A stretch of 64,000 bases of DNA, taken from contig CACMMN010000001.1 of assembly GCA_902614905.1 (NCBI GenBank), positions 32,827 through 96,826 of the forward strand. Reading direction: 5' to 3'. The stretch is from an uncultured Pelagibacteraceae bacterium (lineage in GTDB: Bacteria; Pseudomonadota; Alphaproteobacteria; Pelagibacterales; Pelagibacteraceae). A model generated the notes under the pieces. The model worked only from the letters and a program-made list of their open reading frames with translations, searched no databases and was not told where the DNA came from. Shown here piece after piece: positions 1 to 64,000 of this stretch. Position numbers and translations under genes: made by a program. Positions within the stretch are counted from its first letter, which is position 1. Each line of letters begins with the position of its first letter.

Positions 1-871
1 TTACTGTAGGGTCTGGATGAAAAAATCTAGGAAAATAAATTATAGGCTTGTCATATATCTCTAACCAAGCATTTTTATAATAAATAGTTTTTTTTGTTTT
101 ATTATGTTTTATCTCTTGAGCCTTAAATTGCCAGGGGGGACATTCATCTTTATTTTTTTTGCATGTAGTAAATACACCTTTTTTTATTACAGATATATTA
201 TTGTCACTGTATAAATAGTTACCTCTCAATCTAGGATCATTTTCCATATTTCCAAAACTACTTTTAAAAAAGTCTACTTTTACATCATCACCGATTATTT
301 CATTATTTTTAAAATCAACTATTGCATTTTGAAAAAAATATTTATTACTAATGTTGTCAGTCATATTTACGGTATCTATTTTCAATAGCTTTTGATTTAA
401 TAAAAACTGGGATTTTTCAGACGAAATTTTATTACCGTAATAATCTTTAAAAGTAGAAAAATTATCAATAATAATTTGCTTTTTAATTTTATCATAAATA
501 ATCTTCTCAGTTTCAAGTAATAATTTTTTTTCTAAATTAATTTTTACATTTTTTTTTAAAATTATTTTTTCATCGTTTCTAAAGTATATTAACTCATCAC
601 TGAAAATATCAATATTTTCCTCTAAATTTTCAACACGTATATTTCCTTTAGCGTTAATGATTTGTTTAAGTTTGTCGTAATCCATTTCATCAGCATAAAT
701 TGTCTCTTTTTTATTAAAAATTTTTATATTTTTTTTTGCAATAATTTTTTGATCTTTATCAATAAGCTCTATAGAATTTGCTTCAAAATTTACTTCTTGA
801 CTAATTGCGCTTGTTGTAAAAAAGAAATTTATTAAAAATATAAATAGTAATTTTTTCGTTTTATTTTTCAT
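1..871 (-). CDS. lptD: LPS-assembly protein LptD (OstA), 5' part only; runs off the window edge
   Basis: Not in the ORF track; translated by hand from ATG at 871: MKNKTKKLLFIFLINFFFTTSAISQEVNFEANSIEL... ending GVFTTCKKNKDECPPW...YKNAWLEIYDKPIIYFPRFFHPDPTV, typical LptD motifs; directly downstream of lptG. Confidence 0.9.
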   Translation of the reverse strand, partial: MKNKTKKLLFIFLINFFFTTSAISQEVNFEANSIELIDKDQKIIAKKNIKIFNKKETIYADEMDYDKLKQIINAKGNIRVENLEENIDIFSDELIYFRNDEKIILKKNVKINLEKKLLLETEKIIYDKIKKQIIIDNFSTFKDYYGNKISSEKSQFLLNQKLLKIDTVNMTDNISNKYFFQNAIVDFKNNEIIGDDVKVDFFKSSFGNMENDPRLRGNYLYSDNNISVIKKGVFTTCKKNKDECPPWQFKAQEIKHNKTKKTIYYKNAWLEIYDKPIIYFPRFFHPDPTV

Positions 872-1943
872 TTATTCTTATTAAGCTTATACTTGAAATT
901 AATATAATAATAACTAATGGTATCCATATTGAAATTGCTATTGGTATTTGCTCATTTTTACCCAGTTCTTCAAAGAAAAAACTTAAATAATAAATTATGA
1001 CAGAAATTAGAATCCCAAAAATAAGATGAAAGATCTTTGATTTGTTGTGCTTTATATGAATCATAATTGTAGATGCTAGCACTGTCATAATAGTTAAATA
1101 AATAGGAAATGATATTAATTTTTGAATTGCAGAATTTACCTCAGTTGATGAGTAATTTATACTCTCGTATTTCTTTCTTAAATCGTTTAATTCAAATATA
1201 TTTAGAGATGATAAATTTGAGAAAAGTGAATTCACATCTTTATAACTAAGATTAGTTTCTAAAACATAATTTTGAACATTTTCTACTTGACCTTTAAAAT
1301 TTGAAATTTGTGCATTTTTTAATATCCAGGATTTATTTTCAATTAATATTTCTTTTGAAATAATATTATTTTTAAAATTAAAATTTTCGTCGAATTGTAT
1401 AATATCAACATCAAATAATATTTTATTCTTAAATCTGTTTGCATTTATAATATTTATATTTTCAGTAACTTCATCTTTAATCCAAATTCCATTTTCAGTT
1501 ATTACAGCAAGATATTTATTATCTTTAGCATAAGAATTTTTGAGGTTAAGATAAGAAAATTTAAGACTAGATGAAAAATTATAATAAATTGTTATTATGA
1601 TTATTCCGATTAAGAAACTTAAAGTTGATAAAATTTTAATTATCTTCAAGTTATCTAACCCAAAATTTTTTAGCACAATAATTTCGTTCTGATCCATTAA
1701 TTTAATAAATGCAAATTGTGCAGTTATTAGAAATATAAATGGAAAAATATCAAAAAGAACTGATGGTATATTTAAAAATGTTAGAAATATAGGAAGCGTA
1801 ATTGATACCTTTAAATCTTTAAAAAAATTAATTTCTTCAAAAATATTTAATATAAACGCCAATGATAAAAAGACTATGAACGTTTTTAACAATGTGGAAG
1901 TAAATACTTTACTTATGTATATTTGGTATGTCTTAAATATCAT
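861..1943 (-). CDS. lptG: LPS export ABC transporter permease LptG
   Basis: YjgP/YjgQ architecture (3 TM, periplasmic domain, 3 TM); GIWIKD motif; between lptF and lptD. Confidence 0.85.
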   Translation of the reverse strand: MIFKTYQIYISKVFTSTLLKTFIVFLSLAFILNIFEEINFFKDLKVSITLPIFLTFLNIPSVLFDIFPFIFLITAQFAFIKLMDQNEIIVLKNFGLDNLKIIKILSTLSFLIGIIIITIYYNFSSSLKFSYLNLKNSYAKDNKYLAVITENGIWIKDEVTENINIINANRFKNKILFDVDIIQFDENFNFKNNIISKEILIENKSWILKNAQISNFKGQVENVQNYVLETNLSYKDVNSLFSNLSSLNIFELNDLRKKYESINYSSTEVNSAIQKLISFPIYLTIMTVLASTIMIHIKHNKSKIFHLIFGILISVIIYYLSFFFEELGKNEQIPIAISIWIPLVIIILISSISLIRINEK

Positions 1944-3070
1944 GTAGTTTTCAAATTAAGTTTTTTAACAAAAAATGTATATAATGAAAAAAATAATATA
2001 AACGGAATTGTAAATATGAGAAAACTTTCAAAAATACTTGAGGAATAAAATTTTGTAGTAATCTCTGAAACTGAAATAATAATTACACCTAATATAAAAA
2101 TTTTAAATTTATAACTAGAAAAGTTCTGTGAATTTTTTGATTTAATTAATAAAAAACCACCAATTAAGGAAAGTAAAGGTATATAGAATGGTTTGAAAAT
2201 TCTAGTAAATAATTCTTGTGATATTTTATTTTTTAGTGGTTCTGTATTTTCACAAACAAATTTAAAATTGTCTTTACCTACACTTATTTTTTTATCATTG
2301 TTAAATAAACATTTGTATAAGTCTTTTGAATTTACCTCTTGGATTTTTGGAAATTTAGTTGTTTTAGATGTATACTTAGATAAATTTATTTGTGTTTCGT
2401 TAAAATCAAAAGAATTAGTTTTTCCATCGTTAATATTTAATATTTTACCATTTACTAGAGTTAAATAATTATTATCTTTTGACTCTGAAAAATATCCTTT
2501 TTTTGCGTAAATAATTTTAGATTTTGTTTTAGAGAAAGAGTCTTTAATAATTATGTTCTCTAATGTATTTTCATATTTTTTATCTGCATAGATTGTAAGC
2601 TTTTCAACAGTGTCAATAAATTTCTTAGGCTTAACTAAAAGTGGTAGATAATCGATATTAGACTCTCGAATAAAAGATCTTGCCTTATCTTGTGCCGTTG
2701 GGACTATGTGTAAACTGAAAAGTAAATTTAATACTAAAAAAAATAAAGAATAATTAATTATCACACTTAAAAAAGTTAATTTATTTATTCCATTTGTCCA
2801 AAATATTAATGTTTGATTTTGTTCTTCATATTTAATTAAAGTAAAAAAAATTGAGAAAAAAAACATAAAAGGTAATAGCTTATTGAAAATTTTCGGTAAA
2901 CTATAGATTGTATATAAAAAATAAATTTTAAAACTGTGTCCGTCTTCTGTTACAAATTCTAGATAGTTTACAGCTTGTATTACCCAAACAATTAATGTCA
3001 CAGCGAAGCTTGATAATATAAAAAACTCTAAAGATTCTCTCAAAAAATTTTTAAAAATTATTTTTTTCAT
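1940..3070 (-). CDS. lptF: LPS export ABC transporter permease LptF
   Basis: YjgP/YjgQ family features; divergent from pepA, the classic lptFG context. Confidence 0.85.
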   Translation of the reverse strand: MKKIIFKNFLRESLEFFILSSFAVTLIVWVIQAVNYLEFVTEDGHSFKIYFLYTIYSLPKIFNKLLPFMFFFSIFFTLIKYEEQNQTLIFWTNGINKLTFLSVIINYSLFFLVLNLLFSLHIVPTAQDKARSFIRESNIDYLPLLVKPKKFIDTVEKLTIYADKKYENTLENIIIKDSFSKTKSKIIYAKKGYFSESKDNNYLTLVNGKILNINDGKTNSFDFNETQINLSKYTSKTTKFPKIQEVNSKDLYKCLFNNDKKISVGKDNFKFVCENTEPLKNKISQELFTRIFKPFYIPLLSLIGGFLLIKSKNSQNFSSYKFKIFILGVIIISVSEITTKFYSSSIFESFLIFTIPFILFFSLYTFFVKKLNLKTT

Positions 3071-3126
3071 TGAAATTTTTCAAAATAATCATATACACCT
3101 TTTGTTAGAAAATTTGAATAAAAATT

Positions 3127-4581
3127 ATGATTTTAAAAGAAAAATATACTAAATATGCAAAATTAAACAATTTATACGGATCAATTGTATTTTTTGCAAA
3201 TGAAAAGAATGAAATTAAAAATATTAATAAATTAATAAACTCTTCACAATACAATATATTTAAAAAAAATTTAAAAAATAATACAAAAAAAAAAGAAATT
3301 TTTGCATTCGACATAAGACACAATCAAAAAATTATTGTGTTAAATAAAAAAAATAATAACGAGTCTTATGTAAAATTTGGAGCTAAACTATATCAATTTT
3401 TTAAAAATGAGAGTTTAAACAAAATTCATATTTTTGGAGATACTGTTGAAGCTTCTAAAATTATAAGATGCTTACATGAACTAGTTCACGGGATGAAGTT
3501 AAAATCTTATTCTTTTAACAAATACTTAACCAAAAAAAATTCTGATATTTTGAATTTAAATATAATATCTAAAGAAAAAGTAGATTCAAAATTAATTAAA
3601 AACTTAAGTGCAATTGAAAATGGCGTAAATTTTACAAAAGATTTAGTATCTGAACCTGGTAATGTTTTACACCCTGATGAATATGCAAAACGATTAATTA
3701 ATTTAAGAAAATTAGGTTTAAAAGTCACTGTTTACAATACAGCTAAACTTAAAAAAATGAGATGTAATGCTTTACTTGGTGTAGGGCAAGGAAGTTCTAG
3801 AGGATCTTATATTGTTACAATGGAGTGGAGAGGAAACAAGAAACAAAAAAAACCTTTAGCTTTTGTAGGCAAGGGTGTTTGCTTTGATACTGGAGGGATA
3901 TCTTTAAAACCTGCTAGGTTTATGGAAGATATGACTTATGACATGGCTGGTTCAGCTGTAGTTGTTGGACTTTTAAAAAGCTTAGCTTTAAGAAAGGCAA
4001 GAGTTAATGCAGTTGGTGTAGTAGGCCTTGTAGAAAATATGGTTAGTGGTAATGCCCAAAGACCAGGTGATATTGTCAAATCTTTTAGTGGGAAAACAAT
4101 AGAAGTCTTAAATACAGACGCAGAGGGCAGGCTCGTGCTTGCAGACGCAATTACTTTTACTGAAAAAAAATTCAAACCAAATTTTATAATTGACTTAGCT
4201 ACTTTGACAGGTGCAATTGTTGTTGCCTTGGGCTCAGAATATGCAGGATTATTCTCTAATAATGATAAGTTATCTAAACAACTTCATGATGCTGGAGAAA
4301 AAACGGATGAAAAAGTTTGGAGATTACCACTGCACGAAAATTATGATAAATTAATGAATTCCAAAAATGCAGATATGCAAAACATAAATTATGTAGGTGG
4401 AGCTGGATCAACAACAGCTGCACAATTTTTACAAAGATTTATCATAAATAAAACTCCTTGGGCCCACTTAGATATTGCAGGAATGGCTTTTTCAAAATAT
4501 GCAGGCTCATTAAATTCGAGCGGTGCAACAGGATATGGCGTGAGACTTTTAGACAAGTTTGTAGAGGATAATTACGAGTAA
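3127..4581 (+). CDS. pepA: Cytosol leucyl aminopeptidase (M17)
   Basis: VGKGVCFDTGG, DMAG and NTDAEGRL motifs. Confidence 0.97.
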   Translation: MILKEKYTKYAKLNNLYGSIVFFANEKNEIKNINKLINSSQYNIFKKNLKNNTKKKEIFAFDIRHNQKIIVLNKKNNNESYVKFGAKLYQFFKNESLNKIHIFGDTVEASKIIRCLHELVHGMKLKSYSFNKYLTKKNSDILNLNIISKEKVDSKLIKNLSAIENGVNFTKDLVSEPGNVLHPDEYAKRLINLRKLGLKVTVYNTAKLKKMRCNALLGVGQGSSRGSYIVTMEWRGNKKQKKPLAFVGKGVCFDTGGISLKPARFMEDMTYDMAGSAVVVGLLKSLALRKARVNAVGVVGLVENMVSGNAQRPGDIVKSFSGKTIEVLNTDAEGRLVLADAITFTEKKFKPNFIIDLATLTGAIVVALGSEYAGLFSNNDKLSKQLHDAGEKTDEKVWRLPLHENYDKLMNSKNADMQNINYVGGAGSTTAAQFLQRFIINKTPWAHLDIAGMAFSKYAGSLNSSGATGYGVRLLDKFVEDNYE

Positions 4582-4582
4582 A

Positions 4583-4984
4583 ATGGAAGAAACATTATCT
4601 ATAATAAAACCAGACGCCATGGAAAGAAACCTCGAAGATAAAATAAAAAATATTTTCATTAAAAATAATTTCGAAATTATTAAAGAAAAGAAAGTAAAAC
4701 TTGAAAAAAAGGATGCAGAATTGTTTTATAAAGTTCATGAAACAAAACCATTTTATAATGATTTATGTAATTATTTATCATCAGGACCTGTGTTAGTGAT
4801 GGTGCTTAAAAAAGATAATGCTATCGCGGAGAATAGAAAAATTATGGGAACAACTAATCCGAAAGATGCAGATCCTGGAACAATAAGGAAAGAATTTGGT
4901 ATTTCGATTGATAAAAATTCGATACACGGCTCTGATAGTAAAGAAAATGCAGAGAAAGAAATAAGCTTTTTTTTTAAAGATTAG
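4583..4984 (+). CDS. ndk: Nucleoside diphosphate kinase
   Basis: IIKPDA, PGTIR and NSIHGSDS (catalytic His). Confidence 0.97.
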   Translation: MEETLSIIKPDAMERNLEDKIKNIFIKNNFEIIKEKKVKLEKKDAELFYKVHETKPFYNDLCNYLSSGPVLVMVLKKDNAIAENRKIMGTTNPKDADPGTIRKEFGISIDKNSIHGSDSKENAEKEISFFFKD

Positions 4985-5558
4985 ATAATATTTTATCTAT
5001 AATTTTTGGATACATTTTGTGTTCGATTTTTAAAACTTTTTTTTCAATAGATCTTTTATTGTCTTTTTTTGTTATTTTAACTTTTCTTTGACAAATTATT
5101 TTACCTGAGTCTAAAAATCTATTTACATAGTGAATTGTGCATCCAGTATATTTTTCATTATTTTCTATTACCCTTTTATGCGTATTTAAACCTTTATACT
5201 TTGGTAACAATGATGGATGAATATTGATAATTTTTCCTTTGTACGATTTAACAAAATATGCAGGTAATATTTTCATAAATCCAGCCAAACACACCAATTT
5301 AATATCATTTTTCCTTAAAATATTTAAAACTCTTTTGCCTAGTTTTTTTGATTTAGTTAAATCAACATAATAACTTTCAATTCTCATTTTTTTGGCTATT
5401 AGTAAACCTGTAGCTTTTTGTTTATTTGAAATAACCACCTTTACTTTATATAAAGTTTTATTTTTTAAAGAATATCTAACTATCGACTTTAGATTTGAAC
5501 CTCTCCCTGAAATAAAAACTGCGATATTATATTTTATCTTACCATTTGATTTTTTCAT
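4974..5558 (-). CDS. purN: Phosphoribosylglycinamide formyltransferase
   Basis: ISGRGSN, LAGFMKIL, NIHPSLLP; follows purM. Confidence 0.97.
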   Translation of the reverse strand: MKKSNGKIKYNIAVFISGRGSNLKSIVRYSLKNKTLYKVKVVISNKQKATGLLIAKKMRIESYYVDLTKSKKLGKRVLNILRKNDIKLVCLAGFMKILPAYFVKSYKGKIINIHPSLLPKYKGLNTHKRVIENNEKYTGCTIHYVNRFLDSGKIICQRKVKITKKDNKRSIEKKVLKIEHKMYPKIIDKILSNL

Positions 5559-6567
5559 TAAATAAAATTTTATTTTTTTTATCTTTAATTAATTCACCGA
5601 TCACATAAGGTTTAAACTCTTTTTTAAAATATTTTTTAACTTTATTAATATTACTTTTCTTAATAATAAAACAAAAACCAATACCGCAATTAAAAGTCTT
5701 AAGCATTTCAAAATCACTTACTCCTTTATTTTTAATCCAACTAAAAATTGGCAAAGTTTTAATTTTATCTAAATGAATATTAGCACAAATATTTTTAGGG
5801 ATAATTCTAGTTAAGTTGCCTGGCAAGCCACCACCGGTAATATGTGCACATCCATGAACAAGATTTTTTTCTAATATTTTTAATATCTCCTTTACGTAAA
5901 TCTTTGTTGGTCTCATTAACTCTTTTTTTAAATACTTGTTTTGATTTATATTTATTTTTTTTTTATTTAATATATTTCTCACTAAAGAATAACCATTTGA
6001 ATGAAGACCATTTGATGGAACTGCCATAATAATATCATTTTCTTTAATATTACTTTTTTTTAATAATTTTTTTTTCTCAACAATCCCCAAAGAAAAACCT
6101 GCAATATCAAATTTATCTTTTGAATAAGTCCCTGGCATTTCAGCTGTTTCTCCTCCAACCAAACTGCATCCACTTATTTGACATCCTTTTTGTATTCCTT
6201 TAATAATTTTTTTTAATTTTCCTAAGTTGATTTTGTCAATTGATATGTAATCTAAAAATATTAACGGTTTAGCTCCTTGAACCAATATGTCGTTAACACA
6301 CATAGCAACTAAGTCTATACCAATAGTATCGTATTTTTTAAGTTTGTTTGCTATTTCGATTTTTGTTCCAACACCGTCTGTGCTTGATACTAACAAAGGT
6401 TGTTTTAAACCTTTAGGAATACTTGTAATCGAGGCGAAACTTCCAATATTGTTGTTAATATTTCCTGATTTTTTTTTTTTATTAATGTTTGCTATATATT
6501 TTACAAAATTATCAGATGCATTTATATTTACTCCACTATTTTGATATGTAAATTTATATTTTTTCAT
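5539..6567 (-). CDS. purM: AIR synthetase (phosphoribosylformylglycinamidine cyclo-ligase)
   Basis: TDGVGTK, VAMCVND, GGETAEMP, HSNGYS, HITGGG. Confidence 0.97.
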   Translation of the reverse strand: MKKYKFTYQNSGVNINASDNFVKYIANINKKKKSGNINNNIGSFASITSIPKGLKQPLLVSSTDGVGTKIEIANKLKKYDTIGIDLVAMCVNDILVQGAKPLIFLDYISIDKINLGKLKKIIKGIQKGCQISGCSLVGGETAEMPGTYSKDKFDIAGFSLGIVEKKKLLKKSNIKENDIIMAVPSNGLHSNGYSLVRNILNKKKININQNKYLKKELMRPTKIYVKEILKILEKNLVHGCAHITGGGLPGNLTRIIPKNICANIHLDKIKTLPIFSWIKNKGVSDFEMLKTFNCGIGFCFIIKKSNINKVKKYFKKEFKPYVIGELIKDKKNKILFNEKIKW

Positions 6568-6578
6568 ATATTTAAAAT

Positions 6579-7655
6579 ATGTATACTAAAAAAAATTTTT
6601 TCAAAATTGTATCTTACATAATTATTTATTTATCCACTTTAATTTCTGTCCTCATAATTTCTACAAGTGCACAAAGTAGAATTTTTAAAATAGAGGATAT
6701 AGAAATTTATGAACCTTTTAACGCTAGTTTTAATAAGGAAATCGTAATTAATAAGGCATTCTCAACTGCATTTAATGAGCTAACTTTAAGTATTATTACA
6801 ACTAAAGATCAAAAAAAAATCAACTATACAAAGCTAGATGAAATTAAATACCTGGTTGATTCATTTGAAATCAAAAATGAGAGTTTTTTAAATAAAAAAT
6901 ATATTGCAAAATTTAATGTGAATTTTAATAAAAAAAGAACTCTTAATTACTTTGAAAAAAAAAATATTTTCCCATCCTTAAAAATGAACAAAGACTTTCT
7001 TACAATACTGATTTTTTTTGATAACGATAAAAATCAAATTTTTCTGTACGATAAAAATCCCTTTTATAAAAATTGGAATAACAATAAAGAAAAATTTTTT
7101 TTAATAAACTATGTTTTGTTAGAGGAGGACATTGAGGATCTTGAAATAATTAACAAAAATAAAGAAAATATTGAAAACTATCAGTTCGATAAAATTATAA
7201 AAAAATATGGTTTAAATGATTACATAATTTCTATTATGTTTAAAAATAACAACGAATTGCGAGTATTATCAAAGTTTTTTTTTAATGAAAATTTAAAAAT
7301 AATTAATCACAAATATAATAACTTTAATTTAAATGATGAGAGCGTATTAGATAATTTAATACTTAAAACAAAAACTAACCTAGAGGATTTATGGAAGAGT
7401 AACAACCTGATTAATACATCATTGAAGTTACCAATAAATTTACAATTGAACTCAAAAGATACTTTGAAAGCTATTAGTCTTGAAAAAGAAATGGATAAAA
7501 TTGATTTAATATATGATTACTATGTAACAAGCATTTCTAATAAAAAATTATATTATAAAATAATATTTAATGGAAGCCCAAAGCAGTTTTTAAAAATAAT
7601 GAGTGAAAAAAATATCGTAATAGATATTGACAACGGAATATGGAAAGTAAAATAA
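6579..7655 (+). CDS. Membrane-anchored hypothetical protein (DUF2066-like position between purM and hda)
   Basis: N-terminal hydrophobic segment; family suggested by synteny only. Confidence 0.6.
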   Translation: MYTKKNFFKIVSYIIIYLSTLISVLIISTSAQSRIFKIEDIEIYEPFNASFNKEIVINKAFSTAFNELTLSIITTKDQKKINYTKLDEIKYLVDSFEIKNESFLNKKYIAKFNVNFNKKRTLNYFEKKNIFPSLKMNKDFLTILIFFDNDKNQIFLYDKNPFYKNWNNNKEKFFLINYVLLEEDIEDLEIINKNKENIENYQFDKIIKKYGLNDYIISIMFKNNNELRVLSKFFFNENLKIINHKYNNFNLNDESVLDNLILKTKTNLEDLWKSNNLINTSLKLPINLQLNSKDTLKAISLEKEMDKIDLIYDYYVTSISNKKLYYKIIFNGSPKQFLKIMSEKNIVIDIDNGIWKVK

Positions 7656-8329
7656 AAGATTTAAGACAACAATTATTTAATTTCAAATTTAATAAAAGTT
7701 TTAATCAAAATGATTTTTTTGTGAGTGATAGCAATTTTTATGCTTATAATTTATTAATAAGTTGGCCTAAGTGGGAAAAAAAAATAATAAATATAAATGG
7801 TGAACGATATTCAGGAAAAACTCATTTAATTGAAATATTTTTAGAAAAAAATAAAGGCTTAGTAATAGATTTAAATAAATTTAAAAATTTTGATTTAGAA
7901 CAAGTAAGATTTAATGAAAATATAATTATAGAGAACGTAAATAATGAATTAGATGAAAATTTATTCTATTCATTAATTGACACGATTGAGAAATATAATA
8001 AATTTTTGATATTAACATCAAATAAATCATTGAATAATTTAAATTTTAAGCTTGAGGATTTAAAATCTAGATTAAAAAATTGTATTTTTGCAGAAATTCA
8101 GGAGCCTGATGATAATTTAATTAAAGCGCTTATTACTAAAAATTTAGCAGATTATCAAATAACTTTAGACGCAAAATTAGTAGACTATATATCAAAAAGA
8201 ATTACAAGGTCCTACATTAAAATAAGAGAATTTGTGTGTACAATTGATGAAATTAGTTTAAAAAAAAAAAAACCAATTAATATGAAAATTATTAAAAAAA
8301 TTTTAGAGGACAAGATTGAAAAAATATAG
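7640..8329 (+). CDS. DnaA-related AAA+ protein (Hda/HdaA-like)
   Basis: QQLFNF clamp-binding-like N-terminus, Walker A GERYSGKTHL, DLKSRL; purM-adjacent context. Confidence 0.8.
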   Translation: MESKIKDLRQQLFNFKFNKSFNQNDFFVSDSNFYAYNLLISWPKWEKKIININGERYSGKTHLIEIFLEKNKGLVIDLNKFKNFDLEQVRFNENIIIENVNNELDENLFYSLIDTIEKYNKFLILTSNKSLNNLNFKLEDLKSRLKNCIFAEIQEPDDNLIKALITKNLADYQITLDAKLVDYISKRITRSYIKIREFVCTIDEISLKKKKPINMKIIKKILEDKIEKI

Positions 8330-10103
8330 AACTCATACCTGCGGGGAATTAAACTTAAAAAATAATGACGAAAAAGTTTTGTTATCTGGGTGGATAAATA
8401 AAAAAAGAGATCATGGAAATCTATTGTTTATTGATTTAAGAGACAATTATGGGATTACGCAGTGTGTGATTGATAATAAAAATGAATTTTTCAAAAAAAT
8501 TGAAAATATACCGCTCGAAACAGTAATTCAATTTGAAGGAAAAGTTGTCAAAAGAGAAAAAGATACAATAAATAAAGAACTTAATACTGGGGAAATTGAA
8601 ATAAAAATTTCAAATTTTAAGATTTTAGGAACAACCAAAGAGTTACCCCTTCCTATTTTTTCAGATCAAGAATATTCAGAGGAGATAAGGCTAAAATATA
8701 GATATTTAGATTTGAGGAGAAGTAAAATTCATAAAAATATAAATTTAAGATCTAAAGTAATTTCCTATATTCGAAAAGAAATGGAAAATTTTGGATTTTT
8801 AGAATTCCAAACTCCAATATTGACATCATCTAGTCCTGAAGGTGCAAGAGATTTCTTGGTACCTAGCCGGCTTAATCCAGGGAAGTTTTATGCACTACCA
8901 CAAGCTCCACAACAATTTAAACAACTTATAATGATATCTGGATTTGATAAGTATTTTCAAATTGCTCCCTGTTTTAGAGATGAAGATGCCAGAGCAGACA
9001 GAAGTCCAGGTGAATTTTATCAATTAGATATTGAAATGTCTTTTATAAATCAAGAAGATATATTTAATGTTGTAGAAAATTTACTTAACAAAGTTTTCAA
9101 AAAATTTTCTACTAAAAAAATTTTAAATGAAAAGTTCCCTAAAATAAGTTTTGAAGACTCAATGCTTAAATATGGAACTGACAAACCTGATTTAAGAAAT
9201 CCTTTAGAGATATGCGACTTAACCGAAATTTTTAAAAGAGATGACGTAAAGTTTGAAATATTTAAAAAATTGGTAAAAAGTGGTTCGATTGTAAGAGCAA
9301 TAATATCAAAAAAAACAAAAGATAGGCCAAGAAGTTTTTTTGATAATATTGACAAATGGGCAAAAGATGAAGGGTCTAGTGGTCTTGCATATTTTACTTT
9401 TGAAAAGGATAATAATAAAATATCTGGCAAAGGCCCTATTGGAAAATTTTTTTCACCTGATGCATGTCAAGAGATAATGAAATTAAGTAATGCTGAAATC
9501 GGAGACAGTGTTTTCTTTGCATGTGGAAAAAAAAAGGACGTCGAGAAATTGCTATCTTCAGCCAGAGACAAAATTGCAAAAGATTTGGATATAATTGATG
9601 AAAGCATATTTGCCTTTTGTTGGATCGTTGATTATCCAATGTATGAAATAGATGAAAAATCAGGAAAAATTCAATTTAGTCACAATCCTTTTTCAATGCC
9701 ACAAGGTGATATTAGTAAATTAAATTTTAATCAGCCGCTTTCTATTAAAGCATATCAATATGACATAGTTTGCAATGGGATTGAATTATCTTCTGGAGCA
9801 ATTAGAAACCATATACCAGAATTAATGTATAAACTTTTTGCGATAGCAGGTTACGATAAAGAAAGTGTTGAAGAAAAATTTAGTGGAATGATAAATGCGT
9901 TGAGTTACGGAGCTCCACCACATGGCGGTATTGCACCTGGTATTGATAGGATCGTAATGTTATTAGCAAATGAAAAAAATATAAGAGAAATCACCATGTT
10001 TCCTCTCAATCAAAATGCACAAGATCTAATGATGAATGCACCATCGAATGTGGACAATGGCCAACTTAAAGAATTAAATATTAATATAATAAAAAAAAAG
10101 TAA
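8316..10103 (+). CDS. aspS: Aspartate--tRNA(Asp/Asn) ligase, probably non-discriminating; TTG start
   Basis: YRTHTCG, RDHG (His typical of non-discriminating enzymes), LPQAPQQFKQ, FRDED, GAPPHGGIAPG. Confidence 0.97.
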   Translation: MKKYRTHTCGELNLKNNDEKVLLSGWINKKRDHGNLLFIDLRDNYGITQCVIDNKNEFFKKIENIPLETVIQFEGKVVKREKDTINKELNTGEIEIKISNFKILGTTKELPLPIFSDQEYSEEIRLKYRYLDLRRSKIHKNINLRSKVISYIRKEMENFGFLEFQTPILTSSSPEGARDFLVPSRLNPGKFYALPQAPQQFKQLIMISGFDKYFQIAPCFRDEDARADRSPGEFYQLDIEMSFINQEDIFNVVENLLNKVFKKFSTKKILNEKFPKISFEDSMLKYGTDKPDLRNPLEICDLTEIFKRDDVKFEIFKKLVKSGSIVRAIISKKTKDRPRSFFDNIDKWAKDEGSSGLAYFTFEKDNNKISGKGPIGKFFSPDACQEIMKLSNAEIGDSVFFACGKKKDVEKLLSSARDKIAKDLDIIDESIFAFCWIVDYPMYEIDEKSGKIQFSHNPFSMPQGDISKLNFNQPLSIKAYQYDIVCNGIELSSGAIRNHIPELMYKLFAIAGYDKESVEEKFSGMINALSYGAPPHGGIAPGIDRIVMLLANEKNIREITMFPLNQNAQDLMMNAPSNVDNGQLKELNINIIKKK

Positions 10104-10937
10104 TTATTTTTTACCTTTAAGATTTATTCTTATGTCTGAAAGATCAACCAATTTTCTTTTATAATCGTTTCTTACAAAACCTTTACTTGTCATATCCTTA
10201 ACAATTTTAATAAGTTGATTATTTTCTTCTAATGCATTGTTATCATTTTCATTTATATTGTCAGACTTGCCAATCGAGGGAGTGTGAGCTAAATCCTCTC
10301 TATTTAGATATGAAATAGCTAATTCTCTAAATATATAGTCTAGTATTGAAGTTGCTGATATAATCCTATCATTTCCATAGACTTTACCAGAAGGCTCAAA
10401 TTTTGTATCGACATAGGCATTAACAAATTCATCAAGAGGAACCCCGTACTGCAAACCTAAAGATATAGCTATAGCAAAATTATTCATTAAAGCTTTCACC
10501 AGTTCACCTTCTTTACTAGTATCAATAAAAATTTCACCTATTTTGCCATCTTCATATTCGCCAGTATGTAAATAAACTTTATGATCTCCAATAGTTGCTT
10601 TTTGTATATAACCTTTACGTCTATCAGGCATGCTAAATCTTTTGTTTATAGCCTCATCTACGTTCTTTATAAAATTAGAGTTATTATTTAAATTTTTGCT
10701 TTCTAAATTTGGGATGGTTTTATCAATTTTAACTTCAGCTAGACTAGATTTATTTTTTTGTGTCGTATTTTTTTCAAGGCTCTTTGTTTTTCTTGTATCA
10801 ATCTTAACATCGATTATTTCAAATTCGCCATCATCTCTTTTCTCTAAATTATTGAGCTCTGTTTGGTTAACTTTATCCAAAAAATGTTTTACTTTAAAAG
10901 TGCAAGTATAAAACGTTTCTACTAAATATTTTGACAT
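10104..10937 (-). CDS. Stand-alone protein carrying only the C-terminal (TSCPD/NrdJb-like) region of class II ribonucleotide reductase
   Basis: [37 protein letters not shown]...[21 protein letters not shown]...[17 protein letters not shown] matches the alphaproteobacterial NrdJ tail; start re-called at ATG 10937 (track gives TTG 10982). Confidence 0.8.
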
Positions 10938-11042
10938 TTTTTTTAATTTATTATTTGAATCTATAAAATTATGTATATACAAATTTCATTTTTAGTCTAA
11001 TCTAAATTTTTCAATTTAAAATTGAAAAAATAATTAAATATT

Positions 11043-11402
11043 ATGTTGACATTATTAAAGCAAACTTTCACGTGGTGGAATCATCAAACCTTAGGGACAA
11101 GAATTTACACCTTATTTTTTGGGAAGTTTAAGGGTAAAGATTATTTTGGAAATAAATATTATCAAAATAAATCTGGAAAAAGATGGGTTATTTACAATGG
11201 AGAAGTGGATGCAACAAAAATACCAAGTGAATGGTATTCTTGGATTCACTATTTAAATAACAAAATTGAGAATGTTCAAGAATTAAAAAAATTTAGCTGG
11301 CAGAAAAAAAATATTCCTAATCAAACTGGTACATCAAAAGCTTTTCATCCAAATAAAAATGATAAAAATGTATATAAAAAATACAAATCTTGGAAAGAAT
11401 AA
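11043..11402 (+). CDS. NADH:ubiquinone oxidoreductase NDUFA12-family protein
   Basis: FTWWN, GKDYFGNKYY, RWVIYNG, IPSEWYSWIH, NQTGT. Confidence 0.9.
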   Translation: MLTLLKQTFTWWNHQTLGTRIYTLFFGKFKGKDYFGNKYYQNKSGKRWVIYNGEVDATKIPSEWYSWIHYLNNKIENVQELKKFSWQKKNIPNQTGTSKAFHPNKNDKNVYKKYKSWKE

Positions 11403-11772
11403 ATTTTTATATTTAATTTTAATTATAATTATAAATTTTCTTACAATATTTGCATATTCTGAGGACGAGATTTATTTTGGTAAAAAGGTAGATGTGCAAA
11501 TTTTAGATAAGCTAAGTTCAAAAAATAAATTGATAAAAATCAATATTGGTGAAGAATTTATTTTTAAGAATTTAGTTCTCAAAGTATTAAAATGTAAAAA
11601 TTCAAAATTTGATGATAATCCTGAAATAACCTCATATTTACAGGTAAAAGATATCAATAATCAAAATAATAATGAGGTGTTTGTATTTAATGGATGGACC
11701 TTTTCCTCAAGTCCTTCAATACAGGTTTTCGACCATCCTGTATATGATCTATGGATATTGAAATGCTATTAA
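11359..11772 (+). CDS. DUF2155 family exported protein
   Basis: LDK, FNGWTFSSSP and FDHPVYDLWILKC motifs; start uncertain. Confidence 0.85.
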   Translation: MIKMYIKNTNLGKNKFLYLILIIIINFLTIFAYSEDEIYFGKKVDVQILDKLSSKNKLIKINIGEEFIFKNLVLKVLKCKNSKFDDNPEITSYLQVKDINNQNNNEVFVFNGWTFSSSPSIQVFDHPVYDLWILKCY

Positions 11773-13106
11773 ATTATTTTATCTTTATCAAGCCATGTTA
11801 CATTGAAGTCAGAATTTAAAAATTTTTCGTGTTTAAGTAGTTTTTTATGTAATTCAATAGTTGTGGTTATGCCTTCAATTACGAACTCATCTAAGGATCT
11901 CAAGGTTCTTTGTATAGCTTCAGTTCTATTTCTACCATGACATATAAGTTTACATATCATACTATCATAATAAGGTGTTACCTTGTATCCTTGGTAAATT
12001 GAACCATCAACTCTTGTTCTAAATCCAGATGGTTGGTGACACATTCCAATTAATCCAGGCGAGGGTTGAAAACCTTTGCTTGGATCTTCTGCGTTTATTC
12101 TACATTCAATAGCATGTCCTCTTGGATTAATATCAGATTGCTTTAAAGCAGTGTTTTCGGAGTGAGCTATCCATATTTGTTCTTTAACAATATCAATTCC
12201 TGTAACCATTTCTGATACTGGATGCTCAACTTGTACTCTAGTGTTCATTTCTAAAAAATAAAACTTTCCATTTTCATATATGTATTCTACTGTACCAGCA
12301 CCTTCATACCCAATTTTTGAAACCATATTTACAGTTTTTTCAAATAAGTCTTTTCTTAAATTATCATCCAAAACTGGACTGGGTGTTTCCTCAATCAACT
12401 TTTGGTGCCGTCTTTGAATTGAACAATCTCTCTCATGTAAATGAACAGTTCTGTTTTTACCAGATAAAACTTGCACTTCTATATGTCTTGGATTTTCAAA
12501 AAACTTTTCAATATAAACCTCATCATTTGCAAAAAATTTCTTTGCCTCTGATTTTGCTGTTAAAAATAAATCATCAAATTCTTTTTCAGATTTGACTACT
12601 TTCATACCTTTGCCACCACCCCCTCCAGCAGCTTTTATTAAGATTGGGTAACCAATTTTTTTTGCAATATTTTTTCCCATTTCTAAACTTGATACACCAC
12701 CTTCAGATCCCTCAATAACAGGTATTCCATATTTCTTTGCAGTGTTTTTTGCTTCAATTTTATCCCCCATCATTTTAATTATTTCAGGAGAAGGACCGAT
12801 AAATTTAATGTTATTGTCCCTTAACATTTTAGCAAAATTATAATTTTCCGATAAAAAACCATAGCCAGGATGAACTGCATCTGCATTTGTAACTTCAATA
12901 GCAGATAATATAGATGGAATATTGAGGTAACTATCAATTGGTTGTCTTGAACCAACGCAAAGGCTTTCATCAGCCAATTTGACGTGCATACTCTCTTTAT
13001 CTACATCTGAATGTATTGCAACAGTTTGAATACCCCATTCTTTACAAGCCCGAATTATCCTTACAGCTATCTCGCCTCTATTTGCTATAAGAATTTTTTT
13101 AAACAT
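11769..13106 (-). CDS. accC: Acetyl-CoA carboxylase biotin carboxylase subunit
   Basis: ANRGEIA, HPGYGFLSEN, GGGGKGM, EMNTRVQVEH. Confidence 0.98.
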   Translation of the reverse strand: MFKKILIANRGEIAVRIIRACKEWGIQTVAIHSDVDKESMHVKLADESLCVGSRQPIDSYLNIPSILSAIEVTNADAVHPGYGFLSENYNFAKMLRDNNIKFIGPSPEIIKMMGDKIEAKNTAKKYGIPVIEGSEGGVSSLEMGKNIAKKIGYPILIKAAGGGGGKGMKVVKSEKEFDDLFLTAKSEAKKFFANDEVYIEKFFENPRHIEVQVLSGKNRTVHLHERDCSIQRRHQKLIEETPSPVLDDNLRKDLFEKTVNMVSKIGYEGAGTVEYIYENGKFYFLEMNTRVQVEHPVSEMVTGIDIVKEQIWIAHSENTALKQSDINPRGHAIECRINAEDPSKGFQPSPGLIGMCHQPSGFRTRVDGSIYQGYKVTPYYDSMICKLICHGRNRTEAIQRTLRSLDEFVIEGITTTIELHKKLLKHEKFLNSDFNVTWLDKDKII

Positions 13107-13523
13107 TTACTCGAGTATTACAAGAGTTTGACCAAATTCAACAGGCTGACCGTCGTCAACTGCAATTTCTTTCACTACTCCATCCTTAGATGATGGAACA
13201 TGATTCATAGTTTTCATTGCTTCTACTATCATAACGGTATCTCCTTTTTTGATTTTTTTACCAATTTCAACAAACTTTTTTCCACCCGGTTCAGGTGCTA
13301 AATATGCGGTCCCAATAATTGGAGATTTAATTTCAGTCCCAGAAATAATTTTTTTCTCTTTAACTTCATTAGTATTTTGTACTACTTGTATTTTGCTATT
13401 ATCGTTTATTGAATTTCTTGAGACTTTTATTTTAATATCTTTTTCAGAGTACTCTAATTCTGATAGTTTATTTTCTTCTAAGCAGCTTACTAATTCTTTA
13501 ATTAATTTTTTATTTATTTTCAT
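13107..13523 (-). CDS. accB: Acetyl-CoA carboxylase biotin carboxyl carrier protein
   Basis: EAMKTMN biotinylation motif; upstream of accC. Confidence 0.97.
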   Translation of the reverse strand: MKINKKLIKELVSCLEENKLSELEYSEKDIKIKVSRNSINDNSKIQVVQNTNEVKEKKIISGTEIKSPIIGTAYLAPEPGGKKFVEIGKKIKKGDTVMIVEAMKTMNHVPSSKDGVVKEIAVDDGQPVEFGQTLVILE

Positions 13524-13965
13524 TTAATAACATTTTATGCATTGCTATTATGGCCAAAATATAACCATAGCTACCTAAACCAAATATACCTCCATTTACA
13601 ACATCACTTATCAATGATTTTTTTCTAAATTCTTCTCTATTATATATGTTAGATATATGTAATTCTATTTTTGGTTTATTAAATATTTGAAGCGCATCTC
13701 TAATTGCAATAGAAGTATGAGTGAATCCTGCTGCATTAATTATAATACCGTTTTGTTTAGCTTTAGCTTCTTGTATCCATGTGACTATTTCACCCTCAAT
13801 ATTAGACTGCACAAATTCAAGTTTAATATCTAATTCATTAGATTTTTTAATACACAAGTCTTTTAACTGTTTATAGGTAACTGTACCATATTGTGATTGT
13901 TCTCTTTCACCTAATAGATTAAGATTTGGACCGTTAATAAAAAGTAATTTAATACTCATAAACAA
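13510..13965 (-). CDS. aroQ: Type II 3-dehydroquinate dehydratase
   Basis: NGPNLNLLGERE, QSNIEG, HTSIAIRDA, ELHISN. Confidence 0.97.
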   Translation of the reverse strand: MFMSIKLLFINGPNLNLLGEREQSQYGTVTYKQLKDLCIKKSNELDIKLEFVQSNIEGEIVTWIQEAKAKQNGIIINAAGFTHTSIAIRDALQIFNKPKIELHISNIYNREEFRKKSLISDVVNGGIFGLGSYGYILAIIAMHKMLLNENK

Positions 13966-13971
13966 TACATA

Positions 13972-14190
13972 ATGAAAAAAGTCAAAAAAATCAAAATTAA
14001 TTTAAATGGAAAACCTCTTTTTTTGCCTAAAGGGACCTCTGTATACAAAGTTATCAAAAAAAATAAATTACACCTTAATAAAATTGCTGTTGAATTAAAT
14101 AAAGAAATTATTAATAAAAAAAAAATTAATAAAATTTTACTTAAAAATAATGATAAAATAGAGATAGTACACTTTATAGGTGGGGGGTAA
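13972..14190 (+). CDS. thiS: Sulfur carrier protein ThiS
   Basis: Ubiquitin-like protein ending [10 protein letters not shown]; coupled to thiG. Confidence 0.95.
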
Positions 14191-14963
14191 TGAAAAAAGA
14201 TACTTTTAAGATATCTTCAAAAAGGTTTAAGTCAAGATTAATAGTTGGAACAGGAAAATACAAAAACTTTTTAGAATGCTCAAAAGCTGTAAGGGCATCA
14301 GGTGCTGATATAGTTACAGTTGCTGTGAGGAGAGTGAACATATCAGATAAAAAAAAACCTGTGTTAATGGATTATATTGATCCAAAAAAAATAACCTATC
14401 TTCCAAATACAGCAGGTTGTTTTTCTTCAGTTGAAGCTTTAAGAACTCTAAGATTAGCAAGAGAAATTGGAGGCTGGAAATTAGTTAAACTTGAGGTATT
14501 AGGAGATAAAAGAAGCTTGTTACCTGACATGATTGAAACTTTAAAGTCAACAGAGGTATTATCTAAAGAAGGATTTAGAGTTATGGTTTATTGCAATGAT
14601 GATCCATTGATGGCAAAGAGATTAGAAAATGTTGGTGCTGTGGCGATAATGCCTTTAGCTGCACCGATTGGTTCTGGGTTAGGTATACAAAATTATACAA
14701 ATATAAAAATTATAAGAAACCAAACTAAACTTCCGATTATTATTGATGCAGGCATAGGAGAGGCTTCTGATGCTACAATCGCCATGGAGCTTGGATGCGA
14801 TGGTGTATTAGTAAACACAGCAATCGCACAGGCAAAAAAACCACTAGAAATGGCAATTGCCATGAAATATGCAGTTATTGCTGGGAGAAAATCTTACTTA
14901 TCCGGGAGAATAAAGAAAAGCTTAATGGGTTTTGCTTCAACCTCAAAAAAAGGGATTATTTAG
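14190..14963 (+). CDS. thiG: Thiazole synthase
   Basis: [36 protein letters not shown]. Confidence 0.97.
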
Positions 14964-16725
14964 TTTTTCCTCTTTTATAGTGTTTTCTTTTTTTGAAATT
15001 TTTTTTATTAAACTTAATAACATTATTTGTCTTATTTTTGTTATTAGGTATGATTTTTTTAATTTCTATCTTGTGTTCTACTTTTTCCAAAATTTTTTTA
15101 CTTTTGTTCTCAAATGATATTTCATATTCTGGCACTAAAAATATCTTATCTCCTAAGAGATTAATCTTTATCTTATATTTTTTTTCTAAATATTTAAGAT
15201 CCTTATGAAAATTTTCTGATACAAAACTTTTAATTTTTTCTGGCATATTTGCGTTTACTATTTTTGCTTTAGAATTAATTGCCTTAACTTCTATTAATTT
15301 TATTATTTTCTGTGCAAATGATTGATTTGTTAAAGAAATATTCCATTGAATGCTGCTTTCCCTTAATCTTTGTCTAGACATCTCTAATAAACCAAAGTTG
15401 CTGATTCTACCAATTTGAACTCTTGCTCTATCTTTTCTACATCTTTCCTTTAGTTTTCTCTCAACACTCTTTCTATTTCCAAAGTTCATCATATCAATAA
15501 AATCAATTATAATTAGACCAGACAAATCCCTAATTTTAATTTGTCTGGCTATTTCTTCCGCAGCTTCTAAATTTGTATCTAAGGCAGTGCTTTCAACATT
15601 TTTTTGTTTAATTGATTTACCTGAATTTATATCAATAGATACCAATGCCTCAGTAGGATTTATTACTAAATAACCACCTGAATTAAGTTTTACTTGAGTA
15701 TCATAAATTTCATTTAGTTTATCCTCTATTTTCTCTTTAATAAACAGAGGTTGTTTGTCTCTATATTTTTTTATTTTTTTAACACTCTTAGGCATCAAAA
15801 TTTTCATAAAATTTTTTGCTTTTTGATAACCTTCATTACCTTCAATTATTATATTTTTAGTTTCATCATCATAAATATCTCTTAGGGTACGTTTTATTAT
15901 ATCACTTTCTTGGTGTACTAATGATGGAGCTATAGAATTCATAGCTGTATCTTTAATTTTATTCCAACTATCTATCAAACTAGATAAGTCATGTTCAATA
16001 TCATTTTTTGTTTTATTTGAACCTGCTGTTCTTACAATTAAGCCCATTTCTTTTGGTATGTTAATTTCATTTAGTATAGATCTAATTTTTTTTCTCTCCC
16101 CAAAATTAAAAATTTTTCTAGATATTCCACCTCCCTTGGGTGTATTTGGCATTAAAACAATATACTTGCCTGCAATCGATATAAATGTAGTCAGCGCAGC
16201 TCCCTTTAAACCTCTTTCATCCTTAAGGACTTGAACTAATATTACTTGATTAGGTTTTATAACTTCTTGGATTTTATATCTTTTAGATGGAATTTTTGAT
16301 CTATTGTAATCAGTTATATTTTGATTTTCGATTTCTGTTGTTTTTTCTTTATTATTTTCGTTACTTTCATTTGAGGAAGTCTCATTTTCTTTTATTGATA
16401 TATCATCTTCCTCACTTTTCTTAGCTAACTCTTCTCTTAATTTTTCCTCTTCTTTTTTAATAACATCTAAGTCACTTAATGGAATTTGATAATAATCTGA
16501 TTGAATATCATTAAATGATAAAAATCCATGCCTTTCTCGACCAAAGTCTATAAAAGCTGCCTGAAGAGAAGGTTCTACTCTACTAACTTTTCCTAAATAA
16601 ATATTGTTTTTAATTAGGTTATTTTTTACGGTCTCGTACTCGTAATCTTCAATATTGCCATTTTCTTTAAGTACAACTCTTGTCTCATCTGGATGCGATG
16701 CATCGATGTATAAATTCTTTTCCAT
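14956..16725 (-). CDS. rne: Ribonuclease E/G family, compact form
   Basis: [18 protein letters not shown] (S1 domain), [29 protein letters not shown]. Confidence 0.93.
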
Positions 16726-16806
16726 AATATTTTTGTTGATTTAATCATTTTTTTTTAAATTCTGATGCCATAACTTTAACAAATTCATTAATTAAATTAA
16801 ACTAAA

Positions 16807-19149
16807 ATGAATACTCTATTTAAAAAAATCTTAATTTCATTCAGTTCTGCAGTTTTGTTAGTTTTTTTTATATTAGTATCTATATTGTGGGCTTTTTCGA
16901 ATAATTTACCTGATTATAAATATTTGAAAAATTATAAAGCACCTGTTTCAAGCAAAATTTACTCTGGAAGTGGAGAATTAATACAAGATTTTTCATCCGA
17001 AAAGCGAATATTTATTCCTTATAATTCCATACCTAAAATCGTAATTAATTCATTCTTGTCTGCTGAAGATAAAAATTTTTTTACTCATCCAGGTATAGAT
17101 GCAAAAGGTGTATTAAGAGCAATATTCAAAAATATTTCAAATATTTTGAATTCCAAAAGACTTGAGGGAGCGTCTACAATTACTCAGCAAGTTGCTAAAA
17201 ATTTTCTTCTTACTAACGAAGTAAGTTTACAAAGAAAATTAAAAGAGGCTATCTTAGCCTTTAGGATTGAGAGGAGTTTATCAAAAGAAAGAATATTAGA
17301 ACTTTATTTAAATCAAATATATTTAGGCCAAGGTTCTTATGGAATTGCTGCTGCAAGCTTAGAATATTTTGACAAATCTGTTGATGAATTAAATTATGAA
17401 GAGGCAGCACTGCTCGCAGCATTGCCTAAGGCGCCAAGTAGATATAATCCTTATAAGGATAAAAAAATTGCCAAATTTAGAAGAGATTTAGTTTTGAAAA
17501 ACTTACAAGAAAATAAGTATATTAATGAAAAAAAATTTAATGATTTGAAAAGTAAAAACATTATTTTGAAAAAAAGAAAAAAAATATTTTTAGAGGACTC
17601 AAGGTATTATGTTGAAGAAGTTAGAAAAGACATTATTGAGCAGCTTGGATACAACAAAGTTTATAAGGAGGGCCTTAATATTAAAACACCTTTAAATTTA
17701 AGATTGCAGGAAATAGCTTCAAGCGCGCTAAGAAATGGAATTGAAGATTACGATAAGAGAAAAGGATGGAGAGGACCAATACAAAACATAGATCTTTCAA
17801 ATCAAAATTGGAAAAACTCAATTAAAAATGATCTTGAAAAAAAAATTGGGTGGGAAATCGCTAAAGTTTTAAAAATAGATTACTCCGGAGTCGAAATTGA
17901 AACAGAAAATAATAAAGTTGGAAAAATCAATCAAAATAGTATTGATTGGATCAAGCCTAAGGAAAATGGAAAAAAATTTAAAATTGGTGATTTGATATAT
18001 GTAAAGCAAACGAATGATTCTTTTTATGATGTAAAACAAATACCATCAGTAAACGGAGCTATAGTAGTTATGGATCCATATACTGGTAGAGTTCTAGCTT
18101 TGAGTGGGGGTTTTAGCTTTAAAAAAAGTGAATTTAATAGAGCAACTCAGGCGTTGAGACAACCAGGTTCTGCATTTAAACCATTTATATATGCTTTAGC
18201 ATTAGAAAATGGATATTCTCCCTCTACTTTGATTTTAGATGCTCCCTTAGTTTTAAAACAAGGAACTGATCTTAAAATGTGGAAACCAGAAAATTATGGT
18301 AAAAAATTTTATGGTCGATTAACTCTTAGAGAGGGTCTTGAAAAATCAAGAAATTTAATGACTGTAAGAATTTCTCAAGATTTAGGATTAAATAAAATAA
18401 TTAATTTATCTAAAAAGTTGGGTATATATGAAAATCCTAATGAGATACTTTCAATCTCTTTGGGATCAGCAGAGACAACACTATTAAAACTAACATCTGC
18501 TTATTGTTCCTTTGTAAATGGTGGCAAACTCGTAAATCCAAAACTAATAGATCGTATACAAGATGGTGAAGGTAATACAATATTTAAAACAGAGGATAGA
18601 TATTGTGAAAATTGCAAAAATATATCTTTTTTAAGTGATGAAGTTCCAATGATAAAAGATAACTTTAAACAGATTTTTTCAGCTCAAACTGCTTATCAAA
18701 TAACATCAATTTTAGAAGGTGCCTCGAAAAGGGGTACTGCAAAAAAATTAAAAGATCTAAATTTAGATATTGCTGGCAAAACTGGCACAACTAATAAAAA
18801 TACTGACACTTGGTTTATAGGATTTACATCTGACTTAGTAGTTGGGGTATATGTTGGTTATGATGAGCCCAGAACATTAGGAAAATTTGAAACCGGTGCA
18901 AAAACTGCTATGCCAATATTTAAATCTTTCATAAAGAAAGCTGTAAAAAAAGAAAATACAAGACCATTTAAAATCCCAGAAAATATTACTTTGATGGTAG
19001 TTGATTCTAAAACTGGAAAAAAAGTCAACTTTGCATCAAAACAAACAATAATTGAGTCCTTCAAAACAGAAAAAATTGAACAAAACTTGGACGTTAATTT
19101 AAAAAATAACAATAGATTTAATAATAATAATATATTAAAATTTTATTAA
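16807..19149 (+). CDS. mrcA: Penicillin-binding protein 1A (bifunctional transglycosylase/transpeptidase)
   Basis: AEDKNFF, GASTITQQVAKN, RKLKE; transpeptidase motifs SAFK, SRN, KTGT. Confidence 0.95.
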   Translation: MNTLFKKILISFSSAVLLVFFILVSILWAFSNNLPDYKYLKNYKAPVSSKIYSGSGELIQDFSSEKRIFIPYNSIPKIVINSFLSAEDKNFFTHPGIDAKGVLRAIFKNISNILNSKRLEGASTITQQVAKNFLLTNEVSLQRKLKEAILAFRIERSLSKERILELYLNQIYLGQGSYGIAAASLEYFDKSVDELNYEEAALLAALPKAPSRYNPYKDKKIAKFRRDLVLKNLQENKYINEKKFNDLKSKNIILKKRKKIFLEDSRYYVEEVRKDIIEQLGYNKVYKEGLNIKTPLNLRLQEIASSALRNGIEDYDKRKGWRGPIQNIDLSNQNWKNSIKNDLEKKIGWEIAKVLKIDYSGVEIETENNKVGKINQNSIDWIKPKENGKKFKIGDLIYVKQTNDSFYDVKQIPSVNGAIVVMDPYTGRVLALSGGFSFKKSEFNRATQALRQPGSAFKPFIYALALENGYSPSTLILDAPLVLKQGTDLKMWKPENYGKKFYGRLTLREGLEKSRNLMTVRISQDLGLNKIINLSKKLGIYENPNEILSISLGSAETTLLKLTSAYCSFVNGGKLVNPKLIDRIQDGEGNTIFKTEDRYCENCKNISFLSDEVPMIKDNFKQIFSAQTAYQITSILEGASKRGTAKKLKDLNLDIAGKTGTTNKNTDTWFIGFTSDLVVGVYVGYDEPRTLGKFETGAKTAMPIFKSFIKKAVKKENTRPFKIPENITLMVVDSKTGKKVNFASKQTIIESFKTEKIEQNLDVNLKNNNRFNNNNILKFY

Positions 19150-20247
19150 TGAGCGATCTTTTCTTAAATAATTTAAATTCAATAAAAAAAATTAATCAAA
19201 GAATCAAGGAGTATCTTTGAGAAAAATAATATTAAATTAAAAATAGATAAACTTCAGAGTCTAATTCTTAAAGAAAATTTCTGGAAAGATCAAAATAATG
19301 CCCAAAAAGTTTTAAAAGAAAAAAAAAAATTAGATGATCTTTTAAATTCATTTGAAAACTCTGTTAAGGAAAGTAATGAATTGAATGAATTTTTTAAATT
19401 AGCTTCAGAAGAAAATAACTCTAAACTTATCCAAGAAATTATAAAGAATATAGAGTCATTAAAGATTCAAGTTAAAAAAAACGAAATTAAATGTTTTTTA
19501 TCAAAAGAAAGTGACAGCAATGATTGTTTTGTAGAAATACATGCTGGTGCAGGTGGTACAGAAAGTCAAGATTGGGCAGACATGCTTAGAAGAATGTATA
19601 TGAAATGGTCAAACAATCGTGAATTTAAAAATAATATTATTAGTGAACATAAAGGAGAGGAAGCTGGAATAAAATCAACTACTATTAAAATAAATGGTGA
19701 TTATGCTTTTGGTTGGTTAAAAAATGAATCTGGAATTCATCGTTTAGTAAGAATTTCCCCATTTGATTCTGGTGCAAGAAGACATACAAGTTTTGCAAGT
19801 GTATGGGTTTATCCAGTAGTTGATGATAGTATTGATGTTGACATTCAAGACAAAGATTTAAGAGTAGATACATATCGATCTAGTGGAGCTGGAGGTCAAC
19901 ACGTTAACACAACAGATAGCGCTGTAAGAATTACACATATTCCAACAAAAATAGTAGTGCAATGTCAAAATGATAGATCACAACATAAAAATAAAGAAAC
20001 ATGCATGCAAATGCTAAAAGCAAGATTATACAATCATGAACTTGAAAAAAGGGAAAAGGAGAGCACAGATGAAAAAGATCAAAAAAAAGATATTGGATGG
20101 GGTCACCAAATTAGATCTTACGTTTTACATCCATATAGGTTAGTAAAAGACAATAGATCAAATTTTGAGACAAGCGATCCAGACAAAGTTTTAAATGGGG
20201 ATATAGATAGTTTTTTAGAAAGCTCTCTATTCAATTTAAATGGTTAA
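19149..20247 (+). CDS. prfB: Peptide chain release factor 2, expressed through a programmed +1 frameshift (join 19149..19217, 19219..20247)
   Basis: ORF from ATG 19149 ends TAT CTT TGA; the +1 frame continues open into the track ORF at 19381; SPF and GGQ motifs. Confidence 0.96.
19207..19221 (+). promoter_or_regulatory. prfB +1 frameshift cassette: internal SD AGGAG, TAT, CTT TGA G
   Basis: Sequence AGGAG TAT CTT TGA G; spacing matches the established RF2 cassette. Confidence 0.93.
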
Positions 20248-22441
20248 AAGATTTATACAAATAACATTATTTTTAATATTACTTTTTATAATTTTTTTGA
20301 CGTATTTAAGTACTTACGGTGTTAGCACTGATAAATTTAACAAACTTATTAGTGAAAAAATTTCCGAAAGAGATAAATATTTAGAGATAGACCTTAACGA
20401 AATAAAAATTTTTCTAAACATAAACAATTTCAATTTTGAATTAAAAACTAATAACCCAAAAGTTTTTTTTAAGAATAAAGAAATTAAAATCAAAAGTATA
20501 AGCACCGATCTGCCATTAAAGAATTTAATTTTACAAAAGATGAATTTAGAGGAGGTAAAAATTTTAACTCATAAAAATAAGATACAAAATTTAATTGAAG
20601 TAATTAGAGCTTATAAAAATAATCCACAATTATTTATTTTAAATAAAATCATAAAAGATGGATTTATAGAAATAGAGAGCAAAATAAATTTTAACGAAGA
20701 TGGTAGTATCAAAAATAATTATTTAGTTGATGGTAATATTGAAAATTTAAAAATAGAATTATTAAATAATGATATAATTGAAAATGTAAATTTGAGTTTT
20801 TTAATTAGAGAAAATAATTATTTGATTTATAATTTATCGTCTTTTTATAAAACAGTTAAGATAAAGTCTAATCAAATAAAAATTATCAACAATGGTAATA
20901 GCTATAATTTTGAAGGTGATATTTCAAATCAAAAAAGTAAACTAAATTTAAGCAAACTTCCCGATATTTTTAATAAAAATATAAGAAATATTTTTAAAGA
21001 AGATTTGACTATTTACTCTAACAATAAATTTAATTTTAGTTTAAATAAAAAAATCAAATTTTCTGACATAAATATTCAATCAAAAATAACATTGGAAGAG
21101 TTAAAATATTCAAATGATATATTTAAACAATTTTTCCCTGGATATAAAAAAGATATAAGATTTGAGAATAACTCTATCACTATTGATTATAACAACGGAG
21201 ATTACCAAATAAATGGTAAATCTAAAATAAATATAAATGGCGATATTGATGATGCCAACTATTCTTTAAAAAAAATAAAAAATGATTTTTTTTATAACTG
21301 TAATTTAGAATTAATTAATTCCGCAGTAAATTTTAAGATTTTAAACTATACAAAGAATAAAGACGATAAAAGCTCATTAGAATTAAAGGGAAAATATTCA
21401 ACCTCTAAAAAAATAGATTTAGAAAAAATAAGATTTATTCATGACAAAAATTTAATAGATATTGACAATATTAAAATTAATTCAAATAAAAAGATTAAGA
21501 GTATAGACAATATAAAAGTTAGCGTTTTTAATAATAATGATAAACTAAGCAAATTAAATATTAAAAAGGATAAAAAAAATTATTTAATAAAAAGCAAAAT
21601 CTTTGATGGAACCAAGCTAGTAGATGAAATTTTATTTTCAAAAGAGGAAAGTAATTTTTTAAATTTTTTTGATAATTTAAATAGTACTTTATTAATTAAA
21701 ATTGATACAGCCTATTTAGGTAAAGAAGATTATCTCACATCCTTAAACACAAAAATAAATATAATAAATAATCAAATTTTTGATTTAAATTTATCATCTA
21801 AATTTTCTAATAATGAGGAGCTTAAAGTCTCTATTAAAACAAACCAAAATAAAGAAAAGATTACCACTGTTTTTACGAATTATGCTAAACCATTAGTAAA
21901 AAAATACAAATTTATAAAAGGTTTTGATGGAGGTGCGCTAGACTTTTATTCCGTTTCAAAAGATAAAAAAATTAATTCAAATTTAAAATTGTATGATTTT
22001 AAATTAAATGAAGTACCTGCCCTTACTAAATTATTAACTTTAGCCTCATTACAGGGAATTGCAGATTTATTAACAGGCGAAGGAATAAGATTTAATGAAT
22101 TTGAAATGAAGTTCAATAAAGACAAAGGATTAATGACAATTGAGGAAATTTATTCTCTCGGACCCTCAATCTCAGTTTTAATGGATGGTTATGTACAAAA
22201 AGATGGGTTAATAAGTTTAAGAGGAACTTTAGTTCCGGCTACCACAATAAATAAGGCGATAGGCTCAATACCTTTGTTGGGGGATATATTAGTTGGAAAA
22301 AAGGTAGGTGAAGGAGTTTTCGGAGTAAGTTTTAAAGTTAAAGGATATCCGAAGGATTTAAAAACTAGTGTTAATCCAATCAAAACTTTAACACCACGAT
22401 TTATCACTAGAACTTTAGAAAAGTTAAAAAAAACTAATTAG
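20240..22441 (+). CDS. AsmA-like/YhdP-family intermembrane protein
   Basis: N-terminal TM anchor; C-terminal GTLVPATTIN..IGSIPLLGDILVG...GVFGVSF...VNP motif. Confidence 0.8.
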   Translation: MVKRFIQITLFLILLFIIFLTYLSTYGVSTDKFNKLISEKISERDKYLEIDLNEIKIFLNINNFNFELKTNNPKVFFKNKEIKIKSISTDLPLKNLILQKMNLEEVKILTHKNKIQNLIEVIRAYKNNPQLFILNKIIKDGFIEIESKINFNEDGSIKNNYLVDGNIENLKIELLNNDIIENVNLSFLIRENNYLIYNLSSFYKTVKIKSNQIKIINNGNSYNFEGDISNQKSKLNLSKLPDIFNKNIRNIFKEDLTIYSNNKFNFSLNKKIKFSDINIQSKITLEELKYSNDIFKQFFPGYKKDIRFENNSITIDYNNGDYQINGKSKININGDIDDANYSLKKIKNDFFYNCNLELINSAVNFKILNYTKNKDDKSSLELKGKYSTSKKIDLEKIRFIHDKNLIDIDNIKINSNKKIKSIDNIKVSVFNNNDKLSKLNIKKDKKNYLIKSKIFDGTKLVDEILFSKEESNFLNFFDNLNSTLLIKIDTAYLGKEDYLTSLNTKINIINNQIFDLNLSSKFSNNEELKVSIKTNQNKEKITTVFTNYAKPLVKKYKFIKGFDGGALDFYSVSKDKKINSNLKLYDFKLNEVPALTKLLTLASLQGIADLLTGEGIRFNEFEMKFNKDKGLMTIEEIYSLGPSISVLMDGYVQKDGLISLRGTLVPATTINKAIGSIPLLGDILVGKKVGEGVFGVSFKVKGYPKDLKTSVNPIKTLTPRFITRTLEKLKKTN

Positions 22442-23669
22442 TAATTTTAAATAAAACGTGATTTTTTTTACCATGTGATAATTTTAATATATCATCTCTA
22501 AAATCATCTATAGTAATATATGATTTATCGTTATTAATAGTATTGTTATTAATTTTTATTCCAAGATTTTTTATTGCTCTTCTGGCTTCACTTTTTGATT
22601 TTAGTAATTTTGACATAATTACTACATCAATAATATTTATTCCGATATTAAGCTGATTTTTTTTTATTTTTATAACAGGTAGATCATCACCAAAAGATCC
22701 TGCTCTAAATGTCTTTTCTGCAGTTTCAGCGGCTTTTTTTGCTGCAACTTTACCATGTAACATTGAGGTAGTTTCATTAGCTAATAAAATTTTTAATTCA
22801 TTAATATTTTTGTTTTTTATGTTCTCAATTTCTGAGATATCTTTATCGGTAAACATCTTTAAAAATTTTACAACATCACGATCATCCGTATTTCTCCAAA
22901 ATTGCCAATAATCATAGGGAGATAATAAATTTTTATCTAGCCAAACTGCACCCTTTTCAGTTTTTCCCATTTTAGTTCCTGACGCTAAAGTGATCAATGG
23001 TGTTGTTAATCCAAAAACTTGTTCACCAGAGTTTCTTTTTATTAAGTCAACGCCATTAATAATATTTCCCCATTGATCTGAACCACCTATCTGAAGAACA
23101 CAATTATTTTTTTTGTTTAATTCTAAAAAATCATAAGCTTGTAAAATCATATAATTAAATTCCATATAACTTAAAGATTGTTCTCTCTCTAATCTTAATT
23201 TAACACTGTCAAAACTTAACATTTTATTTATCGTAAAATGTTTACCGATTTCTCTCAAAAATTTAATGTAATTTAATTTTCCAAGCCATTTTAAATTATT
23301 TACAAATATTGGTTTTGTTTTAATATTTTTTTTATCTAAAAAAATATCAAAAACTTTTTTTATATTTTTGATATTTTTATTAATTTCCTTGGTAGATAAT
23401 ATTTTTCTTGTTTCTTCTTTACCAGATGGATCTCCAATCATAGTGGTACCACCGCCTAGCAACACTATTGGTCTATGACCATATCTTTGAAGCATTCTTA
23501 AACACATTATTTGTAATAAACTACCTACGTGCAAACTTTGAGCTGTACAATCAAAACCAATGTATGCATTGATTTGTTTATCTTCCATCAAATTGTTCAG
23601 GTCTACAGAATTAGTGCATTGATTAAAATACTCTCTTTCTTTAAACTCAGATATGAATGAACTTTTCAT
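22434..23669 (-). CDS. tyrS: Tyrosine--tRNA ligase
   Basis: YIGFDCTAQSLHVGS, QIGGSDQWGN, KMGKT, C-terminal S4 domain. Confidence 0.98.
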   Translation of the reverse strand: MKSSFISEFKEREYFNQCTNSVDLNNLMEDKQINAYIGFDCTAQSLHVGSLLQIMCLRMLQRYGHRPIVLLGGGTTMIGDPSGKEETRKILSTKEINKNIKNIKKVFDIFLDKKNIKTKPIFVNNLKWLGKLNYIKFLREIGKHFTINKMLSFDSVKLRLEREQSLSYMEFNYMILQAYDFLELNKKNNCVLQIGGSDQWGNIINGVDLIKRNSGEQVFGLTTPLITLASGTKMGKTEKGAVWLDKNLLSPYDYWQFWRNTDDRDVVKFLKMFTDKDISEIENIKNKNINELKILLANETTSMLHGKVAAKKAAETAEKTFRAGSFGDDLPVIKIKKNQLNIGINIIDVVIMSKLLKSKSEARRAIKNLGIKINNNTINNDKSYITIDDFRDDILKLSHGKKNHVLFKITN

Positions 23670-23728
23670 TTTTTAAATTATTACTAATAATTCAATATAC
23701 TTATTTTAATTTGATTGAAAAATAAATT

Positions 23729-24856
23729 GTGAACAAATCTTTAAATAGTTTAGGCTTAATGAGCGGCACTTCTGGTGATGGTGTTGATGCTTCGGTAATC
23801 AATTCTGATGGCAAAAGACATTACAAAGTTTTGATAAACAAATACTTTAAGTATTCAAATGAAATCTCAGAAAATATCTACAAATTAAAAAGAAATATTA
23901 ATAAAATTGACGATGTAAAAAAATTTAACACTGAAATCAATGATTTAGAGAGAAAAATTACCTTATTTCACTCAAATGTTGTTTCATGCTTTACAAAAAA
24001 TAAAGATATTAAAGTTGATTTAATTGGTTTTCACGGGCAAACAATATTACATAATCCAAAAAACAAATACTCCAAACAACTTGGTGATGGAAACCTGTTA
24101 TCTCAACTTTCAAAAAGAAAAGTTATTTATAATTTTAGACAAAATGATTTATTACAAGGTGGGGAAGGAGCACCTTTGTCACCAATCTTCCACCAAATAA
24201 TCGTTAAAGAAAATAAAATTGACCTACCAGTTTGTATTTTAAATATTGGTGGAATATCCAATTTAACCTTAATTAAAGACTTGAAAGAAGAAAATTTAAT
24301 AAGCAAAGATATCGGTCCTGGAAACTGTTTAATTGATGAATGGATAAGAAGGAATAAAAAAGGCAACTACGACAGAAATGGTGAATTTGCTAACCAAGGT
24401 ATAACAAATAAATTGATACTCGATCAAGCTTTAGACGATTTTGAAAATATACCAGCTAGAGATATAAACTCTTTCGATATAAATGATTTCGAAATAAATT
24501 TTTTAAGAGGCCTTGATTTAGAAGATGGTGCTTCAACAATCACTGACTTTACAAGTAAAATTATTTCTAATAATCTGATAAAAATAATTTTAAAACATAA
24601 TCAAAATATTTCCAAAATAATTCTATGTGGAGGAGGCAGAAAAAACAAAACATTAATCGAAAGAATTAAAAGAGATAGTCATAATAAATTCAAATTTCAA
24701 ACAACCGATGATTATAAAGTTGATGGTGACTTTGTTGAGTCCCAGGCTTTTGCATTTTTAGCTATTCGTTCTTTTTTAAAACTCCCTATATCTTTTCCTA
24801 ATACAACTGGATGTAAATTACCTTCAACAGGTGGTGTTTTAGTAAAAAACTTTTAA
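23729..24856 (+). CDS. anmK: Anhydro-N-acetylmuramic acid kinase; GTG start
   Basis: GLMSGTSGDGVD, GFHGQT, GGEGAPL, NIGGISN, DIGPGN; divergent from tyrS. Confidence 0.95.
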   Translation: MNKSLNSLGLMSGTSGDGVDASVINSDGKRHYKVLINKYFKYSNEISENIYKLKRNINKIDDVKKFNTEINDLERKITLFHSNVVSCFTKNKDIKVDLIGFHGQTILHNPKNKYSKQLGDGNLLSQLSKRKVIYNFRQNDLLQGGEGAPLSPIFHQIIVKENKIDLPVCILNIGGISNLTLIKDLKEENLISKDIGPGNCLIDEWIRRNKKGNYDRNGEFANQGITNKLILDQALDDFENIPARDINSFDINDFEINFLRGLDLEDGASTITDFTSKIISNNLIKIILKHNQNISKIILCGGGRKNKTLIERIKRDSHNKFKFQTTDDYKVDGDFVESQAFAFLAIRSFLKLPISFPNTTGCKLPSTGGVLVKNF

Positions 24857-25509
24857 AATAAAGCAGATTCTTTTTGTATATACTTATCTAAAACTTTTCT
24901 TAGACTATTTTCAGATTTAGTAAAAAAATGATTAGCATCAGGTACAGATTGAAAATCAACTTTTATACCTTTTTGTGAAGATAATCTTTTGTTGAGTTCA
25001 TTAATATGATCAATTGGAACAAGTTCATCTTTTTTTCCATAAACCATTAATCCTGAGGTTGGGCAAGGTGAAAGAAAAGAAAAATCATATACATTAGGTT
25101 GAGGTGAAATTGAGATAAATCTATTTATTTCTGGTCTTCTCATAAGTAATTGCATTGATATTAATGAACCAAAAGAAAAACCAGCAACCCAACATTGTGA
25201 ATTATCGAAGTTTTCTCTTTCAACCCAATCAAGCGCAGCAGCTGCATCAGCTAGTTCACCTTGACCATTGTCGAACTCTCCATCACTTTTTCCAACACCT
25301 CTAAAATTTACTCTGCATACTGAAAAACCATTATCCATAAATGCATGAAAAGTTTCTACTACAACTTTATTATTCATTGTTCCTCCATATTGAGGATGAG
25401 GTTGTAATACTAAAGCGATGGGAGAAGTTATTTTTTGATTTTTATAATATTTTGCCTCTAATCTTCCAGCAGGTCCAGGAATAAATATTTCTACAATTTT
25501 ATTTTCCAT
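24853..25509 (-). CDS. Alpha/beta hydrolase, conserved divergent neighbour of iscR-suf
   Basis: GPAGRLE, PHPQYGGTMNN, GFSFG nucleophile elbow, DANHFF. Confidence 0.9.
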   Translation of the reverse strand: MENKIVEIFIPGPAGRLEAKYYKNQKITSPIALVLQPHPQYGGTMNNKVVVETFHAFMDNGFSVCRVNFRGVGKSDGEFDNGQGELADAAAALDWVERENFDNSQCWVAGFSFGSLISMQLLMRRPEINRFISISPQPNVYDFSFLSPCPTSGLMVYGKKDELVPIDHINELNKRLSSQKGIKVDFQSVPDANHFFTKSENSLRKVLDKYIQKESALF

Positions 25510-25510
25510 A

Positions 25511-25564
25511 TTTGTTAATGATAATTATTCTCAAAAAAATTTTTGTTAATGATAATTATTCTCA
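25511..25564. repeat. Two exact copies of the 23-mer TTTGTTAATGATAATTATTCTCA (25511-25533, 25542-25564), each containing a Fur-box-like 19-mer
   Basis: GTTAATGATAATTATTCTC matches the canonical Fur box GATAATGATAATCATTATC at 16/19; 31-bp period. Confidence 0.8.
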
Positions 25565-25621
25565 CAAAAAAACTTTGTTTATCATAATGGAGTGACAAAA
25601 TGCGAGTCTTTTTAATTTCAA

Positions 25622-25646
25622 AAACTTGACTATTTTAGTCGGGTAT
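25622..25646 (+). promoter_or_regulatory. IscR type-1 binding site overlapping the predicted -35 (TTGACT, 25626-25631) of the iscR-suf promoter
   Basis: AAACTTGACTATTTTAGTCGGGTAT matches ATASYYGACTRWWWYAGTCRRSTAT at 24/25; AT-rich -10 candidate near 25648-25655. Confidence 0.85.
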
Positions 25647-25673
25647 ATATATAAGTCGCATAAATTAAGGATT

Positions 25674-26096
25674 ATGAAGCTAAATACTAAATCAAGATAC
25701 GCTGTAATGGCCCTAGCTGACATGGCTGTTTTTTCAAATGATAACGCAGTTAGTCTAAGAGATATTTCATTAAGGCAAGGTATATCTCTTCTTTATTTAG
25801 AACAAATATTTTTAAGATTAAAAAAAAATAATATCGTAAAAAGTGTTAGAGGAATTAATGGTGGATATATACTTGTTAAAAGTCCTAAAGAACTAAAAAT
25901 TTCAGATATACTTATAGCATTAGATCAAAAAGTCAAAACAATTGGATGTAAAAAAGACTCTAAAAAATCTTGTAATGGTAAAAGCACAAAATGCATCACG
26001 CATAATTTCTGGGATGAATTAGATATTCATATAAACAGTTTTTTTGAAAACAAAAAATTAAGCGACTTACTAAAAAATAGAGAGGCAAGAATATAA
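25674..26096 (+). CDS. iscR: Rrf2-family Fe-S cluster regulator IscR
   Basis: MKLNTKSRYAVMALAD, YLEQIF, SVRGINGGY, three Cys plus His (CKKDSKKSCNGKSTKCITH); start re-called to ATG 25674 after AAGGA. Confidence 0.9.
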   Translation: MKLNTKSRYAVMALADMAVFSNDNAVSLRDISLRQGISLLYLEQIFLRLKKNNIVKSVRGINGGYILVKSPKELKISDILIALDQKVKTIGCKKDSKKSCNGKSTKCITHNFWDELDIHINSFFENKKLSDLLKNREARI

Positions 26097-27533
26097 ATGA
26101 GAGATAAACAAATAGAAGATTTAAAAGATTACAAATATGGTTTTTCAACCGATATTGAAAGCTTTAAAGCTCCAAAAGGTTTAAATGAAGATGTAATTAA
26201 GTTTATATCAAATATTAAAAAAGAACCTAAATGGTTGTTAGATTGGAGACTTAAAGCTTTTGAAAGACTAAAAGTTTTAAAAGAACCAGATTGGCAAAAA
26301 CCAAAATACCCAAAAATAGATTATCAAGACCTGTATTATTATTCAGCTCCAAAAAGCTTTAAAGATAAACCAAAAAGTCTTGATGAATTAGATCCAAAAT
26401 TGCTTGAAACTTATCAAAAGTTAGGAATTCCACTTAATGAGCAAAAAAGATTAAATGGTATAGCTGTTGATGCGGTTTTCGACTCTGTTTCTGTGGCTAC
26501 AACTTTTAAAGAAACTTTAACAAAACAAGGGATAATATTTTGTTCGATTTCTGAAGCAGTACAAAAACATCCAGAATTAGTAAAAAAATATTTAGGCACA
26601 GTTATACCTTTAACAGATCATTTTTTTGCAACACTCAACTCAGCAGTATTTACTGATGGATCATTTGTTTATATTCCACCAGGAGTAAGATGCCCAATGG
26701 AGTTATCGACTTATTTTAGAATTAATGCATCTGATACAGGTCAATTTGAGAGAACTTTAATTATTGCAGACAAAGGAAGTTATGTAAGCTATCTTGAAGG
26801 ATGTACTGCACCAATGCGGGATGAAAATCAATTACATGCTGCTAACGTCGAACTCATTGCACTAGATGATGCGGAAATAAAATATTCTACTGTTCAAAAC
26901 TGGTATCCTGGAGACAAGGATGGCAAAGGTGGAATTTATAATTTCGTTACAAAAAGAGGTCTTTGTAAAGGTAAAAATTCAAAAATTTCTTGGACCCAAG
27001 TTGAGACTGGATCTGCAATTACTTGGAAATATCCAAGCTGTATTCTAAAAGGTGATAATTCAATTGGTGAATTTTACTCAATTGCTATTACTAATAATCA
27101 TCAAAAGGCTGACACAGGTACAAAAATGATACACCTTGGAAAAAACACAAAGAGTAAAATTATTTCAAAAGGTATAAGTGCAGGTTTTTCAGACATGACT
27201 TATAGAGGGCTTGTAGATATTTCACCAAAAGCTACAAATTCAAATAATTTCACCCAATGTGACTCCTTGTTAATGGGTAATAAATGTGGTGCACATACGG
27301 TTCCATATATTAAAAATAAAAATTCAGATTCTAATATTGCTCATGAGGCAACAACGTCTAAAATTAGTGAGGAGCAATTACATTATTGTCAGCAAAGAGG
27401 ATTAAATCCTGAAGAAGCGGTTGGATTAATAGTTAACGGTTTTTGCAAAGAAGTATTACAACAATTGCCAATGGAGTTTGCAGTCGAAGCTCAAAAGTTA
27501 GTTGGAATTAGCTTAGAGGGGAGCGTTGGCTAA
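26097..27533 (+). CDS. sufB: Fe-S cluster assembly protein SufB
   Basis: [39 protein letters not shown]. Confidence 0.98.
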
Positions 27534-28267
27534 TGTTAAAAATCAATAATCTATGTGCCAAAATTGATAGCAAATCTATTTTGCAAGATTTTAAATTAGA
27601 GATTAATCCTGGTGAAGTTCATGCAATAATGGGCCCTAATGGCTCAGGTAAAAGCACACTATCTAACATTTTATCTGGAAAAAAAGGATACGATGTTACA
27701 GGAGAGGTTTTGTTTGAAAACAATGATTTATTTTCATTAGAAACTGAAGAACGTGCACACAAGGGAATTTTTTTAGCTTTTCAGTACCCATTAGAGATAC
27801 CAGGAGTTAATACAAATGTTTTTTTAAAAACTTCATTAAATGCAATAAAAAAGGCAAGGGGCGAGAAAGAATTGGATGCAATACAGTTTTTAAAACTTGT
27901 TAAAGAAAAAGCAAAAGAACTTAAATTTGATAAGGAAAAATTAGGCAGACAACTTAATGTTGGTTTTTCTGGTGGAGAAAAAAAGAAAAATGAAATTCTT
28001 CAAATGTCTATTTTAAATCCAAAACTTTCTATTCTAGATGAAACAGACTCAGGCTTAGATATTGATGCTCTTAAAACTGTTGCAGATGGTGTTAATGCAT
28101 TAAGAAAGAAAAACAATTCTTTTTTAATTATTACTCACTATCAAAGATTACTTGAATACATCAAACCTGATTTTGTTCATGTCTTAATGAATGGAAAAAT
28201 AATTAAATCTGGTGGTCCAGAACTAGCACTCGAGCTAGAGAAGAAAGGATACGAAAATATTAATTAA
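27533..28267 (+). CDS. sufC: Fe-S cluster assembly ATPase SufC
   Basis: GPNGSGKST, FSGGEKK, DETDSGLDID. Confidence 0.97.
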   Translation: MLKINNLCAKIDSKSILQDFKLEINPGEVHAIMGPNGSGKSTLSNILSGKKGYDVTGEVLFENNDLFSLETEERAHKGIFLAFQYPLEIPGVNTNVFLKTSLNAIKKARGEKELDAIQFLKLVKEKAKELKFDKEKLGRQLNVGFSGGEKKKNEILQMSILNPKLSILDETDSGLDIDALKTVADGVNALRKKNNSFLIITHYQRLLEYIKPDFVHVLMNGKIIKSGGPELALELEKKGYENIN

Positions 28268-29515
28268 ATGGAAGAACAGTTAAAAATAGACTTTGAAAAA
28301 AAGTTAAAAGATTTTTCATATTCTGACCAGGAAAAAAAGTTTAAGGAGACTAACTTTAAAGAATTTCTTAAACAAGGTTTTCCTAATAGAAAGTTAGAGA
28401 ACTGGAAATTTTCTGATTTAAATCAAATAATTAAAAGTAATATTGGTGAGTTAACCTTTTACAACGATTATAAAAAAGAAAATCAAATCGATAAGATTGA
28501 ATTAATAAGCGAGTTAGAACATAATAAAATTATTATAGTTGACGGAAAAATTGAAAAAATTGATTTTAAGTTTGAGGATAAAGATAAAATTGAAGTTTTA
28601 GTTGAACAGGGTGAAGAAACTATTAAAGAAAATATTAATTCGCTAATTAACCTAAACAACGCTTTTTCCAATAAATTTTGCAAAATTATTATTAAAAAAA
28701 ATTATAGTTTAAAAAAACCCTTAGTCATTTATCATTCAACAAATAAAAATACACAATCAAAAAATACTAATTCGAGAATTGATTTTAAGTTAGAGGAAAA
28801 TGCATGTTTAAGACTAATTGATATTTTCAAAGAAAACTCAGAGAAAAATTTTCTTAATATTTATTATAATTTTCAATTAGATAAATCATCAATATTAAAA
28901 AACTATAAAATAGATAAATCAATAAATAATAATGTTAAATATTCTTATAACAATGTTAAGCAAGAGACTAACAGCATCTCTGAAACTTTTATATTATCTA
29001 GTGGTTCTAAATTTTTCAAAAATGAGATTAATTGTGATCTTCTAGGACAGCATTCTTCAGCTTTTGTAAATGGAATTTTTGATTTAGATGAAGAAAATCA
29101 TCATGAGATAAAATCAAATATCAATCATCTAGTTGAAAATACTAAAAGTTATCAACTAGTAAAAAGTGTATTAGAGAAAAAATCTAAAGCAGTTTATCAA
29201 GGAAAAATTTTTGTAAATTCTGAGGCTCAGAAAACAGATGGTTATCAATTAAGTAACGCTATACTTTTAAGTGAGAATTCAGAGTTTAATGCTAAACCTG
29301 AATTAGAGATTTATGCTGATGATGTAAAATGTTCTCATGGATCCTCATCAGGAAGTTTAGATGAGAACTCAATATTTTATCTAATGTCTAGAGGGTTAAA
29401 CTATCAAGAGGCAAAAAAACTTCTTATCAACGGTTTTTTATTAGATGTCATTGAAAAAATAACAGACGAAGAAATTAAAAATCTAATTAAAAATTTATTG
29501 GGAGTTAAAGAATGA
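28268..29515 (+). CDS. sufD: Fe-S cluster assembly protein SufD
   Basis: ENWKFSD, KPELEIYADDVKCSHG, FYLMSRG. Confidence 0.95.
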   Translation: MEEQLKIDFEKKLKDFSYSDQEKKFKETNFKEFLKQGFPNRKLENWKFSDLNQIIKSNIGELTFYNDYKKENQIDKIELISELEHNKIIIVDGKIEKIDFKFEDKDKIEVLVEQGEETIKENINSLINLNNAFSNKFCKIIIKKNYSLKKPLVIYHSTNKNTQSKNTNSRIDFKLEENACLRLIDIFKENSEKNFLNIYYNFQLDKSSILKNYKIDKSINNNVKYSYNNVKQETNSISETFILSSGSKFFKNEINCDLLGQHSSAFVNGIFDLDEENHHEIKSNINHLVENTKSYQLVKSVLEKKSKAVYQGKIFVNSEAQKTDGYQLSNAILLSENSEFNAKPELEIYADDVKCSHGSSSGSLDENSIFYLMSRGLNYQEAKKLLINGFLLDVIEKITDEEIKNLIKNLLGVKE

Positions 29516-30726
29516 GTTTAAAAGATATTAAAAAAGAATTTCCCATCTTTAATAATAAAATACAAAATAATGATCTTGTGTATTTAGATAGTGCAAATTC
29601 TTCACAAAAACCCCAGGTCGTTGTAGATAGAATTTATGATTTCTATACTAAAGAATTCTCAAATGTAGGAAGAAGTATTCATTATTTGGCTGTAGCAGCT
29701 ACTAATTTATATGAGAATACAAGAACTTTGGTTCAAAAATATATTAATGCAAAAGATAAAAATGAAATAGTTTTTACCAAAGGTGCAACAGAAGCAATTA
29801 ATTTAGTTGCAAATACATTTGGTCAAAAATATTTAAAAGAGGGTGATGAAGTTCTGCTCACAGAATTAGAACATCACTCAAACTATGTGCCTTGGCATTA
29901 CCTTAGAAAATCAAAGGGTGTCAAAATTAAATTTGCAGAAATGGATGAAAATGGAGATGTAACTTTAGAAACAATTGAAAAAAATATTACTGATAAGACA
30001 AAAATTATAGCTATCACTCACCTTTCAAACGTGACAGGTGCAATATTACCTGTAAAAGAAATTACAAAATTAGCACACTCAAAAAATATTCCAGTGTTAA
30101 TTGATGGATGTCAAGGAGCACCTCATTTAAAGCTTGATATGCAAGATCTTGATTGTGATTTTTATGCAATCTCATGTCACAAAATGTATGGACCTACAGG
30201 ATTAGGTATTTTGTACGCGAAAAAAAAATGGTTAGAAGAATTACCTCCCTATCAAGGTGGTGGTGGAATGATAAGAGAAGTTAAAAAAGAAGGAATTACA
30301 TTTGGGGAATTACCAAATAAATATGAAGCTGGCACAATGGCGACCGCTCAAGTAATTGCATTTGGAGAATCTATTAAGTTTATAAATAAAATTGGAATTG
30401 AAAACATTGAAAAACATGAAAGGGAACTAACTGTTTATGGCGAGGAAGTATTAAGAAAAAATAATTCTGTAAAACTTATTGGAAACCCTAAAGATAAAGG
30501 TTCAGTATTATCATTCACTTTAGACGGTGTTCATCCTCATGATATTGCAACTATTCTTGATGAAGATGGTGTTGCAATTAGAGCTGGCCATCATTGTTGT
30601 CAGATTTTGCATGAGAAACTTGGTTTATCAGCAACAGCAAGAGCCTCATTAGGAGTATACAATACTAAAGAAGATTTAGATCAACTCAATGAATCATTAA
30701 ATAAGTGTAAAAAAATATTTAGCTAA
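29512..30726 (+). CDS. sufS: Cysteine desulfurase SufS
   Basis: YLDSANSSQKP, EHHSN, SCHKMYGPTG (PLP Lys), RAGHHC. Confidence 0.96.
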   Translation: MSLKDIKKEFPIFNNKIQNNDLVYLDSANSSQKPQVVVDRIYDFYTKEFSNVGRSIHYLAVAATNLYENTRTLVQKYINAKDKNEIVFTKGATEAINLVANTFGQKYLKEGDEVLLTELEHHSNYVPWHYLRKSKGVKIKFAEMDENGDVTLETIEKNITDKTKIIAITHLSNVTGAILPVKEITKLAHSKNIPVLIDGCQGAPHLKLDMQDLDCDFYAISCHKMYGPTGLGILYAKKKWLEELPPYQGGGGMIREVKKEGITFGELPNKYEAGTMATAQVIAFGESIKFINKIGIENIEKHERELTVYGEEVLRKNNSVKLIGNPKDKGSVLSFTLDGVHPHDIATILDEDGVAIRAGHHCCQILHEKLGLSATARASLGVYNTKEDLDQLNESLNKCKKIFS

Positions 30727-30728
30727 CA

Positions 30729-31199
30729 ATGGACTTAAAAGAGCTTTATCAAGAAATAATTTTAGATCACGGAAAGAACCCGAGAAATTTAGGTAAATTT
30801 GAAAATTTTAATAAAGATGCTGAGGGTTATAATCCTTTATGCGGGGATAAAGTTCACGTTTATTTAAAATTAAATGAAGATAAAGAAATTGAAGATATAT
30901 CTTTTGAAGGACATGGCTGTGCGATTTCAATGGCATCAGCATCAATAATGACTGAATTAATGAAAGATAAAAAAAATCCTGAGGTAAAAGAAATCTTAAA
31001 TGATTTTTTAGATATGATTAAACAAAGTCCTGAATTAAAATCTCAATTAATCAAAGAGGACGAAAAAACTAAGCTAATGTCTCTTTCAGGAGTTAAACGA
31101 TACCCAATGAGAGTAAAGTGTGCTACTATTGCATGGCATGCTTTAGCTTCGGCTATGAATTATAAAAAAGATGAAAATAATAGTGAGAAATTTATTTAA
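30729..31199 (+). CDS. sufU: SufU (IscU-like) sulfur-transfer/scaffold protein
   Basis: LYQEIILDH, NPLCGD, GCAISMASAS, RVKCA. Confidence 0.92.
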   Translation: MDLKELYQEIILDHGKNPRNLGKFENFNKDAEGYNPLCGDKVHVYLKLNEDKEIEDISFEGHGCAISMASASIMTELMKDKKNPEVKEILNDFLDMIKQSPELKSQLIKEDEKTKLMSLSGVKRYPMRVKCATIAWHALASAMNYKKDENNSEKFI

Positions 31200-31201
31200 T
31201 T

Positions 31202-31501
31202 ATGGAACTTAAAGAAAAAATTATAGGGGAGATCAAAAAAATCTACGATCCTGAAATACCAGTCAATATTTATGATCTTGGATTAATTTACGATGTAAAA
31301 GTAGATGATAAAAATAATGTAGATGTAAAAATGACTCTTACTACCCCTAACTGTCCAGTAGCAGAAAGTTTACCGATGGAAGTTGAAAACACAGTTAAAG
31401 AAGTTAAAGAAGTAAATAAAGTAAACTTAGAGTTGGTATGGGATCCACCTTGGGATAAATCAATGATTACAGAGGCAGGAAAATTAGAGTTAAATCTATG
31501 A
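31202..31501 (+). CDS. sufT: DUF59/SufT Fe-S maturation protein
   Basis: DPEIPVNIYDLGLIY, MTLTTPNCP, WDPPW. Confidence 0.9.
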   Translation: MELKEKIIGEIKKIYDPEIPVNIYDLGLIYDVKVDDKNNVDVKMTLTTPNCPVAESLPMEVENTVKEVKEVNKVNLELVWDPPWDKSMITEAGKLELNL

Positions 31502-31827
31502 CGCAAGTAATTAAATTAAGCGATAAAGCAGCTGATAGAATAAAAGAAATACTTTCAGAAAATAAAGATTCATTAGGTGTAAGGATTGGCGTAAAGAGCG
31601 GTGGTTGTGCTGGAATGTCTTACATCATGGAATATGCTAAAACTCAGGAACCAAATGATGAATTAATAGAAGACAAAGGTGTTAAGGTTTTTATAGACCC
31701 AAGTGCAATAATGTATCTTCTTGGAACAGAAATGGATTACAAAGTAGAAGAGTTCTCATCTTCATTCGTATTCAATAATCCAAACGAAACTGAACGTTGT
31801 GGATGTGGCGAGTCTTTTAAAATATAA
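31498..31827 (+). CDS. sufA: A-type Fe-S carrier (SufA/IscA)
   Basis: GGCAGMSY and CGCGESF. Confidence 0.9.
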   Translation: MTQVIKLSDKAADRIKEILSENKDSLGVRIGVKSGGCAGMSYIMEYAKTQEPNDELIEDKGVKVFIDPSAIMYLLGTEMDYKVEEFSSSFVFNNPNETERCGCGESFKI

Positions 31828-31831
31828 TCAA

Positions 31832-33238
31832 CTAACAGCTGTAATACATCTCAAATTCAATTGGATGTGGAGTATGTTCAAAATTATGAACTTCTTCCAT
31901 CTTCAATGAAATGTATGCATCAATCTGGTCGTCTGTGAAAACACCACCCTCAGTTAAGAATTTTCTATCCTTATCTAAACTCTCCATTGCCTCTCTTAAA
32001 GAACCACAGACAGTTGGGATTTTACTTACTTCCTCCTCTGATAATGCATAAAGGTCTTTATCAAAAGATTTACCAGGATTAATTTTATTTTTAATTCCAT
32101 CTAATCCAGCCATTAACATAGCAGCAAAAGTTAAGTAAGGATTTCCAGCAGCATCACCAAATCTAATTTCGCATCTTGCAGCTTTTTTACTTAAAGTTAT
32201 TGGTATTCTACATGAAGCTGATCTATTTCTTGCAGAATAAGCTAATAATACTGGTGCTTCAAATCCAGGAATTAATCTCTTATAACTATTAGTTGTTGCG
32301 TTAGAGAATGCGTTGATTGCTTTAGCGTGTTTTAAAATTCCACCGATATAATTTAAAGCAAGATCCGATAGTCCAGCATATTTGTCACCTGAAAATAATG
32401 CCTTGTCACCCTTCCATATAGATTGGTGTACGTGCATTCCAGAACCATTATCACCTTTAACTGGTTTAGGCATAAATGTAGCTGTCTTGCCAAATGAGTG
32501 TGATACCATGTGAACGGCGTACTTATAAAGTTGCAAATTATCTGCTTGATCTACAAGTGTTCCAAAGTACATACCTAATTCGTGTTGGCTTGGTGCTACT
32601 TCATGGTGATGTTTTTCAACTTTAATACCCATGTCCTTCATTGCTTTTAAATATTCACTTCTCATATCTTGAGCACTATCAACCGGTGGCACTGGGAAAT
32701 ATCCACCCTTAATACCTGGTCTGTGACCCATGTTACCGTTGTCGTAGTCTTTACCTGTATTGTAAGGACCTTCTGTACTATCTATTTTGAAACCTGTTTC
32801 ATTCATGTCGTTTTTAAACTTAACGTCATCAAATACAAAAAATTCCGCCTCAGGACCAAAAAATGCTTTATCGCCTATACCTGATTTTTTTAGGTATGCT
32901 TCAGCTTTTTTTGCTGTTCCTCTTGGATCCCTTTCATAAGGATCTTTTTTAATTGCATCTAAAATATCGCAAAAAATATTTAGAGTATTATGAGATGTAA
33001 AAGGATCTACAATTGCTCTTGATAAGTCTGGTTTTAAAATCATGTCAGACTCGTTAATTGCTTTCCAACCTGCAATTGATGAACCATCAAAAAATATTCC
33101 TTCTTCCAACATATCACCATCAACTACTTTGGCATCCATAGTAACATGTTGAAGTTTTCCTCTAGGATCAGTAAATCTTAGATCTACGTATTCTATTTCT
33201 TTATCTTTAATTGTTTTAAGTACGTTATTTGCGCTCAT
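31832..33238 (-). CDS. glnA: Type I glutamine synthetase
   Basis: [32 protein letters not shown]; adenylylation-site Tyr retained (KDLYAL). Confidence 0.98.
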
Positions 33239-33309
33239 AATGTTATCTCCAAATTTTCTGGATTAGTATCAAAAATAATTATAACTTAATCCTGATATAA
33301 ATTAATATC

Positions 33310-33332
33310 TCCTATGTCATTTAAGCATAGGA
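33310..33332. promoter_or_regulatory. Inverted repeat TCCTATG-N9-CATAGGA between divergent glnA and ybaK-like genes
   Basis: Perfect 7-bp arms at 33310-33316 and 33326-33332; function unknown. Confidence 0.45.
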
Positions 33333-33377
33333 TTAAACATGAGAAATTACTTTTTTGCAAACAATCAAGGGTTGTAA

Positions 33378-33860
33378 ATGAATTCAATTTTATCTAGTGA
33401 TGCAGTTATAAGAGTTCAAAAGGTTCTTAATGAATTTAACGACAATATTAAAATTATTATTTTGGAAAGCACAGCAAGGACAGCAAAAGATGCTGCTAAT
33501 GCACTTAATTGTGAAATTGGGGCTATAGTTAAAAGTTTACTTTTAAAAGCCGATGATGGATTTATTTTATGTTTGATACCTGGCGATAAGAAATGTTCTT
33601 TAAATAAATTAAAAAAAATTATTTCAAAAAAAGATGTTTGTATGGCTGATGCAGATCAAGTCAAAGAAAACACAGGTTTTAGTATCGGCGGTGTTTCACC
33701 AGTAGGTCATTTAAAAAAAATTGACGTTTTAGTCGATAAAACATTTGATAGATTTAAAGATGTTTTTGCTGCTGCAGGCCATCCAAATAGTATATTTAAA
33801 ATAAGTAATTTAGATCTTTTAAAAATTACTAATGGTAAAACTTTAGATATTTCAGAATGA
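33378..33860 (+). CDS. YbaK/EbsC-family aminoacyl-tRNA deacylase-like protein
   Basis: TAKDAA, IVKSLL, TGFSIGGVSPVG. Confidence 0.9.
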   Translation: MNSILSSDAVIRVQKVLNEFNDNIKIIILESTARTAKDAANALNCEIGAIVKSLLLKADDGFILCLIPGDKKCSLNKLKKIISKKDVCMADADQVKENTGFSIGGVSPVGHLKKIDVLVDKTFDRFKDVFAAAGHPNSIFKISNLDLLKITNGKTLDISE

Positions 33861-34750
33861 GACAACCTAATTTATTTGACTATTCTCTGCTGGTTTTTTT
33901 GGCTGTAATTTGGGCTTCAGCTTTTTTTAATATTAAAATTGCAACAGAGTCTTTTGGACCAATAACTATTGCTTTTATTAGAGTTTTTCTAGGCTCAATT
34001 CCCTTACTTATTTTGTGTAGTATTAAAAATATAAAAATCGAGGCGTTTTCAAAAGACTGGCTTTGGTTTGCATCAATAGGATTTGTAAATCTTGTGTTAC
34101 CATTTTTTTTAATTGCTTATGGAGTTAAACAAGTGCAAAGTAATTTAGCAGCAATATTAATGTCAACTTCACCTTTAACTTCAACGCTGCTAGCTCATGT
34201 ATTCATTAAAAATGAGAAAATAAATTTCTTAAAAATTATTGGTGTTTCCGTTGGTTTTGCAGGCATAGTTTATCTATTTTCCGATGATTTTTTAATTAAT
34301 GAAAACAACATCTTTTCTGCATTTTGTATATTAATGGGGTCCCTCGGCTACGTTATTGGTGGTATTTTAACTCTAAAAATAAGTAAGAAAAGAAACGAGA
34401 ATGTTACAGCGTCCATTTTAATTTGGGCTACAATAATTTTACTGCCAATATGTTTTATTTTAGAAAAACCTTGGAATTATAATCCGTCGATTAATTCACT
34501 TATTTCAATAATTTATTTAGGTTTAATTACAACAGGTTTAGCATGGGTTTTAAGATTTAAAGTTTTAAAGGAAAATGGCTTAGTATTTCAGTCTCAAGTA
34601 GCTTATCTAATTCCTATTTTTGGAGTTGTTTTAGGGTACATTTTTTTAGGTGAAATTATTACAGATAAAGTAATTATAGCTTTAGTCGCAATTATCCTTG
34701 GAATATATCTTGTAAAAAAATCTACTAAAAGAATTCCAATTAAAGTTTAA
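33857..34750 (+). CDS. DMT/EamA-family transporter
   Basis: About 10 TM with EamA pattern (IWASAF, YLIPIFGV..G..FLGE). Confidence 0.9.
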   Translation: MRQPNLFDYSLLVFLAVIWASAFFNIKIATESFGPITIAFIRVFLGSIPLLILCSIKNIKIEAFSKDWLWFASIGFVNLVLPFFLIAYGVKQVQSNLAAILMSTSPLTSTLLAHVFIKNEKINFLKIIGVSVGFAGIVYLFSDDFLINENNIFSAFCILMGSLGYVIGGILTLKISKKRNENVTASILIWATIILLPICFILEKPWNYNPSINSLISIIYLGLITTGLAWVLRFKVLKENGLVFQSQVAYLIPIFGVVLGYIFLGEIITDKVIIALVAIILGIYLVKKSTKRIPIKV

Positions 34751-34815
34751 TTTTAAATTTGATTCAACTTTAGGTTTTTCTGTGGTTTCACGTGAAATTG
34801 ATATAACTTGATTAA

Positions 34816-35670
34816 ATGAAAAATAGTTTATCCTTTGCTTTTATTTTTTTATGGTCATCAGCTTTTGTTACAACTAAACCCATAGTTGATAACAGTGATC
34901 CATTTTCTGCATTAGCTTTTAGATTTCTCATAGTAGCTATTGGTTTTTTGATTTATGCAAAATATAAAAAAATTTCACTAACATTAGAAAAAAAAGAATT
35001 ATCTCATTCAATTTTAAGTGGAGTTTTGTTTCACGGAATTTATTTGGGTGGTGTCTTTTACTCAGTCTCCCTCGGTATCTCAACAGGGATAACTGCTCTC
35101 ATAGTTACAATGCAGCCAATATTAACAAACGCATTAGCTGGACCAATTTTAAATGAAAAAGTTGGTTGGAGACAGTGGGTTGGAGTAATACTTGGATTTA
35201 CCGGGGCAGCAATCGTTCTAGGTTTTGATTTTGGAGAAAGTTTACCATCTGAAGGTATCATAGCATCGTTTATAGCCTTAGCATCTATTACATCTGCAAC
35301 TTTGTTACAAAAGAAATTTGGGGGGAATTCCCCACTACCAGTAAGCAACATGTATCAAGCTGCTGGAGGATGCATGTTTCATATTTTAATAGTTATTTTT
35401 TTTGCTGATGCATTTATTAATTTTAATAAAACTTTTTTAATAGCAATGAGCCATCAAATATTTCTTGTATCCTTTGGAGCTTTTACCATTTTAATGTATT
35501 TGATTAAAAATAATTCAGCGAGTAAAACTGTAACAATCTTTTTTCTAATACCAGCAACAACAGCAATTATTGCTTGGATATTTTTGAATGAACAACTTTC
35601 TAATCTAGATATTTTTGGATTTGTAGTCGCATCTTTTGGTGTTTATTTAGCTACAAGAAAAACTAGTTAA
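34816..35670 (+). CDS. DMT/EamA-family transporter
   Basis: LWSSAF, QPILT, IFLNE; about 10 TM. Confidence 0.9.
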   Translation: MKNSLSFAFIFLWSSAFVTTKPIVDNSDPFSALAFRFLIVAIGFLIYAKYKKISLTLEKKELSHSILSGVLFHGIYLGGVFYSVSLGISTGITALIVTMQPILTNALAGPILNEKVGWRQWVGVILGFTGAAIVLGFDFGESLPSEGIIASFIALASITSATLLQKKFGGNSPLPVSNMYQAAGGCMFHILIVIFFADAFINFNKTFLIAMSHQIFLVSFGAFTILMYLIKNNSASKTVTIFFLIPATTAIIAWIFLNEQLSNLDIFGFVVASFGVYLATRKTS

Positions 35671-35772
35671 AAACTGTGAAGTTAAGCCTAATATTTCTAC
35701 AACTCAAAATTGAAAATAAAATTGCTCATTTACAGAGTGTCCAAAAAGAGTTTTAATTAGAATTATATAAAT

Positions 35773-37473
35773 ATGGCTAAGACTAAAAAGGCTATTAAAA
35801 GACGAGGAAAGAAAACAAAAAAGTCGATTAAAAGAAAGAAAAAAATTAAAAGCGGAACGACAAAGAAACTTTCTAAATCATCAAAAAAAGCTAAGTCGAA
35901 GTCAAAAAAGCGTAAAACAAATGGAGGAAAAATGAGTGCAGAAATGAAATTGTCTTCTGTTCTGGATACATCTCATTTGAAGGTTAAATTTCCGTTTAAA
36001 GCTAAATACGGAAACTACATTAACGGTAAATTTGTAGAGCCTAAATCTGGAAAGTATTTTGACAATACTTCTCCAATTTCAAATGAAAAAATCTGTGCAG
36101 TTGCAAGATCAAATGAAAAAGACGTGGATGCAGCATTAGATGCAGCTCACGCAGCTTTTCCGTCTTGGGGCAAAACTTCAATAACGGAAAGATCTAACAT
36201 GTTACTTAAAGTAGCTGATGCGATTGAGAAAAACTTAAACACATTAGCTGTAGCAGAGTGTTTAGATAATGGTAAGCCAATAAGAGAATGTATGGCTGCA
36301 GACTTACCTTTAGTGATAGACCACTGGAGATATTTTGCAGGTGTAATTAGAGCTGAAGAAGGTTCAATTGCTGAAATTAGCAGCGGTGAATATTCTTACC
36401 ATATACCTGAGCCACTTGGTGTAGTTGGACAAATTATACCTTGGAACTTCCCTTTACTAATGGCAACTTGGAAACTTGCTCCAGCATTAGCAGCTGGTAA
36501 CTGTGTGGTATTAAAACCTGCAGAGCAAACTCCAGCTTCGATCATGGTATTGATGGAACTTATCGGTGATATATTACCTCCAGGTGTAGTTAACATTGTA
36601 AGCGGTTTTGGTTTAGAAGCTGGTAAACCTTTAGCATCTTCTAAAAGAATAAGAAAAGTTGCTTTCACTGGTGAAACAACAACTGGAAGATTGATAATGC
36701 AATACGCATCACAAAACTTAATTCCAATTACATTAGAATTAGGTGGTAAATCTCCTAACATTTATTTTGAAGACGTTATGGATAAAGACGATGACTTCTT
36801 CGACAAATGTCTAGAAGGTTTTGCGATGTTTACATTAAACCAAGGAGAAGTTTGTACTTGTCCAAGTAGAGCTTTAGTACAAGAGTCTATCTATGACAAG
36901 TTCATGGAAAGAGCTGTTGCAAGAACTAAAGCAGTTAAACAAGACAATCCTTTAAAAATGGAAACAATGATTGGTGCGCAAGCTTCATTAGAACAAATGG
37001 AAAAAATCAAATCTTATCTAGATTTAGGTAAGAAAGAAGGTGCCAAAGTTCTATGTGGAGGAAATGTTGCTAAAATCAATAGTGGTTTAGAAAAAGGAAA
37101 CTACATTGAGCCAACTATTTTCGAAGGTAAAAACGACATGAGAATATTCCAAGAAGAAATTTTTGGACCTGTTGTTTCTGTAACTAAATTTAAAGATGAG
37201 AAAGAAGCATTAGAAATTGCTAATGACACTCTTTATGGTTTAGGTGCAGGAGTATGGACTAGAAATGGTAATCGTGCGTTTAGAATGGGTAGAGAAATCC
37301 AAGCTGGTAGAGTTTGGACAAACTGCTATCACGCATATCCAGCTCATGCTGCTTTCGGTGGATACAAACAATCTGGTATCGGAAGAGAAACACATAAAAT
37401 GATGCTTAACCACTACAGACAAGTGAAGAACTTACACGTGTCTTACAGTGAAAAGAAATTAGGCTTCTTTTAA
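35773..37473 (+). CDS. NAD-dependent aldehyde dehydrogenase (AldB/ExaC acetaldehyde type) with a Lys-rich N-terminal extension; alternative start at 35932
   Basis: [39 protein letters not shown]; followed by DUF779 as in exaC/aldB loci. Confidence 0.92.
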
Positions 37474-37490
37474 ACAATAATTAATATATA

Positions 37491-37516
37491 ATGGCCCGTG
37501 AGGAATCACGGGCCAT
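37491..37516 (+). terminator. GC-rich hairpin ATGGCCCGTGA-GGAA-TCACGGGCCAT followed by ATTTT; intercistronic terminator or stabiliser
   Basis: Perfect 11-bp stem with a GNRA loop, 17 nt after the ALDH stop and 7 nt before the next ATG. Confidence 0.8.
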
Positions 37517-37523
37517 ATTTTAA

Positions 37524-37874
37524 ATGAAAGTTAAAGCAACAGAATCTGCATTAAAACTACTTGAAGATATAAAAGCTCAACACGGTGATGAGCTTTTATT
37601 TCATCAATCAGGCGGATGTTGTGATGGAAGCGCTCCAATGTGCTATCCTAGAAAAGAATATTTAGTAGGTAATAGCGATGTTAAACTTGGAGAAATTGGT
37701 GGTGTTCCTTTTTATATGAATGATGATCAATATGAAAAATGGAAACACACAGATTTAACTATTGATGCTGTTCAAGGTATTGGTGGAATGTTTTCTTTGG
37801 ATAACGGAACAGGTCGCAGATTCCTGACAAAATCAGAAATCTGCTTAGTTGTCGATAACGACAAAAAAAATTAA
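37524..37874 (+). CDS. DUF779 family protein (acetaldehyde dehydrogenase-associated)
   Basis: FHQSGGCCDGSAPMCY, WKHT, GGMFSL. Confidence 0.92.
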   Translation: MKVKATESALKLLEDIKAQHGDELLFHQSGGCCDGSAPMCYPRKEYLVGNSDVKLGEIGGVPFYMNDDQYEKWKHTDLTIDAVQGIGGMFSLDNGTGRRFLTKSEICLVVDNDKKN

Positions 37875-37882
37875 TCAATCTT

Positions 37883-38200
37883 TTATTGTCCTGGGGCTTT
37901 GTAGCCAATTTTACCTGCTTTAGCTGTGGCTTTTGAAAAATCTATAGCTTCAAGCATTGTTAAATTTTTGACAGCGCCTGATCCTTCTACAACAAGTTTT
38001 ATTGCAGCAAAGTCATCAAACGATGTAAGTTCTGCAACAACAACAAAATCATAAGATCCTCTTACAATGTCCATACTATGCATTGTTCCACCCATACTTT
38101 TTGTTAATTGTTCTACTACTGCTTTTCTGTCTGTATTAGGATCTTTTAAAAATCCTTGAAAAGCTTTTTCTGTGTAGTTTCCCATTATATATGCTTTCAT
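37883..38200 (-). CDS. GYD-domain protein
   Basis: GNYT, DR, GG and GSYDFVV pattern; SD AGGAG upstream. Confidence 0.8.
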   Translation of the reverse strand: MKAYIMGNYTEKAFQGFLKDPNTDRKAVVEQLTKSMGGTMHSMDIVRGSYDFVVVAELTSFDDFAAIKLVVEGSGAVKNLTMLEAIDFSKATAKAGKIGYKAPGQ

Positions 38201-38300
38201 ATTGCACTCCTTTTTTTTAAATATAATACGAGTTTAAAGGATTTGTTGATATGATTTATTTGCACACTAGACACTTTAAAAGGTAATGTTAGATTGCAAT

Positions 38301-39743
38301 ATGTACGAAAAATACGGACAATTTACTGATGGTAAATGGCACAAATCCTCTACTGGCGAAACTTACGAAGTAATTAACCCAGCGAATGAAGAAGTTTTAG
38401 GCCAAGCGTCAAAAGCATCACCCGAAGATGTTAACAAAGCATTATTGTCTGCTCAAAAAGGATTAGAAGTTTGGAAAAAAACACCACCGTGGCAACGCGC
38501 TTATATTTTAAGAAGAATTGCTGACAAGATGAGAGAAAAGCAAGACACACTTGCTAAATGGATGACACTTGAAGTTGGAAAACCATTTGCAGAAGCAAAA
38601 GGCGAAGTTAACGGTGCTGCAGATATATACGAATGGAATGCAGAGGAGACAAAAAGAATTTATGGTCAAACAGTTGAAAGCAGATTTGAAGATACAAGAG
38701 TTCATGTTTATTATCAGCCAGTTGGTGTTGTTGCAGCTTTAGTTCCATGGAATTTTCCTTTAGTTCTCTCTGCTAGAAAAATTTCTACAGCCCTTGCAGC
38801 AGGATGCTCTGTGATTGTTAAACCTGATGTAATAACACCAGGTGTTGTAATGGAACAAGTTGAAATTTGTAGAGAGTGTGGAGTGCCTCCCGGAGTTGTT
38901 AATTTATTATCAGGAGACCCACCAAGTATTGCACAACAATTAATCGCTTCAGATATTGTTAAAAAAATATCTATAACAGGTTCATCTAGAGTTGGTAAAT
39001 TAATTCTAAAACAAGCTGCAGATAAAGTTCAAAGAGTAACTATGGAACTAAGCGGACATTCACCTTTTATAGTTTTTGATGATGCTGATATTAAAAAAGC
39101 AGCTGATATGGCAATTGCTGCAAAATTTAGGAACAATGGGCAAGTTTGTATTTCCCCAAACAGATTTTATATACAAGAAAAGAAAAAAGAAGAATTTGTA
39201 AATCTTTTTGTAGAAAAAACTAAAAAATTAAAAATTGGTGATGGTATGGATCCATCAGTTCAACTTGGTCCTTTAACAACTAAAAAAAGATTAAATGAAA
39301 TTGAAGATTTAGTTGAAACTACAAAAAAAGAGGGTGCGAAAGTTTTATTAGGTGGCAAAAGACCAAAAGGATTTAATAAAGGATTTTATTACGAACCAAC
39401 TATTTTTGATGATGTAAAAGATGATTTTACAATTATGAAGGTAGAACCATTTGGTCCTTTAGTGCCTATGTTATCATTTAAAGAATTTGATGAAGTTATT
39501 GAAAGAGCAAACAATCACGAACTTGGATTATCAAGTTATATTTGCACGAATTCGATGGAGAGAGCACACCGTGCATCTGAATTAATGGAGACAGGTACAG
39601 TTGCAGTTAATACACCTTTAGTCGCAATTGCCGAAGCACCATTTGGTGGTATAAAGCAAGCAGGCTACGGAAGAGAAGGTGGGTCAATGGCTATTAAGGA
39701 TTATTTAAATGTTAAATATACTCACTTAGGAATTAAAGGATAA
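38301..39743 (+). CDS. NAD(P)-dependent succinate-semialdehyde dehydrogenase-like ALDH (GabD family)
   Basis: VPWNFP, ITGS, MELSGHSP, KFRNNGQVCISP, EPFGP; start 38301 preferred over 38286. Confidence 0.88.
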   Translation: MYEKYGQFTDGKWHKSSTGETYEVINPANEEVLGQASKASPEDVNKALLSAQKGLEVWKKTPPWQRAYILRRIADKMREKQDTLAKWMTLEVGKPFAEAKGEVNGAADIYEWNAEETKRIYGQTVESRFEDTRVHVYYQPVGVVAALVPWNFPLVLSARKISTALAAGCSVIVKPDVITPGVVMEQVEICRECGVPPGVVNLLSGDPPSIAQQLIASDIVKKISITGSSRVGKLILKQAADKVQRVTMELSGHSPFIVFDDADIKKAADMAIAAKFRNNGQVCISPNRFYIQEKKKEEFVNLFVEKTKKLKIGDGMDPSVQLGPLTTKKRLNEIEDLVETTKKEGAKVLLGGKRPKGFNKGFYYEPTIFDDVKDDFTIMKVEPFGPLVPMLSFKEFDEVIERANNHELGLSSYICTNSMERAHRASELMETGTVAVNTPLVAIAEAPFGGIKQAGYGREGGSMAIKDYLNVKYTHLGIKG

Positions 39744-39745
39744 AA

Positions 39746-39871
39746 ATGAAAACTAAAAAACAAATTAAAAAGGCTGCTAATATTTTATTTTCTTGGAGAA
39801 ATATGATGCCACTTTATTACGGCATCATATGGATTGTCTTGCTATTAATAGTAATTTTTTCACCTTTTTAA
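39746..39871 (+). CDS. Small single-TM hypothetical protein, 41 aa (not in ORF track)
   Basis: MKTKKQIKKAANILFSWRNMMPLYYGIIWIVLLLIVIFSPF; AAGGA SD at 39736-39740; fills the intergenic gap. Confidence 0.55.
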   Translation: MKTKKQIKKAANILFSWRNMMPLYYGIIWIVLLLIVIFSPF

Positions 39872-39886
39872 AATTAAAAATTATCA

Positions 39887-40594
39887 ATGGCACAATTATT
39901 ATTAGCTTTTTTTGCAGGCTTCATAAGTTTTTTGTCACCATGTGTTCTACCACTTATTCCAGGTTATATTTCTTATGTTTCAGGAAGTACTTTAAATGAA
40001 CTATTAGAAAGTAAGCGGGTAAACATTATTCCAACTGTGCTATTTACTATTGGTTTTTCAATAGTGTTTATTGCTTTTGGAGCAACAAGTACTTTAATTG
40101 GTAACTTTGTATTAACTAATTCTTTTGAGCTTAGAATTGTTTCAGGTGCAATTATTATTTTATTCTCCTTACAACTTTTAGGTCTTTTTAATTTTAAATT
40201 TTTAAATATTGAAAAAAGATTTCAGACAGAAAGAAGATCAAATAAATTATACCCTGTTCTAGTTGGAATGGCTTTTGGATTTGGTTGGACACCATGTATT
40301 GGGCCAATTCTTGGATCTATATTGGCCTTAGCGGCATTAGAAAGCACTTTAACTAAAGGAATTTTGCTTTTAACAGCGTACTCCCTAGGTTTAGCAATTC
40401 CATTTATTTTGTCTGGCTTCTTAATTCAAAAGTTCATGTCAGTTTCAAAAAATCTTAAAAATAATATGAAAATTATTTCAAAATCTGGAGGAGTTATCCT
40501 TTTAATTACAGGAATTCTAATAATTACAAACCAATTACAAGCTGTTGGTTATTATTTATTAGAAGCTTTGCCTTTCTTACAAAAGCTTGGTTAA
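39887..40594 (+). CDS. ccdA: Cytochrome c biogenesis protein CcdA (DsbD-beta type)
   Basis: SFLSPCVLPLIP and GWTPCIGPIL. Confidence 0.92.
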   Translation: MAQLLLAFFAGFISFLSPCVLPLIPGYISYVSGSTLNELLESKRVNIIPTVLFTIGFSIVFIAFGATSTLIGNFVLTNSFELRIVSGAIIILFSLQLLGLFNFKFLNIEKRFQTERRSNKLYPVLVGMAFGFGWTPCIGPILGSILALAALESTLTKGILLLTAYSLGLAIPFILSGFLIQKFMSVSKNLKNNMKIISKSGGVILLITGILIITNQLQAVGYYLLEALPFLQKLG

Positions 40595-40621
40595 AATAAT
40601 TTTTTGGTGTAAAATATAGAT

Positions 40622-41641
40622 ATGTCGATAGGTTACTTTTTTAATCAGTCAACAAAATTTCTTTGGTACTCTGCGCATTATATAATTTCTTTTAAATATT
40701 CTACACCAATAAAAATAGATAAAACTAACCCTCCATCATTTTATGGCAAGATGCCATCAGGAAAACAGATGTTTTTTGAGATGATGAAGTTATTAAATGA
40801 GGAAAGAAAATTAATTAATTCAAAATTCTATAAAATACCAAAAACACAATTAAAAGATTTATTAAGTGCAGCAAAAGGTAGTTTTGATTTTTTCCTTGAC
40901 CTTCCCAAGATAGATAAACGAAGAGCATCAGGTAAATTTTCTGAAGTAGAAACAAAGAAAAAAGATTTGCCTAAATATTATTTAAGAAACTTTCATTATC
41001 AAACTGATGGGTATTTAAGTGAAAAATCAGCAAGACTATATGAATTTCAAGTTGAAACACTTTTCACTGGGTGCGCGGCAACTATGAGAAGATTTTCCAT
41101 GATACCACTCATTAATTATTTAAATTCTAATAAAAAAAATATTAAATTATTAGATATTGGAACAGGTACTGGAGAAATTATTGAGAGTTATAAATTAAAT
41201 TTTAAAGATACAGAAATTACGTGTTCAGACTTATCAGAAGAATACTTAAATGTTGCAAAGCAAAAGCTTAAAAAGTTCAAAGATATTAAATATGTAAATT
41301 GCAAAGGGGAAGAATTACCATTTGAGAACGAGTCTTTTGATGTTCTTACATCTACATATATGTTTCATGAAATTCCAACTGAAATTAGGAAGCAGGTATT
41401 TTCTGAAACATCAAGAGTATTAAAAAAGGGTGGTATCTTTGTTTTAACAGACTCTTTACAAATTGATGACAATCCTAAGTTAAATCCACTCTTAGAATTT
41501 TTTCCATATTCTACTCATGAACCTTTTTATCCAAAATACATTAGAGAGGATTTAAAAGAAGTAGCTAAAAATTATGGACTTGAAATGTACTATAACAAAA
41601 ATGCCTATTTAAGTAAGAGCATGGCATTTAGAAAATTATAA
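40622..41641 (+). CDS. Class I SAM-dependent methyltransferase with N-terminal extension
   Basis: PKYYLRNFHYQTDGYLS, YEFQVETLF, LLDIGTGTG, YMFHE. Confidence 0.85.
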   Translation: MSIGYFFNQSTKFLWYSAHYIISFKYSTPIKIDKTNPPSFYGKMPSGKQMFFEMMKLLNEERKLINSKFYKIPKTQLKDLLSAAKGSFDFFLDLPKIDKRRASGKFSEVETKKKDLPKYYLRNFHYQTDGYLSEKSARLYEFQVETLFTGCAATMRRFSMIPLINYLNSNKKNIKLLDIGTGTGEIIESYKLNFKDTEITCSDLSEEYLNVAKQKLKKFKDIKYVNCKGEELPFENESFDVLTSTYMFHEIPTEIRKQVFSETSRVLKKGGIFVLTDSLQIDDNPKLNPLLEFFPYSTHEPFYPKYIREDLKEVAKNYGLEMYYNKNAYLSKSMAFRKL

Positions 41642-41643
41642 AT

Positions 41644-42273
41644 TTATTTCACTACCTCATATAATCCAAGCCAGGCATTCACTTCTTTACTAGCAAGATA
41701 TTGAGATTTAAAAAACTCTAATTTTTTACATTTATTTGTGTCGCACAATTCTTTTAATTTTTTATCAAAACCATATTCTTCATGAATACCTTCATTAATC
41801 GTAAAACATATTAAACCTTTGTTTTTAGTAATTCTTACAAACTCATCTAAAGCTGGGGGTTTAACATGAGCATAAGTAAATGTACCAACACACATCACTG
41901 CATCAAATTTATTATCTTCATGATTTATTTTTTTATTAAGATCAGCTTTCTCTAATAAATGATAAAGACCATTAGGAACTAAATCTAAAAGATTTTGGGA
42001 AAGATCTGCACCATAAAAGTTTTTAAAACCATATTTTTTTAATTCAACCCCAACTAACCCTGTGCCACAACCAGCATCGTAAATTTTGATTTCTTTATCA
42101 TTTGCATATTTATTAAAAACTTCAGATGTCTCTTTTGGACCAGTGTAGTTCCAGTCTGACATATCTTTGTCGTACTTATTTTCTTTACCCCAGTCGTCAT
42201 AAAATTTCATCACATCCTCTGTTTTCTTTAGAGTATGTAATGGAACTTTATTTCCTATATCTTTTTGAGCCAT
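41644..42273 (-). CDS. Class I SAM-dependent methyltransferase
   Basis: YDDW, DAGCGTGLVG, GADLS, CVGTFT. Confidence 0.88.
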   Translation of the reverse strand: MAQKDIGNKVPLHTLKKTEDVMKFYDDWGKENKYDKDMSDWNYTGPKETSEVFNKYANDKEIKIYDAGCGTGLVGVELKKYGFKNFYGADLSQNLLDLVPNGLYHLLEKADLNKKINHEDNKFDAVMCVGTFTYAHVKPPALDEFVRITKNKGLICFTINEGIHEEYGFDKKLKELCDTNKCKKLEFFKSQYLASKEVNAWLGLYEVVK

Positions 42274-42289
42274 TGGATTGATAATTTAA

Positions 42290-43390
42290 TTAAATAAATT
42301 TTCTAAGTAAATGTCTAAATTTACCTTCAGAGGAGTCATAATCAATATAACAACCTTGTAAAAATCTATTTCCTTCATTTGGATTAAATTCTGTTCTACC
42401 ATGTAGGAGCCTATAATTATCCATCATTAATAAATCGCCCGGCATTAATTTAAATTTAATTAAAAACTTATCTGAGTTGTATATTTCTGATATTTTATTT
42501 CTTGCTTGGTAGTATAAATCTAGTCTTTGTTTTTCTAAAGCAGGTACGAAATCTAATCTTGTGCTAAATCTTACTTGTTTAATTTTGTTATCTTCATCTA
42601 ATTCAATAAGTTGTCCTACATTTTCTAACACTACATCTTTATCAACAAATCTAAATTTAACCTTTACTTCTGTAAGAATTTTAAAAAAATCAGGATGATT
42701 TTTTTTTAAACTCTCTGCAGCTGAAAACCCATCTACTAAAGTTGAATATCCTCCACTTACTTCATTCTCAATACAATGTAATAATTGAATGTTAGGAATA
42801 GGCTTCCTATATGGATTATCCGTATGAGGTGATAAAGGTAATGGTGTATATGCTAAGTCATTTGGATTAGGTTTAGACTTCACATTAAAATATTCTCCAA
42901 AATTTGTCCTTCTAATACTTCCAATTGAATTTGCAAAATTAACAATGAAGTTATCTTTTGTTGGAACGTTAGAAATAACTACAAAACCATTTTTGTAAAA
43001 TGATTTTAAAAGTTCTAACATCTCATCACTTTCAAAAAAATTATCTTTAAATTTAAAATTTTTTGTATCTTTAAGTTTAGAGTCCCATAAAACTGGTTTT
43101 ATTAGATCTTTTAGAAATGCATCTGAATTAAATTCTTTTTCTATTTTATCTATTTCAATTTTTGATTTTACACCATCGCTAAATTCAATATCTAAAAGCT
43201 TATCTATAATATTTACTTTGTTAATTTTTATATCTTTTAAAAACGATGGATCAAAAAGACGTTGTTCGGTATTTTTATCTAAGTATTCTTCCTCACTTAC
43301 TCTTTCTCTAAGCCAAATAGGGTGTAACTCCCATTTATTTGAACCTTCAAAAACAAATACTTTGTTATTTTGTTTTAATTCAATTTTCAT
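42290..43390 (-). CDS. TauD/gamma-butyrobetaine-dioxygenase-like Fe(II)/2OG dioxygenase
   Basis: NDLAYT, HTDNPY, LVDGF, DNYRLLHGR, LQGCY. Confidence 0.88.
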   Translation of the reverse strand: MKIELKQNNKVFVFEGSNKWELHPIWLRERVSEEEYLDKNTEQRLFDPSFLKDIKINKVNIIDKLLDIEFSDGVKSKIEIDKIEKEFNSDAFLKDLIKPVLWDSKLKDTKNFKFKDNFFESDEMLELLKSFYKNGFVVISNVPTKDNFIVNFANSIGSIRRTNFGEYFNVKSKPNPNDLAYTPLPLSPHTDNPYRKPIPNIQLLHCIENEVSGGYSTLVDGFSAAESLKKNHPDFFKILTEVKVKFRFVDKDVVLENVGQLIELDEDNKIKQVRFSTRLDFVPALEKQRLDLYYQARNKISEIYNSDKFLIKFKLMPGDLLMMDNYRLLHGRTEFNPNEGNRFLQGCYIDYDSSEGKFRHLLRKFI

Positions 43391-43475
43391 ATTAATATTC
43401 CTAGATATCTCAAAAAATTTACTTTTATCAAGTAAAATTAAATAGTAATAAGCTCATCTATACGAACAAAAATAA

Positions 43476-44261
43476 ATGAAAAACAAAGATATTTATAATT
43501 TCCTAATTTCTTTAGCTAGAGATTTAAACAAATTTTATAAGTTAAAATTAAACAAGAGATTTAAAGCTAAGAATAAAGGAAGCGAATCTAATTATGATCC
43601 AGTCACTATCGCAGATAAAAAATTTGAAAAATTTATTAGAGATAAAATAAGTAAGAAATTCCCCAATCACTCAATAATTGGTGAAGAGTTTGGAGTTAAA
43701 AAGAAAAAAAGTGATTATTCTTGGGTTATAGATCCAATTGATGGAACAAGGTCATTTGTGATCGGTTATCCATCATGGAGCAACCTTATTGCATTTTGTT
43801 ATAAGGATAAACCAATTATGGGATTAGCAAATTTTCCTGTGTTAAATAAATTTTATGTAAATCAAGATTCTAAAAATGCTTATCTTTTTGATAATAAGAA
43901 AAAAATTAAATTAAGAACATCAAATTGTAAAAATTTTAAAGCAGCGAAAATTTCAGGAGATTTCCACGGTCAGTATAGTTTAGATAAACTTAAAAAAGTT
44001 AAAAAACTATTACCACGTATGCAGTTTCCTTGTATGGATGCTTTAAGTTACTCACATTTTTGTGAAGGTAAAATTGATACAGTATTTCAAAGCGGAAATA
44101 AAATTTGGGATATTTATCCTTTAGTTCCCATAATAAAAGCTTCCGGAGGAATTGTAACTAATTGGCAGAACAAAGAAAATTTTAAAAGTGGCAATGTGCT
44201 AGTTTCTTCAAGCAAATTAGTACATTCTAAAATGTTAAAATTTTTAAAACCTTTAAATTAA
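43476..44261 (+). CDS. Inositol monophosphatase family (HisN-like histidinol-phosphatase)
   Basis: DPVTIAD, IGEE, WVIDPIDGT, WD. Confidence 0.85.
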   Translation: MKNKDIYNFLISLARDLNKFYKLKLNKRFKAKNKGSESNYDPVTIADKKFEKFIRDKISKKFPNHSIIGEEFGVKKKKSDYSWVIDPIDGTRSFVIGYPSWSNLIAFCYKDKPIMGLANFPVLNKFYVNQDSKNAYLFDNKKKIKLRTSNCKNFKAAKISGDFHGQYSLDKLKKVKKLLPRMQFPCMDALSYSHFCEGKIDTVFQSGNKIWDIYPLVPIIKASGGIVTNWQNKENFKSGNVLVSSSKLVHSKMLKFLKPLN

Positions 44262-44316
44262 ATTAAGGATATGTTTATTTATTTAATTAAATTAAAATAT
44301 AATTAATAGGAGGAAC

Positions 44317-44709
44317 ATGAGTATTTTTAAACCAATTCAAGAAAAACAGGCTAAGGGTAAAGTAAAAGCTTTATTTAATGAAATTAAAAAAACTCGTAAA
44401 ATTAAAAAAATTCCGAATTTTTGGAGATCAATTGCACATAATCCAAAACTTTTAGAGAGAACGTGGAATAATTTAAAAGAAATTATGAGAGATGAAGCTT
44501 TGAACTCAGTAACAAAAGAACTAATTTATGTTGCTGTATCAATTACGAATAGTTGTGATTATTGTACAAGATCACATATTTTTGCTGCGAAAAAAAAAGG
44601 TGCAACAGATCAAATGATAAAGGAAATGATTGATGTTGTTGGAATAGCTAATCAAAATAATAAATTAGTTGAGGCTTATCAAGTAGAAGTAGATAAAATT
44701 TATAAATAA
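44317..44709 (+). CDS. Carboxymuconolactone decarboxylase/AhpD-like protein
   Basis: KELIYVAVSITNSCDYCTRSH; SD AGGAGG. Confidence 0.9.
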   Translation: MSIFKPIQEKQAKGKVKALFNEIKKTRKIKKIPNFWRSIAHNPKLLERTWNNLKEIMRDEALNSVTKELIYVAVSITNSCDYCTRSHIFAAKKKGATDQMIKEMIDVVGIANQNNKLVEAYQVEVDKIYK

Positions 44710-44710
44710 T

Positions 44711-45046
44711 ATGAGTAATTTAATTGGATATGTATATTTATTATTAGCAGTTGTTCTAGGAATAACCTCTAACGGATTTCTTAAAACAACAAATGGTTTT
44801 ACTAACATCGGCCCAACAATTATGTGCATGGTTACTATACTTCTTTGTATATTTTTTCTAGCAAAAGCAATGATGATAATACCTGTTGGATTTACATATG
44901 CGACTTATGGAGGTTTAACAATCACTGCTGTTACTATTTTTGGAACACTTAAGTATAATCAAATTCCAAATATCTACGGCATTATTGGTATAACTTTAAT
45001 TATCATAGGTGTAGTACTTGTAAATTTCTTAGGAAAAACTTCTTAG
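44711..45046 (+). CDS. Small multidrug resistance (SMR)-like 4-TM protein
   Basis: LKTTNGFT, IPVGFTYATYGG, GITLIIIGV; lacks the TM1 Glu of canonical SMRs. Confidence 0.8.
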   Translation: MSNLIGYVYLLLAVVLGITSNGFLKTTNGFTNIGPTIMCMVTILLCIFFLAKAMMIIPVGFTYATYGGLTITAVTIFGTLKYNQIPNIYGIIGITLIIIGVVLVNFLGKTS

Positions 45047-45114
45047 AAGTTAACTAGGACAATTCTTCACATTTTAAACATTGAAAATTTAAAAAATTTT
45101 ATTATTTTAGAGAT

Positions 45115-45258
45115 ATGAATGTTTGTTATGCAACTTTATTAGGAATAGCTTTTTTAGCAACTATTGCATTTATATTTAGAAAACCATCAAAAAAAGAGTT
45201 AGAAAAATTCGAAAGTAAAGACCAGGAAAAAATTAATTGGTCTAAAATGGGTTTTTAA
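45115..45258 (+). CDS. Small single-TM hypothetical protein, 47 aa (not in ORF track)
   Basis: MNVCYATLLGIAFLATIAFIFRKPSKKELEKFESKDQEKINWSKMGF; TTGAAA at 45081 plus an AT-rich -10 upstream. Confidence 0.6.
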   Translation: MNVCYATLLGIAFLATIAFIFRKPSKKELEKFESKDQEKINWSKMGF

Positions 45259-45285
45259 TTTTTTCAATTAAAGTATAATTAATTT

Positions 45286-45909
45286 ATGTGTGGCAGGTAT
45301 GTAATTACCAAACCAGTTGAAAAAACTGTTAAAATTGTAAAATCATCGACAACAGTTAAAGATGATGAAAATTTTAATGCACACCCAAGTCAAGCATTAC
45401 CAATTATAAAATCATATTCAAATGGTAAGACTTTAGAGTTAGTGAAGTGGGGAATAGTGCCATCATGGGCAAAACAAAAAGATTTTAGGCCTTTAATAAA
45501 TGCAAGAATAGAAACAATTGATGAAAAAGTTTCTTTTAAAAAACTTATAAAAACAACAAGATGTGTTGCTGTAATGGATGGCTTTTATGAGTGGAAAAGA
45601 TCTAAAGAAAGCAAAACTCCATTTTTTTTTACAAGAGAAGATAAAAGACCATTATACGTGGCTGGAATTTTTGAAAATAATGAATTTTGTCTAATTACTG
45701 AAGAGGCTAGTCAAAATGTCATGGATATACACCATAGACAGCCAGTAATTCTAGATAATAATGAAATAGACAATTATTTAGATCTTAAAAAGGATGGCAA
45801 AAAATACTTGAGCCAGATTAAGAAAATTCCTTTAAATTTTTATGAGATTTCTAAAGAAGTTAATAAACCTACAAACAATTATCCATCATTGATTAGTAAG
45901 TTAAATTAA
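45286..45909 (+). CDS. SRAP (HMCES/YedK) abasic-site processing protein
   Basis: N-terminal MCGRY, INARIET, GFYEW, IHHRQPVIL. Confidence 0.93.
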   Translation: MCGRYVITKPVEKTVKIVKSSTTVKDDENFNAHPSQALPIIKSYSNGKTLELVKWGIVPSWAKQKDFRPLINARIETIDEKVSFKKLIKTTRCVAVMDGFYEWKRSKESKTPFFFTREDKRPLYVAGIFENNEFCLITEEASQNVMDIHHRQPVILDNNEIDNYLDLKKDGKKYLSQIKKIPLNFYEISKEVNKPTNNYPSLISKLN

Positions 45910-45911
45910 TA

Positions 45912-46439
45912 ATGGATTTAACTAAGTATAAAAACAAAAGTAGAATTCTATTAATTAAATCCCCAAATTATAAATTAAAAGATTACTTAAATATTAAGCA
46001 TGTTTATCAAAAGCATATAAAAAAATTTCACAAAAGACATGTTAAGTTAATTACAAAAATAGATAAAAAAGGTTTTAAAATAAATTTTATTGACTTTGAT
46101 GGCAAAACAAAAAAAGTTTTGAATAAAGTTAATACCAATACTTTATTTAAATATATTGATACTCTAAAAATTAGTGAGACTATAAAACCAATAAATTTAT
46201 CTCTATTTTCAGACTATAATCCTAAAACTACGACCCATGGATTAGGTTTTAAAAATAAGGAAAAAGCTTTATATACAGTAAATACGATTAAAAACAGACC
46301 TGTAAAATATCAAGTTAATGTAATTGCAACTATGCTAGGACGAGCAAAAAAACACCCCCATAAAACAAAAGAAATGAATGGTGCAATAAAAGTTTTTAGT
46401 AAATGGATGTCTAATTATAAAGAAAGTTCTAAGAAGTAA
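45912..46439 (+). CDS. Hypothetical basic protein; N-half resembles DUF4174
   Basis: Intact 175-aa ORF 2 bp after SRAP; RILLI..P / FIDFDG..K / LFKYID pattern recalled from DUF4174. Confidence 0.6.
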   Translation: MDLTKYKNKSRILLIKSPNYKLKDYLNIKHVYQKHIKKFHKRHVKLITKIDKKGFKINFIDFDGKTKKVLNKVNTNTLFKYIDTLKISETIKPINLSLFSDYNPKTTTHGLGFKNKEKALYTVNTIKNRPVKYQVNVIATMLGRAKKHPHKTKEMNGAIKVFSKWMSNYKESSKK

Positions 46440-46650
46440 TTTTATCTACAAATTTTTTAACAACTGGGGCAAGACTTAATACAGTAATAATTGCAATAGG
46501 TAAGCTTACAGACCAAGCTTTCAAAAATCGTTTTACATATAGTTCGTCTAGCCCAGTGTTGATATAAGTAATTAATAAAGTCATGATAAGACTTGTAAAA
46601 AATCCCACAATCAATGTAAAAAGTAATTGAGAGTATTTTTTTGGCAACAT
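46429..46650 (-). CDS. DUF2798-like small membrane protein
   Basis: Two TM helices; KAWSVSLPIA...APVVKKFV pattern. Confidence 0.75.
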   Translation of the reverse strand: MLPKKYSQLLFTLIVGFFTSLIMTLLITYINTGLDELYVKRFLKAWSVSLPIAIITVLSLAPVVKKFVDKITS

Positions 46651-46667
46651 CTACTTAGGTAATATTG

Positions 46668-47084
46668 TTATACGTAAATTTTATCAGCCAAACCATAACA
46701 AAGAACAGCACTTATAATAACAAGAACAAGTGGAGCATATATTCCATCATTCCTAGTTTTCTTGGTTAGGCCAGTCTTATCAATTTTTAAAGAATAAAAA
46801 TTTGTAGCTAATATTGAAACATTAATAATAAAAACCAAATTGAAAAATGCCCAAGTGGCCTCTAAACCACCTGGTCTTACAAAAGCAATATAGATTGACA
46901 TTAGAACAAGGGCAACCATGAACGCACCACCAAATCGTGTCAATAAAGTTGCAGTTTTGTCTACCCCTCTACCTTTAAGAAATTTCTTTGTGTCAAAGAC
47001 TAATTGGTAAGCATAAGTCCCAACTATTATGAAGTGAGCTAAGTAAATTATTAAATAAAAAGCATTTCCAAATTTATCTATCAT
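46668..47084 (-). CDS. Hypothetical 4-TM membrane protein
   Basis: Hydrophobic 138-aa ORF with GAAGGA SD. Confidence 0.75.
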   Translation of the reverse strand: MIDKFGNAFYLIIYLAHFIIVGTYAYQLVFDTKKFLKGRGVDKTATLLTRFGGAFMVALVLMSIYIAFVRPGGLEATWAFFNLVFIINVSILATNFYSLKIDKTGLTKKTRNDGIYAPLVLVIISAVLCYGLADKIYV

Positions 47085-47102
47085 ATATTTTCCTTCATAA
47101 AT

Positions 47103-47486
47103 TTATTTTTTCATCGCATTAAACATGCTTAGAGTATCATCAAAAGTCATCATAGTAATCATTTTTCCACTTTCACTTACTTCAAAGTAATGACCAAACA
47201 TAGTTTCCATACCATCCGCTGACCCTTTTACTCTTACAAAAACTTTATTTCCTTCACTTATCATGTCTATAGGTTCAACTTTAAAGTTGGACCATTTTTC
47301 TGGAATTTTAGAAAATGCTCCCATCATTGCTTGAGGGCCTTTGTGCACCCCCGACAAAGGATGGACGCCTTCTTTTCCAGGAAAAGTCCAAGTAGTATTT
47401 TCATCTACCAACTCTTTAAAAAAAGTCTCCATTTCATGTTTATTAAAAAGATCATAACCTAATTTAACTCTTTCTTTTGCATTCAT
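47103..47486 (-). CDS. SnoaL/NTF2-like protein
   Basis: WTFPG..HPLSGVHKG, EGNKVFV, FDDT; SD GGGAG. Confidence 0.85.
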   Translation of the reverse strand: MNAKERVKLGYDLFNKHEMETFFKELVDENTTWTFPGKEGVHPLSGVHKGPQAMMGAFSKIPEKWSNFKVEPIDMISEGNKVFVRVKGSADGMETMFGHYFEVSESGKMITMMTFDDTLSMFNAMKK

Positions 47487-47521
47487 TTGTTTCTCCCTTT
47501 AATATTATTTTCCAGGTTTAA

Positions 47522-47809
47522 TTACACTCCTTTAATTATAATTAAATTACCTTCAGAATTTTTTCGGCGTAATTCTTTAACCGGCTTGTACAAATCTGAG
47601 TTATACCACTCCAATGCTTTTTCGTAAGTGGGAAATTCAATAATTACATTTCTAGTATAATCCCATTTACCTTCCATAGATGTATATTCACCAGCTCTTA
47701 CAACATACTTACCACCGAATTGTTTTATAGTTTCAGGAACTTGCTCTGCATAAACTTTAAAACCCTCTTTATTAGTCATATTAATCTGAGCTACTACATA
47801 ACCAGCCAT
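47522..47809 (-). CDS. DUF1330 family protein
   Basis: FGGKYVVRAG, EG, VIIEFP, WYNS..Y; start re-called to ATG 47809 after AAGGA. Confidence 0.9.
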   Translation of the reverse strand: MAGYVVAQINMTNKEGFKVYAEQVPETIKQFGGKYVVRAGEYTSMEGKWDYTRNVIIEFPTYEKALEWYNSDLYKPVKELRRKNSEGNLIIIKGV

Positions 47810-47826
47810 TTTAAATCCTTTGTTCC

Positions 47827-48108
47827 TTAGTTTCTGAAGTCCATGATGTTTCCACACTCTTCTGGATCAGTGGTAAACATGCTGTTCATATCACCAAGTT
47901 GTTCTATGATTGCATCTTTACTTTCAGCTTCCCATCTACAGAAAACTTTCATAGAGTCTCCTGCACCTACCATAGTAACTAAGCATCTTGCTTTTGTACC
48001 TGTTACACCCTTTTTTAAATCTTCGTGTGGAGTTGAAGTAACAAAATCCATGAATTTTTTCTTCATTTCCTCAGATTTAAATATGTGTGTTGCTAAATAG
48101 TTTTTCAT
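47827..48108 (-). CDS. Small hypothetical protein (DUF4242-like dimeric alpha+beta barrel, tentative)
   Basis: YLATH...VFCRWEAES pattern; SD AAGGA. Confidence 0.65.
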   Translation of the reverse strand: MKNYLATHIFKSEEMKKKFMDFVTSTPHEDLKKGVTGTKARCLVTMVGAGDSMKVFCRWEAESKDAIIEQLGDMNSMFTTDPEECGNIMDFRN

Positions 48109-48246
48109 AATTATCCTTTCATTTAATTAAATTTAATCTTTTATACCAAACAAAAGTAAACGTTTTATGACAAATAATGAATGCGATTTTTTGGGTCTAG
48201 AATTAATATTCTATATTAAAAGTGTAATTATCATCTCTAGGTTGTG

Positions 48247-49251
48247 TTAAAATAATTTATTTTTCCAAGTTTTGGGCGTCAGATTATTTTTAATTTCTAA
48301 ATTATAATTATACTCAAATTTTTTGGGACCATTTTCTTTTATAAAATTTATCACCTTATCAATTGAGTCATATAAATTAACTGTTGTTTTATAATTTAAA
48401 AATTTTCGTGCTTTATCAGATGAGCATATTGCATTTTTTACTTCGTTAGGTCTATCATCAACATATTTTGCTTGTTCATTAAATTGTAATTTATTACACA
48501 AAATCTCATAAAGTTCGTTAATAGAAATTGTGTCTTCATCTGGACCAATATTAAATATTTCAGATTTAATTTTTTTATCTGTAGCTAATTTGTCTAAGCA
48601 ATAGATACAGTCTACTACATCTGAAAAGTTTCTAGTCTGTTTGCCGTCTCCATAAATTATAGGTCTTCGCTTTTGAAGCATTAAGTTAATCATTATAGAA
48701 ACAACATTTCTATATGGATCGTCATATTTTTGTTTTGGTCCAATTATATTGTGAGGAACTGCAATGTTATATTCTACACCATGTGAGTCAGCTAAAATTT
48801 TTAATACTTGTTCTGCTGCCAGCTTTGATACACCGTAAGGATCTACAGGATTTACATTCTGGTTTTCTGCAAAAGGTGGCTTAACATTTCCATATCTTGC
48901 CATGGACGAGCAAAAAACAATCCTCTTTACTTTATTTTGAATTGCAGCAGTAAATACAGATACTGATCCAATAAAATTACTCTTACATATTAAATATGGT
49001 GCAAAAGTTGATAGGCCTTCATGAGGATAAGCTGCAGAGTGAATGACCACATCAACACCTTTCATAATTTTTGACATCTGTTCTAAATTTTCACAATCTG
49101 CTTTGTAAAATTTTACTTTTTTTAAATTTATATTTTTTTTTGTTCCTCCAACTAAGTTGTCACATCCTGAAACTTTATATTTTTTTGCAATATAATAGTC
49201 AGCAAGATTTGCTCCTAAGAAGCCTGCGATACCTGTTATGAAAATATGCAT
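48247..49251 (-). CDS. NAD-dependent nucleotide-sugar epimerase/dehydratase
   Basis: ITGIAGFLG, SSMARYG, YGVSK, GDGKQTR. Confidence 0.92.
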   Translation of the reverse strand: MHIFITGIAGFLGANLADYYIAKKYKVSGCDNLVGGTKKNINLKKVKFYKADCENLEQMSKIMKGVDVVIHSAAYPHEGLSTFAPYLICKSNFIGSVSVFTAAIQNKVKRIVFCSSMARYGNVKPPFAENQNVNPVDPYGVSKLAAEQVLKILADSHGVEYNIAVPHNIIGPKQKYDDPYRNVVSIMINLMLQKRRPIIYGDGKQTRNFSDVVDCIYCLDKLATDKKIKSEIFNIGPDEDTISINELYEILCNKLQFNEQAKYVDDRPNEVKNAICSSDKARKFLNYKTTVNLYDSIDKVINFIKENGPKKFEYNYNLEIKNNLTPKTWKNKLF

Positions 49252-49266
49252 TATATATTTCTTGTA

Positions 49267-49998
49267 TCAAAATTTTGATTTTATGGTAGTCCATAATACC
49301 TTTAAACCATAAGGAATTGACTTTAAATGAGAAACCTCATCTCCATAATGTGTTGGGATGTAAATTTCTAATATTTTCAACTTATTTTTCAAAAACTCAA
49401 TAATTATCTCAGTGTCAAAGTGGTAATAATTTGCTTTATCTTTAAAATTAATTTTTTTCAAAGAATCTACTTTAAAAGATCTATATCCAGAATGAAACTC
49501 GCTAATCTTAGAACTTAAAATTAAATTTTGAATAAATGTTAAAAAAATATTGCCTAAAAATTTATAAAAGGGCATACCCCCTTTAAGTGCACTTTTGTAA
49601 GACATCATTCTTGAACCAAAAACTGCATCCAAACTTTCATCATTAAATTTTGATATAAAATTAGGGATTTCCTCCGGAGCATATTGCCCGTCTCCATGGA
49701 CCATAATTGCATAATCATATTCATTATCTATGGCATATTGAAATGCATATTTTTGAACCCCACCATATCCAAGATTAATTGTCGAATTATATACTTTAAA
49801 TGTATAATTAAAATTTTTAGTTGCTTTTGATATCTCCTCATAGGTTTTATCTTTTGAACAATCGTTAATTATTAAAATTTCAATATGATTATTTTGGAAT
49901 ATTATTTTTGGTATTCTCTCAATAACTGAATAAATTTTTTTTTCGACATTATATGCAGGTATGAAAATTAGGATTTTTTTAATATTTGAATGGCTCAT
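49267..49998 (-). CDS. Glycosyltransferase family 2 (polyprenol-phosphate glycosyltransferase-like)
   Basis: IPAYN, NDCSKD, NLGYG, HGDGQY, FGSR, SGYR. Confidence 0.9.
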   Translation of the reverse strand: MSHSNIKKILIFIPAYNVEKKIYSVIERIPKIIFQNNHIEILIINDCSKDKTYEEISKATKNFNYTFKVYNSTINLGYGGVQKYAFQYAIDNEYDYAIMVHGDGQYAPEEIPNFISKFNDESLDAVFGSRMMSYKSALKGGMPFYKFLGNIFLTFIQNLILSSKISEFHSGYRSFKVDSLKKINFKDKANYYHFDTEIIIEFLKNKLKILEIYIPTHYGDEVSHLKSIPYGLKVLWTTIKSKF

Positions 49999-52093
49999 AT
50001 TTAAAATCTAAAATATTATTCCCTGGTGAATATTTAATACTTTTATATGTGTTCATCAATTTTTCTATAGCAACTAAATCACCATTAATTCTAGCGGTCC
50101 AAAAAATATCATAATTATCTATATAATTTAACCAACCTTCATTATTTGAGTAAAACTCAATACTAATTTTATTATTTTCAAAACTTGTAATTTTGTATTC
50201 AATATTATTTAAACTTTCAAAATTTTTTACATGCTCTATAAAACTAACTGGATCTCTAAAATTAATATTTTCTGAAAAAAAGATCCTTCTATTGCTTGTA
50301 TTTAGTCCATAAAATTCATAGACAAGATCTTTTTCATAATCTGCAATTTCTTTTAAATCGCCATTTTTTCTAAAGTAATCCCAAAAGATTTCGTTGTGGA
50401 ATTTATTACCCCAGTTTAAAAAATTATTAACTGAAAAAGTATTATCTCTAAAATAGTTATTACCATGTACTTGACTACTACTTCTGGGTTTTATTAAGTT
50501 TTTTCTTAAATTATCAATAGCTGAATACTCAAAATTTGTATTTTTGGTTTTCCATTCTTTTAAACTCCATTGAATATTTGAATTTAGAAATTGCTCACTA
50601 ACCACACTTAAAAATATAAAAACAAAAATAAAGCTATTAAGATAAATTAAATTTATTTTTCTTGAAAAAAAATAAACAACATTAATTATTAGTATTGTTA
50701 TGATTGTGGCAATTATATTAATTCTACCATCCCCAAACATCACCAATTTATTTAATGGGTAACTCAAATAATTTTCAGCAAAAATAAACCTCTTTTCATG
50801 CCAAGTATTCCAGTATGGATCGACTACATTATTTGAATAAAACCAAAGTTGTAAACTTAAAATTAAAATAAGAATTAAATTAGAAAAAAATAATATTTTT
50901 TTTAAATTAATCTTTTGCAAGCTGATATTTCTTATTTCATTTAGAAAAAAGTTTAAACTCAATAAACTCAATATTGAAATAATTGGAACTAAAAGAATAT
51001 TAATTCTTGGCCATGTTCTCATATTTTGAATGAAATCTACATGACTCCAAATAAAAGTAAAAATAATAGAGTCTTTTGATGATGCGAGTGACGTAATTAC
51101 TAAAAAAGATAATAAGGCGAATATAAATATCTTTTTTTCAAAAATATCAGTTTTATTTAAATTAGATAAAAAATAAAATAAATATCGAATAACTAAAAAA
51201 GATAGAATTATTCCAAAATAGTATCTTCCTTCAGTATTAGAAATTATTGGATAGAACCAAGATCCAAGAACATCTAAAAAATTAAAACTATGAGCGGTTG
51301 CATAGTCAAAATCATATAAATTTCTATCTTGTGTCAACTCAAGGGTTTTTGAAACACCATAAAACCAGGGTAAAGATATTAATAGAGATATAAAACTTGG
51401 AAAAAATATTTTTAAACTAAAATTAATTATTCTTTTAAAATTAAGATCTTTTGCAAATAAAATGAACAAGACATAAAAACAGACAAAAACAAAAATATAT
51501 ATAATAAAGTAAGGGTATCCTGCTGTGAAAATAAATAAAGTAGAGAAGAATATTAATAAACTAGACTTAAAAATATTTTTATTACCAGCACTGTAATTAA
51601 TACCTAATAATAAATAAGGTAGCCAACATATAGTATGTATAGCATTTGGAAACCTCAAAAAATTTGAAAATATTAAAATTGTGGGTACAAGAAGAGTAAT
51701 TAATATAATATTTTTTTTTGAAAAATAATTAAAACTTTTTAGCCACTGATATTGACCAACTAAATAAATTGAAATTCCAAAAATTGTATAAATCAAATAA
51801 TCATAAAGGGAGAATGATCCTTTAATTAATGAAATTGAGTATAGAAACCATGATGGTAAATAAAAAAACTGTGCAAAAGGATTATATATTAATGAAAATC
51901 CTGCTCCTTCAACTGGCGACCAAAACGGTAGACGACCATCTTGAATAAACTCAAATATATATTTTTTATAAGAAAAATAAATTAAATCAAAATCATTACC
52001 TATTACAATAAATTCACTTGTCATTGGAAAAAAATAAATAAATGGCCAAATGATTAATAAAAGATAGGCTATAAAAGATTTATTGTTTATCAC
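49979..52093 (-). CDS. Polytopic membrane protein, YfhO-like putative GT-C glycosyltransferase; GTG start
   Basis: GNDF acidic loop after TM1, GRLPFWSP..GAG, many TM helices, C-terminal WTARING...PGNN..F.YEP motif. Confidence 0.7.
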   Translation of the reverse strand: MINNKSFIAYLLLIIWPFIYFFPMTSEFIVIGNDFDLIYFSYKKYIFEFIQDGRLPFWSPVEGAGFSLIYNPFAQFFYLPSWFLYSISLIKGSFSLYDYLIYTIFGISIYLVGQYQWLKSFNYFSKKNIILITLLVPTILIFSNFLRFPNAIHTICWLPYLLLGINYSAGNKNIFKSSLLIFFSTLFIFTAGYPYFIIYIFVFVCFYVLFILFAKDLNFKRIINFSLKIFFPSFISLLISLPWFYGVSKTLELTQDRNLYDFDYATAHSFNFLDVLGSWFYPIISNTEGRYYFGIILSFLVIRYLFYFLSNLNKTDIFEKKIFIFALLSFLVITSLASSKDSIIFTFIWSHVDFIQNMRTWPRINILLVPIISILSLLSLNFFLNEIRNISLQKINLKKILFFSNLILILILSLQLWFYSNNVVDPYWNTWHEKRFIFAENYLSYPLNKLVMFGDGRINIIATIITILIINVVYFFSRKINLIYLNSFIFVFIFLSVVSEQFLNSNIQWSLKEWKTKNTNFEYSAIDNLRKNLIKPRSSSQVHGNNYFRDNTFSVNNFLNWGNKFHNEIFWDYFRKNGDLKEIADYEKDLVYEFYGLNTSNRRIFFSENINFRDPVSFIEHVKNFESLNNIEYKITSFENNKISIEFYSNNEGWLNYIDNYDIFWTARINGDLVAIEKLMNTYKSIKYSPGNNILDFKYEPFKY

Positions 52094-52118
52094 TTTTTGA
52101 TTTTAGAAATTTAGTTAC

Positions 52119-53120
52119 TTAAATCCATTTTGGGAAAGGTAAGCCTTTATCTTGCAGAAATTTTTTATTAAATAATTTTGAGCTATATTTATCGGATCTG
52201 TCACAAAGAATTGTCACAATAGTTTTTCCAGGCCCTAATTTTTTACCTAATTTAATTGCACCAGTAACATTGATTGCACAACTTGTTCCTAGGCTTAATC
52301 CTTCATTTTGAATTAAATCATATAATACAGGCAAAGCTTCTTTATCATCTATGCTAAATGCACCATCTATTTTGGCTTTTGCAAAGTTAGCAGTCACTCG
52401 ACTTGATCCTATTCCTTCAGTGATCGAGCTTCCAGAAGATTTTAGTTCTCCATTTTCAATATGGTTATAAAGAGATGAACCACCAGGATCTGCTAAAAAA
52501 ATTTTAATATCTTTATTTTTTTCTTTAAGATAACTACTTACTCCAGCAATAGTACCGCCAGTACCAGATGAACAAACAAAACCATCAACTTTACCTTCAG
52601 TTTGCTTCCAAATTTCTGGACCTGTTGTTTCATAATGTCCTTTTGAGTTAGCCGTGTTATCAAACTGATTAGCCCAAACCACTCCATGATTGTTAGAACT
52701 TTTTAAATCATCAGCGAGTTTTGCTGCAACTTTAACAAAATTTCCGTCATCCTTATATGGTTTTGGTGGTACTAATCTTAAATCAGCACCCATATTTCTT
52801 AACATATCTTTTTTCTCTTGTGTTTGATCTTCGTTCATAACAATAATTGTTTTATATCCAATAGAGTTACCAATTAAACATAATCCAATACCTGTATTAC
52901 CAGCAGTTCCTTCAACAATTGTCCCGCCTTTTGATATTAATTTTTTTTCTTCAGCATCTCTAATTAATGCAAGTGCAGCTCTGTCTTTAACAGAACCCCC
53001 GGGATTTAAGTATTCTGCTTTACCATAAATATTACATCCAGTTATCTCAGATGCAGCTCTCAGTTTTACTAGAGGAGTATTTCCAATACCTTCAATGAAA
53101 TTATTTTGAGGTTTGTTCAT
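52119..53120 (-). CDS. cysK: Cysteine synthase (O-acetylserine sulfhydrylase)
   Basis: IGNTPL, KAEYLNPGGSVKDR, TAGNTG, GTGGT. Confidence 0.92.
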   Translation of the reverse strand: MNKPQNNFIEGIGNTPLVKLRAASEITGCNIYGKAEYLNPGGSVKDRAALALIRDAEEKKLISKGGTIVEGTAGNTGIGLCLIGNSIGYKTIIVMNEDQTQEKKDMLRNMGADLRLVPPKPYKDDGNFVKVAAKLADDLKSSNNHGVVWANQFDNTANSKGHYETTGPEIWKQTEGKVDGFVCSSGTGGTIAGVSSYLKEKNKDIKIFLADPGGSSLYNHIENGELKSSGSSITEGIGSSRVTANFAKAKIDGAFSIDDKEALPVLYDLIQNEGLSLGTSCAINVTGAIKLGKKLGPGKTIVTILCDRSDKYSSKLFNKKFLQDKGLPFPKWI

Positions 53121-53702
53121 TTAATTTTTATCACTATCTTGTGTAATTCCATATGGTTTAAAGTTTTCATCTTGTGTAGAAACTTCACCAACATTTTTTG
53201 CTGGTATTCCAACCATTACAGAATTTTCATCAACATCTTTAGTAACAACAGCATTAGCTCCAATTTTTGCGTTTTTACCAACAACCACTGGCCCTAATAT
53301 CTGAGCACCTGATCCTACAACAACATTATCCATTAATGTTGGATGTCTTTTTGTATTTCTTTGTTCATTTGAATTTATACTTGGAGAAATTCCACCAAGA
53401 GTTACCATATGATAAATGGTTACATTGTCTCCAATTTCAGAAGTCTCACCTATAACAACCCCCATACCATGATCTATAAATAAATTTTTTCCAATCTTTG
53501 CATTAGGATGAATTTCTATTCCTGTTAAAAATCTAGAAAATTGAGAAATTATTCTTGCAACTAAATTAAATTTTGCAATAGCAAAAAAATTTGCAATTCG
53601 ATGAAAGAAAACAGCCTTTGCTCCAGGATAAGTTAATATAACACTTAACTTTGATTTAGCAGCTGGATCTCTTTTAATTATAGAATCTAAAAATTCATTC
53701 AT
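53121..53702 (-). CDS. cysE: Serine O-acetyltransferase
   Basis: RDPAA, GIEIHP, FIDHGMG, KRHPT and hexapeptide repeats. Confidence 0.95.
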
Positions 53703-53717
53703 GTTGTTTACAGTTTT

Positions 53718-54416
53718 TTATGCTTTAACTTGATTTAAAGTTAAACCCTTTAGATTAGCTGGAACAGCTACATCCATCATTTTAGGGTTAGCAAGTTTAA
53801 GGTTATTCATTATTTCTACGTATTGGTCAACAGAATTAACTTGTAACCTTGGATTATTTTTTCTCTCTGAACCAATTGTAGAATGTTTTTTGCCATTATA
53901 GTCGTGCGCAGGAAATACCATCGTATTTTCTGGCAATTTTAATAATTTGTTAAATATAGATTCGTATTGTTGTCTAGCATTGCCGTTTTGAAAATCAGTT
54001 CTTCCAGTTCCATTTATTAAAAGTGTGTCACCTGTAAAAACTCTATCGTTCATTAAATAACTGTAAGAACAATCTGTATGTCCAGGCGTGTACATTACTT
54101 TTAAATTAATATTATCAATTTTTACGTTTTCATCTTCCTTAACTCTTAAATCAACAACCTCAGACTTTGAATTTTCACCCATAATTTTTGTGCAACTTGT
54201 TCTTTCACTTAATTCGTTTAAACCAGTTATGTGATCCGCATGAATATGTGTATCTATAACTTTTACTAATTTTAATTCTAAATTATTTAAAAAATTTATG
54301 TATTGATCTGTGTGTTCTAAAACTGGATCTATGATTAAAGCTTCTCTACCTTTGCCGCTTGATAATATGTACGTATAGGTTGAAGACTTAGTATCAAATA
54401 ATTGCTCAAATATCAT
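53718..54416 (-). CDS. Persulfide (sulfur) dioxygenase, ETHE1/Sdo-type metallo-beta-lactamase fold
   Basis: MIFEQLFD..SSTYTY, IDPV, THIHADHITG, TPGHT, GRTDFQ, PAHDY, NPRL, AVPANL; start re-called to 54416. Confidence 0.85.
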   Translation of the reverse strand: MIFEQLFDTKSSTYTYILSSGKGREALIIDPVLEHTDQYINFLNNLELKLVKVIDTHIHADHITGLNELSERTSCTKIMGENSKSEVVDLRVKEDENVKIDNINLKVMYTPGHTDCSYSYLMNDRVFTGDTLLINGTGRTDFQNGNARQQYESIFNKLLKLPENTMVFPAHDYNGKKHSTIGSERKNNPRLQVNSVDQYVEIMNNLKLANPKMMDVAVPANLKGLTLNQVKA

Positions 54417-54491
54417 ATTAATGATCACTTTATAAAAAATTGCATAGCAAATCAATCTTGCATATAATTTGTTTATAAAAAGGAGAGGTAA

Positions 54492-55154
54492 ATGACTTTA
54501 AAAATAAATAGCTTAGCACCTGACTTTAAGGCTAAAACAACTATTGGTGATATATCATTTCACGAGTGGCTAGGAGACAGTTGGGGTGTTTTATTTTCAC
54601 ATCCAAAAGATTTTACTCCAGTTTGTACAACTGAACTTGGATCTTTAGCTAGAATGAAACCTGAGTTTGATAAAAGAAATGTCAAAGTTATTGGTTTAAG
54701 TGTGGATCCAGTTGCAGATCACGTTAAATGGCTGGACGACATTAAAGATGTAACAGGAATGAAACCTGATTATCCAATAATTGCAGATGAGGATCTAAAA
54801 ATTGCAAAACTTTATAATATGTTAGAGGGTGATGCAGGAACCACTTCAATGGGTAGAACTGCAGTTGATAACCAAACAGTTAGAACAGTTTTTATTATTA
54901 GACCAGATAAAAGAATTGGTTTGTTCTTAACTTATCCAATGGCAACTGGAAGAAATTTTATGGAATTATTGAGATCGATCGACTCAATGCAATTAACTGC
55001 AAAACATAAAGTAGCAACACCAGCAGATTGGAAAAAAGGTGAAGAGGTTATTATTGTTCCAGCAGTTAAGGATGATGAAGCTAAGAAATTGTTTCCTGAT
55101 GGCTGGAATGCAGTTAAACCTTATTTAAGAAAAGTACCAGATCCATCGAAGTAG
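54492..55154 (+). CDS. 1-Cys peroxiredoxin (Prx6)
   Basis: FSHPKDFTPVCTTE, YP..TGRN, ATPADW; SD AGGAG. Confidence 0.95.
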   Translation: MTLKINSLAPDFKAKTTIGDISFHEWLGDSWGVLFSHPKDFTPVCTTELGSLARMKPEFDKRNVKVIGLSVDPVADHVKWLDDIKDVTGMKPDYPIIADEDLKIAKLYNMLEGDAGTTSMGRTAVDNQTVRTVFIIRPDKRIGLFLTYPMATGRNFMELLRSIDSMQLTAKHKVATPADWKKGEEVIIVPAVKDDEAKKLFPDGWNAVKPYLRKVPDPSK

Positions 55155-55155
55155 T

Positions 55156-55809
55156 TTGGACAATAAGATTTTAATCGAACAATCTCAGCATTGGGAAAAA
55201 AGTTTCTCAAGTAAGCCTGAGATGTTTGGTTCTGAACCAAGTCACTCTGCAAAAATTGCTTTAGAAAAATTTAAAAAAAATAACGTAAAACACATCATTG
55301 AACTTGGTGCAGGACTAGGACGTGATACAATTTTTTTTGCTAAAAATTCTATTAAAGTAACTGCTTTAGATTACAGCCCAACTGCAGTTGAAATAATTAA
55401 AAATAAGTCAAACAGTTTAGGTTTAGGTGATTTGATTGAAGTTCAAACACATAACTTAAGAGAAAAATTAAATTTTACAGATAATAGTTTTGAAGGTTGT
55501 TATTCACATATGCTTTATTGTATGGCTTTTACATATTCTGATTTAGAAAATTTGAATAATGAAGTCTGCAGAGTTATTAATAAAAATTCATTAAATATTT
55601 ATACAGTTAGAAATCATTCAGATGCAGATTATAAAAAGGGCACATGTCGAGGTGAAGATTTATATGAAATGAATGGATATATTGTTCACTATTTTTCACA
55701 TGAAAAAATTAAAAAATTATTAAAAGGATTTAAAAATTTAAGTATTGATCATTTTGATGAAGGAAGTTTTCCTAGAAAATTATCATTAGTTATTAATCAA
55801 AAAATTTAG
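55156..55809 (+). CDS. Class I SAM-dependent methyltransferase; TTG start
   Basis: ELGAGLGRD, ALDYS. Confidence 0.85.
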   Translation: MDNKILIEQSQHWEKSFSSKPEMFGSEPSHSAKIALEKFKKNNVKHIIELGAGLGRDTIFFAKNSIKVTALDYSPTAVEIIKNKSNSLGLGDLIEVQTHNLREKLNFTDNSFEGCYSHMLYCMAFTYSDLENLNNEVCRVINKNSLNIYTVRNHSDADYKKGTCRGEDLYEMNGYIVHYFSHEKIKKLLKGFKNLSIDHFDEGSFPRKLSLVINQKI

Positions 55810-55810
55810 A

Positions 55811-56425
55811 ATGGAATACTTATTAATTGGTTTTTTTACTGGTCTAAGTTTAATTTTAGCACTTGGAGCGCAAAATGTATTTGTAATAGAGCAGGGTTTA
55901 AAGAGACAATATATTTTTTTAGTATGCTTAATTTGCTCAATTTCTGATTATTTATTAATATTTTTAGGTATTATTCTATTTGAATATTTCCAAAGTTACT
56001 TTAACCAAATAATTGAACTTATATTAAATATTCTATTATTATTATTTTTATTACATTTTATTTATTCTAAAATAAAATTAAGTTTTTCAAATGTTGATTT
56101 TTCAACAAATAAAACTAACGAAACTTTTAAAAGTATTTTCTTAAAGACCTTGGGCTTTACTTATTTAAATCCGCACGTTTACTCGGATACAGTTTTTTTT
56201 TTAGGAAATTTCTCTAAAAATTTTGCTTTAATTAACAAAATATATTTTGGATTAGGTGCTACGATATCTTCTTTTTTATTTTTTTTTACTATTGGTTATT
56301 TAGCAAATTATTTGTCTAAATATTTAAATAATAAAAGAACTTGGTTTTATATAAACATATTAGTCATTCTTTTTATGACTGTCTTGTCTTTATATGTTTT
56401 AAATACTATTCTTGATTTCTATTGA
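55811..56425 (+). CDS. LysE/ArgO-family exporter
   Basis: ILALGAQNVFVIEQGL, TYLNPHVYSDT. Confidence 0.9.
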   Translation: MEYLLIGFFTGLSLILALGAQNVFVIEQGLKRQYIFLVCLICSISDYLLIFLGIILFEYFQSYFNQIIELILNILLLLFLLHFIYSKIKLSFSNVDFSTNKTNETFKSIFLKTLGFTYLNPHVYSDTVFFLGNFSKNFALINKIYFGLGATISSFLFFFTIGYLANYLSKYLNNKRTWFYINILVILFMTVLSLYVLNTILDFY

Positions 56426-56492
56426 TATAGAACACTTTTAAACGTCAATTTAGACCCATTGGTTTTTAAAAAAAAATAACTAAATAAGTAGT

Positions 56493-57155
56493 ATGAACAA
56501 TTTAGAAAAACATTACATGCCAAATAACTTTAGCGATAAAGTTGCTTTAGGCTTTACTAAGTTTTTAAGATTTCTAGCCGATACTTTTTTTAAGAAAAGA
56601 TACGGCCATAGAGCAGTTGTTTTAGAAACAGTTGCTGCAGTACCTGGAATGGTAGCTGGAATGCTAATTCACTTAAAATCATTAAGAAAAATGGAAGATG
56701 ATAAAGGGTGGATTAAAATTCTTTTAGATGAAGCAGAAAATGAAAGAATGCATTTAATGACTTTTATTCATGTTGCAAAGCCAACATGGCTAGAAAGAGT
56801 TATTATTTTGATGGCTCAATTTATTTTTATTGTTACATACGCTATCATTTATTTAGTATCTCAAAGAACTGCTCACAGAATTGTTGGATATTTTGAAGAA
56901 GAAGCTGTTAGAAGTTACACTGAATATTTACACGAATTAGAAACCGGCAAAATAAAAGATGAGCCAGCTCCAGAAGTTGCAATAAATTATTGGAACCTAC
57001 CTTTGCATGCTACATTAAAAGATGTAGTGAGAGTTATACGAGATGATGAAGCTGGACACCGTGATGTAAACCACAGTTTTGCAAACATCATTAACGAAAA
57101 AAAATACCCTAAAAAAGAAGAAAATATTAGTTCTAAAGATTTAAGTAGAGAATAA
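56493..57155 (+). CDS. aox: Alternative oxidase (ubiquinol:O2 oxidoreductase, di-iron)
   Basis: LETVAAVPGM, EAENERMHL, YFEEEAVRSY, DEAGHR iron-ligand motifs. Confidence 0.96.
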   Translation: MNNLEKHYMPNNFSDKVALGFTKFLRFLADTFFKKRYGHRAVVLETVAAVPGMVAGMLIHLKSLRKMEDDKGWIKILLDEAENERMHLMTFIHVAKPTWLERVIILMAQFIFIVTYAIIYLVSQRTAHRIVGYFEEEAVRSYTEYLHELETGKIKDEPAPEVAINYWNLPLHATLKDVVRVIRDDEAGHRDVNHSFANIINEKKYPKKEENISSKDLSRE

Positions 57156-57192
57156 ATCCTATTTTTATATATTCATAAATTAAAAATTATTT

Positions 57193-57846
57193 ATGGAAAA
57201 CAATATAATTGTACTTAGACCTTTTGGACCATCTATTGCAAAAGTGACAATGCCTAATGAAATTGTTGAAAAATTAAATAAATATGTAGACGAAACGATT
57301 GCTAATGAAAGTAAGTCAAAAGAACTTGATTACGGAGCTAATTTAGCAGGAAATGTTAAACAAGAGTTTAGGCTCGAGCAAAAATTTATCGATGAGTGCG
57401 GGTGGGGACAATTTTTAGCAAACTCTGCTGCAACATGGATATACCAATCTCTTGGAAGACAAAAAAAAATTACTAAATTTAATTTGATAAGCTCATGGAT
57501 AGTAAGACAATTTGATAACGAGTATAATCCTTTACATGTTCATGGTGGACACATTTCTGGTGTTGGTTATCTCAAAGTCCCAAAGACATTTGGAAAATTA
57601 AAACAAGATAATAAGGCTTATAACAACAATGGAAATCTTAACCTCGTTCATGGATCAAGAATGTTTTTAAGTAAATCTATTTATAATATTGAACCAAAAG
57701 TAGGTGACTTTTATTTTTTTCCAAACTACTTAATGCATACAGTTTATCCATTCAATGGCACAGATGAAGAAAGAAGATCTATATCTTTTAATGCACTTAT
57801 AGATAATGATATTTATGATGTTTATAGCGCTGGGGTAAAACCTTAA
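57193..57846 (+). CDS. Putative 2OG-Fe(II) oxygenase (TIGR02466-like)
   Basis: SW, EYNPLHVH, ISGVGYL, FFPNYLMHTVYPF, RRSISFN. Confidence 0.82.
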   Translation: MENNIIVLRPFGPSIAKVTMPNEIVEKLNKYVDETIANESKSKELDYGANLAGNVKQEFRLEQKFIDECGWGQFLANSAATWIYQSLGRQKKITKFNLISSWIVRQFDNEYNPLHVHGGHISGVGYLKVPKTFGKLKQDNKAYNNNGNLNLVHGSRMFLSKSIYNIEPKVGDFYFFPNYLMHTVYPFNGTDEERRSISFNALIDNDIYDVYSAGVKP

Positions 57847-57874
57847 TTATTAATTTGAAATTTCACAAACTACT

Positions 57875-59998
57875 ATGAATAGGGCAATAAAAATATTTTA
57901 TCTAATTTTATTATTTCTAAGCACATTTCATTTTAAATCTATAGCGGAGCCAACCTTTGTACAAAGTAAATCGATTGCTTCGGCCTTTTATTTAGGACTT
58001 AACTTTAATAATGATGGTACAAAAATGTATACTGTAAGAAGTGGAGGAACAACGGATGCAGTTATCGAATATATATTAACTATCGCATATGACATTTCAA
58101 CGGCAACCGTAAATAATACTAAAATAGTACATAGAAGTGGAGGTAATGGTTCTCATGTACCTTCACAAGTAGTGTTCAATAACGATGGAACAAAAATGTT
58201 TATTGTTAACCATGCCGGTGTAAAGACAATAGATTACTGGTCACTAAGTACTGCATTTGATATTTCGACTGCTACATTTGATGATGAGTATGATATTTCT
58301 GGTCAAGAAATAAGAGCAAATTCAATTGCATTTAATGATGATGGTACCAGAATGGTTGTTGCTGGTGTAGGAAATGATTCACAAGTGCGTATTCATGAAT
58401 ATTCACTAAGCACAGGATTTGATCTTAGCTCCACAGTTACTCATCTTAATACTGAAGACCTAATTTCTTTTCAAAATCACATAGATGGAGTTACTTTTAA
58501 TTACGATGGTACTAAAATGTATACCATTACACATATGAATAAAGATGGAACAGAAGCACAAGATTTGATGTCTCAGTTTAAATTAACTACACCTTATGAT
58601 GTTTCTACTTTATCACTTGAAGGCACCTATACTGTAAGTTCTGTTAGTGGAGATTCAAGAGAAGTTGTGTTTAGTAATGATGGAAGTAAAATGTTTATCA
58701 TTGATGATGATAATGATAAAGTTCATGAATTTAACCTAAGTTGTAATTGGAGCGTAATTGATGGTGCTTGTGATGATCCAATAACAACTTCTGATGGGGG
58801 TAAAGATATTTTAAGCTCAATCGAGTCTCAAACTGCAACAGCAAAACAAATTGCTATTCAGGCAAGCACTCCAGTTCTTAACCGTATGTATTGGTTAAGA
58901 AGACACAGAACAAGCGATCAATTAAGTAATCAAAAAATTAAATTTAACTTTCCAAATAAAACAATAGCATCTCTAGCAAAAGTTTTTCCAATAGCTGAAA
59001 AATCAAATAATACTTTAAACAAATTGTCTGACAGCTGGTCATTTTGGAGTGAGGGCAGTGTGAGCTTTGGAAGGACTGGTGACACATCTTCTTCAGCATC
59101 AAAAGATATAAATAGCACTGGTATAACCATTGGAATGGACAAAAAAATTAGTGAAAATAAATTATATGGCTACGCCCTTAGGTTTGGCAATGATGAAGTT
59201 GATATAGGATCATCTGGGACTAATTTAGATACAGAATCTTTTAGTTTATCACTTTATGGAACTTTTCCTCATAATGAAGAAAGATTTACAGAAAGTATTA
59301 TTGGAATAAGTACTTTAAAAACTGATCATGTAAGAGTAGGCGGGGGAAATAGAAGAACTGGTGAGAGAGATGGGGCGCAAGTTTTTGGATCAATTAATTA
59401 TGTTACTAAATATAAAAAAAATAATTTTGTTATAGATCCTAATATTAGAATTGATTTGAGTTACACAGAATTATCCAAATATCGTGAAAAAGGAGTTGCT
59501 GCACTAGTATACAATAAACAAACTGTTGAAACTGGCATGGTATCCACAGGGTTTACAATAAGTGATATTTTAGATTTTGATACTTTTACTTTTAAATCTT
59601 ATGGTGGCTTAGAACTTGGTTTAGATTTTAGCCCATCGTCAGATGCTACATATCGTTATCTCTCTGAAACTACAGAATTCACAAAAGCAATAGATCAAGA
59701 TTCTAAAAATTTAAGAGCGAATATTGGATTTGATTTAATAAATGAAAACGGTTTATCAATAATGACTATTTATGAAAGAAATCAGAGTGATAATTCTCAT
59801 AGTGATACTTTATATTTTGGTTTGGGCTATGTGCCATCAGATGACATTGAATATGCAATGAACTTAGATAATAATAAAGCTTATTTAAGCTACAATAGAA
59901 ATTTAAAAGGTTTTGATATCAGGGTGAATTCAAATTATGATTTAATGAGTTCAATTCCTGATTATGGTGCAACTATTGAGCTTGTTAGTACTTTTTAA
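57875..59998 (+). CDS. Autotransporter-type outer-membrane protein with a repeat (beta-propeller-like) passenger
   Basis: Signal peptide; five F(N/S)xDG(T/S)(K/R)M repeats; WSFWSEG...GITIGMDK...YGYALRFG barrel; terminal Phe. Confidence 0.82.
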   Translation: MNRAIKIFYLILLFLSTFHFKSIAEPTFVQSKSIASAFYLGLNFNNDGTKMYTVRSGGTTDAVIEYILTIAYDISTATVNNTKIVHRSGGNGSHVPSQVVFNNDGTKMFIVNHAGVKTIDYWSLSTAFDISTATFDDEYDISGQEIRANSIAFNDDGTRMVVAGVGNDSQVRIHEYSLSTGFDLSSTVTHLNTEDLISFQNHIDGVTFNYDGTKMYTITHMNKDGTEAQDLMSQFKLTTPYDVSTLSLEGTYTVSSVSGDSREVVFSNDGSKMFIIDDDNDKVHEFNLSCNWSVIDGACDDPITTSDGGKDILSSIESQTATAKQIAIQASTPVLNRMYWLRRHRTSDQLSNQKIKFNFPNKTIASLAKVFPIAEKSNNTLNKLSDSWSFWSEGSVSFGRTGDTSSSASKDINSTGITIGMDKKISENKLYGYALRFGNDEVDIGSSGTNLDTESFSLSLYGTFPHNEERFTESIIGISTLKTDHVRVGGGNRRTGERDGAQVFGSINYVTKYKKNNFVIDPNIRIDLSYTELSKYREKGVAALVYNKQTVETGMVSTGFTISDILDFDTFTFKSYGGLELGLDFSPSSDATYRYLSETTEFTKAIDQDSKNLRANIGFDLINENGLSIMTIYERNQSDNSHSDTLYFGLGYVPSDDIEYAMNLDNNKAYLSYNRNLKGFDIRVNSNYDLMSSIPDYGATIELVSTF

Positions 59999-60000
59999 AA

Positions 60001-61290
60001 TTATTCGTTAGAATATCCGTATTTACGTAATCTTACATCACCAGTTCTTGCATGAGCTTCCATGCCTTCGTATCTTGAAATCCTAGCAGCTGCTGAACCA
60101 ACTTCTTTTGTAGATTCTTTTGTCATTCTTTGAAAACTCAAGGTTTTTATAAATTTTCCAACGAACAACCCACCAGTATATTTACCAGCACCTTTAGTTG
60201 GTAATATATGATTGGTACCAGAACATTTATCACCATAAGCAACAGTTGTTTCTTCCCCGATAAATAACGAACCGTAGTTTTTTAATCTCTTATGAAACCA
60301 TTCAAGATTTTTAGTTTGTATCTCTAAATGTTCAGGTGCATAGTCATCACTCACTTTCACCATTTCTTCATCCGTATCACATAAAATAACTTCACCGTAA
60401 TCTCTCCAAGCAGCCTCTGCACTTAACCTTGGAACTTCTGGAAGTTTCTCTATTAATTCTGGAACTCGTTTCATAACTTCATCTGCAAGTTTTTGGCTTG
60501 TGGTGTATAACCAACATGGAGAATTATATCCGTGTTCGGCTTGACCAACCAAATCAACAGCTACAATTTCTGGATCTGCAGTTTCATCAGCTATAATTCC
60601 AATTTCTGTTGGACCAGCAAATAAATCAATTCCAACTTTTCCAAATAAAATTCTTTTAGCTTCAGCAACAAATTGATTTCCAGGACCAACCAAAATATCA
60701 GCTGGAGCATTTCCAAACATTCCATATGTCATTGCAGCGATAGCTGGAACTCCTCCAAGATTTAAAATTACATCAGCGCCACATAAATTAGCTGTATAAA
60801 TTATAGAAGGGTGAGCACCAATTCCTTCTTTAGGGGGACTACAAGCAATAATATTTTTAACACCAGCAACTTTTGCAGTTGTAACACTCATTACTGCAGA
60901 TGCTATGTGAGCGTATCTTCCACCTGGGATATAACAACCCGCAGTATTAACAGGTACTAACTTTTGACCAGCGTATAATCCATTTGATAATTCAACTTCA
61001 AAATCTTTTCCATAGTTTGCAAGTTGCGCTTCTGCAAATTTACGAACTCTATCGTATGAAAATTTTATATCGTCTTTAGTTTTTTGATCTAAATTTTTAT
61101 TTATTTCCTCTATTTTTTCTTTTGATACAATTATTTCTCCATCATATTTATCAAATTTTTTTGTTAATTCTTTACAACCTTCTTCTTTTGATTTTTCCAA
61201 TTCTTTTAAAAGATTTTGAACTATATCTTTTGTTTTAGTGTCATCTGTTGATGCAGTTTTAGATGCTTTTTTTAAATATTTAATTGTCAT
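60001..61290 (-). CDS. hpsN: Sulfopropanediol 3-dehydrogenase (HisD paralogue)
   Basis: MTIKYLKKAS, GCYIPGGRYAHIASA, GPGNQFVAEAKR, QAEHGYNSP, AWRDY, YGDK, TNHILPT; matches the recalled HpsN subfamily better than canonical HisD. Confidence 0.82.
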   Translation of the reverse strand: MTIKYLKKASKTASTDDTKTKDIVQNLLKELEKSKEEGCKELTKKFDKYDGEIIVSKEKIEEINKNLDQKTKDDIKFSYDRVRKFAEAQLANYGKDFEVELSNGLYAGQKLVPVNTAGCYIPGGRYAHIASAVMSVTTAKVAGVKNIIACSPPKEGIGAHPSIIYTANLCGADVILNLGGVPAIAAMTYGMFGNAPADILVGPGNQFVAEAKRILFGKVGIDLFAGPTEIGIIADETADPEIVAVDLVGQAEHGYNSPCWLYTTSQKLADEVMKRVPELIEKLPEVPRLSAEAAWRDYGEVILCDTDEEMVKVSDDYAPEHLEIQTKNLEWFHKRLKNYGSLFIGEETTVAYGDKCSGTNHILPTKGAGKYTGGLFVGKFIKTLSFQRMTKESTKEVGSAAARISRYEGMEAHARTGDVRLRKYGYSNE

Positions 61291-61313
61291 TATTACAAAT
61301 TTATATTGTTTTA

Positions 61314-62225
61314 TTAATCTAATGCAACAACTGCAGCAGCAATAGAAGCTAATCTGGCTGTTGCTTCATCTGATCTACTTGTAATAACTACCGGTACTTT
61401 TCCTCCAATTACAACACCAGCTGCACAAGCTCCCATAAAATAAATCATCATTTTTACTAAAGCATTTCCACTTTCAACACTAGGAACTAAAAGAACATCA
61501 GCATCTCCTGCAACTACATTTTTAATTCCTTTAATTTCAGCAGATTTTTTTGAAATACAGTTATCAAAAGCTAAAGGACCAAATACATCTGCATCTAAAC
61601 CATCTTTTTTTGAAAGTTCAGTAATTTCTTTTGCTTCCATTGAACTTTGAATACTATCTAAAACTTCTTCTGTTGCTGATAATACAGCAACCTTAGGTCT
61701 GTTGTTTCCAATTCTTTTTGAAAAATCTATGACGTTTTTTAATATATGCATTTTTGTTTTTACATTAGGTAAAACATTTAAAGCACCATCAGTGATTATT
61801 AATGGCTTATCATCTTTTTCTAAAGTCATATGCCAAACATGACTTAATCTAGTTTTGCCAAGAAGTTTATACTCTCTTTTTAAAACTTCTTTCATCAATA
61901 TATCTGTATGAATATGACCCTTTACTATAATCTTAACCTTACCTTGCATTGCAAGTTTAGCAGCAACTGCTGCTGTATTATTTTCTACTGGCTCATGAAT
62001 TACTTCATAACCCGAAATATCAAATTGAATTTCATTAGCACATTTTTGAATTTGATCTTTATCACCGATAAATATCGGTTTGATTAAATCTTCTTTAACA
62101 GCATCCATTACAGATTGCATTGGAAGAGGTTTTCCAGCATTAACAATTGCAGCTGTTGCACCTTTCTTTTTTAAAGATGCATCTAGTAAATTATTTGGAC
62201 AAATTATTTGTTTATTAGATAGCAT
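61314..62225 (-). CDS. pta: Phosphate acetyl/butyryltransferase
   Basis: VKGHIHT, ITDGALN, GPLAFD, ESGNALVK, ITSRSD. Confidence 0.82.
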   Translation of the reverse strand: MLSNKQIICPNNLLDASLKKKGATAAIVNAGKPLPMQSVMDAVKEDLIKPIFIGDKDQIQKCANEIQFDISGYEVIHEPVENNTAAVAAKLAMQGKVKIIVKGHIHTDILMKEVLKREYKLLGKTRLSHVWHMTLEKDDKPLIITDGALNVLPNVKTKMHILKNVIDFSKRIGNNRPKVAVLSATEEVLDSIQSSMEAKEITELSKKDGLDADVFGPLAFDNCISKKSAEIKGIKNVVAGDADVLLVPSVESGNALVKMMIYFMGACAAGVVIGGKVPVVITSRSDEATARLASIAAAVVALD

Positions 62226-63228
62226 TTAGTTTTTTTAAATCTTCCATAATACTTTTTGGTATTGGAATATTCTTTTTCATATTTTTTTTATATCTTTTTT
62301 TTGTACCTTCACCAGGAAAATTTATTTCTTTAACACCTTTGATTTTTGGTAATTTCTTTATAATTCTTATGTTCTCTTTAATTCTTTTAATATAATTGCC
62401 TCCAATAAAAATATTTGGTTTTACAGCCATAAATAAATGTCCAACATTTTGCGGTCCCTTAAAATCATCAAATGGATCTCTTACTTTACCCCCATGATTT
62501 GCACCAGTCATTACACCACTTAATATATCTACCATCCAAGCTAAACCTGAACCTCTAAATCCTGCAATAGGTAACTGCACACCTTTAAGAGCTTTAAATG
62601 GATCTGTAGTTGGTTTTCCATTTTTATCTAAAGCTACACCTAAAGGAATTTTGTGTCCTAATTTTGCAGCCGCTCTTATTTTGCCTCTATTAATCATTGA
62701 TACTGATGTGTCTAATATAAATGGAACCTTACCGCCTGAGGGTGTCCCAAAACAAATTGGATTTGTTCCAAATAAAGTTTTCTTAGATCCGTAAGGTGCA
62801 ATAGCTGGTGGCGCATTAGTAAAACACCAAACCATTAAATTTTTTTTAACAGCTTGTTCTACAAAATAGCTAGATAAACCGTAGTGGCCAGAATTTTTTA
62901 CACCAACCATTCCAATCCCAGTTTTTTTTGTAATTTTTATTAATGATTTAATAGCGATATCAGCCGCAACAAATCCAATAGAATTATTAGCATCTACATA
63001 TGAAATCGAACTAGATATTTTTTTTACTTTAATTTTTGGTTTTGGATTAATAACTTTTTTATCAATCCTATCACAATACATCTTAATTCTTGATAACCCG
63101 TGAGAATGTGCTCCAACTAATTCTGCGTTGATCAAAGCTTTAGCGCTAATCATAGCATGCGTTGAACTTAAACCTCTGTCCTTTAATACTTTAATAATTA
63201 TATTTGTTAATTTTTTTGCATTAGCCAT
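62215..63228 (-). CDS. Ldh_2-family oxidoreductase, probable sulfolactate dehydrogenase (ComC-like)
   Basis: HSHGLSR, NSGHYG, GTNPIC, GSGLAWMVDILSG; next to pta and hpsN. Confidence 0.75.
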   Translation of the reverse strand: MANAKKLTNIIIKVLKDRGLSSTHAMISAKALINAELVGAHSHGLSRIKMYCDRIDKKVINPKPKIKVKKISSSISYVDANNSIGFVAADIAIKSLIKITKKTGIGMVGVKNSGHYGLSSYFVEQAVKKNLMVWCFTNAPPAIAPYGSKKTLFGTNPICFGTPSGGKVPFILDTSVSMINRGKIRAAAKLGHKIPLGVALDKNGKPTTDPFKALKGVQLPIAGFRGSGLAWMVDILSGVMTGANHGGKVRDPFDDFKGPQNVGHLFMAVKPNIFIGGNYIKRIKENIRIIKKLPKIKGVKEINFPGEGTKKRYKKNMKKNIPIPKSIMEDLKKLNAI

Positions 63229-64000
63229 AAAGCATCCTGACTTAAAAAAAAGATCTTCCCACTAACTGGATGGACTTGTATGTCTCTAATTCTTCCGATT
63301 TCTCTTTTAAATATGACTTCTTCTTTAACATTTTCTAAGTTGGAAAAATCAAGTTTTCTAAGTGACATGTCTTTTAGAGATGTAATTAAAGCATGACCAT
63401 TCCACTCTTTAAATTCTTCACCTTTATAAATTGTTATTGCGCTTGTTGCAATTGAAGGTACCCAATATTTGATAGCTTTTGTATAGCCAGGTAACCACTT
63501 TGGTCCGATCTTTGTTCCACTGTAATTTGTTCCACCCCAACCAAGAACTTTCCAACCATAATTTTCTCCTTTTTTAATTTCACCAAACCAATCACCACCT
63601 CTTGCACCATGGTTGCTTGCATAAATTTTTTGATCAAAAGGGTTTAATGTTAAACCTTGTGGGTTTCTAACACCTATTTGGTAAATCTCTGGTAGCCAAT
63701 CTTTTTTATCAATAAATTTTGGATTATCTTTTGGAATACTTCCATCAGTATTAATTCTAATTATACTTCCAGGATGTTTTGTTGGATCTTGTGCTATCAT
63801 TCCTTCACCTCTTTCACCAACTGATGCAAAAAGATAATCGTCTTTAATAGCTAACCTTGAACCGAAGTGATATCCAGAATTTATTGGTGGAGATGCAACA
63901 AAAATATTTTTAAAATCTATTTGATTTTTATTAAAATTTCCCCTAGCAACGGAAGTTGTTGTTTTAGATTTACCATGATCTTCAGAATAACTTACCCAGA
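63207..64000 (-). CDS. PQQ-dependent aldose sugar dehydrogenase (GSDH/YliI family), 3' part only
   Basis: Frame stays open to the window edge (WVSYSE...HFGSRL...GERG); GVRNPQG, HGARGGD, NYGW, GRIRD. Confidence 0.9.
   Translation of the reverse strand, partial: WVSYSEDHGKSKTTTSVARGNFNKNQIDFKNIFVASPPINSGYHFGSRLAIKDDYLFASVGERGEGMIAQDPTKHPGSIIRINTDGSIPKDNPKFIDKKDWLPEIYQIGVRNPQGLTLNPFDQKIYASNHGARGGDWFGEIKKGENYGWKVLGWGGTNYSGTKIGPKWLPGYTKAIKYWVPSIATSAITIYKGEEFKEWNGHALITSLKDMSLRKLDFSNLENVKEEVIFKREIGRIRDIQVHPVSGKIFFLSQDALWLMQKN

What the first reader, a model, noticed from the sequence alone, without database searches (positions are those of the whole stretch)
15300..15390. RNase E lacks the Zn-link cysteine motif
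Seen: [30 protein letters not shown]. Known: RNase E/G normally has CPxCxGxG here (E. coli SRQRLSPSLGESSHHVCPRCSGTG), which binds Zn between protomers and supports tetramer assembly. The segment is shortened and both Cys are gone. The long degradosome scaffold is also replaced by a short basic tail ([16 protein letters not shown]). Inference: a metal-free oligomer interface in a streamlined oligotroph.
Basis: partly seen in the sequence, partly recalled or inferred. Interest (0 to 1): 0.6.

Follow-up and report, generated by a model that had tools for sequence, protein, structure and literature searches.

The report
SAR11 RNase E without zinc link
The only RNase E of this SAR11 (Pelagibacter) genome has lost, through an old 11-codon deletion shared by its whole order, the zinc-binding cysteine loop that joins the enzyme's subunits in E. 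coli, so this very abundant ocean bacterium must assemble its main RNA-cutting enzyme without that zinc.

Summary
Window 14956-16725 (-) encodes a 589-aa RNase E. All catalytic, 5'-sensor and S1 RNA-binding residues are intact. The CPxCxGxG Zn-link is missing: relative to E. coli, exactly residues 404-414 are deleted.

- **Copy number.** It is the only RNase E/G gene in the assembly and in five closed relatives.
- **Spread.** All 46 homologues from the window's order lack CxxC (Pelagibacterales/SAR11; 2 families, 9 genera). So did none of 124 other sampled proteobacterial RNase E/G proteins, including alphaproteobacteria with genomes down to 0.5 Mb.
- **Linker.** The shortened linker carries an order-invariant Trp (W461) and Leu (L465) and no conserved metal ligand.
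- **Second loss.** A gammaproteobacterial order of 0.9-1.8 Mb genomes lost the motif independently (31/31). It is probably the SAR86 of earlier scan notes. Three of its four families again have a Trp there.
- **Other zinc sites.** The genome keeps the DnaJ, ClpX, PriA, DksA and RecR zinc sites, so this is not a general loss of zinc sites.
- **Tail.** The C-terminal scaffold is a ~38-aa Lys-rich tail. The alphaproteobacterial PNPase-docking GWW motif survives in the sister family but not in this genus.

Most likely this is an active, metal-independent dimer or tetramer held by a hydrophobic linker. That is inferred, not shown. The scan noted this loss before on other DNA. I found no paper describing it.

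The parts
14956..16725 (-). rne: 589-aa RNase E, the sole RNase E/G-family gene of the genome (stop codon TAA at 14956-14958)
   Evidence: Pfam RNase_E_G E 2.9e-95 and TIGR00757 470 bits against a cut-off of 326. One PF10150 hit in the own genome. AF2 model pLDDT 89, best PDB match 2bx2 at E 3e-51.
16282..16485 (-). Acidic, partly helical insertion in the S1 domain (aa 81-148), the alphaproteobacterial type
   Evidence: The query aligns continuously with Caulobacter RNase E 4oxp. The model predicts a helix at 83-116 followed by a disordered stretch. In Caulobacter this insert binds RhlB (PMC4245959). Its length varies across the order.
16027..16032 (-). 5'-monophosphate sensor residues R232 and T233 (E. 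coli R169, T170)
   Evidence: Invariant in 39 order members and in the 144-sequence alignment. Numbering taken from the alignment.
15625..15633 (-). Catalytic D365-I-N367 (E. coli D303, N305)
   Evidence: Invariant; coordinates checked.
15502..15504 (-). Catalytic D408 (E. coli D346)
   Evidence: Invariant.
15328..15363 (-). Shortened large-to-small-domain linker [12 protein letters not shown] (aa 455-466). The junction of the 11-residue deletion lies between L465 and T466 (15328-15333). The W461 codon is 15343-15345.
   Evidence: The gap corresponds to E. coli 404-414. W461 and L465 are invariant in the order; W is found at this column in 0 of 114 outgroup representatives. Model pLDDT is 86-88 here.
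15073..15327 (-). Small domain (aa 467-551), retained
   Evidence: Pfam RNase_E_G_Thio covers 467-536, matching profile positions 14-83 of 86, so the motif-bearing start of the profile is unmatched. pLDDT about 97 in the deep-alignment model.
14959..15072 (-). Lys-rich, predicted disordered C-terminal tail (aa 552-589) without the GWW motif
   Evidence: In the 45 residues that follow position 95 after the SRQR anchor, 17 are K/R and 3 are D/E; there is no Trp. pLDDT about 50. The sister family ends in KKxGWWxx.

Best explanation
This is the functional, single-copy RNase E of a SAR11 (Pelagibacter) cell. One in-frame deletion of 11 codons in the stem lineage of the order Pelagibacterales removed the whole zinc-coordinating loop (E. 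coli residues 404-414). The large catalytic domain was thereby joined almost directly to the small domain. The enzyme therefore cannot share a Cys4-bound zinc ion between protomers.

It most likely still works as a dimer or tetramer. [quoted passage not shown] I infer that the assembly is held by protein-protein contacts alone. In this reading the remodelled linker, especially the clade-specific invariant W461 and L465, supplies a hydrophobic clasp at the two-fold junction where the zinc used to sit.

Shown:
- the deletion, its age and its spread;
- intact catalytic and sensor residues;
- sole-copy status;
- absence of alternative ligands;
- strong constraint on W461 and L465;
- an independent second loss, also with a Trp.

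Inferred:
- the oligomeric state;
- that the Trp sits in the interface;
- any selective reason for the loss.
For: - **Family and residues.** RNase E/G membership holds, and D303/N305/D346, R169/T170 and F57/F67/K112 equivalents are all invariant.
- **Fold.** The deep-alignment AF2 model has pLDDT 89 and pTM 0.84 and matches E. coli RNase E over about 560 columns. The small domain is confident and the linker has pLDDT 86-88.
- **Copy number.** One PF10150 hit in the own genome (81.6% complete) and in five closed or complete relatives.
- **Spread.** 0 of 46 order members have CxxC. It is present in 74 of 74 other alphaproteobacterial homologues, 44 of them from genomes of 1.7 Mb or less, and in 50 of 50 beta/gamma RNase E and G homologues. 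Of the 150 nearest 50%-identity representatives, 144 have CxxC, 2 are Pelagibacterales-like and lack it, and the other 4 are one single-Cys variant, two that look truncated or frameshifted, and one without the anchor motif.
- **Clade-specific changes.** Against 114 outgroup representatives the only radical fixed differences are W461, L465 and K473, all in or next to the linker.
- **Convergence.** A gammaproteobacterial order lost the motif independently (31/31). The quick tree puts it on the gamma side and SAR11 inside the alpha side, with SH-aLRT 100 for the split and 98 for SAR11. Three of the four Zn-less linker types carry a Trp, against 4 of 291 CxxC-bearing linkers in my sample.
- **Literature.** In E. 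coli, mutating or deleting the motif prevents tetramer formation and lowers activity (PMC2631609). The co-crystal structure shows one RNA contacting both protomers of the principal dimer (PMC6954427).
Against: - No multimer model, coordinates or biochemistry were available. The role of W461 rests only on conservation and recurrence.
- One family of the gamma order manages without any Trp in the linker.
- The Trp in family f252 sits in a different local context (GKTIWVRS). That context also occurs rarely next to an intact CxxC.
- The counted sequences are related, so the real number of independent events is two to four.
- E. coli RNase E truncated before the Zn-link is monomeric yet dimerises on RNA (PMC6954427), so a stable metal-free interface is not strictly required.
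- The global superposition on E. coli protomers is loose (rmsd about 15 A, TM 0.56-0.65). This probably reflects domain orientation in a monomer model.
Confidence: 0.6

Rival explanations
1. The enzyme has no constitutive oligomer interface at the junction. It is a monomer or weak dimer in solution and pairs only when an RNA bridges two protomers. The conserved linker merely fixes the small domain against the large domain.
For: E. coli RNase E 395-delta and 493-delta, which lack or disturb the Zn-link region, elute as monomers, dimerise when RNA is added, and can hetero-oligomerise (PMC6954427). One Zn-less gamma family has no Trp. Apart from the linker, no compensating change was found in the large domain.
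Against: The small domain mediates dimer and dimer-dimer contacts in E. coli. It is fully retained and confidently folded here. Invariance of a newly gained Trp over an order whose members are only 43-90% identical is more than a passive tether needs.
Confidence: 0.25
2. The loss is a neutral by-product of genome reduction or of general zinc and cysteine sparing in an oligotroph, with nothing replacing the Zn-link.
For: The genomes are small and AT-rich (about 28% GC, 1.0-1.5 Mb). A second small-genome order lost the motif too. Earlier scan notes report several zinc-site losses in SAR86 (e1-5143216); I did not check the other proteins.
Against: 44 other alphaproteobacterial lineages with 0.5-1.7 Mb genomes keep CxxC. 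The same genome keeps the four DnaJ CxxCxGxG motifs, the ClpX C4 finger, the PriA zinc ribbon, the DksA C4 finger and a CxxC...CxxC motif in RecR. Proteome Cys is an ordinary 1.06%. The linker is under strong constraint.
Confidence: 0.1
3. Other residues bind a metal at the interface, or this copy is inactive and a canonical rne lies elsewhere in the genome.
For: The assembly is only 81.6% complete.
Against: No Cys, His or acidic residue is conserved in the linker across the order. Closed genomes of the genus and of the sister family have exactly one PF10150 hit. All catalytic residues are invariant.
Confidence: 0.03

Closest known systems
E. coli RNase E catalytic half (residues 1-529; PDB 2BX2, 2C0B, 2VMK, 2VRT, 5F6C, 6G63)
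   Same: Same domain order: RNase H-like, S1, 5' sensor, DNase I-like, then small domain. Same Mg2+ ligands, 5'-sensor residues and S1 RNA-binding residues. About 35% identity in the structural alignment to 2bx2, sequence E 2e-102, fold E 3e-51.
   Different: Residues 404-414 (CPRCSGTGTVR, the zinc-coordinating loop) are deleted. A 68-aa insert sits in the S1 domain. The 530-residue scaffold is replaced by a 38-aa Lys-rich tail. Only 81 bp lie upstream of the start codon and no Rfam family matched the window, so nothing like the E. coli rne 5' leader was found.
Caulobacter crescentus RNase E (alphaproteobacterial type; PDB 4OXP; degradosome with RhlB, PNPase, aconitase, RNase D)
   Same: Same lineage of RNase E: insertion in the S1 domain and a continuous alignment to 4oxp. 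The sister family of the window's family still ends in the alpha-specific PNPase-docking GWW motif (PMC3376730).
   Different: Caulobacter keeps a CxxC (CEHC) that matters for BR-body formation and mRNA decay (PMC12510024). It also has a roughly 330-aa disordered C-terminal domain. The window's protein has neither, and no GWW.
E. coli RNase G (489 aa, homodimer, no scaffold)
   Same: Compact size, no long scaffold, same catalytic core.
   Different: All RNase G-type homologues sampled keep CxxC and lack the S1 insert. The NCBIfam RNase E model scores higher than the RNase G model (392 against 281 bits). Nearest relatives are long alphaproteobacterial RNase E proteins.
Engineered Zn-link-less E. 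coli RNase E (C404/C407 mutants, 395-delta truncation)
   Same: No zinc site between the protomers.
   Different: The laboratory variants lose tetramers and most activity, or need RNA to dimerise (PMC2631609, PMC6954427). The natural variant is the sole, conserved enzyme of a whole order and has a remodelled linker.
Zn-link-less RNase E of a small-genome gammaproteobacterial order (probably SAR86; earlier scan notes e1-5054561 and e1-5143216)
   Same: CxxC absent in 31 of 31. The linker is shortened. A Trp lies at a similar distance after SRQR in two families (ERW) and in a third context in one more family.
   Different: Independent origin on the gamma side of the tree. There are three different linker forms, one without Trp. 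The C-terminal end motif differs (RAxNDPRNK).

Membership tests
RNase E/G family (Pfam PF10150, TIGR00757) | Catalytic region scoring above the curated cut-offs | tested here: met
   PF10150 319 bits (cut-off 25.5). TIGR00757 470 bits (cut-off 326).
RNase E/G family | DNase I-like active site: Asp303, Asn305, Asp346 (E. coli numbering) | tested here: met
   D365, N367 and D408 are invariant in 39 order members and in 144 sequences.
RNase E/G family | 5'-monophosphate sensor (R169, T170) and S1 RNA-binding residues (F57, F67, K112) | tested here: met
   R232, T233, F58, F68 and K174 are invariant.
RNase E/G family | CPxCxGxG Zn-link between the large and small domains | tested here: not met
   Deleted, with no Cys or His in the linker. 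This is a conserved hallmark, not the criterion by which Pfam or NCBIfam define the family. I therefore file the protein as a member that lacks this feature.
RNase E/G family | Small (thioredoxin-like) domain | tested here: met
   PF20833 27.4 bits (cut-off 26.8) over residues 467-536. pLDDT about 97. The model aligns to the E. coli small domain within the full-length match.
RNase E orthologue (as opposed to RNase G) | NCBIfam equivalog score | tested here: not met
   NF008074 scores 392 bits against a cut-off of 908. RNase G NF008689 scores 281 against 594. The RNase E cut-off presupposes the long C-terminal half.
RNase E orthologue (alphaproteobacterial type) | Insertion in the S1 domain, nearest relatives being alpha RNase E, and a C-terminal GWW PNPase dock | tested here: inconclusive
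   The S1 insert is present and the nearest relatives are CPHC-type alpha RNase E proteins. GWW is present in 14 of 14 members of the sister family but absent from this genus.
RNA degradosome scaffold | Long disordered C-terminal region with partner-binding microdomains | tested here: not met
   Only 38 Lys-rich residues follow the small domain. PNPase is encoded in the genome, but no dock is recognisable.
Oligomeric RNase E (dimer of dimers) | Homodimer or tetramer in solution | not testable with these tools
   Only monomer prediction was available.

The most novel reading that the evidence does not exclude
Two unrelated, very abundant streamlined ocean heterotroph lineages independently deleted the RNase E zinc link and replaced it with a tryptophan-based, metal-free clasp. 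One is SAR11. The other is a gammaproteobacterial order, probably SAR86. In this reading the change is adaptive: it makes assembly of the central RNA-decay enzyme independent of zinc supply and insensitive to the oxidants and copper that attack a CxxC site.
Probability: 0.25. Interest if true: 0.7.

Novelty: new variant of a known kind. Interest (0 to 1): 0.55.

Why it matters
The Zn-link is described in the RNase E literature as a conserved feature that organises quaternary structure and the active site. [quoted passage not shown] Here a whole order, including cultured Pelagibacter strains and probably the most numerous heterotrophs in the sea, runs on a single RNase E without it. This is a natural experiment on whether, and how, RNase E can assemble without metal. 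It points to two specific residues to mutate. Together with the independent gammaproteobacterial case, it makes a link between trace-metal or redox ecology and RNA-decay machinery directly testable. It also shows a stepwise reduction of the alphaproteobacterial degradosome: scaffold lost first, then the GWW PNPase dock.

Tried and rejected
- **Shallow AF2 model.** AF2 with the 39-sequence order-only alignment gave a poor model (pLDDT 60, linker below 50) and was discarded.
- **Deep AF2 model.** The deep-alignment model is good, but it is a monomer and gives no coordinates. It cannot locate W461 relative to a partner.
- **Motif scan misfires.** The first regex-anchored scan mis-anchored or missed five outgroup proteins (L060, L076, L083, L098, L113). 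Inspection showed all five have CxxC.
- **Unresolved gamma genomes.** Loci L287 and L289 had no anchor, and G619, G674 and G685 were never fetched, so all five are unresolved.
- **Phylum draw.** A draw of 160 genomes did not happen to contain any Zn-less lineage. The gamma case appeared only after a 300-genome class draw and a targeted look at small genomes.
- **Rfam.** No family matched anywhere in the window.
- **Literature.** Searches for Pelagibacter or SAR11 with RNase E, and for homologues lacking the zinc link, found no description of this loss.
- **Pseudogene or second copy.** Rejected.
- **Horizontal transfer between the two Zn-less groups.** Rejected (a quick tree; the careful search was not finished).
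- **General purge of zinc sites in this genome.** Rejected.

Full report
**1. What is there**

The window is AT-rich (22-35% GC). Window 14956-16725 (-) is an intact 589-aa ORF.
- It lies between thiG, which is convergent and overlaps it by 8 nt, and a class A penicillin-binding protein gene, which is divergent with an 81-bp spacer.
- It scores far above the curated cut-offs for the RNase E/G family: PF10150 at 319 bits and TIGR00757 at 470 bits. It also has a marginal small-domain match (PF20833, residues 467-536).
- It aligns to E. coli RNase E structures at E about 2e-102, and to the Caulobacter S1/5'-sensor fragment 4oxp over residues 1-275.
- The quoted peptide is residues 450-479, window 15289-15378.
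- Closest named relatives are Pelagibacteraceae single-cell genomes, Ca. Pelagibacter ubique HIMB4 (71% identity) and Ca. P. communis. The organism is therefore a SAR11 bacterium.

**2. The Zn-link is deleted and everything else is kept**

Using the numbering, the functional residues are all invariant in 39 order members and in a 144-sequence alignment that includes 114 outgroup representatives.
- Mg2+ ligands: D365, N367, D408 (E. coli D303, N305, D346).
- 5' sensor: R232, T233 (E. coli R169, T170).
- S1 residues: F58, F68, K174 (E. coli F57, F67, K112).

Between SRQRL and the first helix of the small domain, the query has 12 residues where relatives have 23-24. A local alignment places an 11-residue gap on E. 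coli 404-414. That span is the zinc pocket 404-407 plus most of the zinc-coordinating region 401-414 defined in PMC2631609. The protein has a single Cys (C429), and it is not conserved outside the genus.

**3. Structure model**

The deep-alignment AF2 model is confident, with pLDDT 89 and pTM 0.84.
- The linker has pLDDT 86-88 and the small domain about 97.
- Part of the S1 insert and the last ~35 residues are disordered.
- Its best PDB matches are E. coli RNase E chains over about 560 columns.
- The high global rmsd (about 15 A) probably reflects domain orientation in a monomer model. I draw no conclusion from it.

**4. Sole copy**

PF10150 hits once in the own assembly, which is 81.6% complete. 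It also hits once in each closed or complete relative examined, in three genera of both families.

**5. How far the loss extends**

- The GTDB order holds two families and nine genera in the sample. Every complete genome has the gene (103 of 103).
- All 46 homologues I read lack CxxC.
- Outside the order, CxxC is present in 74 of 74 alphaproteobacterial homologues. These are the 30 best-scoring of a 300-genome, 176-family draw plus 44 lineages with genomes of 0.5-1.7 Mb. The nearest outgroup (47% identity) has it too.
- CxxC is also present in 50 of 50 beta/gamma RNase E and RNase G homologues.
- Among the 150 best 50%-identity cluster representatives out of 1.84 billion proteins, 144 have CxxC. 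The only two intact Cys-less ones are Pelagibacterales-like. One further representative has a single Cys (SPYC).
- The simplest history is one deletion in the stem of the order. A quick maximum-likelihood tree recovers the order as one clade inside the alpha side (SH-aLRT 98).

Unpublished genomes: one of the 74 alpha loci (L075) comes from genome G378, which is flagged as unpublished; without it the count is 73 of 73. Unpublished genomes G134, G886, G648, G739 and G896 enter only the search tallies.

**6. What replaced it**

- In the order alignment the linker holds two invariant residues, W461 and L465, and two nearly invariant ones, R455 and S457. Mean column identity across the alignment is 56%.
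- I compared 30 order members with 114 outgroup representatives. Only ten positions are fixed differently. Seven are conservative swaps. The three radical ones are W461, L465 and K473, all in or next to the linker. No outgroup sequence has Trp at the 461 column.
- No Cys, His or acidic residue is conserved there.

**7. An independent second loss**

Earlier scan notes said that SAR86 RNase E lost the Zn-link. I tested this without names.
- In a 300-genome draw of the class of a gammaproteobacterial genome, the 150 best matches all span about 10 more residues than the query. That is consistent with an intact loop.
- Among 30 small-genome gamma loci, two lacked CxxC. Both belong to one order of four families with 0.9-1.8 Mb genomes.
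- In that order, 31 of 31 homologues read lack CxxC.
- The tree places them on the gamma side (split support 100). The loss is therefore convergent, not transferred.
- The linkers come in three forms. Two families have ...ERWTQD..., one has ...GKTIWVRS..., and one has ...ESYDIEHVLVRG... without Trp.
- Counting linker types, three of four Zn-less types carry a Trp. Among the CxxC-bearing linkers in all my samples, 4 of 291 do. These sequences are related, so this is suggestive and not a statistic.

**8. Why it was lost**

Genome reduction alone does not explain the loss, because other alphaproteobacteria with far smaller genomes keep the motif. A general shedding of zinc sites does not explain it either.
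- The same genome keeps DnaJ with four CxxCxGxG motifs, the ClpX C4 finger, the PriA zinc ribbon and the DksA C4 finger. RecR keeps a CxxC...CxxC motif.
- Proteome Cys is 1.06%, which is ordinary.

The recurrence in two abundant marine small-genome orders hints at an ecological driver. Candidates are zinc supply, or the oxidant and copper sensitivity of CxxC; PMC12510024 shows copper acting on the Caulobacter motif. This is speculation.

**9. Mechanism**

[quoted passage not shown] Mutating or deleting the motif abolishes tetramers and lowers activity (PMC2631609, PMC6954427).

The SAR11 enzyme keeps the sensor, the active site and the small domain under strict conservation. I therefore think it still acts as an oligomer and that the Trp/Leu linker substitutes for the metal (confidence about 0.6 for the whole statement, lower for the Trp clasp itself). 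The main rival is RNA-assisted pairing of otherwise weakly associating protomers, as seen for E. coli 395-delta.

**10. The tail**

- After the small domain only 38 residues remain. The C-terminal region is strongly basic: in the 45-residue stretch counted, 17 are K/R. The last ~35 residues are predicted disordered.
- All 14 members of the sister family end in KK(S/T)GWW plus two residues. This is the alphaproteobacterial PNPase dock defined in Caulobacter (TAPPEKPRRGWWRR, PMC3376730).
- One genus of the window's family ends in LWVRRKKK.
- The window's genus and three others have no Trp in the tail.
- PNPase itself is encoded.
- The acidic S1 insert, which docks RhlB in Caulobacter (PMC4245959), is retained.
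- The order therefore shows stepwise loss: first the Zn-link and the long scaffold in the stem, later the GWW dock within Pelagibacteraceae.

**11. Novelty**

I found no paper describing a Zn-link-less RNase E in SAR11 or elsewhere.
- One paper notes only that RNase E is short in Rickettsiales and Pelagibacterales (PMC5436854).
- Another states that the CxxC is well conserved across alphaproteobacteria (PMC12510024).
- The scan itself noted the same loss before on other DNA: e1-5458163 and e1-2361597, and for SAR86 e1-5054561 and e1-5143216.

Verdict: a real, ancient, clade-wide variant of a well-known enzyme, worth biochemical follow-up.

Noticed in passing
L025-L031, L039-L044 (C-terminal ends); window 14959-15072: All 14 RNase E proteins of the sister family end in KK(S/T)GWW plus two residues, the Caulobacter-type PNPase dock. 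One genus of the window's family ends in LWVRRKKK. The window's genus has instead an aromatic doublet ([FY][FY]; HY in the window) 4-6 residues from the C-end inside a Lys run. This may be a decayed or altered PNPase dock.
   Followed up: partly
L271, L285, L291-L319 (C-terminal ends): RNase E of the Zn-link-less gammaproteobacterial order ends in a conserved RA(S/K/A)NDPR(N/Q/Y)K motif in all four families. This looks like a short partner-binding motif. I did not search for it in the literature.
   Followed up: no
window 16726-16806 and the whole window: Only 81 AT-rich bases separate the rne start from the divergent penicillin-binding-protein gene, so there is no room for a long autoregulatory rne leader like that of E. 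coli. No Rfam family matched anywhere in the 64-kb window.
   Followed up: partly
window 14956-14963: The 3' ends of thiG (+) and rne (-) overlap by 8 nt, so the two stop regions are shared.
   Followed up: no
G113, G167, G145: A few closed genomes of the same genus show rne in pieces with in-frame stops: G113 has 3 stops, G167 has 6, G145 has one TAG. These may be sequencing errors or real decay of an otherwise universal gene.
   Followed up: no
P0175: One long (1183 aa) representative close to alphaproteobacterial RNase E has SPYCGGTG, with the first Cys of the Zn-link replaced by Ser. This could be an intermediate state.
   Followed up: no
A1, columns about 100-230: The S1-domain insert varies from about 60 to about 140 residues within the order and is D/E/N/K-rich low complexity. 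Only its first helix (residues 83-116 in the window's protein) is conserved.
   Followed up: no

Follow-up and report, generated by a model that had tools for sequence, protein, structure and literature searches.

The genes at positions 52,119 to 57,155 of the 64,000-nucleotide stretch of Pelagibacteraceae DNA analyzed here (the window) are read, with a confidence that we would call evenly balanced, as a mosaic on a conserved backbone, in which a pdo-cysE-cysK unit, facing a divergent prx-MT pair, would split reduced sulfur between capture and disposal. Lacking both the sqr gene and the Cys-rich micro-gene of sister lineages, the locus is a pared-down version of a thiol and sulfane-sulfur locus conserved in SAR11, rather than the co-ordinated seven-gene module that a preliminary description had proposed. 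Gene content and order resolve it into three layers: a core of prx facing pdo-cysE-cysK, a methyltransferase gene (MT) that often follows prx, and lysE and aox as neighbors.

Gene content and spacing of the locus

The seven gene assignments of the preliminary description, and its gaps of 15, 0, 1 and 1 bp, agree with the open reading frame coordinates and family matches (Table 1). On the minus strand, 0 bp separate cysK from cysE and 15 bp cysE from sdo, and on the plus strand the gaps are 1 bp (prx/MT), 1 bp (MT/lysE) and 67 bp (lysE/aox). The 75-bp divergent gap is likewise real, its length depending on a start of sdo at the ATG at 54416; the longest sdo reading frame begins at TTG 54455, with which the gap would shrink to 36 bp. 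The 75-bp reading is the better one, since the alignment to PDB 4ysb starts with the first residue of the ATG-initiated protein. From the 15-bp and 0-bp gaps we infer that pdo, cysE and cysK are co-transcribed.

Table 1. Features of the locus, in window coordinates.
Feature	Coordinates	Strand	Basis
cysK, O-acetylserine sulfhydrylase (PRK10717 type)	52119-53120	-	PALP; NF007989
cysE, serine O-acetyltransferase	53121-53702	-	TIGR01172, NF041874
sdo/pdo, type I (ETHE1-like) persulfide dioxygenase (predicted)	53718-54416	-	PDB 4ysb alignment; PF00753
Divergent intergenic region, 75 bp	54417-54491	.	Conserved blocks; palindrome TTGCATAGCAA at 54440-54450
prx, 1-Cys (Prx6-type) peroxiredoxin	54492-55154	+	AhpC-TSA + 1-cysPrx_C
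MT, small-molecule SAM methyltransferase, related to N-terminal half of MduS	55156-55809	+	NF045649
lysE, LysE/ArgO-like exporter	55811-56425	+	PF01810
aox, alternative oxidase	56493-57155	+	PF01786

The cysK product scores 514.6 bits against the cysteine synthase A model NF007989 (cut-off 387), matches the cysteine synthases of PDB entries 5i7w, 5jis and 5jjc at E values of about 1e-121 and carries the SVKDR motif of the PLP-lysine; models of cystathionine beta-synthase give lower values (TIGR01137, 276.8 bits, cut-off 510). The cysE product contains Hexapep domains, passes TIGR01172 marginally (213.9 bits, cut-off 210.65) and scores 226.9 bits against NF041874 (cut-off 150). The sdo product is a full-length metallo-beta-lactamase-fold homologue of characterized PDOs (4ysb, residues 1-222, E 1.2e-68), with further structural matches to human ETHE1 (4chl) and Arabidopsis 2gcu. 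Its DTHIHADH (HxHxDH), GHT and GD positions are identical to those of 4ysb in the alignment, and we take HxHxDH, together with the downstream His and Asp, to be the metal ligands of type I PDOs. By homology and motif, the product is a predicted type I (ETHE1/PDO) persulfide dioxygenase.

On the opposite strand, the peroxiredoxin has a single Cys, located within PVCTTE, and no resolving Cys; its nearest structures are PDB 6p0w, 7kuu, yeast Prx1 and PRDX6. The adjoining MT matches positions 4-211 of the 338-position MduS model NF045649 (E 3.9e-71), at 239.8 bits and therefore below the cut-off of 380. An identity as the MduS selenoprotein itself was rejected on this score, on the missing DUF2284/selenocysteine half and on the end of the protein at 217 aa. 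The AF2 model of MT (pLDDT 96) shows a generic class I fold, with the chalcogen and metalloid methyltransferase TehB among the top ten structural matches at weak similarity. Elsewhere in the MT family, fusions occur to rhodanese, DUF2284, CMD/AhpD-like and TSCPD domains, and fusions or neighbors also include ArsR, an ArsR-LMWPc fusion and an ArsM/DUF2284 selenoprotein relative. The match to the methyltransferase half of MduS and the weak TehB-like fold suggest that MT may methylate small sulfur, selenium or tellurium species. The report on MddH, an H2S/MeSH S-methyltransferase, places that enzyme in the UbiE/COG2226 family (PMC11445057). In a comparison with family profiles, MT gave no match to Ubie_methyltran/UbiE models at E values up to 0.001.

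The lysE product matches only the broad family PF01810 (67 bits), and a specific assignment as an L-lysine or arginine exporter was rejected because the equivalog cut-offs were missed (TIGR00948, 133.7 versus 213.65 bits; NF006801, 112 versus 298 bits). The alternative oxidase (PF01786, 279 bits) shows the di-iron ExxH motifs ERMH and EAGH.

The divergent gap

In 39 distinct gap sequences the blocks TATAAAAAA, TTGCAT, ATCAATCTT and TATAAT are near-invariant. The right arm of the palindrome TTGCATAGCAA is variable without compensating change and the perfect form is retained in only 21 of the 39, on which grounds a shared operator was rejected. The window contains four copies of the motif TTGCNNNGCAA, where 0.83 would be expected; 1 of 100 shuffles reached four, and the three copies outside the gap fall within open reading frames. 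Consensus-based scanning yielded no promoter call for the gap.

Conservation of the layout among relatives

Conservation was assessed in 58 ETHE1-type loci, each feature being counted only where the flank was long enough. Among these loci, which are kin within one family and not independent sequences, 48 of 49 have a prx divergent from sdo, 44 of 53 carry cysE-cysK downstream of it (the other 9 do not), and 30 of 51 have MT adjoining prx. Because gene order is widely shared among SAR11 genomes, its conservation inside a single family is only weak evidence of function. The window sdo and its prx-linked homologues form one clade in the sdo tree (support 100/91). A comparison by hand of the 35 sampled family genomes with an sdo at least 69% identical, from several genera (g1, g4, g9, g11, g13, g18 and g19), found prx adjacent to sdo in 32 and cysK within 2 kb of sdo in 21.

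The layouts form a nested series, which reads, with a slash at the junction, lysE/cysEK, prx/cysEK, MT-prx/cysEK, MT-prx/sdo-cysEK and MT-prx/sqr-sdo-cysEK, and the cysE-cysK pairing is present in every layout examined. The parts can work without each other, since prx/cysEK and lysE/cysEK layouts lacking sdo exist. Of 49 loci, 11 have an SQR gene inserted between prx and sdo, giving the order sqr-pdo-cysE-cysK; the enzyme is of type II (human SQOR, E 2e-99), and loci of this kind are spread over at least five separate positions in the sdo tree, always with the gene in the same slot. The SQR in front of pdo supports a sulfide or persulfide role and bears out, for sdo-cysE-cysK as a conserved unit, the link to reduced sulfur proposed earlier. 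Between pdo and cysE, 30 of 47 loci carry a codirectional Cys-rich micro-gene of 36-44 aa, in which 11 Cys are invariant; its peptide matches no Pfam family at E values up to 1. Sixteen other loci and the window keep pdo-cysEK without it, as the 15-bp sdo-cysE gap of the window indicates; in the window, MT, lysE and aox stand in direct succession.

Outer genes and alternative readings

The linkage of sdo-cysE-cysK with prx, and in part that of MT, thus held up in relatives, and that of the two outer genes did not. Only 4 of 28 loci have lysE directly beside MT; elsewhere genes for a racemase, an MFS protein, a hydrolase or a glycine-betaine-binding protein stand between the two, and in three loci (L083, L088 and L094) lysE stands beside cysE-cysK with no prx, MT or sdo there. 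It is a backbone neighbor in the genus (hisD…lysE…cysE-cysK) and not a member of the cluster, and in the window it is probably co-transcribed with the gene 1 bp upstream. Nothing was found to tie it to sulfur compounds, as its proposed role in exporting excess sulfur had supposed. Of the 301 sampled family genomes, 23 carry aox, 113 sdo and 204 cysK. In 9 of 44 loci aox is no more than 9 kb from sdo, a state limited to one 16-row subclade of the sdo tree. It has no cluster neighbors in L089-L092, L097 and L098, nor any in g12, g17 and several g1 genomes. On this distribution aox is to be classed as a patchy accessory gene rather than as the linked module member described earlier.

That all seven genes nonetheless form one system, in which sulfide is assimilated, the excess burned or exported and respiration kept running by a sulfide-insensitive AOX, we consider very improbable. 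The seven are contiguous with tiny gaps in the window genome and its nearest kin (L003-L005), a consensus scan found no terminator between lysE and aox, and a comparison of coordinates by hand showed 8 of the 23 sampled aox-bearing genomes to have the gene within 10 kb of cysK. In genus g5, moreover, where sdo, prx and aox are each rare (2, 1 and 1 of 87 genomes), a single genome (G004) has all three on one contig. Against these associations stand the rarity of aox, its occurrence without the other genes, the loose attachment of lysE and the sub-cut-off resemblance of lysE to lysine and arginine exporters. The opposite reading, a gain-and-loss hot spot upstream of cysE where pdo, prx, MT, lysE and aox act singly and uncoupled from cysteine synthesis, is unlikely. 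It would account for the racemase, MFS, OpuAC, alpha/beta hydrolase, cupin, flavodoxin and DUF4396 genes that fill the same stretch in relatives, for the existence of every sub-combination of parts, and for the PDO of most genus members, which lies 7-30 kb or further from cysK, in a different setting (DUF4396-sdo-trx) or fused to a rhodanese. However, sdo and sqr do not take random positions: they always share the strand of cysE and stand immediately ahead of it, with little space between the genes. The near-constant prx-sdo adjacency, the codirectional micro-gene and a second, different and independent juxtaposition, cysE-cysK-sdo, in G094 also argue against it.

The micro-gene is central to a further reading that we rate as quite unlikely, in which the locus supplies thiols against metal or oxidative stress instead of handling sulfide. 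The ancestral operon would center on a metallothionein-like peptide and the cysteine for it; PDO would only clear persulfide by-products of high cysteine flux, Prx and the TehB/MduS-like MT would handle peroxide and metalloids, and the window would have lost the peptide gene. The invariant Cys of the peptide, the links of the MT family to DUF2284 (predicted to bind metal) and to ArsR, ArsR-LMWPc and ArsM/DUF2284 proteins, the TehB neighbor of the MT model, and the cupredoxin, flavodoxin and DUF4396 genes in the slot of relatives are consistent with this proposal. The SQR insertions, however, point to sulfide itself, pdo-cysEK is kept where the peptide is missing, and the putative metal-binding peptide is without a Pfam match.

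Comparison with known systems

The mitochondrial sulfide oxidation unit consists of SQOR and ETHE1, and AOX serves some eukaryotes as a sulfide-insensitive oxidase. The SAR11 enzymes SQR and PDO are, in sequence, the nearest relatives of human SQOR and of ETHE1, and the window genome has an AOX gene at a distance of 2.1 kb. In contrast to the mitochondrial unit, the AOX linkage is not conserved, the bacterial cluster has no thiosulfate sulfurtransferase, and the operon is coupled to cysteine synthesis. A PDO-rhodanese fusion of Burkholderia phytofirmans (PRF, PDB 5ve3-5ve5) was reportedly proposed by Motl and colleagues in 2017 to act in sulfur assimilation. The window PDO is related to it in sequence (E about 1e-51) and likewise stands in an assimilatory setting rather than one of pure detoxification; PRF-like fusions occur in other members of the genus, but the window PDO itself has no rhodanese domain, and, as no sulfite reductase was found, its product could not re-enter cysteine by the usual route.

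The locus also resembles the SQR-PDO gene pairs for sulfide oxidation that Xia et al. (2017, PMC5702731) described in heterotrophic bacteria. It shares with them a type I PDO and, in relatives, a type II SQR directly upstream, and their chemistry, from sulfide to persulfide to sulfite, would be expected here. The window differs in that PDO is joined to cysE-cysK, faces a 1-Cys Prx, has no persulfide-sensing regulator gene near the cluster and occurs in a genome without SQR. The paper calls PDO and SQR rare in SAR11; in the sampled family SQR of this kind is present in 2 of 301 genomes, as against 113 for PDO. For HTCC1062, a sulfur-limitation study reports no upregulation of cysK and cysE (PMC5069961), which speaks against the reading favored here.

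Proposed division of reduced sulfur

The absence of sqr from the window, noted earlier, was confirmed by tblastn and extends to the 81.6%-complete assembly of the window genome, in which there was likewise no methanethiol oxidase and no NIR_SIR or PAPS_reduct match for a sulfite or PAPS reductase. A 3-MST-like rhodanese match reached 208 bits, below its cut-off of 250. The genome also encodes AprA (993 bits, above cut-off) and a glutathione synthetase domain.

In the favored reading, the Pelagibacter backbone runs hisD…lysE…cysE-cysK…SnoaL, and the divergent junction before cysE is a slot that has gathered redox and sulfur genes. In the lineage of the window PDO stands straight upstream of cysE-cysK, with the 1-Cys prx and then MT on the opposite strand, and sister lineages hold the fuller sqr-pdo-(Cys-rich peptide)-cysE-cysK. 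The prx and MT genes, as conserved companions, would probably serve peroxide or thiol and chalcogen chemistry, and LysE and AOX are neighbors through genome history. Free sulfide would be fixed into cysteine by CysE and CysK, and surplus sulfane sulfur, as glutathione persulfide, would be oxidized by PDO to sulfite. A cell with no detected sulfite or PAPS reductase could not reduce this sulfite back but would probably hand it to AprA. With CysE and CysK fixing sulfide and PDO oxidizing the surplus, we infer that the operon would split reduced sulfur between capture and disposal.

Organisation of the locus and identity of its genes

The window corresponds to G000:C1:32827-96826 of its own assembly (G000; 1.01 Mb, 37 contigs, 81.6% complete), and its nearest public relatives are Pelagibacteraceae single-cell genomes. 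All seven genes grouped in the preliminary description, from cysK to the alternative oxidase gene aox, were borne out by the ORF list and family scans, as were the spacings noted between them: 0 bp for cysK/cysE, 15 bp for cysE/sdo, 1 bp for the 1-Cys peroxiredoxin (prx) and methyltransferase (MT) genes and 1 bp for MT/lysE. The lysE/aox gap is 67 bp. The product of sdo (equally, pdo) is a type I, ETHE1-like persulfide dioxygenase (PDO), for which the closest solved structure is 4ysb (E 1.2e-68), followed by human ETHE1 and Arabidopsis ETHE1; its metal-motif positions are identical to those of 4ysb in the printed alignment. CysK is closest to the solved 'cysteine synthase' entries 5i7w, 5jis and 5jjc (E ~1e-121), with cystathionine beta-synthases scoring far lower, and the closest structures to the peroxiredoxin are 6p0w, 7kuu, yeast mitochondrial Prx1 and PRDX6.

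Directly 3' of cysK lies a 704-aa ORF with no Pfam or NCBIfam match, which among 80 related loci recurs only in L005 (79% identity) and is followed by genes for a GT2 glycosyltransferase and an NAD-dependent sugar epimerase/dehydratase. A 707-aa autotransporter is also encoded in the window, and has paralogues on contigs C1 and C17 (three on the latter) of the same small genome.

Features of the window and of related genomes (L, loci fetched from relatives; G, sampled genomes; C, contigs)
Feature	Position	Strand	Basis or remark
cysK	52119-53120	-	NF007989, 514.6 bits (cut-off 387)
cysE	53121-53702	-	ORF list, family scans
cysE/sdo gap	53703-53717		
sdo, persulfide dioxygenase	53718-54416	-	ORF list, family scans
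Palindrome	54440-54450		prx-sdo gap
prx, Prx6-type, single cysteine	54492-55154	+	ORF list, family scans
MT, SAM methyltransferase	55156-55809	+	ORF list, family scans
lysE, LysE-family protein	55811-56425	+	ORF list, family scans
aox, AOX	56493-57155	+	ORF list, family scans
704-aa ORF	49979-52093	-	
707-aa autotransporter	57875-59998	+	beta-domain PF03797
Autotransporter paralogue	C1:165238-166437		
Type II SQR	L015:7724-8965		
Cys-rich micro-ORF, metallothionein-like	L008:9744-9860		
Cys-rich micro-ORF, metallothionein-like	L015:9748-9858		
Cys-rich micro-ORF, metallothionein-like	L106:7500-7631		
sdo, prx and aox within 19 kb	G004:C3:23364-42000		L103, L104

Gene order in related genomes

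An sdo query retrieved the 80 loci, each with at most 9 kb of flank. They were searched with all window proteins and with proteins of the relatives; layout counts refer to the 58 loci with a window-type sdo, each count being limited to those with enough flank. Only part of the proposed seven-gene reduced-sulfur module stood up to this comparison. The divergence of sdo from prx (48/49 loci) and the succession of sdo by cysE-cysK (44/53) are retained, and that of prx by the methyltransferase gene partly so (30/51), whereas lysE abuts the methyltransferase gene in 4/28 loci, lying somewhere within 8-9 kb upstream in 23/44, and aox is found within 9 kb of sdo in 9/44. In a family sample of 301 evenly drawn genomes, which includes the own assembly and the unpublished G223, sdo was present in 113, cysK in 204, prx in 66, aox in 23 and a type II sulfide:quinone oxidoreductase (SQR) in 2; none of the conclusions depends solely on G223. 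Coordinates were compared by hand for the 35 sampled genomes whose sdo reaches 69% identity or more: in 21, cysK is on the same contig, no more than 2 kb from sdo, in 3 it is on another contig, and 11, mostly incomplete genomes or with sdo near a contig end, have no cysK match listed at E up to 1e-90; prx adjoins sdo in 32 of the 35, and aox lies within 3 kb in 4. The sample includes two near-complete genomes, G182 and G229, with an sdo of 97-99% identity.

Regions around cysK, aox and prx, also fetched from other genomes, share the backbone order hisD … lysE … cysE-cysK … SnoaL, and the junction before cysE (marked by a slash) presents a nested series of layouts: lysE/cysE-cysK (L083, L088, L094), prx/cysE-cysK (L107), lysE-MFS-racemase-MT-prx/cysE-cysK without sdo (L105), MT-prx/sdo-cysE-cysK (the window and many others) and MT-prx/sqr-sdo-cysE-cysK (L106, from another genus). 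Every sub-combination of the locus parts exists in relatives, and G094 has a different juxtaposition, cysE-cysK-sdo. Because of the shared order and the nested layouts, lysE is a backbone gene rather than a member of the locus; it adjoins the methyltransferase gene in the window only because genes that stand between the two in other genomes, for a racemase, an MFS protein, a hydrolase and a glycine-betaine-binding protein, are missing.

The aox gene lies between hisD and lysE in L083 and L084 and between lysE and cysE in L085 and L086; in L089-L092, L097 and L098 its surroundings are unrelated. Linkage to aox is restricted to a single subclade (16 rows, 98/88) of the sdo tree. The gene is contributed by a variable stretch and is not a locus member, and the locus lends no support to a new system in which AOX protects respiration. 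In G004, sdo, prx and aox share one contig; all are rare in the genus of that genome (2/87, 1/87 and 1/87 genomes, respectively), and the trio might have been acquired together or might reflect an error of binning.

All prx-linked sdo proteins form one clade (100/91) in a tree of 64 proteins. Elsewhere in the genus, most genomes have either a second type of PDO, whose neighbours are DUF4396 and thioredoxin, or a fusion of PDO with rhodanese, at distances from cysK of 7 kb to hundreds of kb. The three forms in the genus (short and prx-linked; ~228 aa with DUF4396 and thioredoxin; fusion of ~342 aa) were seen across L064-L066, L078, L080, L081, L084, L087, L093 and L094, and a PDO occurs in 82/86 of its sampled genomes.

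The divergent intergenic region

The 75-bp prx-sdo gap presupposes ATG 54416 as the first codon of sdo. Although the longest sdo ORF starts at TTG 54455, the ATG is preferred because the alignment to 4ysb begins at residue 1 of that form. The palindrome reported in this gap, TTGCATAGCAA, is present. Across loci, 45 prx-sdo gap sequences were compared, 39 of them distinct, with near-invariant blocks TATAAAAAA, TTGCAT, ATCAATCTT and TATAAT. As an operator the palindrome was rejected, since its right arm is among the least conserved positions of the gap, its left arm shows no compensating change, and it is perfect in 21/39 distinct sequences; the window contains four copies of the pattern (0.83 expected), of which the three outside the gap fall inside ORFs.

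By eye, the gap contains TTGCAT-17-TATAAT, and the conserved blocks might represent two overlapping divergent promoters, a reading that stays a guess because TTGCAT fits the -35 consensus TTGACA at three of six positions only. A sigma-70 consensus scan, which found 15 sites versus 29.6 in shuffles, returned no promoter in the 75-bp gap, and a terminator scan returned no terminator between lysE and aox, one terminator-like site being on the minus strand inside the methyltransferase gene. Rfam gave 0 matches in the window and four related loci, and therefore no riboswitch.

Additional genes in relatives

In 11/49 loci prx and sdo are separated by a gene, on the same strand as sdo, for a 413-aa flavoprotein, which is a type II SQR (match to human SQOR, E 2e-99); the gene order in those species is therefore sqr-pdo-cysE-cysK. 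In the sdo tree the SQR state turns up at no fewer than five points, always in the same slot, which fits either an ancient sqr-pdo arrangement that was lost repeatedly or repeated exchange. This mitochondrial-type SQR, as in L015, occurs in single-cell genomes of surface-ocean SAR11, its gene invariably placed between prx and pdo, and the same slot is occupied in L012, L016-L020, L027, L032, L037, L071 and L106. The sqr-bearing loci have a different gap, of 131-134 bp, with its own conserved inverted repeat; in L012, L015-L020 and L037, where the gap measures about 133 bp, the repeat TAAGA-N6-TCTTA is embedded in a conserved stretch upstream of sqr and may have a regulatory function.

Of the 47 loci with both sdo and cysE, 30 have a pdo-cysE gap of ~195 bp that encodes a Cys-rich peptide of 36-44 residues, with 11 cysteines invariant across 19 diverged copies. 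Searches with the peptide gave no Pfam match (E up to 1) and just two database proteins; tblastn against 50,697 phage records found no match, a search in which the BLAST low-complexity filter may hide such sequence. The micro-ORF is missing from the window and its nearest kin, whose sdo-cysE gaps are 15-19 bp, and no small Cys-rich ORF turned up when the own assembly was scanned for them.

The absence of sqr from the window, as first described, holds, and no SQR was found in the own assembly either, nor were an SBP56 methanethiol oxidase or any NIR_SIR or PAPS-reductase family match; since this assembly is 81.6% complete, these genes are 'not found' rather than 'absent'. It does contain AprA (993 bits, above the cut-off), a possible sulfite sink in view of established SAR11 biology, together with a glutathione synthetase domain, three rhodanese loci and a 3-mercaptopyruvate-sulfurtransferase-like protein (208 bits, under the cut-off of 250).

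The methyltransferase

The methyltransferase matches the N-terminal half alone of the NCBIfam selenoprotein MduS model (E 3.9e-71, under the cut-off). Its AlphaFold (AF2) model, poor with a shallow alignment (pLDDT 55.9), reached pLDDT 96 once 46 family representatives were aligned. Foldseek against the PDB returned only generic class I methyltransferases, including TehB, Ecm18 and the M. tuberculosis heterocyclic-toxin methyltransferase; no substrate class stood out decisively, and consequently no substrate can be read from the fold. Cys115 and Cys122 are invariant in the SAR11 copies and present in 31/46 family members. MddH is a UbiE-family enzyme (PMC11445057), and membership of the window's methyltransferase in it is not supported.

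Among 150 listed cluster representatives of the family, with NCBIfam models included in the scans, natural fusions comprise one each of rhodanese+MT (P0131), MT+DUF2284 (P0123; MduS-like and related to an ArsM/DUF2284 selenoprotein model), MT+CMD/AhpD-like (P0128) and TSCPD+MT (P0133). The partners are thiol-, persulfide- or metal-binding domains, and because of them a small sulfur, selenium or metalloid substrate is plausible, each fusion being a single example. The neighbours of 44 distant family loci (85 ORFs scanned) give scattered hints only: CMD twice, ArsR twice, DsrE and DUF2284 once each and Pyr_redox_2 four times.

Discussion

The best-supported reading of these comparisons is a conserved thiol/sulfane-sulfur locus, in which prx, with or without the methyltransferase gene, is divergent from pdo-cysE-cysK, and to which sqr, ahead of pdo, and the Cys-rich peptide, ahead of cysE, also belong in relatives; prx and the divergent pdo-cysE-cysK form its conserved unit. 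On this reading the window holds a reduced form, set in a backbone with lysE and in a variable stretch with aox. PDO would probably be the disposal branch and CysK the capture branch, and sulfite from PDO would be without the usual route back to sulfide, given the lack of NIR_SIR and PAPS-reductase matches. The locus is a new arrangement of known enzymes, and no description of the cluster was found in literature on SAR11/Pelagibacter persulfide dioxygenase, cysK/cysE, sulfide and cysteine synthase, SQR, AOX or metallothionein, nor in that on persulfide dioxygenase together with cysK in general.

The SQR variants favour sulfide as the species concerned. The locus may instead serve in metal or thiol stress, for which both the Cys-rich peptide of relatives and the partners of the methyltransferase family leave room. 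Any strong functional claim is weakened because the evidence is comparative throughout and drawn from one family with largely shared gene order, because all sub-combinations exist and because cysK and cysE of strain HTCC1062 show no response to sulfur limitation (PMC5069961).

As a further and rather improbable step, a branch of SAR11 would possess an undescribed sulfide-handling operon of this layout, divergent from prx and the methyltransferase gene, in which, in SQR-less members such as the own genome, the 1-Cys peroxiredoxin is the persulfide source. This rests on the 1-Cys peroxiredoxin MtAhpE, for which reaction of the sulfenic acid with HS- to a persulfide is documented (PMC9538486). 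The Prx sulfenic acid would likewise be resolved by HS-, and the sulfane sulfur handed to glutathione and then to PDO, resulting in peroxide-driven, quinone-independent sulfide oxidation alongside direct fixation of sulfide by CysK.

SAR11 bacteria are thought to depend on organic reduced sulfur, and to our knowledge sulfate reduction is not possible in their cells. If the peroxiredoxin-driven route were true, sulfate-blind SAR11 cells could draw on inorganic sulfide in oxic water and buffer it. PDO and SQR were reported to be rare in SAR11 (Xia et al., 2017; PMC5702731), which for PDO is no longer true of the genomes sampled here (113/301). A conserved operon for persulfide/sulfide oxidation and cysteine synthesis, which in some species includes a mitochondrial-type SQR, suggests that part of the clade manages inorganic sulfide and sulfane sulfur, whether as resources or as hazards.
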